Shown: one piece after another, positions 1 to 64,000 of the stretch
Numbering within the stretch: the stretch's first letter is position 1
How the letters are laid out: each line of letters opens with the position of its first letter
Assembly (NCBI GenBank): GCA_031459385.1
Contig: JAVKIP010000002.1
Coordinates: 190,091-254,090 of the forward strand
DNA: 64,000 nucleotides
Source: Candidatus Fervidifonticultor secundus
GTDB taxonomy: Bacteria > Sysuimicrobiota > Sysuimicrobiia > Sysuimicrobiales > Humicultoraceae
Reading direction: 5' to 3'
Program-made: the position numbers and the translations under genes
The notes under the pieces: generated by a model
What the model was told of the DNA's origin: nothing
Seen by the model: the letters and a program-made list of their open reading frames with translations, nothing else
Databases searched by the model: none

Positions 1-451
1 CATCGAGGTAGTCGGTCATGGCCCGAATCACCTCGGCGCGCACCCGCTGGATGGCGTGCTGACGGCGGCTGCGCAGCCACAGGTGCCGGTGGTCCATGAG
101 GAACTCGATGCCGTGCTCCTTGGGCGTAATCGGGTACGCCTCGGCCTTGTGGACGACGCGCAAACCGGTGGCAGCCAGCTCGACGCCGCCCGGCGCGCGG
201 CGGTCGGCGCGCACACGACCGACGAGGATTAGGCTGCTCTCCAGCGGGAGGCGGTCTGCGGTGGCGAACACCTCGTCCGGGACGTCCTGCTTGCCCATGA
301 CGGCCTGGACCAGGCCCGTGCCGTCACGGATCAGCAAGAAGTGGATCTTGCCGCTGCTGCGGCGGTTCGTCAGCCACCCCCGCACCTCGACCTCCTGGTC
401 GAGGTGCTGCGGCAGGAGGTCCACGGCGACCGCGGGGGGCCTGGTCAACAC
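1..451 (-). CDS. asnS: Asparagine--tRNA ligase, N-terminal part (runs off the window edge)
   Basis: Manual minus-strand translation gives GWLTNRRSSGKIHFLLIRDGTG...YPITPKEHGIEFLMDHRHLWLRSRRQ, the OB-fold and hinge typical of AsnRS. GTG start at about 451. Not in the ORF track because it is truncated. Confidence 0.9.
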   Translation of the reverse strand, partial: MLTRPPAVAVDLLPQHLDQEVEVRGWLTNRRSSGKIHFLLIRDGTGLVQAVMGKQDVPDEVFATADRLPLESSLILVGRVRADRRAPGGVELAATGLRVVHKAEAYPITPKEHGIEFLMDHRHLWLRSRRQHAIQRVRAEVIRAMTDYLD

Positions 452-523
452 GGCCGCGACCTGCCCCCAGGGACCGACGGTTCGTCCGCAGAACTAGCGC
501 CCGGACGGGTGGCCAACGGCGCC

Positions 524-1153
524 GTGATCGTCATCTTCGACCTCGACAACACCCTGGTGGACTCGAGCATCGACTTCGCGGCCCTGCGCAGGGCGCTGCT
601 CGATCTCTGGGAGACGGCCGGGCCGCTGCCGGCGCCGCGGGAGGACTTGGTGCGCCTGGCGATCCCGGAGATCGTCGCGAGGCTGACGGCGGCTGCGCCC
701 GCGCTCGCGCCGGCCGCCTGGGCCCTGGTGGAACGCTTCGAGGTCGAGGGCCTGCGCGATGCCCGTCCGGTCCCCGATGCCGCCCGGGTGCTCGCGACCC
801 TGGCCGCCCGCGGCGTGCGCATCGCCGTGCTCACCAACAACAGCCGTGCCGCGGCCCGCGCCGCCCTGGACGCCGGAGGCCTGGCACCGTACGTGACAGT
901 GCTGGTCGGCCGTGAGGATGTGCCTGCGCTGAAACCGGACCCCGCCGGTGTACGCCAGATCGTGGCGCGACTGGGCCCGGGGACCCCGTACGTGGTAGGC
1001 GACTCCTGGATCGACGCTGCCGCCGCCGCGGCGGCCGGGGTCCGATTCGTGGGCGTCGGGCGGCGCCGGGCAGACGTCGAAGCCCGAGGCATCCGCCCGT
1101 GGGCATGGATCTCCCGTCTGGAGGACCTGCTCACCGTCGATCTGCGGGCCTGA
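524..1153 (+). CDS. HAD-family hydrolase (phosphoglycolate phosphatase-like)
   Basis: Motifs IFDLDNTLVDS, LTNN, KPDP and VGDSWID. Start moved to GTG at 524. Confidence 0.85.
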   Translation: MIVIFDLDNTLVDSSIDFAALRRALLDLWETAGPLPAPREDLVRLAIPEIVARLTAAAPALAPAAWALVERFEVEGLRDARPVPDAARVLATLAARGVRIAVLTNNSRAAARAALDAGGLAPYVTVLVGREDVPALKPDPAGVRQIVARLGPGTPYVVGDSWIDAAAAAAAGVRFVGVGRRRADVEARGIRPWAWISRLEDLLTVDLRA

Positions 1154-1202
1154 CCGCGACGGCTCACCGGCCCGGGCACCCCGTGCCTCCTCGTTGCCCG
1201 CG

Positions 1203-1646
1203 CTACCAGAGGTGCGAGAACTTCCGCGCGAAGCGCTGCTCCAGTTCGTCGCGGTTCAGGTGGTACACCGGGCACTCTCGGAGCATGCACACGTGCAGCG
1301 CCGTGTTGCAGTAGGCCTCGGGGACCTCCCAGCACCGCCGGTTCACGTAGTAGGCGGCGCACACCCCCCGGCGGGTCGCCGGGAGTTCCGCTCCCGGCCC
1401 GGGGCCCGGGACAACTGGCGCGCCCGGTGTGGCCCCCGCCGACTCCGGATCCCGCACCAGGCGCAGAATCGGCCGCGCGTCCCGGGCGGGCGCCTCAGCG
1501 CCCCCGCCGCGGGAGGCGACGGCCGGGACCACCGGCTGTTCCAGTACCGGCGGGGATGGCGGCGCGGCCAGCGCCTCCAGTTCCCGAGAGGCCGTTTCGA
1601 TGAGGTTCCTAACGCCGCGCCGGAGCTCCTCGCGCCCGCTGGGCAT
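1203..1646 (-). CDS. Hypothetical ParA-partner protein: ParB-like N-terminal peptide, Pro/Ala/Gly linker and Cys-rich (CW-type) C-terminal domain
   Basis: Overlaps the 3' end of parA and has GAGGTG just upstream. N-terminus ELRRGVRNLIE; C-terminus CAAY..RCWEVPEAYC..C..ECPVY. Confidence 0.75.
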   Translation of the reverse strand: MPSGREELRRGVRNLIETASRELEALAAPPSPPVLEQPVVPAVASRGGGAEAPARDARPILRLVRDPESAGATPGAPVVPGPGPGAELPATRRGVCAAYYVNRRCWEVPEAYCNTALHVCMLRECPVYHLNRDELEQRFARKFSHLW

Positions 1647-2424
1647 GAGCGATCACCTCGTGAGCCAGGCTCATGTATTCTTTGGCGCCCCGCGACTCAG
1701 GATTCGTGAGAAACAGCGGCACGCCGCTCATCGACGACTCGACCAGCTTGATGTTGAAGTGAATCGTCGTGTGAAAGACCTGATTGGGGAAGTACTCGTG
1801 GATGCCCTGGAGGATCTCTTTGCTGATCGTCGTCCGGGAGTCGTACATCGTGGGGAGCACGCCGACGATCTCCACCTGGTGGCCGAGTTCGTCGCGTACC
1901 ATCTTCAGCGTCCGCAGCAGCTGACGCATCCCCAGCAGCGCATAGTAGTGGGTCTGGATCGGCACGATGATGCCGTCGCACGCCACCAGGGCGTTGAGCG
2001 TCAACAGCCCCAGCGAGGGCGGCGTGTCGATGATGATGAACGCGTAGCGCTCCCGCAGGGGCTGGAGCCGGCGCCGCAGTGCCTGCTCGCGCCCGATGCG
2101 GGAGACGAGTTCCATCTCGGCGGCCGCCAGGTCGATGGAGGACGGGGCGACCTCCAGCCCCGCCACCGGGGTGGGACGGACGATCGTGGCCAGGGGCAGG
2201 CCCTCGTCCGTACTGCTGTCGACGATGACATGGTAGACAGTGCGGTCCAGCGTGGCCGGGTCCACCCCCAGGCTGACCGTCGCATTGGCCTGGGGATCCA
2301 GGTCGACCAGAAGCGTCCGGTGCCCAGCTGCCGCCAGCGAGGCGCTGAGGTTGACAGCAGTCGTGGTCTTGCCGCATCCGCCTTTTTGGTTGACCAAACC
2401 GATGACCTGCGCCTCGGCGCTCAC
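1609..2424 (-). CDS. parA: ParA/Soj-family ATPase (orphan, no parB adjacent)
   Basis: Deviant Walker A NQKGGCGKTTT, plus DLDPQANAT, IDTPPSLG and YDSRT. Confidence 0.93.
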   Translation of the reverse strand: MSAEAQVIGLVNQKGGCGKTTTAVNLSASLAAAGHRTLLVDLDPQANATVSLGVDPATLDRTVYHVIVDSSTDEGLPLATIVRPTPVAGLEVAPSSIDLAAAEMELVSRIGREQALRRRLQPLRERYAFIIIDTPPSLGLLTLNALVACDGIIVPIQTHYYALLGMRQLLRTLKMVRDELGHQVEIVGVLPTMYDSRTTISKEILQGIHEYFPNQVFHTTIHFNIKLVESSMSGVPLFLTNPESRGAKEYMSLAHEVIAHAQRARGAPARR

Positions 2425-2473
2425 CCGGGTCGCTCCCCGGACGCCCGCATCGCGGCGTCACATTTGCCTCGCT

Positions 2474-2499
2474 GTTCGACCTGCCGCGAACGTTCTCCT
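2474..2499 (-). promoter_or_regulatory. Sigma-H-like promoter upstream of parA
   Basis: Minus strand reads AGGA-N18-GAAC, about 50 bp upstream of the start codon. Confidence 0.4.
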
Positions 2500-2589
2500 C
2501 CGTTGGGGCCCGGCCTGGCGCGGCAGGACTGCCCGGGGGCCGGGGAAAAGTAAGCGGTGAGCGCGTGAGTGCGGCAGGGGGTGGAGAGG

Positions 2590-3747
2590 ATGCGAATCAC
2601 GGTGAGCGTCATCAAGGCGGACGTGGGGGCCGTCGGCGGCCACACGATCCCCAGCGCGGAACTGCTCGCCATTGCACGCGCCGGCGTGGACCGGGCCAGG
2701 GGGACGCTGCTCGTCGACGGGTACGTCTGCCACTGCGGCGATGACCTGGGCCTCATCATGACGCACACCCATGGCCCGGACAGCCCCGAGATCCACCAAC
2801 TGGCCTGGGACATCTTCATGGAGGCCACGGAGAAGGCCAAGACGCAGGGTCTCTACGGCGCCGGGCAGGACATGCTCAAGGACGCGTTCTCGGGCAACGT
2901 GCGCGGGCTCGGTCCCGGCAGCGCGGAGATCGAATTCGAGGAGCGTCCCAACGAGGCCCTGATGGTCCTGCTGGCTGACAAGTGCGGGCCGGGCGCCTTC
3001 AACCTGCCGCTCTACCTGGCCTTCGCCGACCCCATGTACTCACCCGGGCTGCTGCTCTCCGAAGGCCTGCACGACGGGTTCACTTTCCACATCATGGACA
3101 TGGACCACACCGAGGGCGACCGCGTCATCGTGCTGGAGGCGCCGGAGCGGCTGTACGACATCGCCACCCTGCTGCGCGACACGAACCGGTATGCGATCGA
3201 GTCGATCTGGTCCCGGAAGTACCCCACCGAGCAGGGCGCGGCGGTTGGCACGACCCGGCTGCGCAACATCGCGGGACGGTACGTGGGGAAAGACGATCCG
3301 CCGGCGGTCGTGCGGGTCCAGAAGATCTTTCCCGCCACCGAGGAGTTCGGTCCACCGTTTGCGGTGGGAGCGTTCGTGGGTGGCGACACCCGGGGCAGCC
3401 ACAACCTGCCGCTGATGCCCGTGCCCATGAACACCCCGGCCTCGACGTTCTTCTGTGTGCCGATGGTGTGCGCCTTGGGCTTCTCGGTGCACGACGGCCG
3501 CCTGACAGGGCCTGCCGATCTGTTCGCCGACCCGTTCTGGGACCGCGTGCGTCACCAGATCGCGGCCAAGGCCATGGAGATGCGCCGGCAGGGATTCTTC
3601 GAGCCCGCCACCCTGCCCTTCTCGGAACTGGAGTACGGGGGGATCGTGGCCCGGCTGGCGCGCCTCGACCGAGAGTTCCGGATCCGGGACGGCCGACAGC
3701 CCGCGGCGCCCGCGGGTGTGCGCGCCGACGCCGGCGACCCCGACTGA
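2590..3747 (+). CDS. fbp: Bifunctional fructose-1,6-bisphosphate aldolase/phosphatase (class V FBPase)
   Basis: SVIKADVG..GGH, GDD, LYGAGQDMLKDAFSGNVRG, ADK..PGAFN and YVGKDDP (Schiff-base Lys). RBS GGAGAGG before ATG 2590. Confidence 0.95.
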   Translation: MRITVSVIKADVGAVGGHTIPSAELLAIARAGVDRARGTLLVDGYVCHCGDDLGLIMTHTHGPDSPEIHQLAWDIFMEATEKAKTQGLYGAGQDMLKDAFSGNVRGLGPGSAEIEFEERPNEALMVLLADKCGPGAFNLPLYLAFADPMYSPGLLLSEGLHDGFTFHIMDMDHTEGDRVIVLEAPERLYDIATLLRDTNRYAIESIWSRKYPTEQGAAVGTTRLRNIAGRYVGKDDPPAVVRVQKIFPATEEFGPPFAVGAFVGGDTRGSHNLPLMPVPMNTPASTFFCVPMVCALGFSVHDGRLTGPADLFADPFWDRVRHQIAAKAMEMRRQGFFEPATLPFSELEYGGIVARLARLDREFRIRDGRQPAAPAGVRADAGDPD

Positions 3748-3774
3748 CCCTGACCGCTGCAGCGCACAGGAGGC

Positions 3775-3806
3775 ACGGCGAGGGGGCGAGTTTGCCCCCT
3801 CGCCGT
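3775..3806. terminator. 13-bp hairpin between convergent genes (probable bidirectional terminator)
   Basis: acggcgagggggc-gagttt-gccccctcgccgt is a perfect inverted repeat, but has no clear U tract. Confidence 0.55.
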
Positions 3807-3819
3807 ACGCCGCACCCGA

Positions 3820-3972
3820 TCAGTAGTGGGCGTCGGGCTCCCTGGCCTGCCGGGCCGTGGCGCGGTCCACCCAGCGGATCAGCCCGGGCCAGACCGCCGG
3901 GAGCATGCCACCCACTGCGATCATGAACGCCAGGAACCAGAGGGTGAACCCGACGTAGTCACGTTCCGTCAT
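3820..3972 (-). CDS. Small 50-aa predicted single-pass membrane protein
   Basis: MTERDYVGFTLWFLAFMIAVGGMLPAVWPGLIRWVDRATARQAREPDAHY. GGAGG lies 5 nt before the ATG and the start overlaps the end of cca. Below the ORF-track size cutoff. Confidence 0.65.
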   Translation of the reverse strand: MTERDYVGFTLWFLAFMIAVGGMLPAVWPGLIRWVDRATARQAREPDAHY

Positions 3973-5461
3973 CCTGGCCTCCCGGTCGCCCCCGTCTGGT
4001 CGTCGACCCGCCGGGTTCGGCGCCGCCGTCCGTCGCTCCTGCCGGGAAGCGCGCCCGCACCATGGCGCGCGCCTCCTCCGGGGTCGACACCAGACCCTCG
4101 GCCCGCGCGTCCTCCACCGCGTCCAGGATCGTCGCGAACTGCGGTCCGGGCCGGTAGCCCATGGCGATCAGATCGTGCCCGGTGAGCAGCCGCGGGCGCG
4201 CCGCCTCTGCCTGTACTGCCGCCAGCAGCGCGACTACGCGCTCGTAGACTGTCAGGTCGCCGTGACTCGCCAGGCAGTCGGCCCGGTAGAGTTCGAGGAG
4301 ATCGTGGATGTCGTCGCGGCGCAGGAACTGGCGCGCGCGCCCCGGGCGCATCTTCGGGACGTCCCCGACACGCTGGTGGTCGCGGACGAGGGCTACGACC
4401 GCGCGGCGCTGTGCGGCGGGCAGCCGGAGGCGCCGGCAGATCCGTTCGGCCAGGCCGGCACCCGCTTCCGCATGCCCGTGGAAGCGGATGCGGTCGCTGA
4501 CGGTCATGGTGAGCGGCTTGCCCACATCGTGCAGCAGCGTCGCCAGCGCCAGGGTGGGCGTTGGCTCCCGCAGGAACTCCAGCGCCAGGCAGGTGTGCGT
4601 GAACACGTCCCCTTCCGGGTGGAACGCGGGCGGCTGCGAGACACCCGCCATGGCGTCGACCTCAGGAAGCAGCGCCGCCAGCAGGCCGGTGGCGCGCAAG
4701 AGGCGCAGCCCCGATGCCCGTCCGGGCGCGGTCAGCAGACGCTGCAGCTCGTCGCGGATGCGCTCACCGCTGACCGTCGCGACGGTAGGCGCGAGGCGGC
4801 AGATCGCCTCCAGCGTGCCCGGTTCCACGGTAAACTCGAGCTGCGCGGCCAGGCGGACGGCGCGCAGCAACCGCAGGCGGTCTTCCGCGAAGCGCACTGC
4901 GGGATCGCCCACAGTGCGCACCAGGCGCGCCGCCAGGTCCGCGCGGCCGCCCACGAAGTCCAGCACGGTCCCCGTGCGGGGATCGTAGAGCAGGGCGTTG
5001 ACCGTGAAGTCGCGCCGCTCCACGTCCTCGCGGACGCCGGCGAACTCCACGGCCGAGGGCCGCCGCCCGTCGTGGTAGGGTCCCTCGCGGCGGAACGTGG
5101 CGACCTGAAACGTCCGATCGCCGATGACGACCCCGACGACGCCGAACGCCGCCCCGAGCGACACCGTCCGGGGAAACAGCCGGAGCACTTCGTCGGGAGG
5201 CGCCGCGGTAACGATGTCGAGATCGTGGGGCGTCCGGCCCAGGAGCACGTCGCGCACCACGCCGCCGACGAGATATGTCTCCCACCCGGCCTCGAGCAGG
5301 CGGCAAGCGACCTCGAAGCCGGCACGCAGGGACGGAGGCAGTCGCGCCAGCAGCGCCGCCGGCGCGATCGCCTCGGGCAGTGCGTCTCGCGGGCTCAGGC
5401 GGCCGGCGTCATCCGTCGGGCTGCTCCTCGGCCCGCACGCCCGCGCTGCGCGTGCGCTCAT
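3959..5461 (-). CDS. cca: CCA tRNA nucleotidyltransferase with HD domain (true start probably somewhat downstream of 5461)
   Basis: LVGGVVRD..DLDIVT, RRDFTVNAL, EDRLRLLRA, FHPEGDVFTHT and LLHDVGK. Confidence 0.92.
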   Translation of the reverse strand: MSARAARACGPRSSPTDDAGRLSPRDALPEAIAPAALLARLPPSLRAGFEVACRLLEAGWETYLVGGVVRDVLLGRTPHDLDIVTAAPPDEVLRLFPRTVSLGAAFGVVGVVIGDRTFQVATFRREGPYHDGRRPSAVEFAGVREDVERRDFTVNALLYDPRTGTVLDFVGGRADLAARLVRTVGDPAVRFAEDRLRLLRAVRLAAQLEFTVEPGTLEAICRLAPTVATVSGERIRDELQRLLTAPGRASGLRLLRATGLLAALLPEVDAMAGVSQPPAFHPEGDVFTHTCLALEFLREPTPTLALATLLHDVGKPLTMTVSDRIRFHGHAEAGAGLAERICRRLRLPAAQRRAVVALVRDHQRVGDVPKMRPGRARQFLRRDDIHDLLELYRADCLASHGDLTVYERVVALLAAVQAEAARPRLLTGHDLIAMGYRPGPQFATILDAVEDARAEGLVSTPEEARAMVRARFPAGATDGGAEPGGSTTRRGRPGGQDDGT

Positions 5462-5738
5462 CGAGCAGCTCGCGGCCCCGCTCCAGCGCTTCCCGCAGGC
5501 GCGCGGTCCCTTCCTCGACCTTCGCCCGGCCGCGCTGCGTGAGCTCGTCGGCCCTGCTCTTCACGCGCCGCGCCACGTCATCCGCGCGGTCCCAGGCCCG
5601 GTCCCGGAACTCCTCGGCCGACTCCAGCAACCGGCCCCGCGTCTCGGCGCCCGATCGTGGCGCCAGCAAAAGAGCACACGCGGCCCCCACCAGCCCGCCC
5701 AGGATGAATCCTGCAACGAAGTCAGTGCGGGTGCTCAT
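5409..5738 (-). CDS. YtxH domain-containing protein
   Basis: FVAGFILGGLVGAACALLLAPRSGAETR signature followed by a helical tail; strong RBS. Confidence 0.88.
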   Translation of the reverse strand: MSTRTDFVAGFILGGLVGAACALLLAPRSGAETRGRLLESAEEFRDRAWDRADDVARRVKSRADELTQRGRAKVEEGTARLREALERGRELLDERTRSAGVRAEEQPDG

Positions 5739-6834
5739 GGCCCGTCTCCTCCTCGTCCTGGAGCTCCCTTTCTATAATACCCCCACCCAGCACCCGGATC
5801 CCCTCGTAGAACGCCACCGCTTGGCCCGGGGCGGCTGCCCGCTGTGGCGTCGTGAACCACACGTCCACGGTCCCGTCGCTTTGCACCGCCAGCGTCACCG
5901 GCACGTCCGCCGCCGCATGCCTGAGGCGGGCGGTGACAGCCGAAGGTAGTGGCGGCGGAACGATCCAGTTGACCCGACCGACGCGGACCCCGCGCCAGGC
6001 CAGCGCGCCTGCCGGCCCCACGACGAGCCGATTGCCAGGCGCGTCTACCGCCAGCACGTACACGGGCGCGCCGGTGGCCACGCCCAGCCCGCGCCGCTGG
6101 CCCACGGTGTACCTGGCGATCCCACGGTGCGTGCCGACCGTGCGGCCGGCCAGGTCCACGATGGGACCCGGCCGCACCGCGTCGGGCCGGCGGGCGGCCA
6201 CGAGATCGCCGTAGTGTCCGGCGGGAATGAAGCAGATCTCCTGACTGTCGGGCTTGTCGGCCACTGGCAGCCCGGCCTCCCGCGCGAGCGCGCGGATCGC
6301 GGGCTTGGTGTAGTCGCCCACCGGAAACCGCACGCGGGCGAGCTGGTCCTGCGTGAGGCCGTACAGCACGTAGGACTGGTCCTTGGCCGGGTCTGCGGCC
6401 CGCAGCAGCACGTAGCGCCCGCTGGCTGGGTCCCTGGCGACCCGCGCATAGTGGCCGGTAGCCAGGGCCGCACACCCGAGGCCGTCCACCGTCTCGAGCA
6501 GCACGCGAAACTTGATCTCCTGGTTGCAGGCGACGCAGGGATTCGGCGTGCGGCCGCGCGCGTACTCGTCGCAGAAGTAGTCGATCACCGCGCGCTCGAA
6601 CGCCTCGCGCAGGTTGAGCACGTAATGGCGGATCCCGAGCGCCCGGGCCGCTGCGCGCGCGTCCTCCACCGCTGTAACCCCGCAGCAGGTCCGGTGGCCC
6701 GCGTCGGGCTCGCTGAGCCAGGTGGGCCAGAGGTTCATAGTCAGGCCAATGACCTCGTGCCCCTCGCGGACGAGGAGCGCGGCGGCCACGGCGCTGTCCA
6801 CGCCTCCGCTCATTGCCACGGCGATACGTGCCAC
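5722..6834 (-). CDS. mnmA: tRNA 2-thiouridine(34) synthase MnmA
   Basis: AMSGGVDS, TPNPCVACN, ATGHYA, KDQSY, DSQEICF, YTVGQRRG and PGQ. GTG at 6834 with RBS GAGGGGAG. Confidence 0.96.
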   Translation of the reverse strand: MARIAVAMSGGVDSAVAAALLVREGHEVIGLTMNLWPTWLSEPDAGHRTCCGVTAVEDARAAARALGIRHYVLNLREAFERAVIDYFCDEYARGRTPNPCVACNQEIKFRVLLETVDGLGCAALATGHYARVARDPASGRYVLLRAADPAKDQSYVLYGLTQDQLARVRFPVGDYTKPAIRALAREAGLPVADKPDSQEICFIPAGHYGDLVAARRPDAVRPGPIVDLAGRTVGTHRGIARYTVGQRRGLGVATGAPVYVLAVDAPGNRLVVGPAGALAWRGVRVGRVNWIVPPPLPSAVTARLRHAAADVPVTLAVQSDGTVDVWFTTPQRAAAPGQAVAFYEGIRVLGGGIIERELQDEEETGHEHPH

Positions 6835-6864
6835 AGGACTCCCCTCGTGCGGCGACGCGCCCCG

Positions 6865-6894
6865 ATGGTAGCAGGCCACCCGACGGGGTGTCAA
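6865..6894 (-). promoter_or_regulatory. Sigma70/SigA promoter for mnmA
   Basis: TTGACA-N18-TACCAT with an extended TG. Confidence 0.7.
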
Positions 6895-8243
6895 AGACCG
6901 TGATCCGGCTCGCCGGAGGTTCCCGTGCCGCCGTCGTCGCCCCACCATTGGGCCAGGCGCCGCCGGATCTCGGCTTCGAACCCGTGGGCGGTGGGGTGAT
7001 AGTAATGGCGGCCCTGCACCCCGGCGGGGCGATAGGCCTGGCGCACGAAGCTGCCCGGATAATCGTGCGGATAGCGGTAGTCGCGGCCGTACCCGAGGCG
7101 CGTTGTCACCTGGGGATGGCTCGTATCCCGCAGGTGCACCGGGACCGGTTCGGCGCGCCGCCGCTCGACGTCGTCGGCCGCCGCGTCGACCGCCCGGACC
7201 ACGGCGTTGCTCTTGGGCGCCGTGGCGATGTAGAGCGCCGCCTCGGTCATGGGCAGGCGCGCCTCAGGCAGGCCGACGTATTCCAGGGCGTGCGCCGCCG
7301 CCACCGCCACCACCAGCGCCAGCGGGTCGGCCAGGCCGACGTCCTCGGCGGCGTGCACGATCATGCGGCGAGCGATAAAACGCGGGTCCTCGCCGGCGGC
7401 CAGCATGCGCGCCAGCCAGTATACTGCAGCGTCCGGGTCCGACCCTCGCAGGCTCTTGATGAACGCGGAGATCGCATCGTAGTGGGCGTCGCCCTCGCGG
7501 TCGTAGACCAGGACCGGGCGCTGGGTGGCGTCTGTCGCCAGCGCTTCCGTCACGCGGCGGCCGCCGGGGGTGTCGGCGGCCGCCGCCGCGGCCAGCTCCA
7601 GCGCGTTCAGCGCCACCCGGGCGTCGCCGTTGCTCACGCGCACCAGGTGCTCCAGGGCCGCGGGCTCGACCTCGACGCCCAGCGGGCCGAGCCCACGCTC
7701 GTCGGTGAGCGCGCGCGCCAGGATCGTCCGGATCTCGTCGTCCGACAGCGGCTCCAGCCGCGCGACCCTCGACCGCGACACGAGGGTCGCGGTGACGTCG
7801 TAGAACGGGTTCTCAGTCGTGGCCCCGATCAGGATGATGGTCCCGTCCTCGACGTGCGGCAGCAGCACGTCCTGCTGGGCCTTGTTGAACCGATGGATCT
7901 CGTCGATGATCACCAGCGTCCGCTGCCGGTGGAACGCCAGCCGATCGCGGGCCTCGCCGATGATGCGCCGGAGGTCGGCGACGCCGGCGGTGACGGCGTT
8001 CACCTGCTCGACGTGGGCCCTGGAGGCGGCCGCGATGAGCAGGGCCAGGGACGTCTTGCCCACGCCAGGCGGCCCCCAGAGGATCAGGCTACGAACCTCA
8101 TCGGCTTCGATAGCGCGGCGCAGGGCCCGCCCCGGTCCGACCAGGTGCTCCTGACCCACGAACTCGTCTAGCGACCGCGGACGCATACGGGCAGCCAGCG
8201 GCGCGGCCGGGCGGCCTGGGCCCTGGGGATCGAACAGCGCCAT
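6891..8243 (-). CDS. rarA: Replication-associated recombination protein A (RarA/MgsA AAA+ ATPase)
   Basis: PLAARMRP, GPPGVGKT, DEIHRFNKAQQD, GATTENP and SAFIKSLRGSDPDAA. Confidence 0.95.
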   Translation of the reverse strand: MALFDPQGPGRPAAPLAARMRPRSLDEFVGQEHLVGPGRALRRAIEADEVRSLILWGPPGVGKTSLALLIAAASRAHVEQVNAVTAGVADLRRIIGEARDRLAFHRQRTLVIIDEIHRFNKAQQDVLLPHVEDGTIILIGATTENPFYDVTATLVSRSRVARLEPLSDDEIRTILARALTDERGLGPLGVEVEPAALEHLVRVSNGDARVALNALELAAAAAADTPGGRRVTEALATDATQRPVLVYDREGDAHYDAISAFIKSLRGSDPDAAVYWLARMLAAGEDPRFIARRMIVHAAEDVGLADPLALVVAVAAAHALEYVGLPEARLPMTEAALYIATAPKSNAVVRAVDAAADDVERRRAEPVPVHLRDTSHPQVTTRLGYGRDYRYPHDYPGSFVRQAYRPAGVQGRHYYHPTAHGFEAEIRRRLAQWWGDDGGTGTSGEPDHGL

Positions 8244-8290
8244 TCCAACTCCATCGTAGCACGCCGGGTGGGGCACCGAACGCCGCGGCG

Positions 8291-8331
8291 CAGAGACAGA
8301 ACGGGCGGCCGCGCCTCAGCGGCCGCCCGCC
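8291..8331 (-). terminator. Intrinsic terminator downstream of 6S RNA
   Basis: Hairpin gggcggccgc-tgaggc-gcggccgccc followed by a U-rich GTTCTGTCTCT on the minus strand. Confidence 0.65.
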
Positions 8332-8337
8332 GTCACC

Positions 8338-8526
8338 GTTCTCCGCCATGCCGTACGGGACGAAGCTCCCGAACCCCGCTCTCGCAGGTGGGCGCCTCCC
8401 GACCGCCCCGGGCCACAACCAGCACCAGCCTATGCCGCAGGTGCCCTTGGACGGCCGGAGTCCGGCTCCCCAACGTTCGCTGTTGGATCGGAGCTTATCC
8501 GACCCGCCTCGCACACGGCAGAGAAC
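8338..8526 (-). ncRNA. ssrS: 6S RNA
   Basis: About 189 nt. The 5' GUUCUCUGCCGUGU pairs with the 3' GCAUGGCGGAGAAC segment as a closing stem, and it contains GCCCACCUGCGAGAGCGGGGUUC. The aspS-rarA position is typical of Firmicutes ssrS. Extended -10 TGcTATGCT at about 8539-8547. Confidence 0.85.
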
Positions 8527-8642
8527 CCTGCCAAGAGCAGCATAGCACGTCACGCCACAGGCCGCAACGACGCCTGACCCGGAGCCGCCCGCTGCGGGCC
8601 CGTCTGCCGGCGCGCGCTGTGCCTGGGCGGCCCGCGGCGCCG

Positions 8643-10421
8643 TCAGGCGCCGCCGTTCGTGACCGCCAGGTGCAACTCCCGGAGTACGCTGGCGTCGACG
8701 GGACTGGGCGCGCCGGTGAGCAGGTCCACGGCGCTGGCCGTCTTGGGGAACGCGATCACTTCCCGGATCGTGTGCTCCCCGGCCAACGCCATCACGAAGC
8801 GGTCCAGCCCAAACGCGATGCCCCCATGGGGCGGCGCGCCGTACTGGAGGGCGTCCAGCAGAAAGCCGAACCGCGCCCGCGCCTCCTCGGGCGTGATACC
8901 GAGCAACGCAAAGAGTCGCTCCTGCAGGCTGCGCTCATGGATGCGGATGCTCCCCCCGGCCACCTCGAGCCCATTGAGCACCAGGTCGTGCGCCTTGGCG
9001 CGTACCCGGGCGGGCGCGGTGTCGAGCAGCGGGCGATCCTCGTCCAGCGGCGCCGTGAAGGGATGGTGCACGGCAACGTGACGGCGTTCCTCGGGGCTGT
9101 ACTCAAGGAGCGGGAACTCCAGAATCCAGGCAAACCGCAGCTCCGTCGGTTCGGGCTGCCAGCCGCCGCGCTCCGCGACCAGGAGCCGGAGCCGCCCCAG
9201 TGCCGCGGCCACCCTCGCCTCGGGCCCTGCGGCCACCAGCAGGAGGTCGCCGTCTCCCGCGCCGAACCTGACGCGCAGCGCCTCCAGTTCGCCTGGACCC
9301 ATGTGGCGCGCCAGCGCGCCCCTGGGCCCTGCGGGTCCCAGGGCAACAGTGGCCAGGCCTTCGAGGCCGGCGGCCGTCGCGACCGCTCCCCAGGCCTCCA
9401 CCTCGCGCCGTGTCACACCCGCCAGCCCGGCCGCCCGCAGCCCCCGGACGACGCCACCGGCGCTGACGGCCGCCCGGAACCGCTCCACGCCGCCGGCTGC
9501 CGCCAGGTCGGTCAGGTCCACGATCTCGACCCCGATGCGCAGGTCGGGCTTGTCGGTTCCGTAGCGGCGTACCGCCTCGGCATACGACAGGCGCGGGAAC
9601 GGGCGCGCGACCCGGACACCGGCGGCCTCCTCCACAACCGCCGCCACCATCTCCTCGGTGACAGCCAGCACATCGTCCTGGCTGACGAAGCTCATCTCCA
9701 GGTCGATCTGCGTGAACTCGGGCTGGCGGTCGGCCCGCAGGTCTTCGTCGCGAAAGCACCGGACGATCTGAAAGTAGCGGTCGATGCCCGCGACCATGAG
9801 CAACTGCTTGAACAGCTGCGGCGACTGCGGCAGGGCGTAGAAGTGCCCCCGGTGCAGCCGGCTGGGCACCAGGAAGTCCCGCGCGCCCTCGGGCGTGCTC
9901 CGAATCAACATCGGCGTCTCGACTTCCAGGAACCCCAGCCGGTCGAGCACGCGGCGCGTGGCCAGCGCCACCCGATGGCGCAGGAGCAGGTTCCGGTACA
10001 TGCGGGGACGTCGCAGATCGAGGAACCGGTAGCGCAGCCGTACCGCCTCGTCCACCCCGCCGTCGTCACCCGGGGCGAACGGCGGCACCAGCGACGGCGC
10101 CAGCACCCGCAGCGCCTCCGCGCGCACTTCCACGTCGCCCGTTGGCAGGCGACGATTCTCGGTGCCGGCAGGCCGGCGTGCCACCACGCCCTCCACCCCC
10201 ACCACGTACTCACTCCGCACGGTCCCCGCGGTGACGCCGGCGTCCGGAGCCGCCCGCGGGTCCACCACGACCTGGACGACACCCTCGCGATCGCGCAGAT
10301 CCAGGAAGATCAGGCCCCCGAGATCGCGGCGGCGCTGGACCCACCCGGCCAGCCGGACCCGCTGGCCGGCGTGGGCCGGCCGGAGTTCCCCGCACATGTG
10401 GGAACGCAGTGCTGTCCTCAC
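8643..10421 (-). CDS. aspS: Aspartate--tRNA ligase
   Basis: RSHMCGELR, STPEGARDFLVPSR, LPQSPQLFKQ, FRDEDLRADRQPEFTQID and GAPPHGGIAFGLDR. The GTG start overlaps the hisS stop. Confidence 0.97.
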   Translation of the reverse strand: MRTALRSHMCGELRPAHAGQRVRLAGWVQRRRDLGGLIFLDLRDREGVVQVVVDPRAAPDAGVTAGTVRSEYVVGVEGVVARRPAGTENRRLPTGDVEVRAEALRVLAPSLVPPFAPGDDGGVDEAVRLRYRFLDLRRPRMYRNLLLRHRVALATRRVLDRLGFLEVETPMLIRSTPEGARDFLVPSRLHRGHFYALPQSPQLFKQLLMVAGIDRYFQIVRCFRDEDLRADRQPEFTQIDLEMSFVSQDDVLAVTEEMVAAVVEEAAGVRVARPFPRLSYAEAVRRYGTDKPDLRIGVEIVDLTDLAAAGGVERFRAAVSAGGVVRGLRAAGLAGVTRREVEAWGAVATAAGLEGLATVALGPAGPRGALARHMGPGELEALRVRFGAGDGDLLLVAAGPEARVAAALGRLRLLVAERGGWQPEPTELRFAWILEFPLLEYSPEERRHVAVHHPFTAPLDEDRPLLDTAPARVRAKAHDLVLNGLEVAGGSIRIHERSLQERLFALLGITPEEARARFGFLLDALQYGAPPHGGIAFGLDRFVMALAGEHTIREVIAFPKTASAVDLLTGAPSPVDASVLRELHLAVTNGGA

Positions 10422-11698
10422 CGCCGTGCCTCCTCGCCCAGCCGGGCGCGCAGCGTCGCCACCAGCGCATCGCGCGCCACGGTCTCCTGCCGCCCCGTGG
10501 CCATCGCGCGCACCGTCACCACACCTGCGCTCAGCTCGGCATCGCCCAGAACCGCTGCCACCTGTGCGCCGACGCGGTGGGCGTGGCGCATCTGGGCCCG
10601 GACGTCCCGGCCCAGCAGATCCACCTCCACGTGCAGCCCCGCGGCCCTGAGCTCGTCGGCCAGACGCAGGCCCGCCGGCCGCGCGGCGTCGCCCACCGTG
10701 ACAACCATCACCTGCACGCCGCTCCCGACAGCCGCCGCCAGCTCCTCCTGCTCGAGCACCAGGAGCAGCCGGTCGAGCCCCAGACCAAAGCCCACGCCGG
10801 GTGTCGGCGGGCCGCCGAGCTGCTCGGCCAGGCCATCGTAGCGACCGCCGCCGAAGACAGCATTCTGCGCGCCCAGGCGTCCGGAGTAGACTTCGAACGC
10901 GGTCCGCGTGTAGTAGTCCATGCCGCGGACGATGAACCGGTCGAGGACGTACGGAATCTCCAGGGTCTCCAGGTGGGCCCGCACGCCGGCGAAGTGCTCT
11001 GCGCACGGTGCGCAGAGCACGTCGACGATGGCCGGCGCTCCGGCGGCGACGCGGCGGCATCCTTCCTGCTTGCACTCCAGAATGCGGAGCGGCTGTCGCT
11101 CGAAGCGCCGCCGACAGTCGGCGCACAGCTCGTCCAGGAGCGGCCGGACGTACGCCCGCAGCGCCTCCAGGTAGCGCGGCCGGCAGGCCGCGTCGCCGAC
11201 GCTGTTGAGCCGCACCTCAACGTGTGCCAGCCCGAGCGCCTGCAGGAGCCGTACCGGCAGGCTGAGCACCTCGGCGTCGGCCGCAGGGTCGGCGCTGCCG
11301 ATGATCTCAGCGCCGAACTGCGTATGCTGGCGATACCGACCCTTCTGCGGACGGTCGTAGCGGAACATGCTGGCCAGGTAATACAGCTTCACGGGCTGCG
11401 GCCACTGGCGCAGGCCGTGCTCAAGGAAGGCCCGCACCACGCCGGCGGTCCCCTCCGGTCGCAGGCTCAGTGACCGCCCGCTGCGGTCGGCGAAGGTGTA
11501 CATCTCCTTTTCGACGATGTCCGTGGCCTCGCCCACGGTCCGCTGGAACACCTCGGTGTGCTCCACCACCGGCGTGCGGATCTCTCGAAAGCCGTACCGC
11601 GCGGCGAGCGCGTGTATGCGCGCCTCCAGAGCCTGCCAGCGTTCCACCTCGCCGGGCAGGATGTCGCGCATCCCGCGCGGTGCCTGGATCTCCGCCAC
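10418..11698 (-). CDS. hisS: Histidine--tRNA ligase
   Basis: PRGMRD, LRPEGTA, FRYDRPQKGRYRQH, VRGMDYY and GGGRYDGL. GTG at 11698 with RBS GAGGGGAGG. Confidence 0.97.
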   Translation of the reverse strand: MAEIQAPRGMRDILPGEVERWQALEARIHALAARYGFREIRTPVVEHTEVFQRTVGEATDIVEKEMYTFADRSGRSLSLRPEGTAGVVRAFLEHGLRQWPQPVKLYYLASMFRYDRPQKGRYRQHTQFGAEIIGSADPAADAEVLSLPVRLLQALGLAHVEVRLNSVGDAACRPRYLEALRAYVRPLLDELCADCRRRFERQPLRILECKQEGCRRVAAGAPAIVDVLCAPCAEHFAGVRAHLETLEIPYVLDRFIVRGMDYYTRTAFEVYSGRLGAQNAVFGGGRYDGLAEQLGGPPTPGVGFGLGLDRLLLVLEQEELAAAVGSGVQVMVVTVGDAARPAGLRLADELRAAGLHVEVDLLGRDVRAQMRHAHRVGAQVAAVLGDAELSAGVVTVRAMATGRQETVARDALVATLRARLGEEARR

Positions 11699-11726
11699 CG
11701 TGCCGCCTCCCCTCGCCTGCCCCGAC

Positions 11727-11990
11727 CAAACGCAGGCGCGCCCTCGCCCCACAGGGGCGAGAGCGCGCAGCTCCCGCGGTGCCACCCTGCTTGCCCTCCC
11801 GGTCGCTACCGCAACCGGGGTCTCGGCCACTCCCTCGCGATCACGGGCGAACCCGGACGCCTGCCCACCTGGGCGGCATCGGCTCAGGAGCTGTCGTTCG
11901 GTCCCGGGGAACCTGCAGGCGCTTCCAGCCCGCAGCGCGGGCGCCTGCTCTCTGCCAGGCGCCGGAACCTACTCCGCTCCGTCGTCGCCA
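11727..11990 (-). promoter_or_regulatory. T-box riboswitch (Asp specifier) upstream of hisS-aspS
   Basis: T-box motif AGGGTGGCACCGCG (11775-11788). Stem I carries AGUA, AGAGA and GCUGGAA elements; specifier GAC at 11893-11895; a GC hairpin follows. Confidence 0.9.
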
Positions 11991-12010
11991 ATGCGGCGAA
12001 ACCCGCATCT

Positions 12011-12041
12011 ATTCTAGCAGCGCCGGCCCCGCGCCGGTCAA
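12011..12041 (-). promoter_or_regulatory. Promoter of the T-box/hisS-aspS leader
   Basis: TTGACC-N19-TAGAAT with an extended TG. Confidence 0.55.
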
Positions 12042-12069
12042 CGACGTTCCGGCGACCCCAAGGCGGCGC

Positions 12070-12098
12070 TTGCGCCGGCCGTCGGCGTGGCCTATGCT
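12070..12098 (+). promoter_or_regulatory. Divergent promoter for the nucleotidyltransferase gene
   Basis: TTGCGC-N17-TATGCT. Confidence 0.5.
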
Positions 12099-12155
12099 AG
12101 CCAGTGATCCTGCGCGCCGACAGCCGGCGCCCCATCATGCGCGGGGAGGTATGGC

Positions 12156-12863
12156 GTGCACGCGGTCATCTTGGCCGGCGGACGCGGAGAGCGTCTGCGG
12201 CCATTCACCGAGGATCGACCCAAGCCCATGGTGGAGATCATGGGGGTCCCGCTCCTGGCCTACCAGCTGCACTGGCTGCAGACCCAGGGCGTCACCGAGG
12301 TGGTCATCGGCTGCGGCTACCGGCACGAGGTGATCACGGACTACTTCGGCGACGGCGCCAAGTGGGGCATGCGCATCCACTATGCCGTGGAGGACGAGCC
12401 GTTGGGCCGCGGCGGGGCCATCAAGCACGCCTACCGCCGCCTGCCCGGCACTCCCGCCCTCATCGTTGCCACCAACGGGGATGTCATCACGAATCTGCCG
12501 CTGCTGCCGGTCGTTGAGCACCATCGCGCGCGAGGGTTCCTGGCCACCGTGGTCCTCACCCCGTATGTGAGCACCTACGGCCTGGTGGAAGTCGACGCCC
12601 ACGATCGGGTCGTGGCGTTCCACGAGAAGCCCACGCTGCCCTACTGGGTCAACGCCGGGGTTTACATCCTCTCGAACCAGGCCGTGGAGCTGTTTCCCGA
12701 CACCGGCGACCACGAGACGACCATCTTCCCCGCGCTGGCGGCGCAGGGCCGGCTCGGCGCGTACAAATCCACCGCCTACTGGCGGGCGGTGGACACGGTG
12801 AAGGATCTCTCGGAGGTGAAGAAGGAGCTGGAGCGCCGGCTGCTCAGTGCGTTCCTGGCGTAG
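12156..12863 (+). CDS. Sugar-phosphate nucleotidyltransferase family protein
   Basis: AVILAGGRGERLRPFTEDRPKPMV, EPLGRGG, NGD, FHEKP and NAGVY. Confidence 0.9.
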   Translation: MHAVILAGGRGERLRPFTEDRPKPMVEIMGVPLLAYQLHWLQTQGVTEVVIGCGYRHEVITDYFGDGAKWGMRIHYAVEDEPLGRGGAIKHAYRRLPGTPALIVATNGDVITNLPLLPVVEHHRARGFLATVVLTPYVSTYGLVEVDAHDRVVAFHEKPTLPYWVNAGVYILSNQAVELFPDTGDHETTIFPALAAQGRLGAYKSTAYWRAVDTVKDLSEVKKELERRLLSAFLA

Positions 12864-13314
12864 CCCGGGCTCGCGGGACGACCTCGAGTACCAGCGTGAC
12901 GGGGCCGTCGTTGTAGATTTCCACCAGCATGGACGCTCCGAAGCGCCCGGTGGCGACCCGGATCCCGTGGGCGCGCAGGCGCTCCGCCACCCGCGCGCAC
13001 AGCGGCGCGGCACGCTCCGGCGGCGCCGCGCGCGCGAACGACGGCCGCCGGCCGCGGCTGGTATCACCGTAGAGGGTGAACTGTGGCACGAGCAAGACCT
13101 CGCCGCCGACGTCGAGCAGCGACCGGTTCAGCTTGCCGGCGCTGTCGTCGAAGAAGCGCAGGTGGGCCAGCTTGTCGGCCATGGCGTCGGCTTCGGCGGG
13201 ACTGTCGCCGTCCCCCACGCCGAGGAGGACCACGACGCCTCGGCCAATGACCCCGACGGGCGTCTCGCCCACCCGCGCCACGCCGCGCATCACCCGCTGG
13301 ACGACCGCGCGCAC
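12844..13314 (-). CDS. dtd: D-aminoacyl-tRNA deacylase
   Basis: MRAVVQRV, VPQFTLYG, GRRPSF and NDGPVT. Confidence 0.95.
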   Translation of the reverse strand: MRAVVQRVMRGVARVGETPVGVIGRGVVVLLGVGDGDSPAEADAMADKLAHLRFFDDSAGKLNRSLLDVGGEVLLVPQFTLYGDTSRGRRPSFARAAPPERAAPLCARVAERLRAHGIRVATGRFGASMLVEIYNDGPVTLVLEVVPRARATPGTH

Positions 13315-13316
13315 GG

Positions 13317-14510
13317 CTACGGTGCGGGCGCGCCGGCCGCCAGCACCTCTCGGAGCGCGGCGACCACCTGCTGCGAGTCGTCAGGCGTGTTGTAGAAGTA
13401 GGGGGACAGGCGCACGAGCCCGGGGCGGGCGTCCACCACGATACCCCGCGCACGCAGTCCCGTGACGACGCCGGGAGGGTCCGGGACGGGCACCGTCACG
13501 ATGCCAGCGTGCCCGTCGAGGGCGATCGGCACGCGGGGCGTCAGACCCGCGGCGCGCAGCCGATCCACCAGATCGGCGACCAGCTCGAGCTGACGGCGGC
13601 GGAGCTGCGTCGCGCCGATCTCGAGCACGATCTCCAGCCCAGCGTCTGCGGCGTACGCCGCCGCCAGGGCCGGCGTGCCCCCCTCGAAGCGCCGCGCGTC
13701 CGCTGCGGGCTCGAACCGGTCGGTGCGGAACGCGAACTGGTCGCGATGCGCGAACCACCCGACCGCGCTCGGGTGCAGGTGCTCGTGCAGCTCACGGCGA
13801 ACGTAGAGGAACGCGAACCCCGGCCCACCGAGCAGCCACTTCAATCCCCCCGTGACCAGGAAGTCGACCCCGAGCGCACGGACGTCGGTCGGCAGCTGGC
13901 CGGTGGCCTGGTAGGCGTCGATGAGGCACAGGGCGCCCCGGCGGTGCGCCAGGTCGGCCAGCGCGGCGACGTCCTGCACGTAGCCGCTGGTGTAGTAGAC
14001 ATGGGAGGCCACGATCAGGGACGTCCGCACATCGGCGGCAGCGGCGTACGCCTCCACTGGCGTCGTGACCGCGTCGGGATCGCCCACAACGCTGGGCGCA
14101 AGACCAGTGGGCTCTCTGGCGAGCCACTGGTAGACCGTAGTGGGGAAGTCGAGCCGGCTGACGACCACCCGGGGGCGCCGCGGGTCCCAGACCGCGCTGG
14201 CGACGGCGGTGAGGGCAGCCGTAATGGATGGGAAGAGGGCGACCTCCTCGGGTGCCGCGCCGATGACCCGCGCGCACTTCGCACGCAGTGCCGCGAGGCG
14301 CTCCCACCACGGTCCGTACCACGCCGCGGCGCCGTGCGCGTGCCACAGGTCCAAAAACCGCCGGACGGCGGCCTCGACCCGCACCGACAACGCCCCCAGC
14401 GAGCACGTGTTGAAGTACACGGCCCGCCGGAAGATGGGGAACTCCTGACGCCAGCGCCCCCAGTCCGGCGCGGCGGCCCCGGGCATCGGCAGCTGGTCGG
14501 GCGCGGGCAC
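13317..14510 (-). CDS. Class V PLP-dependent enzyme (kynureninase/cysteine desulfurase-like)
   Basis: YFNTCSLG, DAYQATG, GGLKWLLGGPG (PLP lysine), RFEGGTP and RLSPYFYN. Confidence 0.85.
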   Translation of the reverse strand: MPAPDQLPMPGAAAPDWGRWRQEFPIFRRAVYFNTCSLGALSVRVEAAVRRFLDLWHAHGAAAWYGPWWERLAALRAKCARVIGAAPEEVALFPSITAALTAVASAVWDPRRPRVVVSRLDFPTTVYQWLAREPTGLAPSVVGDPDAVTTPVEAYAAAADVRTSLIVASHVYYTSGYVQDVAALADLAHRRGALCLIDAYQATGQLPTDVRALGVDFLVTGGLKWLLGGPGFAFLYVRRELHEHLHPSAVGWFAHRDQFAFRTDRFEPAADARRFEGGTPALAAAYAADAGLEIVLEIGATQLRRRQLELVADLVDRLRAAGLTPRVPIALDGHAGIVTVPVPDPPGVVTGLRARGIVVDARPGLVRLSPYFYNTPDDSQQVVAALREVLAAGAPAP

Positions 14511-14516
14511 CGCCCC

Positions 14517-15698
14517 CTACGTGCGCCGGACCGGCTCCAGCACCTTCAGCCGCCGCCGGACGTCCTCAAGGGTCTGGCGGCGCTTGGGGTACGCGAACCG
14601 CACGTACTGTCGGCCGGCGGCGGGATCGCGGTAGAAACTGCTGCCGGGCACAGCCCCCACGCCGCAGCGCTCGACGAGCGCCCGTGCGAAGGTGGTGTCG
14701 TCGGGACTCCCAAACGCGCTGATCTCGGCCATGATGTAGTACGCGCCGCGCGGGGGCAGGCACCGGAAGCCGGCGTCCGTCAGGATCTCCAAGAGCAGGT
14801 CGCGTTTCTGCTGGTACATGGCGGACAGCTGCGTGTAGTAGTCACGCGGGAAGCGTAGCGCCACGGCGCTGGCCTCCTGCAACGCCGCGGCCGCACCCAC
14901 CGTGAGGAAGTCGTGCGCCTTGCGGATACCGTCAGCGATGGCGGGATCGCCGGCAATGGCCCAGCCGACCCGCCAGCCGGTGACGCTGTAGGTCTTGGAC
15001 ATGCTGTTGATGGTCACGGTTCGGTCGAACATGCCGGGGAGCGCCGCCAGGCTCAGGTGTTCCGCGCCGTCGTAGACGATGTGCTCGTACACCTCGTCGG
15101 TGATGGCCAGCGCGTCCCACCGCTGGCAGAGGGCGGCGATCAGCTCCAGCTCCGCGCGGGTGAACACTTTACCGGTGGGGTTGTGGGGGGTGTTGACGAT
15201 GATGGCGCGGGTACGCGGTCCGAAGGCCGCGCGCAACTCGTCGGGATCGAACGGCAGGCCAGGCGCGTCCAGGCGCAGCCGGACGTGGCGCAGGCTGGCC
15301 CCGGACAGCAACGCATCGGGCCCGTAGTTCTCGTAGAACGGCTCGAAGACCACGACCTCGTCCCCGGGGTCCAGCACGGCCAGGAGGGTGGCCATCATGG
15401 CCTCGGTGGCGCCGCAGGTGACGGTGATGTGTCGATCAGGGTCCACCGAGAGGCCGTTGTACCACGCCACCTTTTCGGCCAGGGCCTGCCGCAGGCGCGG
15501 CGACCCCCACGTGACGGCGTACTGGTTCCACCCGTCGCGCAGGGCCCGGACCGCCGCCTCGACGAGCTCCGGCGGGGCGTCGAAGTCCGGAAATCCCTGG
15601 GCCAGGTTGATGCCCCCGTGCTGGTCCGTGATGCGGGTCATCTCGCGAATGACCGATTCCGTGAACAGGTTCACTCTCGCCGCCGTCGTGCGCTTCAC
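14517..15698 (-). CDS. Class I/II PLP aminotransferase (methionine/kynurenine aminotransferase-like)
   Basis: INLAQGFPD, GATEA, NTPHNPTG, DEVYEH and SKTYSVTGWRVG. Confidence 0.9.
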   Translation of the reverse strand: MKRTTAARVNLFTESVIREMTRITDQHGGINLAQGFPDFDAPPELVEAAVRALRDGWNQYAVTWGSPRLRQALAEKVAWYNGLSVDPDRHITVTCGATEAMMATLLAVLDPGDEVVVFEPFYENYGPDALLSGASLRHVRLRLDAPGLPFDPDELRAAFGPRTRAIIVNTPHNPTGKVFTRAELELIAALCQRWDALAITDEVYEHIVYDGAEHLSLAALPGMFDRTVTINSMSKTYSVTGWRVGWAIAGDPAIADGIRKAHDFLTVGAAAALQEASAVALRFPRDYYTQLSAMYQQKRDLLLEILTDAGFRCLPPRGAYYIMAEISAFGSPDDTTFARALVERCGVGAVPGSSFYRDPAAGRQYVRFAYPKRRQTLEDVRRRLKVLEPVRRT

Positions 15699-15748
15699 GC
15701 CGTCCCCCCTGCGTGATGATCGATGTGGTGCGCGGTACACCCGGGCGG

Positions 15749-17956
15749 TCAGGTGGGTACCACGCGGGCCACGTTGAAGACCTCCGGGACCTTCTCGATC
15801 TTCTGCATGACCCCGTGGAGCTGGCCCACGTTGCGGATGTCGAGGACGATGTTGGTGACCGCGACCTTGTCCCTGCGGACCCGGGCATTGACGGAGATGA
15901 CGTTGGTCTTGGTCTCCGCAATGGCGGCCAGGATGTCTTTCAGGAGCCCGACGCGGTCAAAGGCCTCCACCTCGACCTCGACCTGGTAGGGACCCTCGTG
16001 TGCCCGCTCCCACTCCACCTCCATGACCCGCTCGGGGTGCGCCCGCAGAAACGCGATGTTGGGGCAGTCGCTCCGGTGGATGGTGACGCCCCGCCCTCGG
16101 GTTACGTAGCCGACGATGCGGTCGCCGGGCAGGGGCGTGCAGCACCGCGCGAAGTGCATGAGCACGTTGTCCACGCCGCGGATCCGCACCCCGCGGGACG
16201 CCTGGGTCGGCGGCCCCGCCGGCGGGGAGGGCAGCACCTGGACCTCCTCGGTCGGCGCCTCGCCCCGCAGGGCCCCCACCACGTGCAGCAGCGACACGTC
16301 ACCGTTGCCGATGGCGGCCAGCAGTTCCTCCTCGGAGCGCAGGTTGAACTGCGCCGCCACCTCCCGCAGGCGCTCGGCCTTCATGGCCGCTGCCACCGCG
16401 CCGGTGCGCCGCAGCTCGCGTTCCAGCAGCTCCCGCCCGCGAACGACGTTCTCCTGGTGGCGCTCCTTCTTGAACCACTGCTTGATCTTCGACCGCGCGT
16501 TGCTGGTCACCACGAACCCCAGCCAGTCGCGGCTCGGGCCCGGGCTGGACTTGTTCGTGACGATCTCCACGATGTCACCGGTGTGCAGCCTGTGCGACAG
16601 CGGCACCAGGCGGCCGTTCACCTTGGCCCCCACCGTGTGGTGGCCGACGTCGGTGTGAATGCGGTACGCGAAGTCCACGGGGGTGGCGCCCGCCGGCAGG
16701 TCGACGACGTCTCCCTTGGGCGTGAAGACGAACACCTCGTTCTGGAACAGGTCCAGACGGATCGACTCGACGAACTCCCGGGCGTCTGCCAGATCCTGCT
16801 GCCACTCCAGGAGCTGGCGCAGCCACGCCAGCTTGCGCTCGACCTCGCGCTCGGCGGCCGAGCCCTGCTTGTACTTCCAGTGGGCCGCGATCCCGTGCTC
16901 GGCTTCATGGTGCATCTGGTGGGTGCGGATCTGGATCTCCAGCGGCTCGCCCTCGTAGAGAACTGCCGTGTGCAGCGACTGGTAGCCACTGGTCTTGGGG
17001 TTGGCGATGTAATCATCGAACTCCCCGGGGATCGGCTTCCACAGCGAATGCACGACGCCCAGGGCCGCGTAGCAGTCCTTGACGTCGTCTACCAGAACGC
17101 GGATACCCAGCCGGTCGTAGATCCTGGCGATGCTCTGGCCCGTGTACTTCGGCCGCTGCAGCTTCTTCCAGATGCTGTAGAGATGCTTGGGCCGTCCGGT
17201 GATGTGCCGGCGGTCGATCTTGATCCCGGCCTTCTGCAACTCGCGGTGCAGCACCGTGCACACCCGGTCGACCAGCGCCTGCCGGGCCTCTTCCGCCTGC
17301 GCGAGTTCCCGCGCGATCTCGGCATGGGTCTCCGGGTGGAGCTCGCGGAACGCCAGATCTTCCAGTTCCTTTTGGAGACTGCCGATGCCCAGGCGCTCGG
17401 CCAGCGGGGCGTAGATCTCTAGGGTCTCCTGGGCGGTGCGCTTCCGCTTCCACTCGGGCAACGGTGCGATCGTCCGCATGTTGTGCAGGCGGTCGGCGAG
17501 TTTGATGAGCACGATGCGGATGTCGTTGGCCATGGCCAGGAACATCTTGCGCAGACTCTCGGCCTGGCGCTCCTCGCGGCTCTGCCACTCGATCTTGCCC
17601 AGCTTGGTCACGCCGTCCACCAGCGCGGCGATCTCGGGGCCGAAGCGCTCCCGGAGCTCAGTCGCCTCCACGCCGGTGTCCTCCAGCACGTCGTGGAGCA
17701 GCGCGGCCGCCACCGTCGTGGGATCGAGGTGTAGCTCCGCCAGGATGGTGGCGACGGCCACGCAGTGGGACACGTAGGGCTCCCCTGACGCGCGCGTCTG
17801 GCCCTCGTGCGCCCGGGCGGCAGCCAGGTACGCGTCGCGCACAACGTCCAGATCGGCCTTGGGGAACCGCTGGCGCAGCGTCGCCACCAGGCCCTGGACC
17901 TCGGCAGGCAGCGCCTGGAAGCTGCTCGGTTGTCGGAGCAGGTCCAGCCACTTCAC
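15749..17956 (-). CDS. relA: Bifunctional (p)ppGpp synthetase/hydrolase (long RSH)
   Basis: LLHDVLED hydrolase motif, KLADRLHNMRT, RPKHLYS, GYQSLHT, EIQIRT, and TGS, ZFD (CC..PGD..H..C) and ACT domains. Confidence 0.96.
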   Translation of the reverse strand: MKWLDLLRQPSSFQALPAEVQGLVATLRQRFPKADLDVVRDAYLAAARAHEGQTRASGEPYVSHCVAVATILAELHLDPTTVAAALLHDVLEDTGVEATELRERFGPEIAALVDGVTKLGKIEWQSREERQAESLRKMFLAMANDIRIVLIKLADRLHNMRTIAPLPEWKRKRTAQETLEIYAPLAERLGIGSLQKELEDLAFRELHPETHAEIARELAQAEEARQALVDRVCTVLHRELQKAGIKIDRRHITGRPKHLYSIWKKLQRPKYTGQSIARIYDRLGIRVLVDDVKDCYAALGVVHSLWKPIPGEFDDYIANPKTSGYQSLHTAVLYEGEPLEIQIRTHQMHHEAEHGIAAHWKYKQGSAAEREVERKLAWLRQLLEWQQDLADAREFVESIRLDLFQNEVFVFTPKGDVVDLPAGATPVDFAYRIHTDVGHHTVGAKVNGRLVPLSHRLHTGDIVEIVTNKSSPGPSRDWLGFVVTSNARSKIKQWFKKERHQENVVRGRELLERELRRTGAVAAAMKAERLREVAAQFNLRSEEELLAAIGNGDVSLLHVVGALRGEAPTEEVQVLPSPPAGPPTQASRGVRIRGVDNVLMHFARCCTPLPGDRIVGYVTRGRGVTIHRSDCPNIAFLRAHPERVMEVEWERAHEGPYQVEVEVEAFDRVGLLKDILAAIAETKTNVISVNARVRRDKVAVTNIVLDIRNVGQLHGVMQKIEKVPEVFNVARVVPT

Positions 17957-18065
17957 GGGGCGTCACCCCGCACCGCGTCTGTCACCATGTGCCCGTAGAT
18001 GTGGCCAATATGTATAATAATTCGCGGTTTCCCCCCAGGCACCTTCCGGGCCAGGCGAGCGACCG

Positions 18066-21000
18066 TCAACACCCCACCAGATCAGCCAGAATCTGCGCTG
18101 CCGGGCTGCTGGCCCACGCCCGCAGTGCGCCCAGGGCGCTGCGGGCCCGCTCGCCCTCAGCGTACCGCAGGGATCGGGTGAGATCCACGCGGTCGGCCAG
18201 GCCGGCCAGCGTGTAGCGAACGCCCTCCCCGAGGTCTTCGCGGGCAAGCACCCCGGCTTCTGTCAGGACGGCCAGGACGGCCTCAAGCTCGGCCGCCGTG
18301 CAGCCGGCCCCCTGGAGGGCAGGAGGATGCCCGGGCACGGCGTTGATGGATCCGCCCGCGGCGCGGATCGCGCGGTAGCAACGGGCGAGCGCCGCCCGCG
18401 ACGGAAAAACCGCGTCGAGCGCGGCTTCTGCTCCGGCCAGGTGGTCTGGCGGGTAGGCGAGGACCACCGTCGCGGCCCGCCCCCCCAGCCCGGCGAGCCC
18501 CAGTTCCTCCGCGGCCAGCAGAGGGTCGGGCCGCAGGGCCAGCGCAACGACGCGGCGCGCATCGGGTGGAATCGCGGGATCGGTCGCGTGGGTTCCGAGG
18601 ACCAGGCACGCAAGGCGCCCGGCGCCAAACAGGTCCTCGAGGACGCGTCGCAGCGTCGTCGGCAGTCCAGTGTGGTAGTAGGCCACCCGGTGGCGGCCTG
18701 TGCTCCCCTCGTGGAGACGCGTGGCCAGCGACACGCTGGCTGCGGGATCGGCGACCAGCACCAGCGTCTTCTCCAACCTGCCATCCGGCCGGCGGGCGGT
18801 AAGCCACGCGTCGGCATCCCGCCCGCGCCGGTCGATCACGCGCAGCGCCGCGCGTGGCCCGGTCCGAACCGCCGGCACCCCGAAGGCCCGCGCCGCGTGC
18901 CCGCCCAGGACAGCCGGCGGGATGGAGCCGATCAGGAGGCGCACTGCACCGCCGGCCCGATCGAGCAGGTGCTCGACCTCATCCGCTGCCACGGCGTCGC
19001 CCACCACCACCGCCGGAGCGGCCCGGTCGCTGTTGCGGTCGATCCAGGCCAGCGACGCGATCAGCAGGTCGAGCCGCCCACGCTCCAGGGCTTCGGCCAC
19101 CCGGCCGGCGGCGCCGGGCGAGACCGCCCCGTGGATCACGGCTGCCCGGACACCCAGGCGCCGCAGCCATGGTATCATCAATTCCCCCCACGCCTCCGCA
19201 ACCGCCGCACGCGGCACGGCCAGGACGACTGGCCGCCGGGTGGAGACCCATACCGCCAGGGCAGCCATGACGGCCGTGGGCACGAGCCCTCGCCCTGGAC
19301 CCAGCGGGAGGACCAGACGCTCGCCGCCCTGCAGCCGCGCCAGGATCTCGCGCTGCGCGGCCGTCGGCGCGCGGCCGCGCAACAGACGGGCAGCGAGGAA
19401 GTCCGTGAGGTCGGCGCCCGCCGGCCAGCGCGCCGACGGGGCCTGGCCTTCCTCCTCCTCCGGCCATGCCGGTGCCTCGCGCTCGACCAGGATGTTGAGA
19501 CCCCACGCGCGCTCCCCGCCGCCGGTCACTGCCACCGCCGTCGCCGCATACCGTGCACCGGCGTCCATGGCGGGGGCCAGATGCGCGGCGAGACGTGCGC
19601 GAAGGAAGCCGAGCGGGGTGCCATCGAGCCGCCGAACCTGCACCGCGTACGGGTCGCTCGGATTGCGGGGTTCGCGCACCAGGCGGAGTCGCTCTCCGGG
19701 CCTGACGGTCTGTACAGCAGCTTGGCGTCCCGCGTAGGTCACGCCGACGACCTTGGTGTGGAAGGCCTCGGCCTGCTCAAGCGGCCGCCGCTCGCCGTCG
19801 AGGTAGTCGGACGCGCGCGCGAAGAGCCGGTCCAACACCTGGACAGCATCGGCGGTCACGGCCTCCAGGTCTACCCCGGGCGTCGCCATGTCCACCGCGA
19901 CGAGCTGCACCGCCGGCGGATCTACCCAGGGATCCATCGCGAGGGTGTAGGCCAGGTCCACGCGCGCGCGAGTGAAGGCCAGGAGTTCGGCCTTCTCGCC
20001 GTGTCGAAAGGCGATCGCCTCGACCGTCCGGCGGCCGTCGCCGACCACCAGGCGCAGGTGCGCACCGTCGCCCACCAGCGTCGTGCCCACGGCCTGCAGG
20101 CCTCGCGTCAGGAACACCGGCTCGGGGTTGCCCGGCCCATGGGGCGCCAGGCGGCCCAGTGCGTCCACCAGCTCGGGCGAGAGCACGCTCAGGTCGACCT
20201 CGGCATCCGCCTCCACCACCGGGCGAAGATCCTCGGGCGTGACGCGAGTGGCCACGGCCTGCTCGAACGCGCGGGCGAACGCTGCGGTGGCGCCGGCAGC
20301 GATCACCAGCCCCGCGGCCATGGCGTGGCCCCCGTAGCCGAGCAGATGGCGGTCGGCCTCGCGAAGCGCCTCCAGCAGGTGCACGATCGGGATGCTGCGG
20401 GCCGAGCCCCGGCCGCGTTCTCCCTCGAGCGCGATCATCACCACGGGACGATGAAACCGCTCCACCAGCTGCGAGGCTACGATGCCGATCACACCTGGGT
20501 GCCAGCCCTCCTGCGCCAGGACGACGGCCGGCCGGTCGAGCAGACCCTCGCGCTCCACGCGCTCAAGCACCTCTGCCAGGACCGCGTCGCAGAGTTGGCG
20601 GCGCTGCGCGTTGAGCCGGTCGAGGCCCTCGGCCAGCGCCCGCGCTTCCTCCGGGTCATCGGTGAGCAGCAGGCGCACCGCGTCGCTCGCGTGGGCCAGC
20701 CTGCCGGCAGCATTGAGCCGCGGGGCCATGCCGTGTGAGATGTCCCGCACCGCAAAGGGCGGCCGCACGCCGGCCACCTCGACGAGCGCCGCGAGCCCCG
20801 GCCGATGCGGCCGCGCCAGGGACGCCAGTCCAGCAGCGACCAGCACACGGTTGTCCCCCAGCAGCGTCACGGCGTCTGCGACCGTGCCGATGGCGGCCAG
20901 GGGTACCAGGTCGTCGGGGACTGCGCGGCCCGCACGGCCAAACAGGGCCCGCGCAGCCTGGAAGGCCAGCCCGGCCGCGCAGTAGTCTTCGGGCGGCGGG

Positions 21001-21578
21001 GACGTCCGTTTGGGATTCACCAGCGCCGCAGCGGGCGGCAGGACCTCGGGGGGTTCGTGGTGGTCGAGCACCACCAGGTCCACGCCCGCGGCGCGGGCGG
21101 CCTCCGCAGCGGCGTGGGCCCCGGTGCCGCAGTCCACTGCCACCAGGAGCCGGATGCCGCGCCCGGCCAGGGCCGCGACGGCTTCCGGATGGAGCCCGTA
21201 GCCTTCCCGGCGCCGGTCGGGGATATAGAACTCGACGTTGCCCCCGAGGGCGCGCAGGGCGCGTACCAGGATTGCCGTGGCCGTCACGCCGTCGGCGTCG
21301 TAGTCGCCGTACACGGCCACGGGCCGGCGCGCACGGAGGGCAGCGTCGATGCACCCGACCGCCCGCGCCATGTCGCTCAGCCGGAGGGGGTTCTGGAGCC
21401 TGTCGAGCCGCGGGGCGAGGAACGCGTCGGCGGCCATGGGGTCGCGGAGCCCGCGGTTGACCAGCACCTGAGCGACCAGCGGGTGCAGGCCGAGCGCCGC
21501 CGACAGCGCCGTGGTCGCCGCCGGGTCGGCCGGGGCGATGCGCCAGCGCGGAGCCTGGTGGCGCGTCTGCGTCATCAC
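18066..21578 (-). CDS. recJ: ssDNA exonuclease RecJ fused to a HIRAN domain and a degenerate SF2 helicase-like region
   Basis: YGDYDADG, VDCG, DHH, PRLNAAGRL, GSARS and GGHAMAAG. HIRAN-like FHTKVVGVTY..REPRNPSDPYAV..LGFL. Helicase remnants LGPGRGLV and YYHTGL. Confidence 0.9.
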   Translation of the reverse strand: MMTQTRHQAPRWRIAPADPAATTALSAALGLHPLVAQVLVNRGLRDPMAADAFLAPRLDRLQNPLRLSDMARAVGCIDAALRARRPVAVYGDYDADGVTATAILVRALRALGGNVEFYIPDRRREGYGLHPEAVAALAGRGIRLLVAVDCGTGAHAAAEAARAAGVDLVVLDHHEPPEVLPPAAALVNPKRTSPPPEDYCAAGLAFQAARALFGRAGRAVPDDLVPLAAIGTVADAVTLLGDNRVLVAAGLASLARPHRPGLAALVEVAGVRPPFAVRDISHGMAPRLNAAGRLAHASDAVRLLLTDDPEEARALAEGLDRLNAQRRQLCDAVLAEVLERVEREGLLDRPAVVLAQEGWHPGVIGIVASQLVERFHRPVVMIALEGERGRGSARSIPIVHLLEALREADRHLLGYGGHAMAAGLVIAAGATAAFARAFEQAVATRVTPEDLRPVVEADAEVDLSVLSPELVDALGRLAPHGPGNPEPVFLTRGLQAVGTTLVGDGAHLRLVVGDGRRTVEAIAFRHGEKAELLAFTRARVDLAYTLAMDPWVDPPAVQLVAVDMATPGVDLEAVTADAVQVLDRLFARASDYLDGERRPLEQAEAFHTKVVGVTYAGRQAAVQTVRPGERLRLVREPRNPSDPYAVQVRRLDGTPLGFLRARLAAHLAPAMDAGARYAATAVAVTGGGERAWGLNILVEREAPAWPEEEEGQAPSARWPAGADLTDFLAARLLRGRAPTAAQREILARLQGGERLVLPLGPGRGLVPTAVMAALAVWVSTRRPVVLAVPRAAVAEAWGELMIPWLRRLGVRAAVIHGAVSPGAAGRVAEALERGRLDLLIASLAWIDRNSDRAAPAVVVGDAVAADEVEHLLDRAGGAVRLLIGSIPPAVLGGHAARAFGVPAVRTGPRAALRVIDRRGRDADAWLTARRPDGRLEKTLVLVADPAASVSLATRLHEGSTGRHRVAYYHTGLPTTLRRVLEDLFGAGRLACLVLGTHATDPAIPPDARRVVALALRPDPLLAAEELGLAGLGGRAATVVLAYPPDHLAGAEAALDAVFPSRAALARCYRAIRAAGGSINAVPGHPPALQGAGCTAAELEAVLAVLTEAGVLAREDLGEGVRYTLAGLADRVDLTRSLRYAEGERARSALGALRAWASSPAAQILADLVGC

Positions 21579-21620
21579 CCCACTACGGCTCGCGCCAGGG
21601 GAGAGAACCTGCGGCCGGTC

Positions 21621-21899
21621 CTATGGGCGATCCTGGCGCTCCGCCGATGGGCGGGCAGCCTCCAGTTCGCGCACGCGGGCCTGCAGGTCGCGCACCCGTG
21701 CGCGGAGGTGCTGCTGCCCCAGCAGGCTGCTGATGAACACCAGGACGCCGCCGACCACCGCGCCGCCGACCACCGCCAGAGCCACTGTCGTCTGCGCCCG
21801 CCAGACCAGGAACCGGAGCACGACCGGCTCGGGGTTGTACAGGGCGAAGACGGTGACCCCGACCAGCAGGATTAACGCGAAGAGCGTGAACGCCGACAC
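21621..21899 (-). CDS. LapA-family (DUF1049) membrane protein
   Basis: Two hydrophobic segments, FALYNPEPV.L.FL.W and a C-terminal coiled coil. Confidence 0.8.
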   Translation of the reverse strand: MSAFTLFALILLVGVTVFALYNPEPVVLRFLVWRAQTTVALAVVGGAVVGGVLVFISSLLGQQHLRARVRDLQARVRELEAARPSAERQDRP

Positions 21900-21907
21900 G
21901 CGGGCTC

Positions 21908-22897
21908 CTAGCGCCGGCGGGGCCGGCGGCGCGCCGGCGCCGCCGGCACGGCCGCGGGTTCGGCGTCCGCGGTCCGCGCCAGCGGTCGGGCCGGGGCCTC
22001 CTCCCGCCGCCCGGTCCGGCGATCCGTCCACAGATGCCAGTCGACCAGCAGGGCGCTGGCATTGAACACCGACGAGTACCCCCCGGTCAGAATGCCGATC
22101 ATCAGGCCGAAGGCGAAGTCGCGCACCGTCACGCCCCCGAAGACGTACACGGCACCGATCGCCATGACCGTGGTCAGACCGGTCGTAATCGACCGCGCCA
22201 GCACCTCGAGGATGCTGCGGTTGACCAGCCGGTCGAAGGGCTCGCGGGGACGCTGGGCCAGGTTCTCGCGGATGCGGTCGTAGACGATGATCGTGTCGTT
22301 GATGGAGTACCCGACCACGGTCAGCAGCACAGCCACGAACGTACTGTTGACTTCCTTGCGGGTCAGGGCGAAGACCCCGACCACCAGCAGGAGGTCGTGC
22401 AGCAGCGCCATGTCAGCCGTCAGTGCGTACCGCACCGACTTGAACCGGTAGGAGATGTACAGCACCTGCAGCGCCAGCCCCAGCACGACCGCCACGATGG
22501 CGATGTTCCGGAGCTCGCGCCCGATCTTTGGCCCGACCTCCTCCTCCCGCAACACCGTCAGCCGGCCGAACGTCTGCCGGAGGTCGGCCAGCAGGGCCCG
22601 CTTCGCGTCGTCGTCGAGCGGTCGCGTACGGATGATGGCTTCCTGCCCCGCTTTCTGGATGATGCTCTCGCCGGTGGCATGCCGATCGACCACCGCTCGC
22701 ACGTCGGCTACCTCGAACGGCCGCTCGATGACGAACTGGAAGAAATCGCCGCCGGTGAAGTCGATCCCCCAGTTGAGCGCACCCCGGCCGGCGGCGACGT
22801 TGATCACCAGTGCCGCCACACCGGGGACGATGAGCGCCACCGACAGCAGGTAGCCCCAGCGCCGGGCGCCGATGATGTCCCAGGGCCGCGTGCTCAT
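21908..22897 (-). CDS. secF: Protein translocase subunit SecF
   Basis: GIDFTGG, VGPKIG, LLHD and GYSINDTIIVYDRIREN. Confidence 0.95.
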   Translation of the reverse strand: MSTRPWDIIGARRWGYLLSVALIVPGVAALVINVAAGRGALNWGIDFTGGDFFQFVIERPFEVADVRAVVDRHATGESIIQKAGQEAIIRTRPLDDDAKRALLADLRQTFGRLTVLREEEVGPKIGRELRNIAIVAVVLGLALQVLYISYRFKSVRYALTADMALLHDLLLVVGVFALTRKEVNSTFVAVLLTVVGYSINDTIIVYDRIRENLAQRPREPFDRLVNRSILEVLARSITTGLTTVMAIGAVYVFGGVTVRDFAFGLMIGILTGGYSSVFNASALLVDWHLWTDRRTGRREEAPARPLARTADAEPAAVPAAPARRRPRRR

Positions 22898-24258
22898 CGC
22901 GCCACCGGCCCGGCCACGCGGACCAGCGCGGCGCCCAGCCCCGCGGCCACGGCCCCGTCCACGAACACCCGGGTCACGACGATCGCCGAGAACATGCTGG
23001 CCAGCACGCCCAGGCTCAGCGTGACCGCGAACCCCCGAATCGGACCGCTGCCCAGCAGGAACAGGACCACGCCGGCGAGCAGGGTCGTCACGTTGGAGTC
23101 GAGGATGGCGGACATGGCGCGGCTCCAGCCGGCCGTGATCGCAGCCCGCAGCGTCTTCCCGGCGCGCAGTTCCTCCTTGGTGCGCTCGAAGATGATCACA
23201 TTGGCGTCGACCGCCATGCCCACCGACAGGATCAGCCCGGCGATGCCGGGCAGGGTCAGCGTCGCGTGCAGCCCCACCAGCAGCGCCAGCACCACGAGGA
23301 GGTAGACGCCCAGGGCGAGGGCGGCCAGGAGCCCCGGCAGGCCATAGTAGAGGACCATGAACCCGACGACGGCAGCCCCCGCGACCCAGCCGGCCTTGAC
23401 GCTGGCATCGATCGAATCGCGACCCAGCTGCGGCCCGACGGTGCGGTTCTCCACGACCTCCACGGGAATGGGCAGGGCGCCGCCCCGCAGCAGTACCGCC
23501 AGGTCCCGGGCCTCCTCGATGGACTGGAAGCCACCGCTGATGACTCCGCGCCCGCCCGTGATACGGTCGCGGATCACCGGCGACGAGATCACCTCATTGT
23601 CGAGCACGATGGTCAGGTAGCGTCCGATGTTCTTCCCGGTGAACTCCTCGAACACGCGTCCGCCACGACTGTGGAACTCAAACTGCACGATGGGCTCCGC
23701 CGTGGTCTGATCGAACGCGGCGCGGGCATCTCGGAGATCGCCGCCCGTCAGGATGACAGTCTTCGGCAGCGCCAGCGGCGCAGGCGCCGGCTGGCCGGGC
23801 GCGGGCGGGGGCAGGGTCACCGTCTTGCCGTCGGCGCTCCACCGCGCGCCCTCCGGCAGCCGCTGCGCCCCGGTGTCCACGAACTCCAGCAGCGCGGTCT
23901 TCCCGATGAGGCGGATGGCTCGCTCGGGTTCGTCGATACCGGGCAGCTCGACGATGATCCGGCTGGTGCCCTGTCGCTGGATCGTCGGCTCCACGACCCC
24001 CAGCTGGTCGATGCGGCGCTCGATGACGCGCATGGCCGCGTCCACGGCGTCGGGTGTGGCCTTCGTGGTCGGCGAGTCCCGGCCCTCGAGCACCAGCAGG
24101 CTCCCGCCCCGCAGATCCAACCCGAGGTTCATGCGCAGGGCTACACCCTGCCACTGCGGGCGCCAGCCGCGCACGCGCACCGGCTGGAACGCCACCTGCA
24201 GCGCGACGACGGCGACGAGCAGGATCAGGACCAGCCGGAGGCCGAGCCGCGATCCCAA
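22894..24258 (-). CDS. secD: Protein translocase subunit SecD
   Basis: LGLDLRGG, RRIDQLGVVEP, VGPQLG, GMAVDANVIIFER and DSNVTT. Likely TTG start at 24258 after AAGGAG. Confidence 0.95.
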   Translation of the reverse strand: MGSRLGLRLVLILLVAVVALQVAFQPVRVRGWRPQWQGVALRMNLGLDLRGGSLLVLEGRDSPTTKATPDAVDAAMRVIERRIDQLGVVEPTIQRQGTSRIIVELPGIDEPERAIRLIGKTALLEFVDTGAQRLPEGARWSADGKTVTLPPPAPGQPAPAPLALPKTVILTGGDLRDARAAFDQTTAEPIVQFEFHSRGGRVFEEFTGKNIGRYLTIVLDNEVISSPVIRDRITGGRGVISGGFQSIEEARDLAVLLRGGALPIPVEVVENRTVGPQLGRDSIDASVKAGWVAGAAVVGFMVLYYGLPGLLAALALGVYLLVVLALLVGLHATLTLPGIAGLILSVGMAVDANVIIFERTKEELRAGKTLRAAITAGWSRAMSAILDSNVTTLLAGVVLFLLGSGPIRGFAVTLSLGVLASMFSAIVVTRVFVDGAVAAGLGAALVRVAGPVAR

Positions 24259-24326
24259 CGAGCCATCTCCTTTCGAGACCCGCGAGGCGTACACAGGCGC
24301 AAAAAAAGAGGGCCACAGCCCGGCTC

Positions 24327-24356
24327 ATTATAGCCGCGGGCAGAATCCAGTGTCAA
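24327..24356 (-). promoter_or_regulatory. Consensus SigA promoter for the secD operon
   Basis: TTGACA-N18-TATAAT. Confidence 0.85.
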
Positions 24357-24481
24357 ACTGCCGCGGCTGCCGATGCCAGCGCAGCGCGCGGCACCGCCAG
24401 GGGACGACGGCGGGCCGGGCGAACCCACGGCCTGTGGGGCTCTTCTCGCAGTCGGCCGGTGCCGTCCCGGCGCCCATCCGT

Positions 24482-25378
24482 GTGCGCGCCTGCGAGGTGT
24501 TCGTGGGCACGTGCTCGTGGGCCGATCGGGGGATGGTGACCAGCGACTTCTACCCGCGCGGTCGCCGCGCCGACCCGCAGGCGCGGCTGCAGCACTATGC
24601 CGCGGTCTTCCCTACCGTCGAGGTGGACGCGTCCTACCATGCGTTGCAGCCCCCCGAGCGCGCGCGGCAGTGGGTGGCGTGGACCCCGCCCTCGTTCCGC
24701 TTCAACGTCAAGGCGTTCGCCTGGCTGACCCAGCACGAGAGCGACCCGCGGCGTCTCCCACCAGGCATCGCGGCGCTGCTACCGGCCGGGCTGCGGAACG
24801 GCGGCCCCGTGGCCGGCTCGCGCGTCCCTGAGGAGGCGCTGGCAGCCGCCTGGGACGCCTTCGCGGCGTTCGTCGACGTCTTCGCCCGGGCGGGCAGGCT
24901 CGGCTACGTCCTGTTCCAGTTCCCCAAGGGGCGCGGCTTCTCGCCGGATCTCCTGGCCTACCTCGACACGTGGGAGCCGTACCTGCGCGGCTGGCCCGTG
25001 GCCGTCGAGATCCGTCACCGCGACTGGCTGTACCGGCACCACCGCGAGATCTTCCTTCGCTACCTGCGCGATCGGCGCTTCGCCTACGTCATCCCCGACC
25101 TGGCCCGGGCGGGCTACCTGCCGCCGCCGGAGCCGGTGGTCACCACCGACTGGTCGGTGGTGCGCTTCCACGGTCGCAACCCGGCCCTGCTGGACCGACG
25201 GGCCTCCACCGACCGGGCGTACGACTACCTGTACTCGTTCGAGGAGCTCCAGGCGTGGGCCCGGCGTGCACAGGGACTCGCCGAGGACGTGCGGACGCTG
25301 TACTTGATGTTCAACAACCACGCGCGAGGGCAGGCCGCGCGCAACGCCCGGCAGATGCTCGACCTGCTGGTCTCCTGA
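24482..25378 (+). CDS. DUF72 domain-containing protein (start approximate)
   Basis: VGTCSW, FYP, TVEVDASYH, F.VKA, LFQFP, AVEIRH, RFHGRN, YDYLYS and FNNH. Confidence 0.88.
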   Translation: MRACEVFVGTCSWADRGMVTSDFYPRGRRADPQARLQHYAAVFPTVEVDASYHALQPPERARQWVAWTPPSFRFNVKAFAWLTQHESDPRRLPPGIAALLPAGLRNGGPVAGSRVPEEALAAAWDAFAAFVDVFARAGRLGYVLFQFPKGRGFSPDLLAYLDTWEPYLRGWPVAVEIRHRDWLYRHHREIFLRYLRDRRFAYVIPDLARAGYLPPPEPVVTTDWSVVRFHGRNPALLDRRASTDRAYDYLYSFEELQAWARRAQGLAEDVRTLYLMFNNHARGQAARNARQMLDLLVS

Positions 25379-25408
25379 GGCGCTGCCCGGGCAGGCGCTG
25401 CCGGACGC

Positions 25409-26086
25409 CTACAGGTCGGGAATCTGCCAGTCGATCTCGCCCCGGCCGGCCGCGCGCAGCGCGGCGTTCACCCGGCTGAACGGCCGGCTGCCGAAGAAGC
25501 CGTAGCGTGCCGAATGCGGCGACGGATGTGCGCCCTCGACCACGACGTGCCGCGTCTGGTCGATCAGCGCCCGTGCACGCCGGGCGTCGCGGCCCCACAG
25601 CATGAAGACCACTCGATGGCGCTTCGCGTTGACCGCACGGATGATCGCGCCGGTGAATCGCTCCCAGCCGCGCCCTCGGTGCGCTCCGGGCTCGCCGGCC
25701 CGCACCGTGAGCACGGTGTTGAGCAGCAACACTCCCTGTCGGGCCCACGGGACCAGGCAGCCGTTGTTGGGGATGCGGCAGCCCAGGTCGTCGCGCAGCT
25801 CCTGGAAGATGTTGGCCAGCGACGGCGGCACCGGCACGCCCGGCGGTACGGAGAAGCTCAGCCCGTGCGCCTGGCCCGCGCCCGGGTAGGGATCCTGCCC
25901 GAGGAGCACCACTCGCACCCGGGCGTACGGGGTGTACCGCAGGGCGGCGAAGACGTCCCGCGCGGGCGGGTAGACGACCGCCCGGCGGCGCTCGGCCCTC
26001 AGGAAAGCCCACAGCCGGCGAACGTACGGCTGGTCCAGTTCGGCGCCGACCACACGCCGCCAGTCGCCCGGCAGGGCGGGCGTCAT
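25409..26086 (-). CDS. ung: Uracil-DNA glycosylase (family 1)
   Basis: GQDPYP, AHGLSFS, PPSL.NI, GVLLLN and HPSP. Confidence 0.95.
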   Translation of the reverse strand: MTPALPGDWRRVVGAELDQPYVRRLWAFLRAERRRAVVYPPARDVFAALRYTPYARVRVVLLGQDPYPGAGQAHGLSFSVPPGVPVPPSLANIFQELRDDLGCRIPNNGCLVPWARQGVLLLNTVLTVRAGEPGAHRGRGWERFTGAIIRAVNAKRHRVVFMLWGRDARRARALIDQTRHVVVEGAHPSPHSARYGFFGSRPFSRVNAALRAAGRGEIDWQIPDL

Positions 26087-26925
26087 GGAGGCGCCACGTG
26101 GAAGCGCAGGTACCACTCCCGCATCTCCGGCGCGCGGTACTGGTACTCGCTGATGAGGACCAGACGCGCCCGCGCCCCACCCAGCAGACCGGCCAGGACA
26201 CGCGGGTCCGGCACGCCGGCGATCTGCGGGGTCACGGTCAGGAACAGTTCGTCGACCAGGCCCGCAGCGAACAGCCCGCGGTTGAACACCGGCCCGCCCT
26301 CCGCCAGCACCCGACGCCAGCCGCGGGCTGCCAGCAGCCCCAGGGCCGTGGCGAGATCGACCTGGCCGTCCGGCCCCGCCGGGGTCACGATGACCTCCGC
26401 ACCCGCGGCCTCCAGCCGGCGGCGGTCGGCGTCGCGTGCGAGTTCGGTCGTGAGCACCACCGGCTGGACGTCCCCCCGCGTGAAGAACCGCTTGGCGTAC
26501 ACGGCGGCGTCGAACTCGGCCCGGCGGGTCACCACGACCGCGGCGGGATTCGCGGGTCGGCCCGCGGCCCGTCGCGCTTCCTGGAGCGCCGGATGCGTCA
26601 CCGCCACCACGTCGTTTCGCCGCAGCGTGCCCGCGCCGCTGAGGACCGCATCGGCCCATCCACGCAGCGTGTGGAAGAGGTAGTGATCCACGGCCGACCC
26701 GATCGACCAGGCTCTGCCCTCGACGGCGACGCCGCCGTCGAGGGTCTGCACCATGTTCACGATCACCGCCGGCCGGCCCGGGCGGCTGGGGACATCGAGC
26801 TCGCGGTAGACCTCTGCCAGGGGCACGGCCAGGGGATGGGGTCGGCGGGCATCGTAGACCAGGTGGAGCACCTCGGGCAGCGCCGCGGGAGGTCGGTGGC
26901 GGGGGGCCGATGCGTCAGAAGTCAA
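26083..26925 (-). CDS. RibD C-terminal / dihydrofolate reductase-like protein (start approximate)
   Basis: NMVQTLDG, ADAVLSGAGTLR, LAEGGP and GLVDELFLTVTP. No deaminase domain. Confidence 0.8.
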   Translation of the reverse strand: MTSDASAPRHRPPAALPEVLHLVYDARRPHPLAVPLAEVYRELDVPSRPGRPAVIVNMVQTLDGGVAVEGRAWSIGSAVDHYLFHTLRGWADAVLSGAGTLRRNDVVAVTHPALQEARRAAGRPANPAAVVVTRRAEFDAAVYAKRFFTRGDVQPVVLTTELARDADRRRLEAAGAEVIVTPAGPDGQVDLATALGLLAARGWRRVLAEGGPVFNRGLFAAGLVDELFLTVTPQIAGVPDPRVLAGLLGGARARLVLISEYQYRAPEMREWYLRFHVAPP

Positions 26926-28309
26926 TGACCGCGCCCGCCTGCACGAGCCGCCGCTGCACCTCGCGCACCAGGTCCGGCTGTTCGACCAGTTGCCGCGGGG
27001 TGAGCCCGTGCTCGACGGCCACCGCCGCGGCCACGCCGGCCGCCTCGCCCATCGCCATGGTGGTGGGCACCACGCGCGCGGACCCCGTCGCCTGATAGGT
27101 CGCGGAGAACGCCCGGCTGGCCACGAGCAGACCATCTGCGCCGGCGGCGACCAGGGCGCGCAGCGGGATGGTATACATTCGGCGGACCGGTTTGAACGGG
27201 TACTGCTCGCCCTTCTTGTACTGGTGGAGGTCGACCGGGTACGACCCGGTCGCCACGCGGTCCCAGAACACCCTGCTGGCAGCGATATCCTCCGCGGTGA
27301 GCGTGTACAGTCCGGCCAGATGGCGGGTCTCGCGGATGTAGAGCTCCGGCGCGATCTCCACCAGCCGGGCGCGTTCGAACCCCGGGACGTGGGCGCGGAG
27401 GTAATCCAGCAGCCGGGGGATCTCGCGCCGGGCGCGCTCGTAGCCGTCACGGACCGAGGCGGGATCGGTACCGTCCACGTCGTGAATCTGCAGGGCATTG
27501 ATGAGGACCGTACTATCTGGCAGGCGTCCCAGGTTCAGATCGTGCGCCGACAGCCTGTCGTCGGCAGCCTGGTAATCGAACATCAGCTCGCGAAAGCCCC
27601 AGGCATATCCGCGGAAGAACCCACTGGGCTGCCGCCCACGCCGGTGCGACCACGCGAAGTGCACCACCGCGCGCCAGTCCACATCGGCCACTCTGAACAT
27701 CAGGGTGGCGGGCATCGCGCGCCGGTCGAGTCCCGACGTCTCTCGGCCGTAGGTGAACCGGACCCCTGCCGCCGCGGCAACGTCACCGTCGTCGGTGGCG
27801 TCGATGACAACGGCGGCCCGGATCGTCCGCATCTCCCCGTCCCAGGAGCGCACGACCGTGCCTACGACGCGGCCTGCTTCGCGGATGGGCTGCAGGGTGT
27901 CGGTCCGGAGGAACAACGTGATGCCGGGCTCGCGCTCAACGAGTTCGCGCAGGACGCGCTGCGCGTGCCGCGGGTCGAACGTGATGCCGCCGATCTTCTC
28001 GTAGACCTCGAGGAAGATGCCCTTGATGAGGTGGTCGCCGTCAGGCTTGCGGCTGAGATCGATCATGTTGAGCATGGCGCCAGTCCACACGGTGCCCAGG
28101 TACGGGCGCCGTTCTACCAGCGCCACCGCCCGGCCCTGGCGTGCGGCAGCCAGGGCCGCCGCCACCCCGGCAGGGCTGCCCCCGACCACGAGCACATCGG
28201 TCGGGAACACCGGAGGGCGCAGGTCGGGGCGCAGCGCCTGCGGCCGTACGGCCACCAGCAGCGTGGCGCCCAGGCACACCGCCAGCACGATGCTGGCCCG
28301 GCCCCGCAC
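26915..28309 (-). CDS. FAD-dependent oxidoreductase with an N-terminal hydrophobic or signal segment
   Basis: DVLVVGGSPAGVAAALAAAR, IDATDDGD, YIRETRH, YPVDLH and ARVVPTTMAMGEAAG. Confidence 0.85.
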   Translation of the reverse strand: MRGRASIVLAVCLGATLLVAVRPQALRPDLRPPVFPTDVLVVGGSPAGVAAALAAARQGRAVALVERRPYLGTVWTGAMLNMIDLSRKPDGDHLIKGIFLEVYEKIGGITFDPRHAQRVLRELVEREPGITLFLRTDTLQPIREAGRVVGTVVRSWDGEMRTIRAAVVIDATDDGDVAAAAGVRFTYGRETSGLDRRAMPATLMFRVADVDWRAVVHFAWSHRRGRQPSGFFRGYAWGFRELMFDYQAADDRLSAHDLNLGRLPDSTVLINALQIHDVDGTDPASVRDGYERARREIPRLLDYLRAHVPGFERARLVEIAPELYIRETRHLAGLYTLTAEDIAASRVFWDRVATGSYPVDLHQYKKGEQYPFKPVRRMYTIPLRALVAAGADGLLVASRAFSATYQATGSARVVPTTMAMGEAAGVAAAVAVEHGLTPRQLVEQPDLVREVQRRLVQAGAVIDF

Positions 28310-28323
28310 TGCTCCGGCCTCCC

Positions 28324-28836
28324 TCAGCCGGCGGGCCGCCGCCCTGCGGGCGTTCCCGGCGGGACGGGGTCGCCGGGCGGCTTGAACCGCTCGACGGGGT
28401 TGCGGCAGTCGCGGCAGTAGTACACGGCCCTGCACAGCGTCGGTCCGAACGGGTTCTCCAGGACGACGTTGGCCGACCCGCAGTAGGGACACGCCGCCGG
28501 CTCAGTCAGCGTCTCCCGCGGCACGCTGAGGCCATGGGTGTGGAGCCGCGCGCGTGCCGCCGGCGTCATCCGGTCCAGTGTCCATGGGACGTCGTAGCAG
28601 AACGCGACGTCGGCAGCCGCCACGCCCGAGAGCGCCAGCACCCGGGTGCGGACCCGCTCACGGATGACGTCCAGCGCCGGGCACCCGGTGTACGTGGGCA
28701 CCAGCCGCACACGCACCGTCCCGTCCCGGATCTCGATGGTGTGGACCAGCCCCAGGTCGGTGATCGCCACGGGGAGCTCGGGATCCTCGACGGTGGCCAA
28801 CACGCGCCACACCTCGTCGCGGGTCACGTCGGCCAT
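28324..28836 (-). CDS. paaD: Phenylacetyl-CoA epoxidase subunit D
   Basis: V.DPELP..ITDLG, PTYTGCPA, CPYCGS and FGPTLCRAVYYCRDCRNP. Confidence 0.9.
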   Translation of the reverse strand: MADVTRDEVWRVLATVEDPELPVAITDLGLVHTIEIRDGTVRVRLVPTYTGCPALDVIRERVRTRVLALSGVAAADVAFCYDVPWTLDRMTPAARARLHTHGLSVPRETLTEPAACPYCGSANVVLENPFGPTLCRAVYYCRDCRNPVERFKPPGDPVPPGTPAGRRPAG

Positions 28837-28840
28837 GCGT

Positions 28841-29641
28841 TCACCACCGTGCGGTAGGGTCGGTGCGCCATACCGACGTCATCTCGTGCAGCAGCGCACG
28901 CAACGCGGGCGTGTGGTGCCCCCTTCGGCCCCCTGTCGCGGCGTCCGACGGGGACGCGCCCAGCCCCAGCGCGTCCAGGCGCGGCCGGACCTCGGCCTCA
29001 AACCGGCCGCGCTGCGCCGCGGGTGCGGCGGGCAGCAGGCCCTCGGCGACGAGCCGGGTCTGCTCCGGCGTGTCCTCGAAGAGGCCGAGCGCGCCGGGCC
29101 AGGCCGCATCCAGCGCGGCCTGCACCCGGCTGTGCGCGTCGTCCCCGGCGCGGGTCAGCCGGACCAGCCAGGCCTCGCTGAACAACAGGTGATACTTCTC
29201 CTCCCGCTGCAGCGCCCGTGCCAGCGCCGCGAACGGCCCCAGGGGTGCTGCCGCCAAGTCGGCCAGCCGGATGGCATCGGCGCGATCATACAACCAGGCG
29301 CGCACGATCGTGAACCCCCAGTCGCCGTTGGGGTGCTCGGTCAGCACCGCGTTCCGAAACGCCTCGGGCCCGCGGTCGAACGCCAGCACGTCCGGCGTGC
29401 TCCCCGTCGCGGCGGCCACCTGCTCGTAGAAGACGCGGGCGTGCCCGAGTTCCTCCTGGGCGATCGACGAAAGGGCGACGTCGGACTCGATGTCCGGCGC
29501 GAACCCGGTCCACTCGGAGTGTCGGTGGCCCAGGACCAGTTCGTCATCGGCCCAGGCCAGCAGCACCGCGCTCAGCGCAGCCCGGATCGCGTCGTCGCGC
29601 ACCGCCGCCGGAGCCTCAGGCGTTTCCCACAACCCGGTCAT
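28841..29641 (-). CDS. paaC: Phenylacetyl-CoA epoxidase subunit C
   Basis: ADDELVLGHRHSEW, EELGHAR, PNGDW and EEKYH. Confidence 0.92.
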   Translation of the reverse strand: MTGLWETPEAPAAVRDDAIRAALSAVLLAWADDELVLGHRHSEWTGFAPDIESDVALSSIAQEELGHARVFYEQVAAATGSTPDVLAFDRGPEAFRNAVLTEHPNGDWGFTIVRAWLYDRADAIRLADLAAAPLGPFAALARALQREEKYHLLFSEAWLVRLTRAGDDAHSRVQAALDAAWPGALGLFEDTPEQTRLVAEGLLPAAPAAQRGRFEAEVRPRLDALGLGASPSDAATGGRRGHHTPALRALLHEMTSVWRTDPTARW

Positions 29642-29940
29642 CGCCGGCGGTAGACGCGCTGCTGCTCCCGGTACGATCCGCCGAAGCGGTAGCTCTTGTC
29701 GGTGGCAGGGGCGAAGAGGTCGGCATCCTCGTAGCGCGTGGCCGTGATGTCCGTGTAGCGCACGACCCAGAGGTTCACGCAGGGGTCGCGGCGGGCGAAC
29801 TGTTCCTTGGCCACCACCAGCGCCATCTCCGGATCGGGCGCGTGGACGTCGCCCACGTGGACGTGCGGGTCGCTCTTGGAGTCCTGGCGAAAGACGGCGA
29901 AGACAAACGCAGCTTCCGGGACCAGGTCGCCCAGGTTCAC
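29638..29940 (-). CDS. paaB: Phenylacetyl-CoA epoxidase subunit B
   Basis: HVHVGDVHAPDPEMAL..A...FARR..VNLWVV and DKSYR. Confidence 0.88.
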   Translation of the reverse strand: MNLGDLVPEAAFVFAVFRQDSKSDPHVHVGDVHAPDPEMALVVAKEQFARRDPCVNLWVVRYTDITATRYEDADLFAPATDKSYRFGGSYREQQRVYRRR

Positions 29941-29947
29941 AGCGCGC

Positions 29948-30895
29948 CTACGCGGCCGCCGCCCACCGTCCCACCGCCTCGCGCACCCACTGGTGCTGCG
30001 CGTGGTAGCGGTTGCGCAGGGCAAGCCTCTCCCGGGTCCGGGGCCCCTCGCCCCGCAGGATACGCCGGAACTCCTCCCAGTCGGGCTCGGTGTAGACATA
30101 CTGGCCGGTGGCCTCGTCCCACCGGAGACCGGGGTCGGGCACGCGCAGCCCGTACTCCTGAATGAGCGGCACGAACTGCCGGAGGAACTGCTGGCGCAGC
30201 TCGTCGTTGGTCTTGACCTTGATACGCCAGCGCATCATCTGGTCGAGGTGCGGCGACGCCTGGTCCCGGGGCCCGAAGAAGTGCATCAGCGGCGTCCACC
30301 ACCGGTCCAGCGCGTCCTGCACCATGGCCCGCTGCGCCGGCGTGCCCTCGGCCAGGGCCTTGAAGCCATCGATCCCCAGCCGGATGTGGAAGTCCTCCTC
30401 GTAGCAGATCCGGCGCAGCACCCGCGCGTACGGTGCGTAGGAGCAGGCCCGCAGCGCCCCTTGCGTCTGCATCGCCGCCCCGTCCACGAAGACCTGGATG
30501 ACGACCACGTCGGCCCAGGTCTCGGCCGGATAGTGGAAGACGTTGTGAAACTTCGCCCGGCCTGCCAGCAGGTCGTCGATCATGGCCGCGCGGGGTCGAC
30601 CCAGGTCCTCGGCAACCCGGTAGAGGAGCTGCGCGTGCCCGATCTCATCCTGGACCTTGGCGACCAGGGCCATCTTCCTGGCCAGGGTCGGAGCCCGAGG
30701 GATCCACTCCCGCTCCGGGAGGGCGCCCATCAGCTCGGAGTTGGCGTGCATCTGGATCAGGCGGAGGCACTCGGCGCGGTACCGGGCCGGCATCCACTCG
30801 CCCGCTTCCACCCGGTCGCCGGCGGCGATGCGTGCCTCGAACGCGGCCAGCCGCTCGGGGTCGTCCTCGTGGCCTGTCGGGGGAAATTCCACCAC
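29948..30895 (-). CDS. paaA: Phenylacetyl-CoA epoxidase subunit A (di-iron)
   Basis: HANSELMG, AKVQDEIGH, KFHNVFHYP, EEDFH and TNDELRQ. RBS GGAGGTG. Confidence 0.94.
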   Translation of the reverse strand: MVEFPPTGHEDDPERLAAFEARIAAGDRVEAGEWMPARYRAECLRLIQMHANSELMGALPEREWIPRAPTLARKMALVAKVQDEIGHAQLLYRVAEDLGRPRAAMIDDLLAGRAKFHNVFHYPAETWADVVVIQVFVDGAAMQTQGALRACSYAPYARVLRRICYEEDFHIRLGIDGFKALAEGTPAQRAMVQDALDRWWTPLMHFFGPRDQASPHLDQMMRWRIKVKTNDELRQQFLRQFVPLIQEYGLRVPDPGLRWDEATGQYVYTEPDWEEFRRILRGEGPRTRERLALRNRYHAQHQWVREAVGRWAAAA

Positions 30896-30925
30896 TCGAT
30901 CACCTCCGCGGCCGGATCGCCCTTC

Positions 30926-30955
30926 ATTGTAGGTGTCGCGCGACGAGGCCGTCAA
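30926..30955 (-). promoter_or_regulatory. SigA promoter for paaABCD
   Basis: TTGACG-N18-TACAAT; the spacer contains the palindrome GTCGCGCGAC. Confidence 0.65.
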
Positions 30956-31440
30956 CGTAACCGCGCCCCCAGGGCAGCGCGCAGCCGGTCGTAGGTGTCC
31001 TCCAGGTGCTGGGGGAGCACCTTCGTCGCGGCCACGACCGGCATGAAGTTCGTATCCCCCACCCACCGCGGCACCACATGCAGGTGGAGGTGGTCCTCGA
31101 TCCCCGCCCCGGCGGCCCGCCCCAGGTTCAGGCCGACGTTGAACCCCTGCGGCGCCAGGGCCGCCTCCAGCGCGCCTATCGCCAGGGCAGTCACGCGCAC
31201 CACCGCGGCCGCCTCCTCGGCGGACAGGGCGTCCAGCCGGGCCGTGTGGCGGTACGGAACCACCATGACATGCCCGCTGTTGTACGGAAACTGGTTGAGC
31301 ATCACGAACGCATGGACGTCACGGTGGACGATGAGGCGGCTGCGATCGTCGGCGGCCGCCAGCGCCTCGCAGAAGATGCAGACGTCCGGCTTCGGTGCCG
31401 TGACGTAGGTGCCACGCCACGGTGCCCACAGCACGTTCAT
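30952..31440 (-). CDS. HIT-family protein (Ap4A phosphorylase-like)
   Basis: [20 protein letters not shown] and [14 protein letters not shown]. Confidence 0.9.
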
Positions 31441-32198
31441 GACGCGCCACGGTCAGTCCGGGCAAGCGCCTGGGCCGCCGCGGCCTGTTCGGCTTCTTTC
31501 TTGCTGCGGCCGCGCCCCTCGCCGAGGACTTTGCCGCCCGCTTCGACCACCGCCACGAAGACGCGGGCGTGGTTGGGGCCTTCCTCCTGCGCGATGCGAT
31601 ATCGGGGCATCTGCCCGCGGCGCTGCAGGCGTTCCTGGAGCTGGCTCTTGAAGTCCTGGCCTGCGCGCTGCATCTCCTCCGAAAGCTCGGCGATCCACCG
31701 CGAGACCACCGCGTGCGCCACGCCGTAGCCGGAGTCCATGTAGATCGCTCCGATCACGGCCTCCACGGCGTCGGCCAGCAGCGCCGGCCGCTGGCGCCCC
31801 CCGCCTTTCTCCTCTCCCTTGCCCAGCAGGACGTAGCGCGCCAGGCCCAGCCGGCGGGCGATGGATGCCAGTGCGGCCTCGTTCACCAGACGCGCCCGCT
31901 GCTTGGCCAACCCGCCTTCGTCCACATCCGGGTGGCGGCGGTAGAGCTCGTCGCTCACGACCAGACTCAACACGGCGTCGCCCAGGAACTCCAGGCGCTC
32001 GTAGCTCTTAAGCGGGAAGCCGTGCTCGTGGCTGAACGATCCGTGGCGCAGCGCCAGGTCCAGTAGTGACCGGTCGCGGAACCTGACGCCCAGCCGCTCC
32101 TCGAGCTGGGCGAGTTGCGCGAGCCGTTCCTGCGAGAGCACCTCGCCGACGGCGCCGGTCTCGTCAGGTTTGCCGGCACCGCGCAGGGGCCTAACCAT
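31437..32198 (-). CDS. rnc: Ribonuclease III
   Basis: [21 protein letters not shown] and dsRBD with [15 protein letters not shown]. Confidence 0.96.
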
Positions 32199-33429
32199 GG
32201 GCGCGCAGCACCAGCGTGGCGTTGTGGCCGCCGAACCCGAAGGCGTTGGACATGGCGGCGCGCAGGCGCGCCGGACGCGCGGCGTTGGGGACGTAGTCCA
32301 GATCGCAGTCGGGATCGGGCATGTGGTAGTTGATGGTCGGCGGGATCACCTGGTGGCGCAGCGCCAGGCAGCAGGCGATGGCCTCGACGCCGCCCGCGGC
32401 GCCCAGCAGGTGCCCGGTCATCGACTTGGTGGAGCTGACTGCCAGGCGCCGGGCGTGCGCGCCGAAGGCGCGCTTGATGGCCAGCGTCTCGAGCCGGTCG
32501 TTGTAGAGGGTGCTGGTGCCGTGAGCGTTGATGTAGTCGACCTCCTCAGGGGCCAGCCCGGCATCTCGCAGCGCCCCCAGCATGGCCCGGGACGCGCCGT
32601 CCCCCTCGGGATCGGGCTGGGTGATGTGATGGGCATCGGTGCTGGTGCCGTACCCGAGCAGTTCGGCATAGATGGGGGCGCCGCGCATCTCGGCCGCCTC
32701 CAGCGCCTCGAGGAGGACCACACCCGCTCCCTCGCCCATGACGAACCCGTCCCGGGTGGCGTCGAACGGCCGCGACGCGCGCGGGGGATCGTCGTTGCGG
32801 GTCGAGGTGGCCTTCATCGCCGCGAATCCCGCTAGCGAGAGGGGCGTGATCGCCGCCTCGGACCCGCCGGCCAGCATCGCGTCGGCCTCCCCGCGCTGGA
32901 TCACGCGCGCCGCGTCGCCTATGGCGTTTCCGCCCGTGGCGCACGCGGTCACGACGCACTCGCTGGGCCCCTTGGCCCCCACGAGGATGGCGGTCACGCC
33001 GCTGGCCATGTTGCCGATGACCATGGGCACGAAGAACGGCGAGACGCGGTCCGGGCCGCGTTCTAGCAGCGCGCGATGCTGGGCTTCCCACGTGATCACG
33101 CCGCCCATGCCCGACCCGATCACGACGCCCACCCGGGTGGCGTTGGCGGGCGTGATGGTGAAGCGCGCATCCTCCAGCGCCAGACGGGCCGCGGCATAGG
33201 CGAACTGGACGAAGCGGTCGTTGCGTCGCGCTTCCTTCCGGTCCATGTAGGCCGTCGGGTCGAAGTCGGAGACCTCGGCCGCGATCTGGGTGGCAAACGG
33301 CGACGGGTCGAAGGCGGTGATGCGCCGGATGCCCGACCGCCCGGCCACGAGCGCCGCCCAGAAGGCCTCGTGCCCGATCCCAATGGGGCTGATGACGCCC
33401 AGACCGGTCACGACGACCCGCCGACGCAT
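32191..33429 (-). CDS. fabF: Beta-ketoacyl-ACP synthase II
   Basis: [28 protein letters not shown] and NAFGFGGHN. Confidence 0.96.
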
Positions 33430-33448
33430 GGCGTCCTCCGCGCCTCGA

Positions 33449-33697
33449 CTACTGCGCCTGGTCCTTCATGTGCGTCTCGATGTACTTCACGGCGTCCCCG
33501 ACCGTCACGATCTTCTCGGCCTGGTCGTCGGGAATTTCGATCTCGAACTCCTCCTCGAGGGCCATCACCAGCTCCACGACGTCCAGCGAGTCCGCCCCCA
33601 GGTCCTCCACGAACGAGGAGTCCCGGGTGATGGTCTCTTCCTCCACGCCGAGCTGGTGCGCCACCCGTGCGCGGACGCGTTCGAACACCGACGCCAT
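33449..33697 (-). CDS. acpP: Acyl carrier protein
   Basis: [20 protein letters not shown]. Confidence 0.96.
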
Positions 33698-33747
33698 CGT
33701 CCCGATCACCTCCACAGCGGCTTGGGCTGCTGGGCGCCCAACCTGGA

Positions 33748-34497
33748 TCAATGCATGATCATACCACCGTCGACGTTCAGGACCTGTCCGGTGATGTACG
33801 CGGCGGCGTCCGAGGCCAGGAAGACTACGGCGGCGGCCACCTCCTCCGGCGTCCCGGCCCGGCCCAGCGGGATCTGCTGGAGATAGCGCGCCGTCACCTC
33901 GGGCGGCAGCCGTTCGGTCATGCCGGCCGCGATGTACCCGGGGGCCACGGCGTTGACGGTGATGCCCCGGGATCCCACCTCGCGCGCCACTGCACGGGTC
34001 AGCCCGATGATCCCAGCCTTGGCCGCCACATAGTTCGCCTGCCCGGCGTTCCCGGCCTGCCCCGCGGTCGACGCGACGTTGATGATCCGTCCGCTGCGCT
34101 GCCGGATGAACTCCCGGAGCGCCGCACGGATACAGTAGAAGGCGCCCGAGAGATTGGTCGCCAGCACCTGCTGCCAGTCCTCATCCTTCATCCGCAGGAT
34201 GAGGCCGTCGCGGGTCAGCCCGGCGTTGTTCACCAGGATGTCGAGACGCCCGAACGTCTCGGTCGCGGCAGCCACCACCGCCGCAGCCTGCTCGGGGTGC
34301 GCCAGGTCTGCGGCGACGGCCCGGGCCCGGCCTCCCAGCGAGGTGATCTCCTCCACCACTGCACCGGCGGCCTCCCGCCGGTGCGCGTAGTGGACGACCA
34401 CCGCCGCGCCCTCCCGGGCCAGCGCCACGGCCACGCGGCTGCCGATGCCGCCGGACGCGCCCGTGACGACCGCGGCGCGCCCGTCGAGCAGCGCCAT
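33748..34497 (-). CDS. fabG: 3-oxoacyl-ACP reductase
   Basis: [24 protein letters not shown] and VDGGM. Confidence 0.95.
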
Positions 34498-34504
34498 CGC
34501 CGTG

Positions 34505-35449
34505 CTACCTCCGCGCGTCGCCCACCGGGCCGGCGAGGGCCGCGCGCGCGGCCTCCAGGTCCGCCGGCGTCTGGACCGAGAGGACCTGCACACCCGGCAG
34601 CGTCCGGCGGATCAGGCCTGCCAGGGTCGTCCCGGGCCCGGCCTCGACGAACGTGGTGGCGCCGAGCGCGTGCAGCCGCCGCACGCACTGCTCCCAGCGC
34701 ACCGGGCTCGCGATCTGGGCGATGAGGAGCCGGCGGATGGTGGCAGCCTCGCGGACCGGCTCGGCGGTCGCGTTGGCCACAACGGGGATGGCCGCATCGC
34801 GCAGCGGCACGGCGGCCAGCACCGGCGCCAGCCGGTCGGCCGCGGCCTGCATCAGCGAGGTGTGGAACGGCGCGCTGACTGCCAGGGGCACGGCACGGCG
34901 GGCGCCCCGCAGCTTCAGGCGCGCACACGCGGCCTCCACGGCCGCACGGTCGCCCGCGATCACCACCTGTCCGGGGGCGTTGATGTTGGCGAGTTCCACG
35001 AGGCTGCCGGCCTCGCGGCAGACCTCCTCCACCGCGCTGGCCTCCAGCCCCAGCACCGCGGCCATCGCGGTGGGCCGCCCGGTCACCGCGTCCTGCATGT
35101 AGCGCCCGCGTATCCGCACCACCCGCACCGCATCGGCCAGGTCCAGCGCCCTCGCAGCGACCAGCGCGGTGTATTCGCCCAAGCTGAGCCCTGCCGCGCA
35201 CTGCGGGGCGATCCCGTGCGCGATGACGACCGTGGCGATGGCCCAGCTGCAGGTCAGCAGCGCTGGCTGCGTGTGTTCCGTCTCGCGCAGCACCTCCTCG
35301 GGGCCGTCGCGGCACAGCGCCAGGAGATCCAGGTCGAGGGCGGCGCTGGCCTCGTCGAACACGCGGCGCGCCTGCGGGAACTGCTCGGCCATGGCGACGC
35401 CCATGCCAACATGCTGGGCGCCTTGCCCGGGGAAGACAAAGGCGATCAT
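34505..35449 (-). CDS. fabD: Malonyl-CoA:ACP transacylase
   Basis: FPGQGAQ, TQPA, GLSLGEY, VSAPFHT and SPVRW. Confidence 0.95.
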   Translation of the reverse strand: MIAFVFPGQGAQHVGMGVAMAEQFPQARRVFDEASAALDLDLLALCRDGPEEVLRETEHTQPALLTCSWAIATVVIAHGIAPQCAAGLSLGEYTALVAARALDLADAVRVVRIRGRYMQDAVTGRPTAMAAVLGLEASAVEEVCREAGSLVELANINAPGQVVIAGDRAAVEAACARLKLRGARRAVPLAVSAPFHTSLMQAAADRLAPVLAAVPLRDAAIPVVANATAEPVREAATIRRLLIAQIASPVRWEQCVRRLHALGATTFVEAGPGTTLAGLIRRTLPGVQVLSVQTPADLEAARAALAGPVGDARR

Positions 35450-36516
35450 GGCGCCGGGCGCCGCCCCACTTTGGTCCCTGCCGTCCAGCGCATCGCCGCT
35501 GCACCCCACGTGAGCCCGCCGCCGAAGGCCACGAACGCCACCAGGTCGCCCGGGCGTACACGCCCCTGCTCTACCGCTTCGTAGAGTGCCACCGGGACCG
35601 ATGCGGCCGAGGTGTTCCCGTAGCGGTCCACGTTGACGAAGAACTTGTCCATGGGCTGACCGAGGCGGCGGGCAGCCGCCTCGATGATGCGCAGGTTGGC
35701 CTGGTGGGGGATGAAGCAGTCCACCTCGTCCACGGTGAATCCGGCCTGGGCCACAACCTGCTCGATCGCCCGCGGGATGGCCCGCACGGCGAACTTGTAC
35801 ACTTCCCGACCGTTCATCTTAATGAAGTGCTCCCGTGCGGCCACGGTCTCCACGCTGGCGGGGAGGCGCGAGCCACCGCCGGGCAGCGCGATGAGCTGGG
35901 CCCCGGCGCCGTCGGCGCCCAGGTGAAACGCGAGGAATCCCTGGTCCGCGGCGCACGGCCGCAGCACCGCCGCGGCTGCGGCGTCGCCGAACAGCACGCA
36001 CGTGGCCCGATCGGTCCAGTCGGTGATGCGCGACAGGGTCTCGGCGCCGATCACCAGCACGGTCTCGGCCATCCCGCAGGCGATGGCCGCGTGCCCCATG
36101 GCCGCCGCGTAGGCCCAGCTGCTACACGCCGCCGAGACGTCGAACGCCCCTGCTCGCGTGGCGCCCAGGCGGTGCTGCACCAGGCAGGCCGTGGCGGGAA
36201 ACAACATGTCGGGGGAGGCGGTGCCCACCAGGATCAGATCCACGTCGCGCGCGTCGATGCCCGCGTCCTGCAGGGCGTCTTTGGCAGCCTCGACAGCCAG
36301 GTCAGAGGTGGCCACCCCGTCGGGGGCGACGCGGCGTTCCCGAATCCCAGTGCGCTCGACGATCCATGCGTCGCTGGTGTCGACCAGCCGTTCCAGCTCG
36401 CGGTTGCCCACCACCCGCGGGGGAATGCTCCGCCCCATGCCCGCGATGGTGGCCCCCCGCCGCGTCGCTGGCCGCGCGGTCGTCTGTACCCGCGGGACGG
36501 GATGCACCGTGCTCAT
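35446..36516 (-). CDS. fabH: Beta-ketoacyl-ACP synthase III
   Basis: ERTGIRERR, SAACS, PHQAN, YGNTSAAS and FGGGLTWG. Confidence 0.95.
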   Translation of the reverse strand: MSTVHPVPRVQTTARPATRRGATIAGMGRSIPPRVVGNRELERLVDTSDAWIVERTGIRERRVAPDGVATSDLAVEAAKDALQDAGIDARDVDLILVGTASPDMLFPATACLVQHRLGATRAGAFDVSAACSSWAYAAAMGHAAIACGMAETVLVIGAETLSRITDWTDRATCVLFGDAAAAAVLRPCAADQGFLAFHLGADGAGAQLIALPGGGSRLPASVETVAAREHFIKMNGREVYKFAVRAIPRAIEQVVAQAGFTVDEVDCFIPHQANLRIIEAAARRLGQPMDKFFVNVDRYGNTSAASVPVALYEAVEQGRVRPGDLVAFVAFGGGLTWGAAAMRWTAGTKVGRRPAP

Positions 36517-36689
36517 CGCAGACCTCCTGCGGTCCTGGAGCTGAGGGGCACCGGCCGGCCGGCTGTCTCCCCTCGCCCGGGCTGTGGTTCCCGGGGAGCG
36601 GCCGCGGCGCCCTTGGCGACGGCCCCGGGCGCGTGGTCACCGCCCATCGCATCCACCGCCACCCGGATGCGGGGTGGCGCGGCCACCCG

Positions 36690-36899
36690 TTACGCTTCCT
36701 TCCTCTTTTTGGAGCCCTTGGGACGCGCGCGCTCGACGATCACCTCCCGCCCCGCGTAGGTGCCGCACGACGGGCACACGCGATGCGGGAGGATGCGAGC
36801 CTTGCACTGCGGGCAGGTGATCAGCGTGATGGGCGAGAGCTTCCAGCGGCTGCGCCGGTGTCCGGTCCAGGAGTGGGGATGTCGTCGTTTCTGCGCCAC
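36690..36899 (-). CDS. rpmF: 50S ribosomal protein L32 (Zn-ribbon type)
   Basis: CPQC..PHRVCPSCGTY.GREV; lies between DUF177 and fabH. Confidence 0.9.
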   Translation of the reverse strand: MAQKRRHPHSWTGHRRSRWKLSPITLITCPQCKARILPHRVCPSCGTYAGREVIVERARPKGSKKRKEA

Positions 36900-36933
36900 G
36901 GGGTGCCTCCTCTACGTCGGTCGCCACCCTGAC

Positions 36934-37446
36934 TTAGCCCAGTATGCCGGCGTCCCCGTCGAGGAGGACGCGCAGCCGCGCCAGCGGGTGCAGGCGCCGG
37001 TCCTCCGGGTCATCCGGGCACCGGCAGCGACCGCCGCGCCGGTCGGCACCGCACCGCTCGCAGATGCCCTCGCAGGCCTCGTCGCAGTGGGCGACCATGG
37101 GCAGCGCCAGCACCAGTTCCTCGCGGGCTAGACCCGAGAGGTCCAGCCCGAGGGTGCCCCCCGCGACGACGAGCACCGGGTCGTCCTCCGCCCACGCCAG
37201 CTCCTCGTCCACATCGGCCACCAGCGCGAGGGAAAACGGTCGCGCGCAGCGATCGCACTGGAGTTCCACCTGCGTCCGCACCCATCCGGACACCTTCAGC
37301 ACGGCTCCCAGGTTGGTCAACGTGAACTCGCCGTCCACCGGGCCCGTGAACGGAGCCTCGGCGATCTGACTGGCGATCGTCTCGTGGTAGGTCACCACGA
37401 GCGCAGCGCCCTGCTCGGCACGGAGCTGCTGCAGATCCACGATCAT
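36934..37446 (-). CDS. DUF177/YceD-family protein
   Basis: CDRC, LALPM..C...CEGICERCG; directly upstream of rpmF. Confidence 0.9.
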   Translation of the reverse strand: MIVDLQQLRAEQGAALVVTYHETIASQIAEAPFTGPVDGEFTLTNLGAVLKVSGWVRTQVELQCDRCARPFSLALVADVDEELAWAEDDPVLVVAGGTLGLDLSGLAREELVLALPMVAHCDEACEGICERCGADRRGGRCRCPDDPEDRRLHPLARLRVLLDGDAGILG

Positions 37447-37474
37447 GACGCCAAGGCCTCCACCAAGCTGTCCC

Positions 37475-37504
37475 ATTATAGGGATCGGGTTTTTCCAGTG
37501 TCAA
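37475..37504 (-). promoter_or_regulatory. Consensus SigA promoter for DUF177-rpmF-fab
   Basis: TTGACA-N18-TATAAT. Confidence 0.85.
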
Positions 37505-37944
37505 CGAACCCGTCTGGGCGTGCGCAGCACCTCCTGACCACGGCGGATCGCCGCCAGTACGCGCTCGACTTCGGCTTCCAGCCGCTGCAGCACATCAGCC
37601 GCGTACTCGTCGGCGCCGCGACGAATGCGGTCGGCCTCGCGCCGTGCGGCGTCGATGCTCCCCGGCACGCCGGGCGTCCCGGCGCCTTCGGCCGTCGCGC
37701 GTGCCCGCGCCTGCGCGTCGAGAATCAGCCGGCGCGCCTCTTCCCGCGCATGGGCCAGGGCCGCCTCCGCCTCGGCCTGCAGTGCCGCGGCGCGCCGGAG
37801 CTCCTCTGGGAGCGCTGCCCGGGCCATCTTCAGCAGCCCGACGACCTCCTGCTCGACGGCTTGGCGCGCGTCAGCCGGCAGGCGTGCCAGGTGGCGCCGC
37901 AACACCCGCTCGGCACGATCGAGGATCTCCAGCGCAGACTCCAC
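37501..37944 (-). CDS. Coiled-coil protein (SepIVA/DivIVA-like, found after coaD)
   Basis: ALPEELRRA..A.EEA..ADEYA..VL..LE pattern; lies between coaD and DUF177. Confidence 0.65.
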   Translation of the reverse strand: MESALEILDRAERVLRRHLARLPADARQAVEQEVVGLLKMARAALPEELRRAAALQAEAEAALAHAREEARRLILDAQARARATAEGAGTPGVPGSIDAARREADRIRRGADEYAADVLQRLEAEVERVLAAIRRGQEVLRTPRRVR

Positions 37945-38042
37945 GTCGCGACTCCCCTGCCCGGCTCCGCTCGCCTCCCGGCCATCGCTGCCGGGCCGTC
38001 AGCCCCGGGCCTCCCGGGGCGAGCCTGCCCGCAACCGCGAGC

Positions 38043-38528
38043 CTAGCCGCCCGCGAACTTGGCCCGCAAGCGCCGGGTCACGTTGTCGGGCACGATACTG
38101 TCCACGTTGCCGCCGAGGCTGGCCACTTCGCGGATCAGGGAGGAGGAGACAAACGCGTACTCCGGGTCCGCGATCAGCAGCAGCGTGTCCAGCGATGGCG
38201 CCAGCCGGCGGTTCATGGCCGACTGTTTCAACTCGTAGTCGAGGTCGCCCACGGCGCGCAGCCCCTTGATCAGGCACGTCGCTCCCCGCGCCAGAGCGAA
38301 CTCCACGGTGAGCCCGCTGTACGCGGCGACATCCACTGCCGGGAGATCGGCGACGCACTCGCGCAGCATCTCCACGCGCTCGGCGACGGTGAAGACGCCG
38401 CGCCCCTTCTCGACGTTCTCGGCCACGGCGACGATCACCCGGTCGAACAGGCGCGTAGCCCGCCGGATGACGTGGATGTGTCCGTTGTGCACGGGATCGA
38501 AGCTGCCCGGATAGACTGCGATGTGCAC
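38043..38528 (-). CDS. coaD: Pantetheine-phosphate adenylyltransferase
   Basis: YPGSFDPVHNGH, KGLRAVGD.DYE and VSSS. Confidence 0.96.
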   Translation of the reverse strand: MHIAVYPGSFDPVHNGHIHVIRRATRLFDRVIVAVAENVEKGRGVFTVAERVEMLRECVADLPAVDVAAYSGLTVEFALARGATCLIKGLRAVGDLDYELKQSAMNRRLAPSLDTLLLIADPEYAFVSSSLIREVASLGGNVDSIVPDNVTRRLRAKFAGG

Positions 38529-38543
38529 GGTGCTCCTCCCCGG

Positions 38544-39140
38544 TTAGCTGCCGTCGGCCGCCCGCAGGTACCACAGCGCCGTCTCGCCGTAGCGCGCCTC
38601 ACGCTCAAGGCGCCACCCCGCCGCCTCGCCTGGCCGGTCGCGCCAGTGGCCTTCGGCGACGACCAGCCCGTCGGGTGCCAGAACACCGGCGGCCGCGACC
38701 GCCTCCAGGGCCCGGGGGATCCATCCTTGCCCATAGGGGGGGTCCATGAGGATGAGCGCGAAGCGCCGGCCCGCTGCGCCCAGGCGCCGGATGGCCGCCA
38801 GGGCGTCCTCCGCCCTGACCTCCACCCGGTCGGCCGATCCCCGGGCCCGTGCGTGCGCCAGGAGCGCCCGTGCCAGCCGGGCGTCCTGCTCGACGAAAAC
38901 CACGGCCGCCGCCCCCCGGCGCAACGCTTCGAGCCCGAGCGCGCCCGTTCCCGCGAACAGCTCCAGCACCGTCGCCCCCCGGATCCGGTCCCCCAGCGTG
39001 TTGAACAGCGCATCGCGCACGCGTGCGGCCGTAGGCCGCACCCGGATGTCGCCGGCCGTGCGGCGCCGGGCGCCCGGGCTCCGGCCGCGGCGTCCGGCCG
39101 CGGCGTCCGCTCGCGCACGACGAGGGGCGCGCCGGGTCAT
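38544..39140 (-). CDS. rsmD: 16S rRNA m2G966 methyltransferase
   Basis: RPT..RVRDALFN, LFAGTGALGLEAL.RGA and DPPY. Confidence 0.92.
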   Translation of the reverse strand: MTRRAPRRARADAAAGRRGRSPGARRRTAGDIRVRPTAARVRDALFNTLGDRIRGATVLELFAGTGALGLEALRRGAAAVVFVEQDARLARALLAHARARGSADRVEVRAEDALAAIRRLGAAGRRFALILMDPPYGQGWIPRALEAVAAAGVLAPDGLVVAEGHWRDRPGEAAGWRLEREARYGETALWYLRAADGS

Positions 39141-41263
39141 CCGACCGACGCGAGGCCTGCCCCCTGGTGCAGCCGCTGCCGGACGGCCGCGGCGAGCATT
39201 GCTATGTCAGGTGCCTGCAGCGCGGGATCGCGGGCCAGCAGGGCCTCGGCGGCGGCGCTCGCCTCTTCCAGTAGCCCCACATCCGCCACCAGGTCGGCCA
39301 CGCGCAGGCCTGCCGCGCCGTGCTGCCGGGTGCCCAGCACTTCGCCGGGTCCGCGGATCGCCAGGTCCTCCTGGGCGATGCGAAACCCGTCGGTCGTGGC
39401 GGTCATGACGTCGAGCCGCCGTCGCCCCTCTTCGGTCGTGGGGTCGGCCAGCAGGATGCAGGTACCGCGGCATGTCCCACGGCCCACGCGCCCGCGCAGC
39501 TGGTGCAGCTGCGCCAGCCCGTACCGATCCGCGTTCTCGATCACCATGATGGTGGCATTGGGCACGTCGATGCCGACCTCGATCACGGTGGTGGCCACGA
39601 GCACGTCGATGGCGCCGGCGCGGAACGCCTCCATGCGCTCGCCGCGCGCCGCCGCCGGGAGTCGCCCGTGCAGGACCTCCAGGCGCACTCCGGCCAGCGG
39701 TCCCTCGCGCAGGTCGCGCGCTAGCTGTGTGGCAGACGCCGCCTGGACGGCTTCCGACTCCTCGATGAGCGGGCACACCACGTATGCCTGCCGGCCGCTG
39801 ACGACCTGCTGGCGCAGCCAGGCGTACACCTTGGCACGGGCGGCCGTGGGACGCACGTGCGTCGCCACCGGCTGCCGGCCCGGCGGGAGCTCGTCGAGGA
39901 GCGAGACGTCCAGGTCACCGTAGAGGGTCAGGGTCAGCGTGCGCGGAATGGGCGTCGCTGTCATGACCAGCACGTCGGGGGCGGCCCCTTTCTCCCGGAG
40001 GCGTGCCCGCTGCATAACGCCGAACCGGTGCTGCTCGTCGATGACCACCAGCCCCAGCCGCGCGAAGGCCACGCCTTCCTCGAGGAGAGCATGGGTGCCC
40101 ACGGCGACCAGCGGCTCCCCGGCTGCCAGGCGCGCGAGGGCGACCTGCCGCACTGCGGCATCGGCGCCACCGGTGAGCAGGACCACGGGCACGCCCAGGG
40201 GCGCCAGGACCTGGCGCAGCGTGAGGTAGTGCTGCTCCGCCAGGATCTCCGTGGGCGCCATCAGAGCCCCCTGGTACCCGCCGTCCACGCAGGCGACGAG
40301 GGCCGCAGCGGCCACGACGGTCTTGCCGGCCCCCACATCCCCCTGGAGGAGCCGGTTCATCGGCACGGGACCGCGCAGGTCCCGCAGAATCTCGTCGATC
40401 ACCCGGCGCTGCGCGCCGGTCAGCGGATACGGCAGCGACGCCGCAAACTGCGCGAGCACTCGCCCCGGCGGCCCATAGGCCGCAGCGCGCGGGACCGCGC
40501 GGAGAGTCCGGCGCTGCTCCAGGACGCCCAGGCGCAGGACGAGCAGCTCCTCGAAGGCCAACCGGCGGCGTGCTGCCGCGTACTCCTCCTCGCGGTCGGG
40601 GAAGTGGACAGCCCACAGCGCCTGGCGCAGCGGCGGGAGCCCGTGGCGGGTCCGCAGGTCCGCCGGCAGCACGTCGGGAACCGCGTCCGCGCACGCCGCC
40701 AGCGCATCGCGCACCAGGACCCGGAGGGTGCGCTGAGGGAGGCCTTCGGTCGTCGGGTAGATGGGCACCAGCCGGCCGATGTGCAGGGAATCTGCCTGGG
40801 GCTCGAGGATCTCGAACTCCGGCGCCACGAACTGCAGGCCGCGCCCCGCGCGCTCCACGCGCCCGTACAGGCTCACCTGCTGGCCCCGGGCCAGGGTGGT
40901 GACGAGATACGGCTGATGGAACCAGATGGCCAGGGCGGCGCCCGTGGTGTCCACGACGCCTGCGCGCACGATGGGGATGCCGCGGCGGGTCCGGATCAGT
41001 TGCACGCGCTCGATGCGGACGATCGCCGCCTGCTCGACGCCTTCGCGCAGCAGTGCCAGCGGCGTGGGGTGGCGTCGGTCTTCGTGCCGCCGGGGCAGGT
41101 GCAGCAGCAGATCCCGGACCGTTTCGATCCCCAGGCGCCCGAGCAACCCGGCCCTGGCCGGTCCAACGCCGCGCAGGTACTGGACGGCGTCATCAGGCCG
41201 GAGCCGGCGGGTGCGGCCGGCGACCGCGGGAGCGTCGACGGGAGCGGTGCGGCGCCTGGTCAT
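39137..41263 (-). CDS. recG: ATP-dependent DNA helicase RecG
   Basis: QGDVGAGKT, DEQHRFGV, MTATPIPRTL, QLRGRVGRG and DGF.IA..DL.IRGPG. Confidence 0.96.
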   Translation of the reverse strand: MTRRRTAPVDAPAVAGRTRRLRPDDAVQYLRGVGPARAGLLGRLGIETVRDLLLHLPRRHEDRRHPTPLALLREGVEQAAIVRIERVQLIRTRRGIPIVRAGVVDTTGAALAIWFHQPYLVTTLARGQQVSLYGRVERAGRGLQFVAPEFEILEPQADSLHIGRLVPIYPTTEGLPQRTLRVLVRDALAACADAVPDVLPADLRTRHGLPPLRQALWAVHFPDREEEYAAARRRLAFEELLVLRLGVLEQRRTLRAVPRAAAYGPPGRVLAQFAASLPYPLTGAQRRVIDEILRDLRGPVPMNRLLQGDVGAGKTVVAAAALVACVDGGYQGALMAPTEILAEQHYLTLRQVLAPLGVPVVLLTGGADAAVRQVALARLAAGEPLVAVGTHALLEEGVAFARLGLVVIDEQHRFGVMQRARLREKGAAPDVLVMTATPIPRTLTLTLYGDLDVSLLDELPPGRQPVATHVRPTAARAKVYAWLRQQVVSGRQAYVVCPLIEESEAVQAASATQLARDLREGPLAGVRLEVLHGRLPAAARGERMEAFRAGAIDVLVATTVIEVGIDVPNATIMVIENADRYGLAQLHQLRGRVGRGTCRGTCILLADPTTEEGRRRLDVMTATTDGFRIAQEDLAIRGPGEVLGTRQHGAAGLRVADLVADVGLLEEASAAAEALLARDPALQAPDIAMLAAAVRQRLHQGAGLASVG

Positions 41264-41386
41264 GCGTCACCAGCCCGCCGGAATCACGGGCCTGGCTTCT
41301 TGTTCGCCGCCGCTTCCACCTCTCCTTGCCGCGGCCGCGGCCCGGCCCGCGGACGTGGCGCACCTGTCCACCGCGGGCCCGCCGTG

Positions 41387-41415
41387 TTGCTCTCCGCGCG
41401 ACCGCGTGGTACAAT
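41387..41415 (+). promoter_or_regulatory. SigA promoter for rpmB
   Basis: TTGCTC-N17-TACAAT with an extended TG. Confidence 0.65.
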
Positions 41416-41467
41416 CGGCCGGGCCCCGATCCAGAACGGTCGGGCACACGCGACAGGACGGTGACGC

Positions 41468-41725
41468 ATGGCGCGGCGATGTGCGATCTGCGGCAAGGGT
41501 CCGGCGGCGGGCTACAGCCTCAGCCACTCCCATGTGCGGTCGCACCGGCGCTTCCTGCCGAACCTACAGCGGGTGCGCGTGGTGATCGGTGGGGTGGCGC
41601 GCAGGGCCAGCGTCTGTACTGCGTGTCTGAAGGCCGGACGGGCGCGGCGCGCCGTCTACGCCCCGGTGCGCGCGTCGTCCGAGGCCGCAAAGACGGCGGC
41701 CACCTCCGCGGCGCCCAGCACGTAG
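41468..41725 (+). CDS. rpmB: 50S ribosomal protein L28 (C-terminally extended)
   Basis: MARRCAICGK..SHSH..RRFLPNLQ..VCTACLKAG. Confidence 0.93.
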   Translation: MARRCAICGKGPAAGYSLSHSHVRSHRRFLPNLQRVRVVIGGVARRASVCTACLKAGRARRAVYAPVRASSEAAKTAATSAAPST

Positions 41726-42552
41726 CGTTCCCCGCAGAACCGGCACTGGACTTCGATCCGTCCCTCCTCGTGCAGGAGTCGGTCGGCTTCCGCACGTCCC
41801 AGGGCGACCAGCACGTCTTCGACCTTGCGCGCGCTGCACCGGCATGCGAACCGCACGGGGCGCTCTTCGCGCGCGGCCAGCGGAAGCCCACCGAGCGCGA
41901 CCCGCAGCATCTCGTCGGGTGACGCCCCGTCGCGCACCATCTGGGTCACGGCCGGCAGCGCCCGGGCCCGCTCCTCAAGGTAGGCCGGAATCCACGCGGG
42001 CGCGCCCGGCATCACCTGGAGCAGGAGCCCGCCGGCCGCCAGCACGCGCTCCTGCGGGCTGACCAGGACGCCCACGGCGACCACCGACGGCACCTGCTCG
42101 CTCTGCATCAGGTAGGCGGCGAGATCTTCCCCGATCTCGCCGGAGACGAGCGGCACGCTACCCTGGTACGGGTCGCGGAGCCCGAGGTCGCGCGTCACGT
42201 GGAAGATCCCGCGGCGGCCCACGGCCCCGCCGACGTCCAGCTTGCGGGCCGGCGTCGGCGGCAGGTCGGTCCGCGGGTTGGTCACGTAGCCGCGCACCGT
42301 GCCGTCGGCCGTGCTCTCCGAGATCATCGGCCCGAGCGGCCCGTCACCCAGCACGCGAATCATGACGGTCTGGCGGCCCTTCAGCGTTGCGCCCAGCATC
42401 GCGGCGGCCACCAGGCCGCGCCCGAGCGCCGCCGTCGCCGTCGGCAGCGTGCCGTGGCGCCGGCGGGCCTCTTCCGTCGCGTGCGTGGCCACCGTCGCGC
42501 AGGCGAGCACCGTGCCGTCGGCGGCCACGGCGCGCACCAGCCCGTCGGGCAT
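41656..42552 (-). CDS. hslO: Hsp33 redox-regulated chaperone
   Basis: PTATAALGR, GDGPLG, SGEIGEDL..Y..SEQ and the CRC...CRFC zinc motif. Confidence 0.95.
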   Translation of the reverse strand: MPDGLVRAVAADGTVLACATVATHATEEARRRHGTLPTATAALGRGLVAAAMLGATLKGRQTVMIRVLGDGPLGPMISESTADGTVRGYVTNPRTDLPPTPARKLDVGGAVGRRGIFHVTRDLGLRDPYQGSVPLVSGEIGEDLAAYLMQSEQVPSVVAVGVLVSPQERVLAAGGLLLQVMPGAPAWIPAYLEERARALPAVTQMVRDGASPDEMLRVALGGLPLAAREERPVRFACRCSARKVEDVLVALGRAEADRLLHEEGRIEVQCRFCGERYVLGAAEVAAVFAASDDARTGA

Positions 42553-42584
42553 TTCCGTCACGCTCCTCACGAACGATCCCTGGT

Positions 42585-43397
42585 CTAGAGAACGTCGGCG
42601 GCGGCCGGAATCTGCCCGTGCATGGGATTCGCCGGCCCGTGGCCACGTCCCAGCGGCAGGGCGGCCCAGATCGCGGCAGTGACGAACGCCTTGGCGCGAC
42701 GCACGGCGTCCTCGAGCCCCCGCCCCTTGGCCAGCTCTGCAGCGATCGCCGAGGCAAAGATGCAGCCGGTGCCGTGCGTGTGCGGGGTGGCGATGCGCTC
42801 GGTGCGCAGGCGCACCAGGCGCTGGCCGTCCCAGAGCACGTCGGTGGGCTCGGTCTCCAGGTGGCCGCCTTTGACCACCACCGCGCGCGGGCCGAGCGCG
42901 TGCAGGCGGCGGGCGGCGTCCTCCATCTCGTCCGGCGTGCGGATCTCCCGCCCGAGCAGCGCCCGCGCCTCGTGCAGATTGGGCGTGAGGACCGTGGCCA
43001 GTGGCAGCAGCACCGTGCGCAGCGCGTCCACGGCGTCGGGCCGCAGCAGCGGGGCGCCCGACTTGGCGATCATCACCGGATCCACCACCACCACGTCGAG
43101 CCGGTGGGTCCGGAGGCGGTCCGCCACGGCCTCGATGATACTTGCGCTGGCCAGCATGCCGGTCTTGACGGCATCGACGCCGATATCGGCGACCACCGCG
43201 TCGATCTGCCGGGCCACGAACTCGGGCGCGACTTCCACGACGCCGACGACGCCGACCGTGTTCTGCGCGGTGAGCGCAGTGATGGCGGTCATGCCGAAGA
43301 CGCCCAGGGCGGAGAAGGTCTTCAGGTCGGCCTGAATGCCCGCGCCGCCACCCGAGTCGCTTCCGGCGATGGTCAGGGCTCGCGGAATTCCGGTCAT
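42585..43397 (-). CDS. thiD: Hydroxymethylpyrimidine/phosphomethylpyrimidine kinase
   Basis: TIAGSDSGGGAGIQADLKT, DPVM, TPNLHEA and THGTGC. Confidence 0.95.
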   Translation of the reverse strand: MTGIPRALTIAGSDSGGGAGIQADLKTFSALGVFGMTAITALTAQNTVGVVGVVEVAPEFVARQIDAVVADIGVDAVKTGMLASASIIEAVADRLRTHRLDVVVVDPVMIAKSGAPLLRPDAVDALRTVLLPLATVLTPNLHEARALLGREIRTPDEMEDAARRLHALGPRAVVVKGGHLETEPTDVLWDGQRLVRLRTERIATPHTHGTGCIFASAIAAELAKGRGLEDAVRRAKAFVTAAIWAALPLGRGHGPANPMHGQIPAAADVL

Positions 43398-44386
43398 GGC
43401 ATCCCCCGTGGTGCGAAGTGGTCCCACCCCCCGGCCAGCGGGCGCTCGGACCCGTCGGGCATGCGCACGCTGACGCCGGCGGCGGCCGGCCGAACCGCGC
43501 CGATCGCCGTCAGCGGTGTGCCAGTGGGCACCAGGGCGGCCGTGAGCGCCTCGGCATCCGCCGGGGCCGCAGCGAGCAGCAGCTCGTAGTCTTCGCCGCC
43601 GAACAGGGCGAGGCTCAGTGGGTCCTCGCCCAGCCGCTCGGCGGCCTCCCGCACGGCACCCGCGATCGGCAGCCGGGCCGCATCGACGACAGCCCCGACG
43701 CCACTCTCTTCCGCCATGCGGTGGGCGTCGCTGCCCAACCCGTCGCTGATGTCCAGCGCCGCGCGTACCCGCCCGGTAGCGGCCAGCGCCAGCCCCTCGC
43801 GCACCCGCGGGGTCGGCGTGCAGTATGCCTCGACGAGGGGACCGGCCCGCGTGCCACCGCGCAGCAGCCGCAGGCCGGCGGCGGCGCGCCCCAGGCTCCC
43901 GGTCACGAACAACAGGTCACCGGGGCGGGCGCCACAGCGGCGCAGCACACGGGCTGGCTCGACCTCTCCCAGCACCGTCACGTCGATGACGAGCGGCCCG
44001 GGCGTGCTGCTGATGTTGCCGCCGGCGAGATCCAGGCCCCAGCGGCCCGCCTCCGCCAGCAGGCCGTCGTACATGCGCTCCAGCCAGGAGACCTCAAGTG
44101 CCGCCGGCAGGAGCAGCGAGGCCAGCGCGAACGTCGGGCGGCCGCCCATCGCCGCAATGTCGCTGACGTTCACGGCCAGCGCGCGGCGGCCCACCTGCTC
44201 GGGCGTCATCAGGTCCCGGAGGAAGTGGATGCCGTCGACCTGGGCATCGACGGTGGCGAGCACGGCCCGGTCGCCCGTCCCGGGCAGAACCGCCGCGTCA
44301 TCGCCGAGGTAGGCCGAGCCGAGCCGGCGCCGCAGGCGCGCCAGCAGCGGGAACTCGCCGAGGTCAGCGATGCGCTCGGGCGGCAT
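43394..44386 (-). CDS. thiL: Thiamine-monophosphate kinase
   Basis: GEF.L, GDDAA, NVSDIAAMGG, DISDGL, GGEDYELL and GWDHF. Confidence 0.94.
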   Translation of the reverse strand: MPPERIADLGEFPLLARLRRRLGSAYLGDDAAVLPGTGDRAVLATVDAQVDGIHFLRDLMTPEQVGRRALAVNVSDIAAMGGRPTFALASLLLPAALEVSWLERMYDGLLAEAGRWGLDLAGGNISSTPGPLVIDVTVLGEVEPARVLRRCGARPGDLLFVTGSLGRAAAGLRLLRGGTRAGPLVEAYCTPTPRVREGLALAATGRVRAALDISDGLGSDAHRMAEESGVGAVVDAARLPIAGAVREAAERLGEDPLSLALFGGEDYELLLAAAPADAEALTAALVPTGTPLTAIGAVRPAAAGVSVRMPDGSERPLAGGWDHFAPRGMP

Positions 44387-44993
44387 CGACCTGCGCGCGC
44401 AAGGCCCGGGCGGCTGCGGCGATGTCGGGCTGCGCGACGACTGCAGAGATGACCGCGACGCCGGCCGCGCCCGCGCGCACGACCTGCGCGGCGTTCTCAA
44501 CGGTGATCCCGCCGATCCCGACCACCGGCACCCTGACCGCCCGGACGATACGGGCCAGGGCGTCCACGCCGATCGCCTCCCCCGCGTCGGCCTTCGTGCC
44601 GGTGGCGAAGACCGACCCCACGCCCAGGTAGTCGGCGCCCTCGGCCTCAGCCCGCACCGCGGCCTCCAGGGTCCCCGCGGAGGCCCCGACGATCCTCCCT
44701 GGCCCCAAGAGGCGCCGGGCGGCGGGCACGGGGAGGTCGTCTTCGCCCACGTGGACCCCATCCGCCTCGCACGCCACCGCGACGTCCGCGCGGTCGTTCA
44801 CGATGAACAGCACGCCCTGGCCGCGACACAGCGCCCCCAGCCGCCGCCCGACCTCGACGAGCTCCCGGGCGGGCGCAGCCTTGTCGCGCAACTGGATGGC
44901 GGTGGCGCCGCCGGCGATCGCGGCCTCGGCCTGGGCCTCGTGGCTGCGGCCGGACAGCACCCGGTCGGTGATCACGTACAGCCTCAGATCCAC
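44364..44993 (-). CDS. thiE: Thiamine-phosphate synthase
   Basis: LYVITD, QLRDK, VNDR.D, GVHVG.DD, TGTK and IGGI. Confidence 0.95.
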   Translation of the reverse strand: MDLRLYVITDRVLSGRSHEAQAEAAIAGGATAIQLRDKAAPARELVEVGRRLGALCRGQGVLFIVNDRADVAVACEADGVHVGEDDLPVPAARRLLGPGRIVGASAGTLEAAVRAEAEGADYLGVGSVFATGTKADAGEAIGVDALARIVRAVRVPVVGIGGITVENAAQVVRAGAAGVAVISAVVAQPDIAAAARALRAQVDAARAHR

Positions 44994-45811
44994 GCGTTCT
45001 CCACGACGCGCGCTCCCGTGTGCGCCGCAAGACGCTCCGACGGCAGCGCGGCCAGCGCGTCGAGCAGCGCCGGCAGCAGCGAGCCGGGCCCGGCGGCGGC
45101 GGTGGCCGCCTGCGATGCCGCCACGTCCAGCAGCACGAGGCCCGCGGCCGCGGCCAGGAGATGGTCGGCTTCGACCGCCGCGCAGGCCCCGACGAGCGCC
45201 GTGGCCAGATCTCCCGCGCCGATAACGCCGTCGAGCGCCGCCGTCTGATGATCGACCACGATGTGGCGCCGCCCGTCGTGGACGTGGTCGGTCGCCCCCG
45301 TGATCGCCGCGACGGTGCCGTAGCGCCGTGCCAGCGCGCGCGCGGCCTCCGCCGGCTCGCCGACATCCAGGGCCTCCACGCCGCGGACGGTCCCGGTCGC
45401 ACCGTGCAGAGCGGCCGCTTCTCCCGCGTTGGCGCGCACGATCGCCACCCCGGGCCCCGCGAGAAAACCGCGGGCCGCTGCCGTACGGAACGCCGACACC
45501 CCCGCGGCCACGGGATCCAGCACGACTGGCCGGCCGCGGGCGACCGCGACACCCGCCGCGCGGTGCGCGGCGACGAGGCGCTCCCGGGAGGGCGTGCCGA
45601 GGTTTATCACCACGGCGTCGGCCGACGCAGCCACCTCGTCCACCTCCTCGGGCGCCGACGCCATCACGGGCACCGCGCCGGCGGCGCGAATCGCCTGGGC
45701 GACCGTGTGCATCGTGACCATGTTCGTCAGACAGTGCACCAGCGGCCGCGTGGCGCGCAGCCGGACCAGGCAGGTGGCTGCCGCCTCGCCGACGGACCCG
45801 GGCGGGGCCAC
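44984..45811 (-). CDS. thiM: Hydroxyethylthiazole kinase
   Basis: PLVHCLTNMVT, PVMA, INLGT, LDPV, RANAGE and ITGATD. The anion-hole motif reads GAGD. Confidence 0.9.
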   Translation of the reverse strand: MAPPGSVGEAAATCLVRLRATRPLVHCLTNMVTMHTVAQAIRAAGAVPVMASAPEEVDEVAASADAVVINLGTPSRERLVAAHRAAGVAVARGRPVVLDPVAAGVSAFRTAAARGFLAGPGVAIVRANAGEAAALHGATGTVRGVEALDVGEPAEAARALARRYGTVAAITGATDHVHDGRRHIVVDHQTAALDGVIGAGDLATALVGACAAVEADHLLAAAAGLVLLDVAASQAATAAAGPGSLLPALLDALAALPSERLAAHTGARVVENAWI

Positions 45812-45816
45812 GAGCC

Positions 45817-46326
45817 CTACGGGCGCCTGTCGCCGGCGAGCGGCAGCGAGGGGATCCGCAACCGCTGCAGGCTCTTCACCACCAGCACGCCGAGCACTGC
45901 GCCGGGGATGCTGCTGGTCAGGAAGACCGACTGGAGCGTTGCCCACGGGATGGCCTTCCCCATCACGACCGGTGCCACGACGAACGCGGCCAGCGTCGCG
46001 CCGATCGGCCCGGTGCCCAGGGGCTCCAGCAGCCCGACCCATTCCCGCCGCCACCACCGGTACGCGAACCCGACGACCAGGGCGCCGGGAATGCCGCCGG
46101 GGAAGGCCAGCGGAGTGCCCACACCCAGCAGGTTGCGCAGGATCGCGGCCACGGTCGCGGCCAGCGCCGCGTACCAGGGCCCCAGGGTCATCGCGGCCAC
46201 GACGTTGGTCATGTGCTGCCAGGGCAGCGGCTTCGCACCTGCCACGGGAATCGCCCCGGGCACGAACGACAGCACCACGGGCAACGCCGCGAACAGTGCC
46301 GCCAGCACCAGCCGTCGGGTCTCCAT
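45817..46326 (-). CDS. thiW: ECF S-component thiazole transporter ThiW
   Basis: PWQHMTNVVAA..LGPWY, LRNLLG.GTPLAFPG and EPLGTG.IG. Confidence 0.9.
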   Translation of the reverse strand: METRRLVLAALFAALPVVLSFVPGAIPVAGAKPLPWQHMTNVVAAMTLGPWYAALAATVAAILRNLLGVGTPLAFPGGIPGALVVGFAYRWWRREWVGLLEPLGTGPIGATLAAFVVAPVVMGKAIPWATLQSVFLTSSIPGAVLGVLVVKSLQRLRIPSLPLAGDRRP

Positions 46327-46382
46327 CGTCTGCCTCCCCCGGCGCATCCGGCCCGCCGTCTGCAGCCGGCGCGGTGCCGTCA

Positions 46383-46423
46383 CAAAATCTGCAGCCGCCC
46401 CGTCCATAGAGACTGGCGGCTGC
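46383..46423 (-). terminator. Terminator hairpin of the TPP riboswitch expression platform
   Basis: gcagccgcc...ggcggctgc stem followed by AGATTTTG on the minus strand. Confidence 0.6.
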
Positions 46424-46435
46424 GTCGGCCTGCCC

Positions 46436-46546
46436 TCCCCACGCCAGCATTACCTGGATCGGGTCCAACGGGTCGGCGAATATCCCGGCGCTCCCTCCGG
46501 GTGGTTCGCCCTCTCAGCCCGCCTGCTTCCGAGCTCCCCAACGGTG
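46436..46546 (-). promoter_or_regulatory. TPP riboswitch
   Basis: GGGGAGC..GCTGAGA..GACCC..ACCCGATCCAGGTAATGCTGGCGTGGGGA upstream of thiW. Promoter TTGCGG-N17-TATCAT at 46563-46591. Confidence 0.93.
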
Positions 46547-46599
46547 TTCAGTTGCCACCTGTATGATACGGGCGCCCGCCGTACTCCGCAAGAACTGGC

Positions 46600-47580
46600 C
46601 TACGCCTCCAGCACGCGCCACAGCTCGTCGCGGTCGAGGGGCGCCAGCGCGCTCGTGCGCCCGGCCCGGACGATCTCCCGCGGTCCGTCCGTGAGCCGGC
46701 CGACGACCGCGGCGGGAATTCCCTCCGCAGCCAGGGCGGCCAGCAACGCCGGCGCATCGGCTGTGGCCATGAGCATCGCGCCGCTGCCGATGAGCCCCAG
46801 GGGATCCACACCCAGGGCCGCGCAGACGGCGCGGGTCTCTTCGGCGACCGGCACGGTGTCGGCGTCCAGGCGCACACCGCACCCCGAGGCCTCGGCCAGC
46901 TCCCACGTGCCGGTCACCACTCCTCCCTCGGTCACGTCGTGCATGGCCGCCACGCCGGCGCGGGCGCCGACCCGACCCTCGGGCACGACGCTGATCCGCT
47001 CGATGAACGCCCGCGCTCGCGCCAGCACCGCCTCGTCCACCTGCGAGCGCAGCCGCGCGGCCAGGTCTTCGGCGAGAATTGCCGTCCCCTCGATGCCGGC
47101 GCCCTTGGTCAGGACGAGCCAGTGCCCGGGCCGGCCGCCTGCGGCCGACACGAACCCGCCACGGGGCACCCGGCCGATGGCAGCCGTCATGGCCAGCGGG
47201 CGGTCGATCCCCGGCGTCACCTCGGTGTGCCCGCCGACGATCTCCGCGCCCACGCTGCGGGCGGCCTCCCCGGCCTCGCGCATGATGCGGTCCAGGTCGT
47301 CGTCCGTGGCGGCCTCCGGGAGCAGGAGCGTCAGCAGGACCCCCACAGGCTCGGCGCCCGTGGTCGCCAGGTCGTTGCAGACGACGTGGACCGCCAGCCG
47401 GCCCAGGTGGGCCGACGCGCCGGTAATGGGATCGCACGTGACCACGCAGGCCGACGGTCCGAAGTCGAGCACCGCGCAGTCCTCACCGACGGCCGCGTGG
47501 ACGAGCACGTCGGCACGGTGCCCCAGGTGGGGGAAGATGCGCTGGCGCAGGGTGAGCGCAGAGACCTTACCGATCCGCAT
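46600..47580 (-). CDS. AIR synthase (PurM/HypE/ThiL-like) family protein
   Basis: MRIGKV, GEDCA, CDPIT, NDLAT.GAEP, GGHTEVT, MHDVTEGG and DPLGLIGSG. Confidence 0.88.
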   Translation of the reverse strand: MRIGKVSALTLRQRIFPHLGHRADVLVHAAVGEDCAVLDFGPSACVVTCDPITGASAHLGRLAVHVVCNDLATTGAEPVGVLLTLLLPEAATDDDLDRIMREAGEAARSVGAEIVGGHTEVTPGIDRPLAMTAAIGRVPRGGFVSAAGGRPGHWLVLTKGAGIEGTAILAEDLAARLRSQVDEAVLARARAFIERISVVPEGRVGARAGVAAMHDVTEGGVVTGTWELAEASGCGVRLDADTVPVAEETRAVCAALGVDPLGLIGSGAMLMATADAPALLAALAAEGIPAAVVGRLTDGPREIVRAGRTSALAPLDRDELWRVLEA

Positions 47581-47719
47581 GGTCATCCGAGGGCGCATCG
47601 GGCGGGACGCCGGGGCGCCGGTTCGGGTGCCACCCGTCACCTCGCGCGTGGCCGCCGGGCCCAGGCCCGCGCCGCCCGAGAGGAACCCGCCCTGCCGCCC
47701 CGAACCCCACCGTCGTCCA

Positions 47720-47953
47720 ATGAGCGAGACCGCCTACCTCCTGATCCGACTCGACCGCAGCACCCCTGCCGAGGTGGCCCGGCGGGTCCGGCGCGTGCCG
47801 GGCGTGGCCGAGGCCGCCGTGACCATGGGCGAGGTCGACGTCCTGGCGATCGCGCGCGACGAGACCACGAAAGGCCTGGCGGAGATCAGCAATCAGATCC
47901 AGTCCATCGAGGGCGTGAAGAGCGTCTCCGTGTGCGTGGTCGTACGGCCATAG
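47720..47953 (+). CDS. Stand-alone Lrp/AsnC ligand-binding (RAM) domain protein
   Basis: AYLLI..V..V..VPGV..A..TMGE.DV.A...I..I.GV. These are the last 78 codons of the long shadow ORF 45020-47953. Confidence 0.8.
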   Translation: MSETAYLLIRLDRSTPAEVARRVRRVPGVAEAAVTMGEVDVLAIARDETTKGLAEISNQIQSIEGVKSVSVCVVVRP

Positions 47954-48029
47954 AGTCCGCCCGACACGCCGCGCAGGTGTGGCCGGGCCCGCCGCGCACG
48001 GTCGGCCGCAACCCGCCGGTCGGGGCATG

Positions 48030-48968
48030 CTAGGCGGGCACGCGAGGGGTGATGCCGACCATCGACTGCAGCAGGCGGTGACTGACCTCCAACGCCCGCA
48101 GACCGTCCTCGCCCGTCACCAGCGGCCGCTCCTCGCCGCGGACGCACGCCACGAAGTGGGCCAGTTCGGCGCGCAGGGGCTCTTCGCCGTCCAGCGCCAG
48201 ACGCTGCTGCTCGCCGGAGAAGTGGCGAACGCTGATGGTCTCACGCAGGAAGTCCAGGTGAATCGCGCGCTCGGCGGTGGTGATCTCCATCTCTACCGCC
48301 TTCACGGCTGAGACGCGGCTGGCGGTGAGCGTGACGCGGCAGCCGCTGTCGGTCACCAGGTGCGCGACCGCCAGGTCCTCCTGGCTGTTGTGGACGCACA
48401 CACCGACACCCGCGACGTCCACCACCCGGCCGGGGGCGAGCGCCAGCACGATGTCGATGTCGTGGATCATCAGGTCCAGGACCACGCCCACATCCATGAT
48501 CCGGTGCGGATCATAGGGACGCACCCGCCGCGCCTGGATCAGCAGGGGCTCGCGCGCCAGCGCCGGCAACCGCTGGACCGCCGGTTTGAAGCGCTCCACG
48601 TGGCCCACGAGCATGACGGCGTTGCGGCGTGCCGCCAGGTCCACCAGCCGACGGGCTTCCTCCACCGTGGCCGTCATCGGCTTCTCCACCAGTACGTGCA
48701 CGCCCCCCTCCAGGAAGTCCCGGGTGATGGCGTAGTGCAAGCCCGTGGGCACGACGACGCTCACCGCGTCCACCCGGCCGAGCAGCGCCCGATGGTCGGT
48801 GTGGCCGACGGTGCCGTGCCGCAGGGCGCCGGCCCGCGCCTCGCGGACGTCGCGGTCGACCACGCCCACCAGGTCCACCCCGGGCAGCGAGGCGAAGACC
48901 CGGGCGTGGTGCCGGCCCCACTGGCCGAGTCCGACCACGCCGACGCGCACGGGCGTCCGGCCGCTCAC
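48030..48968 (-). CDS. Gfo/Idh/MocA-family oxidoreductase
   Basis: VGVVGLGQWG.HHAR, VEKPM, VGHVERF and DLMIHDID. Confidence 0.92.
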   Translation of the reverse strand: MSGRTPVRVGVVGLGQWGRHHARVFASLPGVDLVGVVDRDVREARAGALRHGTVGHTDHRALLGRVDAVSVVVPTGLHYAITRDFLEGGVHVLVEKPMTATVEEARRLVDLAARRNAVMLVGHVERFKPAVQRLPALAREPLLIQARRVRPYDPHRIMDVGVVLDLMIHDIDIVLALAPGRVVDVAGVGVCVHNSQEDLAVAHLVTDSGCRVTLTASRVSAVKAVEMEITTAERAIHLDFLRETISVRHFSGEQQRLALDGEEPLRAELAHFVACVRGEERPLVTGEDGLRALEVSHRLLQSMVGITPRVPA

Positions 48969-50080
48969 GCCGCCGCTCCAGGGAACGCCCGCACGGCGGC
49001 GACGACGGTCGCGACGTCGTCGGCCGACAGCCCGGGATGCACCGGCAGCGACAGTACCTCGCGGGTCAGCCGTTGCGCGTGCGGGAACACCCCGCCGAGC
49101 CCGCGCCGGCGGTAGGCGGGCGTGTCGGGGATGAGCCGCGGGTAGTAGACCCGGGTGCCCACGCCCGCGGCCGTCAGGTGGCGGGCCAGCGCGTCGCGCG
49201 CCGAGGGCACCTGGATCGTGTACTGGTGATAGACGTGGTGGTAGCCGGCGGGCTCGACGGGCACGCGCAGCCAGCCCAGATCGGCGAGCCCATCGGTGAG
49301 GTGCCGCGCATTGGCCCGCCGCGCGGCGTTGCGCACATCGAGGTGGCGCAACTGCACCAGGCCCATGGCCGCAGCCATCTCGGTCATGCGGAAGTTGTGG
49401 CCGACGACCTCGTAGGCGTACTCTTCATCGCCCCGAGGATCGACCAGCAGGCGCGCCCGACGCGCCACCTCGGGGGTCCGGGCCAGCAGCATGCCGCCCT
49501 CGCCGGTCGTCATGTTCTTGGTCGGGTAGAAGCTGAAGACCGCTGCGTCACCGAAGGTCCCAACCCGGCGGCCCGCCACGGCGGCGCCATGGGCCTGGGC
49601 GCAGTCCTCGATCAGGAGCACACCATGCCGCCGGGCCAGATCCTCGAACGCGGGCACATCAGCAGGCAGCCCGTAGAGGTGGACGACGAGGATGGCGCGG
49701 ATGCCGCCGCGGCGCAGGAGAGGCTCGACGGTGTTCGGATCCAGGTTGCCCGTGGCGGGGTCGACGTCGGCGAACACAGGCTCCGCGCCCACGTGGAGCA
49801 CCGCATGGCTGGTGGCCCCGAACGAGAACGGCGACGTCACGACCCGGTCGCCCGGCCCCAGGCCCAGCGCCTGCAGGGCCACGTGGAGCGCCGCACTGCC
49901 CGATGAGGTGGCGACCGCGTAGGACGCGCCCGTGTACCGCGCGAAGGCCTGCTCGAACTCGGCGACGCGGCGACCGGCAACCAGCATCCCGGAGCGCAGC
50001 ACCTCGACCACCTGCTGCGCCTCTTCGTCTCCGATCTGCGGTCGGGCGATGGGAATCGCCGCCGCGGCCCGCGCGGTCAT
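48965..50080 (-). CDS. DegT/DnrJ/EryC1/StrS sugar aminotransferase
   Basis: VHLYG, EDCAQAHG, FSFYPTKNMTTGEGG, NFRMTE and LSLPVHP. Confidence 0.93.
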   Translation of the reverse strand: MTARAAAAIPIARPQIGDEEAQQVVEVLRSGMLVAGRRVAEFEQAFARYTGASYAVATSSGSAALHVALQALGLGPGDRVVTSPFSFGATSHAVLHVGAEPVFADVDPATGNLDPNTVEPLLRRGGIRAILVVHLYGLPADVPAFEDLARRHGVLLIEDCAQAHGAAVAGRRVGTFGDAAVFSFYPTKNMTTGEGGMLLARTPEVARRARLLVDPRGDEEYAYEVVGHNFRMTEMAAAMGLVQLRHLDVRNAARRANARHLTDGLADLGWLRVPVEPAGYHHVYHQYTIQVPSARDALARHLTAAGVGTRVYYPRLIPDTPAYRRRGLGGVFPHAQRLTREVLSLPVHPGLSADDVATVVAAVRAFPGAAA

Positions 50081-50160
50081 GATCTACTCCTCGTCGGGGT
50101 CGATGGCGGTACGCCCATCCTCTGTAGTAGTGTCCGGGCGCCCCGGGCCGCTTTCTCCTG

Positions 50161-50604
50161 CTACGGGCCGGCGGACTCGGCTTTGGCCTTCAACGCCGCC
50201 AGCATGCTCTCGCAGTTCTTGCGCATCAGGACCCGCACCAGCCCTGCCAGCAGCGTCCCGGCCAGCGGGATCTCGATCTCGTAGTCCACCGCCAGGTGGG
50301 TCCGCGTCCCGTCCGGCATCGCCTCGAACGTCCACGTGCCAGCGTAGTGCGCGAAGTCACCCGACCGCTGGCGGAACGTGCACACCCTCCGCGCGTCGTC
50401 CCACTGGTCCTCTTCGATCCACCGGATCTTGCGTCCCTGGACACGGCCCACCCACTGGGTTACCGTCGCCCCTGGCCGGCGCTCCAGCACCGTAACGCTC
50501 TCCAGGTCGGGCATGAACTCGGGAAACCGTTCGACGGCCTGGGCCAGGGCGTAGACGCGATCCACGGGGGCCCGGATCAGCACCGACGCTTCAACGCGGG
50601 CCAC
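50161..50604 (-). CDS. SRPBCC/START-fold (polyketide cyclase/COQ10-like) protein
   Basis: IRAPVDRVY...VERFPEFMP and F.Q..GDF..Y.G.W.F. RBS AGGAGG. Confidence 0.85.
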   Translation of the reverse strand: MARVEASVLIRAPVDRVYALAQAVERFPEFMPDLESVTVLERRPGATVTQWVGRVQGRKIRWIEEDQWDDARRVCTFRQRSGDFAHYAGTWTFEAMPDGTRTHLAVDYEIEIPLAGTLLAGLVRVLMRKNCESMLAALKAKAESAGP

Positions 50605-50634
50605 ACGGCCCCTCCTTCGCGCACATCGTTCTTG

Positions 50635-50663
50635 ACTATACTGGCGGCCCAGAACAGTGTCAA
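50635..50663 (-). promoter_or_regulatory. SigA promoter for the SRPBCC gene (possibly also degT-gfo)
   Basis: TTGACA-N17-TATAGT. Confidence 0.8.
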
Positions 50664-50669
50664 CGAACG

Positions 50670-51440
50670 TCAACGAGGGGCTGGCTCGTCCGCAGCCGCG
50701 CTCACACGGCGTGCCACCACCAGGAACCCCGTATGCGCCACCATGCGGTGCACCGGCCGGACCGCAGCCCCCTCCACGTGCCAAGGCCGGACCAGCGTCT
50801 CCTGGGCTTCCACGCGGGCAAAGCCGGCCGCCCGCAGCGCTTCCACGGTCTGCTGCACCTGGACGGTGCTGGGCACGTAGGCCAGGAAGATCCCCCCGGG
50901 CAGCAGCGCATCTCGCGCGACCGGCACGACCCGCCACGGCTCCGGCAGGTCGAGCAGGATCCGATCGACCGGGGCGTCGGGAATGCCCGTGGTGACGTCG
51001 TGCAGGCGCAGGGTCAGCTGCGACACGTCGCCCAGGAACCGACGGATGTTCCGCTCGGCGGTGCGCAGGAACTCCTCCCGGACGTCGTAGGAAAAGACCC
51101 GGCCCGTCGGCCCCACCGCCCGCGCCAGCGTCATGGTCAGCGCGCCCGAGCCGGTGCCGGCTTCCACCACGCGCACCCCAGGATGGACATCGGCCAGGAG
51201 CAGGATGAGGCCGAGATCCTTGGGGTAGATGACCTGGGCGCCGCGCGGCATGGCCAGGATGTAGTCGGCCAGGGTCGGACGCAGGGCCAGCAGGCGCTCC
51301 CCGCGCGACGTGTGCACCACGGTGCCGTCGGCCCGCCCCAGCACGTCGTCGTGCCGGATGCGGCCGCCGCGCAGGTCGTAGACCCCACCAGGCTGCAGCC
51401 AGATCAGGTAGGTGCGCTGCTTGCGGTCGATGAGCAGCAC
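50670..51440 (-). CDS. trmI: tRNA (adenine-58-N1)-methyltransferase (start may lie about 12 codons upstream)
   Basis: MPRGAQVIYPKD, EAGTGSGALT, LDLPEPW and MVAHTGFL. Confidence 0.93.
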   Translation of the reverse strand: MLLIDRKQRTYLIWLQPGGVYDLRGGRIRHDDVLGRADGTVVHTSRGERLLALRPTLADYILAMPRGAQVIYPKDLGLILLLADVHPGVRVVEAGTGSGALTMTLARAVGPTGRVFSYDVREEFLRTAERNIRRFLGDVSQLTLRLHDVTTGIPDAPVDRILLDLPEPWRVVPVARDALLPGGIFLAYVPSTVQVQQTVEALRAAGFARVEAQETLVRPWHVEGAAVRPVHRMVAHTGFLVVARRVSAAADEPAPR

Positions 51441-51472
51441 CGGCTCGCCGGGGACGAGGGGCCCGGCCCGGT

Positions 51473-51886
51473 TCAGACCGTCACCTCGCGCGGCTTCACG
51501 TTCTCCTGCACCCAGCGCACGATCTCGGCCAGCGAGGTCCCCGGCAGGAACACCTTGCGCACCCCGGCGGCCTCGAGCCCCGGGATATCCTCCTCGGGGA
51601 TGATCCCGCCGCCGAAGACCACGACGTCGTCGGCGCCGGCCTCGCGCAGGAGCTGGGTGACCCGCGGGAAGAGCACGTTGTGGGCGCCGGAGAGGATCGA
51701 GAGCCCGATGGCGTCCACGTCCTCCTGGATGGCAGCGTTCACGATCATCTCGGGAGTCTGGTGGAGCCCGGTGTAGATGACCTCGATGCCAGCATCCCGC
51801 AGCGCCCGGGCCACGACCTTGACGCCGCGGTCGTGCCCGTCGAGCCCGGGTTTGGCCAGCAGCACCCGCAGCGGACGCGTCATCAC
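51473..51886 (-). CDS. Cobalamin-binding small subunit of an acyl-CoA mutase (IcmB-like)
   Basis: [19 protein letters not shown] and FGGGIIP. Confidence 0.92.
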
Positions 51887-51892
51887 CGACTC

Positions 51893-51922
51893 ATGATAGC
51901 GCCGGCGCGGCACGAGGGTCAA
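51893..51922 (-). promoter_or_regulatory. Internal SigA promoter for the B12-binding subunit gene
   Basis: TTGACC-N18-TATCAT, 6 nt before the GTG at 51886. Confidence 0.6.
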
Positions 51923-51955
51923 ACCCACCCCGCCGGCGGCACGGGGCGGTGTGCC

Positions 51956-53535
<1,580 letters not shown>

Positions 53536-53536
<1 letters not shown>

Positions 53537-55533
53537 CAGGGTTCGCCTCCGGGGCGGGGCGCATCCGATCCCGCGGGCAGACTGGCTGCCAGCAGTTCGG
53601 CGACGTCGCGCGGCTGCCACCGCGCCTCCCTGGCCGCCCGGCCATCCTCCAACATCAGCATACAGAACGGGCAGGCCGTCGCCACCACCTCGGCGCCGGT
53701 GGCCGTGGCGTGGTCGCTGCGGACGTGGTTGACGCGCTGGCCGACGCGGTCCTCGGTCCAGTACAGTCCGCCGCCGGCGCCGCAGCAGAAGCCGCGGTCG
53801 CGGCACGCGGCCATCTCCACCACCCGCACCCCGGGCAGGGCCCGGAGGACCCGGCGGGGCGCATCGTACTCGCCGTTGTGCCTCCCCAGGTAGCAGGGAT
53901 CGTGGAAGGTGATGCTGGTCGCGGGTGTCGCCTGCGGCCGCAGCCGGCCCTCGGCCACCAGGTGGTCGAGGAGCTGGGTGTGGTGCCACACCTCGAACTG
54001 TCCCCCGAACTGCGGGTACTCGTTGCGCAGGGTGTTGTAGCAGTGGGGGCAGGCGGTCACGATCTTCGCGATGTGGTGCCGCCGCAGGACCTCGATGTTG
54101 TGCTGCGCCTGGGCCTGGAACAGGTACTCGTTACCCATGCGCCGCGCGGGATCGCCCGTGCACTGCTCCGCATCGCCCAGGATGGCAAAGTCCACACCCG
54201 CCCGCGCCAGCAGCCCGGCCAGGGCCCGCAGGGGCGCGTGGTTGCGATCGTTGAGGGCACTGGCGCACCCGACCCACAGCAGCCACTCGGTCCGGTCGCC
54301 GCTGGTCAGCACGCGGACCCCGGTCCCCGCGGTCCAGGCGGTGCGGGTGACGCCCGCGCCGCGGAAGGGGTGCGCACGGGCCTCCAGGCTGCGCAGCGCG
54401 TCGGCCATCGCCTCCGGCATCCGTGCCTGCTCCATCACCAGGTGCCGCCGCATGCCGACGATCTTGTCGATGTGGTCGTTAGTGGCCGGGCACTCCTCCA
54501 CACAGGCGCCGCAGGTCAGACACTGCCAGAGGAACGCCTCGGAGAAGACCTCGCCCACCAGGGCCGGTGTGGGCGCGGCGCGGCCGGCCGCAGGCGCGGC
54601 TGCCGCGCGGTGGAGCTGCCGGCGCAGGTCGGTGTGCAACCGGCGCGGGTCGAGCTCCTTGCCGGTGCTGTTGGCCGGGCACACTTCCACACACCGACCG
54701 CACTCCATGCACGCGAAGGCATCGAGGTGATCCTTCCAGGTCAGGTGTTCGACCGCGGAGACGCCCAGCACCTCAGCGCGCTCGATGTCCACCGGTGCCA
54801 GCGCGCCGCGGGGGCGGGCTTTGCGCAGCAGGATGTTCGGCACCAGCGTGACCAGGTGCAGGTGCTTGCCCTCGGGGATCCAGGTCAAAAAGACCAGGAT
54901 GATCAGCAGGTGGCCCCACCACCCGACTTCGAAGACCGCTCGAATCACGTCCGGACCGGCCTCGCGCAGGCCCTCGGCCAGGCGCGCCGAGAGCACCGCG
55001 CCCTCCGCCCAGGCCGGCCGCTGCAGCGCGATCTGCCCCGCGCGGGAGGCCAGCAGCGTGAGCATGATCCCGCCGATGAACCCCAGGATCAGGTAGGCGC
55101 CCGCCTGGTCCTGGCCTGCCAGGCGGCGGGGGCGCAGCCCCACCCGCCAGTACACGGCCAGCGCCACGCCGGCCAGCACCAGCATGACGAACAGGTCCTG
55201 CACGAACGCCAGCCACGGCGCGTCGCCGATCCACGGGAGCGTCCAGCCCGGCCAGACCGACTCGCCCAGGGCCTGCACGATGGTGGTGAGGAGCACCAGA
55301 AAGCCCCAGAAGATGCACAGGTGCAGCACGCCGGCCAGCGGCCGACGCAGCACCCGCTCGTGCAGCACCACGTGCACGATGAGGTCGCGCAGCCGCACCC
55401 CCAGCGGCGCCAGCGGCACTGGGCCACGGCCCAGCCGGATCAGTTGGTAGATGGTCCAGAGCTTGCGCGCGAAGATCGCCGCAGCGGCCAGGGCCAGGGG
55501 CCCGACGAAGACCGCGCGCCACCACTCGGGCAT
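53536..55533 (-). CDS. Membrane Fe-S oxidoreductase (FadF/ETF:quinone oxidoreductase-like)
   Basis: N-terminal transmembrane helices with His residues, [12 protein letters not shown] and [12 protein letters not shown], then CCG-type domains (VGC, CTG, ACPHC, HDPC, CCGAGGG, ACPFC). Confidence 0.88.
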
Positions 55534-55537
55534 CGGG

Positions 55538-56518
55538 CTACGATGCCTTGAGGGCCTTGATCTTCGCGATGAGCGGCGGCACGATCTCGCGGAAGTCCCC
55601 GACGAGCCCGAGGTGCGCGACGCCGAAGATCGGCGCCTCCGGGTCTTTGTTGATGGCCACGATCGTGCGCGCGCCGGCCATGCCCGCCACGTGCTGCGTG
55701 GCGCCGGAGATCCCCACGGCCACGTAGAGCAGCGGCCGCACGGTCTTCCCGGTCTGCCCGATCTGCCAGGAGATCGGTACCCACCCGGCGTCGGCCGGCG
55801 GCCGCGATGAGCCCACGGCCCCGCCCAGGGCCTGCGCCAGCTCGCCGAGTAGCGCAAATCCCTCGGGGCCGCCGACTCCCCGGCCGCCGCTGACGACGAT
55901 CTGCGCGTCCTCCAGTCCCACTTCGGCCTGCTCGCGCAGGACCTCGCGCACCCGCGCCGGCAGCGCATCGGCGGCCAGGTCCACCGTCACGTCGCGCAGC
56001 GTCCCTGCCGCCGGCGCGGGCGCAGGGGCGTCCAGGGCCCGCGGCTTCACGGTGATGACCGCGGGCCGCCGCCGCACGGCCAGCGTGGCCACCGCGCGTC
56101 CTCCGTAGACCTGCCGCCGCACCACCAGCGCGCCGTCCTCCACGGCCAGGCCGGTGGCCTCGGTGACCAGCGCTCCGCCCAGCCGGTGCGCCAGCCGCGG
56201 GCCGATCTCGCGACCGACGGTATCGGCCCCCACGAGCACGACGTCGGGCTCCACAGCGCGTGCGCAGCGTTCCACAGCGACGAGATACGCGTCGGACTGC
56301 CCGGCAGTCAGCAGGGCGTGCACCACCCGGTAGACCACGCTCACCCCGTGTCGGTGCAGGGCCGCCACCGCAGCGTGCGCAGGCTCCGGGACCAGCAGGG
56401 CCGCCACGATGGCGCCCCCGGCCGCGGACGCCACCGCGCGCGCGCCGGTGACCAGCTCCAGGCTCGCCCGGCTCAGTTCGCCGTCGGCGGTGGTCGCGAT
56501 CACGAGTACCCCGGCCAT
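55538..56518 (-). CDS. etfA: Electron transfer flavoprotein alpha subunit
   Basis: SGGRG, QIGQTGK, GISGATQH and AINKD.EAPIF. Confidence 0.95.
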   Translation of the reverse strand: MAGVLVIATTADGELSRASLELVTGARAVASAAGGAIVAALLVPEPAHAAVAALHRHGVSVVYRVVHALLTAGQSDAYLVAVERCARAVEPDVVLVGADTVGREIGPRLAHRLGGALVTEATGLAVEDGALVVRRQVYGGRAVATLAVRRRPAVITVKPRALDAPAPAPAAGTLRDVTVDLAADALPARVREVLREQAEVGLEDAQIVVSGGRGVGGPEGFALLGELAQALGGAVGSSRPPADAGWVPISWQIGQTGKTVRPLLYVAVGISGATQHVAGMAGARTIVAINKDPEAPIFGVAHLGLVGDFREIVPPLIAKIKALKAS

Positions 56519-56528
56519 GCCGGCCCTC

Positions 56529-57314
56529 CTACAGCAGTTTGAGCTCACGCAGCCGCAGGGCCAGCGCCTCAGCCTGCTGCGCGGGCTCGCCTTCCAGGAA
56601 CTCGCAGCGGGCTGTCTGCTCCGGGATGCGCACGTCGCGGACGTCGACGCCCGCATCGACCGTGGGCACCCCCAGGCTGTCCGCCGGCCAGGTCTGCACC
56701 GGCTTGCGCTTGGCGCCGACGATGTCCTTCACCTTGGGCAGGCGTGGCCGGTTGGCCTCGTCGCTGGTGATCGAGAGCACGGCCGGGAGCCGGGCCTCGA
56801 CCACGTGATAGCCCTCGTCCGCCTGCCGGTGCGCCACTACGCGTCCGTCCTCCACGGCCACGCGCGCGACGAAGGTCACGCACGCGGCCCCCAGTTCCTC
56901 CGCCAGCAGCGACGGTACCACGCGCTCCACCCAGTCGGCCGACTCGCAGCCGGCGAGCACGAGATCGACGCCCCCCAGACGGCGGATAGCCGCCGCGAGC
57001 ACAGGAGCCTTCGCCGCGCCCAGCAGGTCGGGGCCACGCGGGTCGTCCACCACGACGGCCTCGTCGGCCCCCATAGCCAGCGCCAGGCGGATCTGGTCCC
57101 CGACGGTGGCCTGCGGGGCGAGCGCCAGGGCCGTGACCCTGGCGCCGGTACGGTCCTTCAGCTGCAGGGCGACCTCCAGGGCGTTCTCGTCATAGGTGGA
57201 CAGCACCAGGGGACGGCCCTCGCGGACCTGGCGCTTCGTCTGGGGATCGATGGCGAAGTCCCGGAGCGGCAGCTCCGGGTCCACGACCTGCTTCAGGCAC
57301 ACCACGATGTGCAT
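56529..57314 (-). CDS. etfB: Electron transfer flavoprotein beta subunit
   Basis: VVCLKQVVD, DENALE.AL, ALAMGAD and NRPRLP. Confidence 0.95.
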   Translation of the reverse strand: MHIVVCLKQVVDPELPLRDFAIDPQTKRQVREGRPLVLSTYDENALEVALQLKDRTGARVTALALAPQATVGDQIRLALAMGADEAVVVDDPRGPDLLGAAKAPVLAAAIRRLGGVDLVLAGCESADWVERVVPSLLAEELGAACVTFVARVAVEDGRVVAHRQADEGYHVVEARLPAVLSITSDEANRPRLPKVKDIVGAKRKPVQTWPADSLGVPTVDAGVDVRDVRIPEQTARCEFLEGEPAQQAEALALRLRELKLL

Positions 57315-57332
57315 ACGCCCTCCGGCCGCGGG

Positions 57333-58472
57333 TTACCCGAGTAGATGGCGCGCGATCACCACGCGCTGGATCTCGGACGTGCCCTCGTAGATCTCGGTGA
57401 TCTTCGCATCGCGGAAGTAGCGTTCGACGGGATAGTCCTGAATGTAGCCGTACCCGCCGAACAGCTGCACGGCCCGGTGCGCGCACCACATGGCCACTTC
57501 CGCCGCGAACAGCTTGGCCATGGCCGCCTCGCGCGCGGCCGGCTGTCCGGCCGTGCGCAGGGCCGCGGCGCGCAGGGTCAGCAGCCGGGCTGCCTCCAGG
57601 CGCGTGGCCATGTCGGCCAGCGCGAACCGCACCGCCTGGAACTCGCCGATCGGCCTGCCGAACTGCTGGCGCTGCTCGGCGTGGGCGGCCGCCTCCTCCA
57701 GGCACGCGCGGGCAATCCCCAGGGCCTGGGCTGCGATGCCGATGCGGCCGCCTTCCAGCGTCCACAGCGCGATGCGGCCGCCCTGCCCGCGCTCGCCCAG
57801 CAGGGCGTCGGCCGGCACGCGGCAGTCCTCGAAGATCAGTTCGGCGGTGGAGGAACACCGGATGCCGAGCTTCTTCTCGACCTTGCCGACGCGCAGCCCG
57901 GGGCTGGGTTTCTCGACGATGAACGCCGAGATGCCGCGCGCCCCCGGCGTGGGCTCGGTGCGCGCGTAGACCAGGCAGACGTCGGCCTCGACCCCGTTGG
58001 TCACGAAGAGCTTCGTGCCGTTCAGCACCCACCCCCCGTTGTCCCACTGCGCCGTGGTGCGCAGCGCCATGGCGTCCGAGCCCGCGCCGGGCTCGGTCAG
58101 GCAGTAGCAGCCCAGGCGCCGCCCGCTCGCCAGGTCGGGCAGGTAGCGCCGGCGTTGCTCCTCGGTGCCCCACCGGAGGATGGGCTCGCACACCAGCGAC
58201 GTGTTGACGGTCACGATCGTCTGAAACCCAGCGCACGCGCGGGCCAGTTCTTCGTGCGCCAGCACGTAGGCGATGTGGTCCAGCCCTGGCCCGCCGTAGG
58301 CCTCGGGGACGGTCAGGCCCAGCAGCCCCAGGTCGGCTGCCCGGGCGACGATCTCGGCGGGGTACCGGGCCTCCCGGTCGAGATCTGCCGCGATCGGGAG
58401 GAGTTCGCGCGCAGCGAACTCCCGCACCGTGGCCTGCAGCAGACGATGGTCGTCGGTGAGCGTGACCGGCAT
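57333..58472 (-). CDS. Acyl-CoA dehydrogenase (short or branched chain)
   Basis: LTEPGAGSD, NGTKLFVTN, EKKLGIR, GGRIGIAAQ, FGGYGY and IYEGTSEIQR. Confidence 0.95.
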   Translation of the reverse strand: MPVTLTDDHRLLQATVREFAARELLPIAADLDREARYPAEIVARAADLGLLGLTVPEAYGGPGLDHIAYVLAHEELARACAGFQTIVTVNTSLVCEPILRWGTEEQRRRYLPDLASGRRLGCYCLTEPGAGSDAMALRTTAQWDNGGWVLNGTKLFVTNGVEADVCLVYARTEPTPGARGISAFIVEKPSPGLRVGKVEKKLGIRCSSTAELIFEDCRVPADALLGERGQGGRIALWTLEGGRIGIAAQALGIARACLEEAAAHAEQRQQFGRPIGEFQAVRFALADMATRLEAARLLTLRAAALRTAGQPAAREAAMAKLFAAEVAMWCAHRAVQLFGGYGYIQDYPVERYFRDAKITEIYEGTSEIQRVVIARHLLG

Positions 58473-58573
58473 GCGCTGACTCCCGCGCGTAGTTCTGCAG
58501 GCGACCGGTCTCGTTCCTGCAGGACGGGGTCGGGCAGGACCCCGGACACCGCCAGGGAAGAAGACCGGCGCGC

Positions 58574-59443
58574 ATGTCCTGGCTCCTGATCGTCGCGACG
58601 ACGGCCGCTGCGACGGCCGCGGTCCTGGCGGCAGCCGTCTCCCACCGTGTCGCCGCCACGCGCGCGCGCGTGCTGGCCCACCTGCGGCAGGCCGCCCCGG
58701 AGATCACCGTGATCAAGCGCACGCCGCTCGGCTTCGTGGCCGAGGTGCTGGGCGTGCCGGTGGAGGTGGACCTGGCCAGCCTCCTGCGGCGCCGCCCGCG
58801 CGGAGCCGACGGGCAATGGCTCGACCAGCTGCTCGCGGACCTCCGCGCCCGTGTGCCGGCCCCGCCGCCACCGCCGCTGGCGCTCGTGTGCGACCGCATC
58901 ATGCCCCTGCTCCGGCCCCAGGCGCACCCGGACCTGTTCACGCGCTACCCGCCCGCGCTGCACCTGGCCTGGCGGCCGTGCGCTCCGGGCGTGGTCGTGA
59001 CCTACGTGCTTGCAGGCCTGGAGGCGCAGGTGGCGGTCACGCGCGGGTGGCTGGATGCCTGGCGTCTGCCCGTGGAGGCACTCCACGCGATGGCGGTCGA
59101 CAACCTCCGGCGGCAGACACAGCACATCCTGGCGGAGATCGGTGGTCCCCGCATGCGCTACGAGCACCTCGACGGCCTCGACGCGACCCGGGTGCTGGTA
59201 GCGGATCTGGTGGTGCCGCCCGGCGTGCGGGACCCGGTGGCTGCGATCCCTGAGGAGACCGTGCTGCTCCTCGCGCCGGCTGCCCAGGCCGTCGCGCTGG
59301 CGGCGGAAGCCGCCGCACGCCACGCAGCCTCCACCCGGCCGCTGGCGGCCGGACTGCTCCGGCTCACGGCCGCCGGGCCGCTGCCCGCCGGCCCGCTCCC
59401 CGGCAGCGTGCCCACGCCGCCTCAGCGGGCGTCGTACTCGTAG
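58574..59443 (+). CDS. Hypothetical protein with an N-terminal membrane anchor (DUF1444-like)
   Basis: Hydrophobic N-terminus; IMPLLR, YV, W....EALH..A..NL, DGLDATRVL and AAIP pattern. Confidence 0.6.
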   Translation: MSWLLIVATTAAATAAVLAAAVSHRVAATRARVLAHLRQAAPEITVIKRTPLGFVAEVLGVPVEVDLASLLRRRPRGADGQWLDQLLADLRARVPAPPPPPLALVCDRIMPLLRPQAHPDLFTRYPPALHLAWRPCAPGVVVTYVLAGLEAQVAVTRGWLDAWRLPVEALHAMAVDNLRRQTQHILAEIGGPRMRYEHLDGLDATRVLVADLVVPPGVRDPVAAIPEETVLLLAPAAQAVALAAEAAARHAASTRPLAAGLLRLTAAGPLPAGPLPGSVPTPPQRASYS

Positions 59444-60276
59444 AACCCGCGCCCCGTCTTCCGGCCCCACCACCCGGCGGTCACCATCTGTTTGAGCAGC
59501 ACCGGCGGCGCCCAGCGCGGGTCTTTGGTCTCCTGGTACATCGCCTCGGCGATGTAGTACGTGGTGTCGAGGCCGACGAAGTCGAGCAGCGCCAGCGGGC
59601 CCATGGGGTGGTTGAGGCCCAGCGTCACCGCGGCGTCGATATCCTCGCGGGTGGCGATGCCCGCCTCGTACACGCGTACCGCGTCCAGCAGGAACGGTAC
59701 CAGCAGGCGGTTGACGATGAAGCCCGGCGCGTCCTTGGCGTGGACAACACGCTTCCCCATGGCGGCGGCCACGGCCTGCACCGTCGCGATCGTCTCGTCG
59801 GAGGTGACGAGCCCCCGCACGATCTCCACCAGCGGCATCACCGGTACCGGGTTGAAGAAGTGCATGCCGGCCACGCGGTCGGGCCGACCCGTGACGGCGG
59901 CCAGTTCGGTGATCGACAGTGACGATGTGTTGCTGGTCAGCACGACCTCGGGACGCGTGAGCCGGTCCAGCTCGCGCAGGACCGCCTTCTTCTCGTCCAT
60001 CTTCTCGATGACGGCCTCGACGACGAAGTCCACCCCGGCCAGGTCGTCGAGCACCGTGGTGCCCTGGATCCGGCGCCATGCGGCCTGCCGGTCCGCATCG
60101 GAGAGCTTGCCGCGGTCGACCGCCCGCTGCATTGAGGCGTCGATCCGCGCGAGCCCGCGCGCCAGCAGGTCGTCGCTGACCTCGCGCACCACGACCTCGT
60201 ACCCGGCCCGGGCCGCGGTCTCGGCGATTCCCGAACCCATCAGGCCGCACCCCACGACACCCACGCGGTGAATCAT
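59422..60276 (-). CDS. hbd: 3-hydroxybutyryl-CoA dehydrogenase
   Basis: GCGLMGSGIA, EAVIE, SNTSS, GMHFFNPVP, PGFIVNR and HPMGPL. Confidence 0.94.
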   Translation of the reverse strand: MIHRVGVVGCGLMGSGIAETAARAGYEVVVREVSDDLLARGLARIDASMQRAVDRGKLSDADRQAAWRRIQGTTVLDDLAGVDFVVEAVIEKMDEKKAVLRELDRLTRPEVVLTSNTSSLSITELAAVTGRPDRVAGMHFFNPVPVMPLVEIVRGLVTSDETIATVQAVAAAMGKRVVHAKDAPGFIVNRLLVPFLLDAVRVYEAGIATREDIDAAVTLGLNHPMGPLALLDFVGLDTTYYIAEAMYQETKDPRWAPPVLLKQMVTAGWWGRKTGRGFYEYDAR

Positions 60277-60353
60277 CGTCTTCCTCCTCCATGTGCGGCT
60301 GCCGCCCGACGCTGTGTCGCCACGCGAGAGACGCGCCCCGGCTCGCGGTGGTT

Positions 60354-61670
60354 TCAGCCGTCCGGCGGCCCCAGGACGCCCAGGACCAGCGGCCCGGGCG
60401 CCGGAGCGCTGCTCCCGAGCGCATACGCCGCGGCCACCTCGCGTACAGCCTGGGCCGCGGCCTCCTCGGTTCGGGCGTGCACGACGGCCAGCACGTCGCC
60501 GGCGGTGACCGGATCGCCGACCACGCGCTCGAGCACCACACCCACCGCGGGGTCTACCCGATCCTCTTTGCGCGCGCGGCCGGCGCCCAGCCGCATCACG
60601 GCCAGCCCCACGACCTCTGCGTCGATGGCTGCGATCCAGCCGGCCGCCGGGGCCGGCACCGGCGCGCGGATCGGCGCCTGCGGCAGCCGGCGGGGGTCGC
60701 GCGCCACGGCCTCCTCGCCCCCCTGCGCCGTGACCATCTCGACGAACTTCTCCAGCGCGGCGCCGCCGGCCAGCCGATCCTGCAGCAGGCGCTGGCCCTC
60801 TTCCGGGGTCGTCGCCCGTCCCCCGAGGACCAGCATCCAGCCGCCGAGCGCAAAACAGAGATCCATCAGATCGGCGGGACCGCGGCCGGTCAGCGCCTCC
60901 ACCGCTTCGCGTACCTCCAGCGCGTTGCCCACGGCCCGGCCCAGCGGCGCGTCCATGGCGCTGAGGACCGCGACGGTGCGGCGGCCCACCTGCGCGCCGA
61001 TCTCCACCATGGCGCTCGCCAGCGCGCGGGCGGCGGCCTCGGTCTTCATGAACGCGCCCCGGCCGCACTTGACGTCCAGCACGATGCCCCGGGCGCCGCC
61101 GGCGATCTTCTTCGACATGATGCTGGCGGCGATGAGCGGGATGCTGTCCACCGTGGCGGTGACGTCCCGCAGGGCGTAGAGTTGCTGGTCGGCCGGAACG
61201 AGCTGGTGGCTCTGGCCGGCGATGACGCACCCGACGCGCATCACCTGGGCGACCACCTCCGCGTCGGAGAGCGCGGTGCGCACGCCCGGAATCGCCTCGA
61301 GCTTGTCCAGCGTGCCACCGGTGTGCCCGAGTCCCCGCCCGGAGAGCTTGGCCACGGGCACGTCGGCGGAGGCCACCAGCGGCACGAGGACCAGCGACGT
61401 CTTGTCGCCCACCCCGCCACTGCTGTGCTTGTCCACCGCCCGCGCCGCCAGCGCGCCGAGGTCCAGGGTGGTGCCCGAGCGCACCATGGCCAGGGTGAGC
61501 GCCGCGGTCTCCTCCGCCGTCATGCCCCGGAAGTAGACGGCCATCAGGAAGGCGGCCATCTGGTAGTCGGGGATCTCGCCGCGGGTGAAGCCGTCCACCA
61601 GGTAGGCGATCTCGGTGGGCGTTAGCGCCGCGCCGTCACGCTTGCTGCGGATCAGGTCGAGGGCGCGCAT
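60354..61670 (-). CDS. pdp: Pyrimidine-nucleoside/thymidine phosphorylase
   Basis: DKHSSGGVGDK, SGRGLGHTGGTLDKLE, SIMSKK and GAGR. Confidence 0.95.
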   Translation of the reverse strand: MRALDLIRSKRDGAALTPTEIAYLVDGFTRGEIPDYQMAAFLMAVYFRGMTAEETAALTLAMVRSGTTLDLGALAARAVDKHSSGGVGDKTSLVLVPLVASADVPVAKLSGRGLGHTGGTLDKLEAIPGVRTALSDAEVVAQVMRVGCVIAGQSHQLVPADQQLYALRDVTATVDSIPLIAASIMSKKIAGGARGIVLDVKCGRGAFMKTEAAARALASAMVEIGAQVGRRTVAVLSAMDAPLGRAVGNALEVREAVEALTGRGPADLMDLCFALGGWMLVLGGRATTPEEGQRLLQDRLAGGAALEKFVEMVTAQGGEEAVARDPRRLPQAPIRAPVPAPAAGWIAAIDAEVVGLAVMRLGAGRARKEDRVDPAVGVVLERVVGDPVTAGDVLAVVHARTEEAAAQAVREVAAAYALGSSAPAPGPLVLGVLGPPDG

Positions 61671-62495
61671 CTACCCGGGCAGCCGGCGCAGGAATCCCCG
61701 GACCAGCGCCGCGCAGCGTGGCGTGGCCCGCTGCATCGCCGCCAGCACGCCCTCGTGGGTCACGACCGCAGGCGCCTCGCCCGTGGCCAGGTTGGCGACG
61801 ACGCTGAGCCCGGCGACGCGCATGCCGGCGTGCCGCGCGGCGATCGCCTCCGGCACCGTGGACATCCCCACGACGTCGGCGCCCCACCCGCGCATCATGC
61901 GCAGCTCCGCAGGCGTCTCATACATCGGCCCCGGCACCGCCAGGTAGGTGCCCTCGCGCAGGACGATCCCGGCGTCCGTGGCGGCGGCCCGCATGGCGGC
62001 CGCCAGGGCGCGGTCGTACACCTGCGACATGTCCGGGAAGCGCGGCCCGAACTCCTCCTCGTTGGGCCCGATCAGGGGATTCGTCCCCATGCCGTTGATG
62101 TGATCCGTGATGAGGAGCACGTCGCCCGGCGCGAAGGCAGGATTGAGGCCGCCGGCGGCATTCGTCACCAGCAAGACCTGCGCGCCGAGCACGCGCAGCG
62201 TCCGCACCGGAAAGACCACCTGCGCCAGCGGGACGCCTTCGTAGACGTGGGCGCGCCCCTGCAACACCGCGACCGCGCGGCCTTCCAGGGTGCCCAGGAG
62301 CAGCCTGCCGGCGTGCCCGGGGACCTGCGGCCGGGGAAAGTGCGGGATCTCGGCGTAGGGCATCACGGCATCCGCCTCCACCAGATCGGCCAGCGCGCCG
62401 AGCCCGGAGCCCAGCACGATGGCCACCTCCGGTGGTCGCCGGGCGTGCCGACCGATGACCGCCGCGGCCTCGCGGGCCCGGGCAGCCCACCTCAC
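61671..62495 (-). CDS. punA: Purine-nucleoside phosphorylase (trimeric type)
   Basis: [32 protein letters not shown] and VGMSTVPE. Confidence 0.94.
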
Positions 62496-63673
62496 GCGCG
62501 CGCCTCCTCGGGCGACAGCACCGGCCAGAACGAGGTCCCGGGCCCCGACCAGGCGACCCCCAGCGCCGCGGCCACCGTGGCCGCCACGTCCGCGAACGTC
62601 TCACGCACCCCCAGGCGCCGGCCGGGCGGCAGGCCGGAGCGCCAGGCCAGCAACGGGACGCGTTCCCGCGAGTGGTCCGTGCTGGGCGTGGTGGGGTCGT
62701 TGCCGTGGTCGCCGGTGATGATCACGAGCCCGTCATCCTCGCAGGCGTGCAGCAGCTCCAGCAGCCGGCCGTCCAGGCGCTGCAGGTGGCGCGCGTAGCC
62801 CACCGCGTCGTTGCGGTGGCCGTAGACCTGGTCGAGTTCGACGAGGTTGGTGAACACCATGCCGTGGCCCAGCCCGCGCGCGGCCTCCACCGTGCGCGCG
62901 AGCCCGTCCTCGTCGTCGTGGGTGTGAACGCTGCGGGTGAGCCCCCGGCCCGCGAACAGGTCGTCGATCTTGCCGATGCCGACCACGGGCAGTCCCGCCG
63001 CGACCAGCGCGTCGAGCACCGTGGGGCCCGTGGGTGCCAGCGAGAAGTCGCGTCGGCGCGGCGTGCGCACGAACTGGCCGGGGGAGCCCGCAAAAGGGCG
63101 CGCGATCACCCGGCTCACGGCGTGCTCGCCGACCAGCACCGCGCGGATAGCCCGGCACCAGCTGTACAGTTCCTCGACCGGCACCACGGCCTCGTGCGCG
63201 GCGATCTGGAAGACGCTGTCGGCGGACGTGTAGACGATCGGGAACCCGGTGCGCAAGTGCTCCGGGCCCAGGCGCGCGATGATCGCCGTGCCCGAGACAG
63301 CCTCGTTCCCCAGCACCCGCCGTCCGATGACGGCCTCGACCGTGGCGATGACATCAGGGGGGAATCCGTGCGGGTAGGTGGGGAACGGCCGGGTGACGAT
63401 CAGCCCGGCCAGCTCCCAGTGCCCGGAGGTGGAGTCCTTGCCCGCCGCCTGCTCCAGCATGAGCCCGGCCGCAGCGTGGTGTGCGGCCACCGGTCGCACC
63501 CCCGGGATCGCGTCCACCACCCCCAGGCCGAGCCGCTCCAGCACCGGCAGGCGGAGCCCGCCCACCACGGCCGCTGTGTTGGCCAGCGTGTGGCTCCCTT
63601 CGTCGCCGTAGGCTGCAGCATCGGGCAGCGCCCCACAGCCGAGCCCGTCCAGCACCAGGACGATCACCCGCAC
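62492..63673 (-). CDS. deoB: Phosphopentomutase
   Basis: [40 protein letters not shown] and TDHSRE. Confidence 0.95.
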
Positions 63674-63675
63674 GG

Positions 63676-64000
63676 CTATCCAGGCCGGCGGCCGACGCGC
63701 ATCTGGTCCCGCGGGTGCGCCCGCCGGTACACCTCGCGCAGGTGCCCGCGCGTCAGGTGGGTGTACATCTGCGTGGTAGCCACCGTCGCGTGGCCCAGCA
63801 ACTCCTGCACGGCCCGCAGGTCGGCCCCGCCTTCGAGCAGGTGGGTGGCGAACGAGTGGCGCAGCGTGTGGGGACCCAGGCGTCGGCGCAGGCCGGCGGA
63901 TGCGGCGTAGGTGCGCAGCAGCATCCACACCCGCTGCCGTGACAGCCGGCCGCTGCGGGTGTTGAGGAACAGTGCGGCGGGGGCGCGGCCGCGCGCCAGC
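63676..64000 (-). CDS. xerD: Tyrosine recombinase XerD, C-terminal part (starts beyond the window)
   Basis: [35 protein letters not shown]; xerD-deoB-punA-pdp synteny. Confidence 0.9.

Follow-up and report, generated by a model that had tools for sequence, protein, structure and literature searches.

A second ParA ATPase and its small cysteine-rich partner form a phylum-wide gene pair and candidate positioning module in Sysuimicrobiota

The window analyzed here, a 64,000-nucleotide stretch of the genome of Candidatus Fervidifonticultor secundus (contig JAVKIP010000002.1), carries a two-gene operon in which parA2, encoding a Soj-like ATPase, overlaps a gene for a small protein with a ParB-like N-terminal helix and a Cys-rich C-terminal domain. 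By its distribution, the pair belongs to the core genes of the phylum as a whole. We put slightly better than even weight on the reading that it forms a ParA/MinD-type positioning module, with ParA2 as the ATPase and the partner as activator and adaptor, which would work alongside canonical ParAB-parS and serve a core cargo.

RESULTS

Layout of the parA2 operon

The first-pass annotation of this DNA had described an intact Soj-like ParA overlapping a 147-aa gene with no parB alongside, and the partner as an N-terminal peptide, a Pro/Ala linker, and a 5-Cys C-terminus. The open reading frame coordinates and the KGGCGKT, YDSR, and NIKL motifs of ParA2 were all confirmed, and the partner is laid out as described (Table 1). 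A profile search of the flanking genes found no parB beside parA2; the genes around the operon are housekeeping genes, which counts against the positioning reading. The overlapping bases are double-coding, specifying RGAPARR in the ParA2 tail and GREELRRG in the partner, and GAGGTG lies 7 nt 5' of the partner start codon. Overlap or abutment of the two genes is likewise retained at the other loci compared, and the overlap indicates translational coupling. In the parA2/fbp intergenic region, the window holds an exact copy of an upstream element whose GTCGAAC is unchanged in 13/13 aligned upstream regions, and the combined motif occurs in three copies genome-wide; this element is probably the promoter or operator of the operon. 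No Rfam family came near its gathering score on the element, and a scan for sigma-70 promoters and terminators at the operon was uninformative.

Table 1. Features of the parA2 operon and its neighbors (positions in the window)
Feature	Position	Strand	Description
HAD hydrolase	341-1153	(+)	Locus neighbor, non-parB
Partner gene	1203..1646	(-)	147 aa, ATG start; begins MPSGREELRRGVRNLIE, ends in a 5-Cys stretch
Partner residues 92-147	1206..1373	(-)	Cys-rich C-terminal domain; proposed metal-binding cargo/target module
Partner residues 58-65, RPILRLVR	1452..1475	(-)	Second conserved short motif, within the disordered linker
Partner residues 1-27	1566..1646	(-)	REELRRGxR motif in predicted helix; proposed ParA2-binding, ATPase-activating peptide
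parA2	1609..2424	(-)	271 aa, GTG start; second, oriC-distal Soj-like ParA/MinD-family ATPase
parA2 3' end/partner 5' end overlap	1609..1646	(-)	38 nt
Upstream element AGGAnA-N(12-13)-GTCGAACAG	2472..2499	(-)	parA2/fbp intergenic region
Class V FBPase	2569-3747	(+)	Locus neighbor, non-parB

ParA2 and the canonical ParA

ParA2 matches Pfam AAA_31 (1.8e-56) and CbiA (1.8e-23), both above cut-off, and does not reach the cut-offs of the NCBIfam partition ATPases (NF041546 ParA_partition, 108.6 bits versus 180; TIGR03453, 116.4 versus 348); it is a ParA-family member by Pfam, yet the equivalog of no named model. Its nearest solved structures are 8ray_B (ParA family; 2.6e-63, 217 bits) and Thermus Soj 1wcv (187 bits). 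The deviant Walker A motif lies within NQKGGCGKTT, and K14, G15, G16, K19, T20, D41, D43, and D133 are invariant in an alignment of 20 sequences; to judge from this alignment, ParA2 is a catalytically intact ATPase. In the NIKL motif, which aligns with the NVRL of 8ray_B and Thermus Soj, K226 is nearly invariant. Because a Lys occupies the position of Soj's DNA-binding Arg, the C-terminal tail is Arg-rich, and an obvious membrane-targeting helix is absent, the ATP-bound ParA2 dimer probably binds the nucleoid. ParA2 shares 68 to 95% identity with its orthologues and 45% with the canonical ParA (ParA1) of the relative G002, and in the ParA tree the two form separate clades with 100/100 support, the ParA2 branches being several-fold shorter than those of ParA1. 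The tree identifies ParA2 as a distinct paralogue and as highly constrained.

The description of ParA2 as an orphan needed qualifying, as it is not the phylum's sole ParA; the separate canonical parAB near oriC that the first-pass annotation had suggested looking for was found in relatives, where it adjoins dnaA, and a profile search found ParB_N in 39/41 of them. By this comparison ParA2 is an additional ParA, separate from the canonical parAB at oriC. No parB was found anywhere in the source assembly; since the oriC-side parAB region of relatives falls at a contig break there, this absence is most likely an assembly gap rather than biology. The source genome also holds no parS-like site at up to two mismatches, as expected if that region is unassembled. 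The idea that the phylum does without ParB altogether was rejected on the strength of the relatives.

A new protein family encoded next to parA2

The phylum is known from metagenomes only, and the genomes surveyed are all metagenome-assembled; the source genome is 97.6% complete with 5.5% contamination. A search with the partner returned 148 homologues at E<=0.01. The partner occurs in 91/94 genomes of the phylum, including all 54 high-quality ones, and the three genomes without a partner are only 65 to 72% complete; among relatives searched, 41/41 have it. In every one of the 29 genomes examined, which span 7/7 families, parA2 lies directly upstream of the partner gene on the same strand, and no locus examined had the partner family without parA2. 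Conservation of the pair, which had been proposed as a check, was thus borne out. At locus L015, the partner motif is kept though the ParA2 tail differs, which speaks for selection on the partner's reading frame. Changes between the partner and 10 orthologues fall mainly in third codon positions, and GC3 reaches 0.88 (0.95 for the C-terminal domain) versus a GC2 of 0.57; such a pattern argues that the partner is a real coding gene, not a chance open reading frame. It has no Pfam or NCBIfam match and no named family member. In the ESM Atlas there was no match of at least 0.9 and structural TM was at most 0.54, and a sequence profile search of the PDB gave a single chance row (E 0.093). On these searches the partner represents a phylum-restricted, new, unnamed protein family.

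The partner N-terminal helix and linker

Across the partner alignment, R5, E6, E7, L8, R9, R10, G11, and R13 are invariant, and residues 2 to 27 are predicted to form a helix (pLDDT 88 to 97); outside the C-terminal domain, this N-terminal peptide is the most conserved segment of the protein. Its LRRGVRxLI is identical at 5/9 positions (L, R, G, L, I) to LGRGLGALI, the core of the phylum's own ParB as taken from four of its genomes, so that the likeness to a ParB peptide claimed in the first-pass annotation holds: the partner helix resembles ParB's own ParA-binding motif. Residues 1 to 27 are net neutral (-2 to +1) and predicted helical, whereas many described partners of ParA ATPases have a positively charged, disordered N-terminus; this counts against reading the peptide as an activator. 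The linker that follows is variable, Pro/Ala-rich, and disordered. It holds the RPILRLVR motif, in which P59, L61, R62, L63, V64, and R65 are invariant or nearly so in partner alignment A1; no such motif was apparent in the f4 and f5 partner sequences inspected.

The Cys-rich C-terminal domain

The C-terminal domain contains five invariant Cys residues (C96, C105, C113, C120, and C125), CWE and CPVY motifs, a near-invariant His, and an invariant terminal Trp (W147). Its net charge is 0 to +6 and its pI 7.05 to 9.5, making it mildly basic. The partner model is all-helical, with no strand-helix-helix, and the domain is predicted at pLDDT 87 to 93 in the full-length model and at 68 when modeled alone. 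Foldseek against the PDB found no match for either model; VIA wide gave trivial single-helix matches only for the full partner model (Z<=3.6) and a best Z of 2.9 for the domain model.

The proposal of a CW-type module was upheld in part. The domain is Cys-rich and has a CW motif, and hhalign aligns it with CW-rich domains of Actinomycetota at a probability of 98.3% (E 2.3e-14), which identifies it as a remote homologue of those CW-motif Cys-rich domains. The core C-x-AY-x5-CWEV-x4-C-x6-C-x4-CPVY-x4-EE(I/L)E is common to the partner and the Actinomycetota proteins P0177, P0179, P0180, and P0181. However, the partner does not score as a two-CW domain member: it has no match to NF045718 at E<=10 (cut-off 35 bits), a model matched weakly by its relatives P0177 (14.7 bits, E 0.03) and P0181 (12.8 bits, E 0.12), and it has a single CW (C105-W106), not the two that we took the family's name to require. 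The Actinomycetota relatives have an extra upstream CWEI and lack the partner's N-terminal peptide. A word-index search with P0177 matched only itself, and no paper in the collection searched uses the term "two-CW domain." Because ParA lies within 5 kb in 0/6 loci of these remote relatives, the domain is not ParA-specific.

DISCUSSION

A ParA2-partner positioning module

In the reading we prefer, the ParA2-ATP dimer would bind the nucleoid and the partner would be its dedicated ATPase-activating adaptor. The partner's amphipathic helix (REELRRGxRxLI) would dock on the ParA2 dimer as the LGRGLGALI of ParB does on ParA, the Pro/Ala-rich disordered linker would serve as a tether, and the C-terminal domain with its five Cys, which probably folds around a metal or Fe-S center, would bind the cargo or assemble into it. 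We infer partner-ParA2 binding, ATPase stimulation, nucleoid binding, and metal binding, as well as the cargo. A pair that is core across the phylum, with a ParA2 under high constraint, should serve a universal structure of the cell cycle. MinC and MinD are missing from the phylum (each over cut-off in 0/94 genomes), and for that reason our first guess is the division apparatus or the cluster that positions it; with respect to a division role, this absence is circumstantial only. Searches of the source genome found no bacterial microcompartment (BMC) shell protein (PF00936), CheW, FlhA, or encapsulin; with these markers absent, BMCs, chemoreceptor arrays, flagella, and encapsulins are excluded there as ParA2 cargo. 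We hold as unlikely a more specific version, a division-site or terminus positioning machine in which the partner, sitting on the divisome or on Ter DNA via its metal or Fe-S domain and terminal Trp, would be moved to mid-nucleoid by ParA2 gradients and would link division, or the handling of the terminus, with the redox or metal state. If true, a CW-type domain would here form the basis of a ParA cargo adaptor of a new kind.

Comparison with known systems

The partners of A/D ATPases are described as contacting the ATPase through a charged N-terminal stretch and binding cargo with the remainder (bioRxiv 2022.06.09.495121; PMC11407121), and a positively charged N-terminal peptide on any interaction domain can reportedly yield an activator (PMC7993993). 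ParA2 is Soj-like, and the partner's L-R-R-G-V-R-x-L-I recalls the L-G-R-G-L-G-A-L-I of ParB, described as a helix that binds and activates ParA, hydrophobic on one face and with an Arg or Lys at its center (PMC12462528). Unlike ParB, the partner yielded no ParB_N/Srx, HTH, or CTPase domain in profile searches, and the parA2 operon lies near dif rather than oriC, with the canonical parAB separate in relatives. The PomZ-PomX system, which positions the division site in Myxococcus, offers another parallel: PomX is described as having a conserved N-terminal activating peptide, whose basic residues are essential, ahead of an unstructured Ala/Pro-rich stretch (PMC7993993). The partner, too, has a conserved N-terminal peptide with basic residues and then an Ala/Pro-rich region, and its lineage is without MinCD. 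PomX also has a coiled-coil, filament-forming domain and a second activator, PomY, whereas the partner has a 56-aa Cys-rich helical domain and no conserved third gene; no sequence relation between PomX and the partner was detected. McdB, of the McdA-McdB system for positioning carboxysomes and other BMCs, is described as a small protein whose N-terminus is charged, whose disordered region is long, and whose C-terminal Trp is invariant, as is W147 of the partner. To our knowledge McdB has no Cys-rich domain; no sequence relation between McdB and the partner was detected, and the source genome lacks the BMC shell protein.

Alternative explanations

In plasmid type Ib par operons, a small gene for a DNA-binding protein follows parA; the ParG-type partners are ribbon-helix-helix proteins that bind DNA, and centromere repeats lie nearby. 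The order of the parA2 operon fits such systems, in which the small partner of ParF-ParG is described as bearing an activating Arg on a flexible N-terminal tail (PMC12462528; PMC7993993). The operon might accordingly be a second DNA-partition module, for the terminus: the partner would act as a small protein that binds a centromere, its mildly basic Cys-rich domain would contact DNA close to dif, and Ter would be positioned or segregated by ParA2. The location is suggestive: the genome's only dif-like site, which coincides with the GC-skew switch, is 51.4 kb away from the operon; in the relative G002, 1.657 Mb separate the operon from dnaA on a contig of 3.154 Mb; and the dif-like site and the partner are 50 to 98 kb apart in 8/8 genomes that have both on one contig. 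However, the whole dif-operon block of about 50 kb keeps its gene order across three families (matches in order: 21, 36, and 32 of the 92 ORFs), so Ter proximity is not specific to the parA2 operon, and we downgraded it as a sign of a Ter-specific function. No repeat array was found around the operon and no clustered 14- or 16-mers in C12:90-254 kb, and after correction no 9- to 12-mer showed enrichment up to 100 kb from dif (Bonferroni 0.14 at best). Nor was a DNA-binding fold recognized in the partner models, the full-length one being all-helical and Cys-rich, although the fold searches cannot exclude a ribbon-helix-helix; and the parA2 locus, unlike plasmid par operons, is chromosomal, phylum-wide, and vertically inherited. 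A terminus-partition role seems to us improbable.

It is a little harder still to credit a partner without cargo that regulates by sensing metal or redox state, its Cys-rich domain gating the N-terminal peptide and ParA2 acting on, for example, ParB or the nucleoid. The five invariant Cys, the CP motif, and the near-invariant His would suit a sensor, and the partner motif is close enough to that of ParB for competition to be conceivable. Two of the six loci of the domain's remote relatives do have signaling genes alongside (one a PAS histidine kinase, a response regulator, and a T2SSE ATPase; the other two CheW and an MCP), but the remaining four lack such a context, and the invariant terminal Trp and long tether would better suit a binding module. 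Last, ParA2 and the partner may not interact at all, the small gene being merely cotranscribed and coupled, acting elsewhere, with its likeness to ParB a coincidence. A nine-residue similarity does readily arise by chance, and the N-terminal segment is net neutral; yet the pair is adjacent in all 29 genomes across the phylum with the overlap conserved, the family never appeared without parA2 at the loci examined, and it is the N-terminal peptide that is best conserved outside the C-terminal domain. We regard the lack of any interaction as very unlikely.

Significance

Many ParA/MinD ATPases are called orphans for want of a known partner and hence of a known cargo; specificity is described as lying in the partner (bioRxiv 2022.06.09.495121). 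For the second ParA described here, which is phylum-wide, sequence alone is enough to name the partner, as a new family with a proposed ParB-like activating helix. Its proposed cargo module comes from an uncharacterized class of Cys-rich CW domains and would offer a first functional handle on a CW-type domain. ParA2 and the partner offer a concrete pair of proteins for study in vitro, and the pair is a candidate for cell-cycle organization in an uncultivated, MinCD-less phylum.

The gene pair in the window

Both overlapping ORFs reported by the first-pass annotation, with the motifs quoted for them, appear in the ORF listing exactly as claimed. The second, called here the partner, starts with MPSGREELRRGVRNLIE and has a central part rich in Pro/Ala/Gly and a C-terminus with five cysteines; it overlaps parA2 by 38 nt, and a GAGGTG can be read from the sequence 7 nt 5' of its ATG. 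ParA2 matched Pfam AAA_31 (1.8e-56) and CbiA (1.8e-23) and scored under the cut-off of every curated NCBIfam partition model (e.g., NF041546, 108.6 bits vs 180), and the partner had no Pfam or NCBIfam match at E ≤ 1 or, again, at E ≤ 10. The neighboring genes encode a HAD hydrolase, a class V FBPase, a CCA/poly(A) polymerase-HD enzyme, a YtxH-like protein, MnmA, and MgsA/RarA; these Pfam identities agree with the earlier statement that no parB lies beside parA2. The partner is truly coding, as its GC3 of 0.88 (0.95 in the C-terminal domain) exceeds its GC2 of 0.57 and third codon positions hold most of the differences from 10 orthologues. At one locus, L015, the ParA2 frame extends into another tail within the overlap and the partner retains SREELRRGIR, which argues for selection on the partner's frame there.

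Features of the parA2-partner region (positions in the window)
Feature	Position	Strand	Description
parA2	1609..2424	-	271 aa, GTG start; contains KGGCGKT, YDSR, NIKL
partner	1203..1646	-	147 aa, ATG start
upstream element	2472-2499	-	AGGAnA-N(12-13)-GTCGAACAG; in the intergenic region separating parA2 from the divergent FBPase gene
class V FBPase gene	2569-3747	+	archaeal-type (FBPase_3, 1.2e-153); divergent from parA2

The GTCGAAC of the upstream element was invariant in 13/13 aligned upstream regions, and the genome has three occurrences of the combined motif; the element gave no Rfam match of meaningful score and differs from the sigma-70 consensus. Families f4 and f5, and the sole f3 locus seen, lack the FBPase gene at this position and have the CCA-enzyme gene directly before parA2. 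Loci of family f2, together with L020, carry an extra ORF of 132 to 138 aa without a Pfam match between the element and parA2; in f2 and one f1 genus the operon may thus have a third member. This ORF is Ala/Gly/Val-rich (L014:6906-7322(+), L037:2811-3209(+), L020, and L021).

A phylum-restricted family paired with a second ParA

The partner is a new phylum-restricted family paired with a second ParA. A word-index search (580 candidates) returned 148 homologues at E ≤ 0.01; those with names are all "hypothetical protein," and their MAGs are labelled Armatimonadota, Firmicutes, or "bacterium." By whole-genome search, the family was present in 41/41 relatives and in 91/94 genomes of the phylum (sampled as one order, 7 families, and 31 genera), including all 54 high-quality genomes and all 31 genera; the three in which it was missed (G044, G078, and G087) are 65 to 72% complete. 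Conservation of the pair, proposed earlier as a check, also extends to gene order: parA2 lies directly upstream of the partner, shares its strand, and overlaps or abuts it at 30/30 loci from 29/29 genomes and 7/7 families (G007 is represented twice, the window's own genome, G000, is counted in, and two loci have a ParA2 truncated where the extracted stretch or the contig stops). Two genomes flagged as unpublished (G010 and G019) are inside the counts for the partner, ParB_N, MinD, MinC, and the dif-like site, and L006 from G019 is 1 of the 30 loci and 1 of the 13 upstream regions; the conclusions are the same without them.

The description of ParA2 as an orphan held insofar as no parB adjoins it, but ParA2 is a second ParA, and relatives carry a separate canonical parAB near the origin, e.g., G002, of the same genus, with yidC-jag-rsmG-parA-parB a few kilobases from dnaA. 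ParB_N was found in 39/41 relatives and was absent in G000 and G017; the G000 assembly (59 contigs, 97.6% complete, 5.5% contamination) gave no ParB_N match anywhere and one strong AAA_31 match, the window's ParA2. The dnaA gene of G000 is found 3.5 kb into contig C1 (C1:1-4000, L026), whose start we take, by size and position, to be inside jag/yidC. Since C1 begins so near dnaA and G002 has the yidC-jag-rsmG-parA-parB order, the canonical rsmG-parA-parB of G000 was most likely lost at an assembly break. In G002 the rsmG reading frame occurs twice in tandem (L025:4153-5839), a repeat that may break assemblies.

Four good assemblies each contain two strong ParA genes, one of each pair adjoining parB (ParA1). 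Orthologues share 68 to 95% identity with the window's ParA2, whereas the G002 ParA1 shares 45%; against solved chromosomal ParAs, ParA1 scored 259 and 237 bits vs 217 and 187 for ParA2. A tree of 19 ParA2 and 3 ParA1 proteins resolved two clades with support of 100/100, with tip branches of 0.12 (median) for ParA2 vs 0.85 to 1.31 for ParA1, and arithmetic on the branches places the same genome pairs about 2 to 3 times closer in ParA2 than in ParA1; long-branch effects are possible in this tree, and one ParA1 row is odd in composition and uncertain in start position. Signatures specific to ParA2 and invariant over the phylum are KGGCGKT, IQTHYYALLGMRQL, and IHFNIKLVESS, the last replaced in ParA1 by IPRSVRLAEAPSHG.

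Architecture of the partner

Among 32 aligned partner proteins, the N-terminal motif R5 E6 E7 L8 R9 R10 G11 x R13 is invariant and is followed by a linker of variable length (40 to 115 residues, 38 to 66% Pro/Ala/Gly); there is also a short mid motif, RPILRLVR. C96, C105, C113, C120, C125, W106, P126, and the final residue, W147, are invariant in the C-terminal domain. ParB's ParA-binding motif begins R(G/A)LGRGLGALIPGA in four genomes from three families, and the likeness to it suggested by the first-pass annotation is apparent on alignment: L8-R9-R10-G11-V12-R13-x-L15-I16 of the partner and L-G-R-G-L-G-A-L-I of ParB have L, R, G, L, and I in common, with V for L. Residues 2 to 27 were predicted as a helix (pLDDT, 88 to 97) in the full-length model. 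Counting against an activator-peptide fit, residues 1 to 27 have a net charge close to zero (-2 to +1).

According to the portions of the literature consulted, A/D ATPases commonly bind the N-terminal region of their partners, a positively charged C-terminus being a sign that the nucleoid is the matrix (PMC11407121), and the partners dedicate an N-terminal charged stretch to the ATPase and the remainder to cargo (bioRxiv 2022.06.09.495121). A 22-residue PomX peptide with K13 and R15 is described as enough to activate PomZ, PomX-N as rich in Ala/Pro, and an activating peptide "grafted onto an interaction domain" as able to yield an activator (PMC7993993); the ParB motif is described as a ParA-binding helix that touches the cis subunit with its hydrophobic face and the trans subunit with its central Arg/Lys (PMC12462528). 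The partner fits this published design of an N-terminal ATPase-binding peptide with a cargo-binding remainder. The first-pass proposal that parA2 and its partner could form a two-gene ATPase-adaptor system is supported in part. The partner, which we take as belonging to a variant of the known ParA-plus-activator design, combines a putative ParB-like activating helix with a disordered tether and a Cys-rich module of CW type.

The C-terminal domain is predicted to be small and helical (pLDDT of 87 to 93 in the full-length model and 68 if modelled alone). Foldseek found no solved fold match, the best VIA Z was 2.9, and there were no PDB sequence relatives and nothing at ≥0.9 in the ESM Atlas. A 20-sequence profile of the domain, searched against 1.84 billion representatives, matched 65 proteins at E ≤ 0.001, of which 53 are full family members (72 to 355 aa, at least 101 bits) with the domain at the very C-terminus every time. 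One (P0175) is a chimeric-looking member, and in another (P0176, 47 aa) the match is confined to the last 26 domain positions. Six multi-stretch rows were treated as unrelated on the basis of the one read, P0173, a Cys-rich repeat protein. P0177 (4e-8), P0179, P0180, and P0181 (6.7e-6) look like genuine remote relatives: they share with the domain the core C-x-AY-x5-CWEV-x4-C-x6-C-x4-CPVY-x4-EE(I/L)E, have an additional CWEI upstream of it, and gave a profile-profile probability of 98.3% (E, 2.3e-14; 47 columns). The CW-type module proposed earlier thus stands as remote homology to CW-rich Cys domains but not as a "two-CW domain" (NCBIfam NF045718), which was a weak match for P0177 and P0181 (14.7 and 12.8 bits, under the cut-off of 35) and no match for the partner even at E ≤ 10. 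A literature search by that name, not by sequence, did not find the term. With its five invariant cysteines, a CP motif, and an almost invariant His, the domain may contain a metal or Fe-S site.

No ParA was found within 5 kb of the remote-relative genes at six loci (L027-L032), all from Actinomycetota MAGs. The proteins are unnamed, with tandem CW-rich Cys domains (e.g., L027:4530-5411(+) and L032), and two of the six loci have signalling neighbors: a PAS histidine kinase, response regulator, and T2SSE/MshEN ATPase at one, and two CheW and an MCP at the other.

Chromosomal position and cargo

The sequence ATAA-N6-TTAT, the core pattern of E. coli dif, occurs once in the 3.30-Mb assembly, at C12:139,902-139,917 on the window's contig, 50 kb upstream of where the window starts. 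GC skew along C12 is positive over 1-140 kb, turns negative at ~142-154 kb, and stays negative up to the contig end, so that the site lies exactly at a sustained plus-to-minus switch. The dif-like site with its skew switch marks the replication terminus, which places the window 50 to 114 kb from it and the parA2-partner operon (C12:191.3-192.5 kb) 51.4 kb from the site. In G002, on a contig of 3.154 Mb, 1.657 Mb separate the operon from dnaA, and the dif-like site of that genome is 49.9 kb away from the operon. CATAA-N6-TTATG was found in 41/94 genomes, mostly as one copy, and its reversed control mostly in none; eight genomes (f1, f5, and f7) have site and partner on the same contig, at 50, 51, 56, 60, 61, 68, 97, and 98 kb, and of the other 33, 32 have them on separate contigs and G087 has the site without a partner match. 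We rejected this proximity as operon-specific evidence, since the whole ~50-kb block from dif to the operon is collinear: 21, 36, and 32 of 92 ORFs in G000 (C12:136-196 kb) are in order in G028 (C19), G036 (C12), and G030 (C45), respectively (L042-L054; three families). Terminus proximity is therefore a property of the conserved neighborhood. G036 has a rearrangement beside its dif-like site. Repeat and word searches found neither centromere-like repeats nor terminus-enriched words.

A genome search of G000 found no BMC shell proteins, CheW, FlhA, or encapsulin, which excludes these known ParA-like protein cargos. Across the 94 genomes of the phylum, neither MinD nor MinC was found over its cut-off; MinD gave weak matches in 12 genomes (at most 112 bits vs 213), and MinC gave one, at 20.7 bits. 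The makeup of the phylum, one class or order with relatives under the label Armatimonadota, makes it a possible match to CSP1-3/Sysuimicrobiota, whose published description (PMC11604079) mentions neither ParA nor cell division. Given a pair found throughout the phylum, a ParA2 under strong constraint, and the lack of MinCD, our leading guess, on circumstantial grounds, is that the cargo of ParA2 and its partner may be a core cell-cycle structure, for example the divisome or the cluster that positions it.
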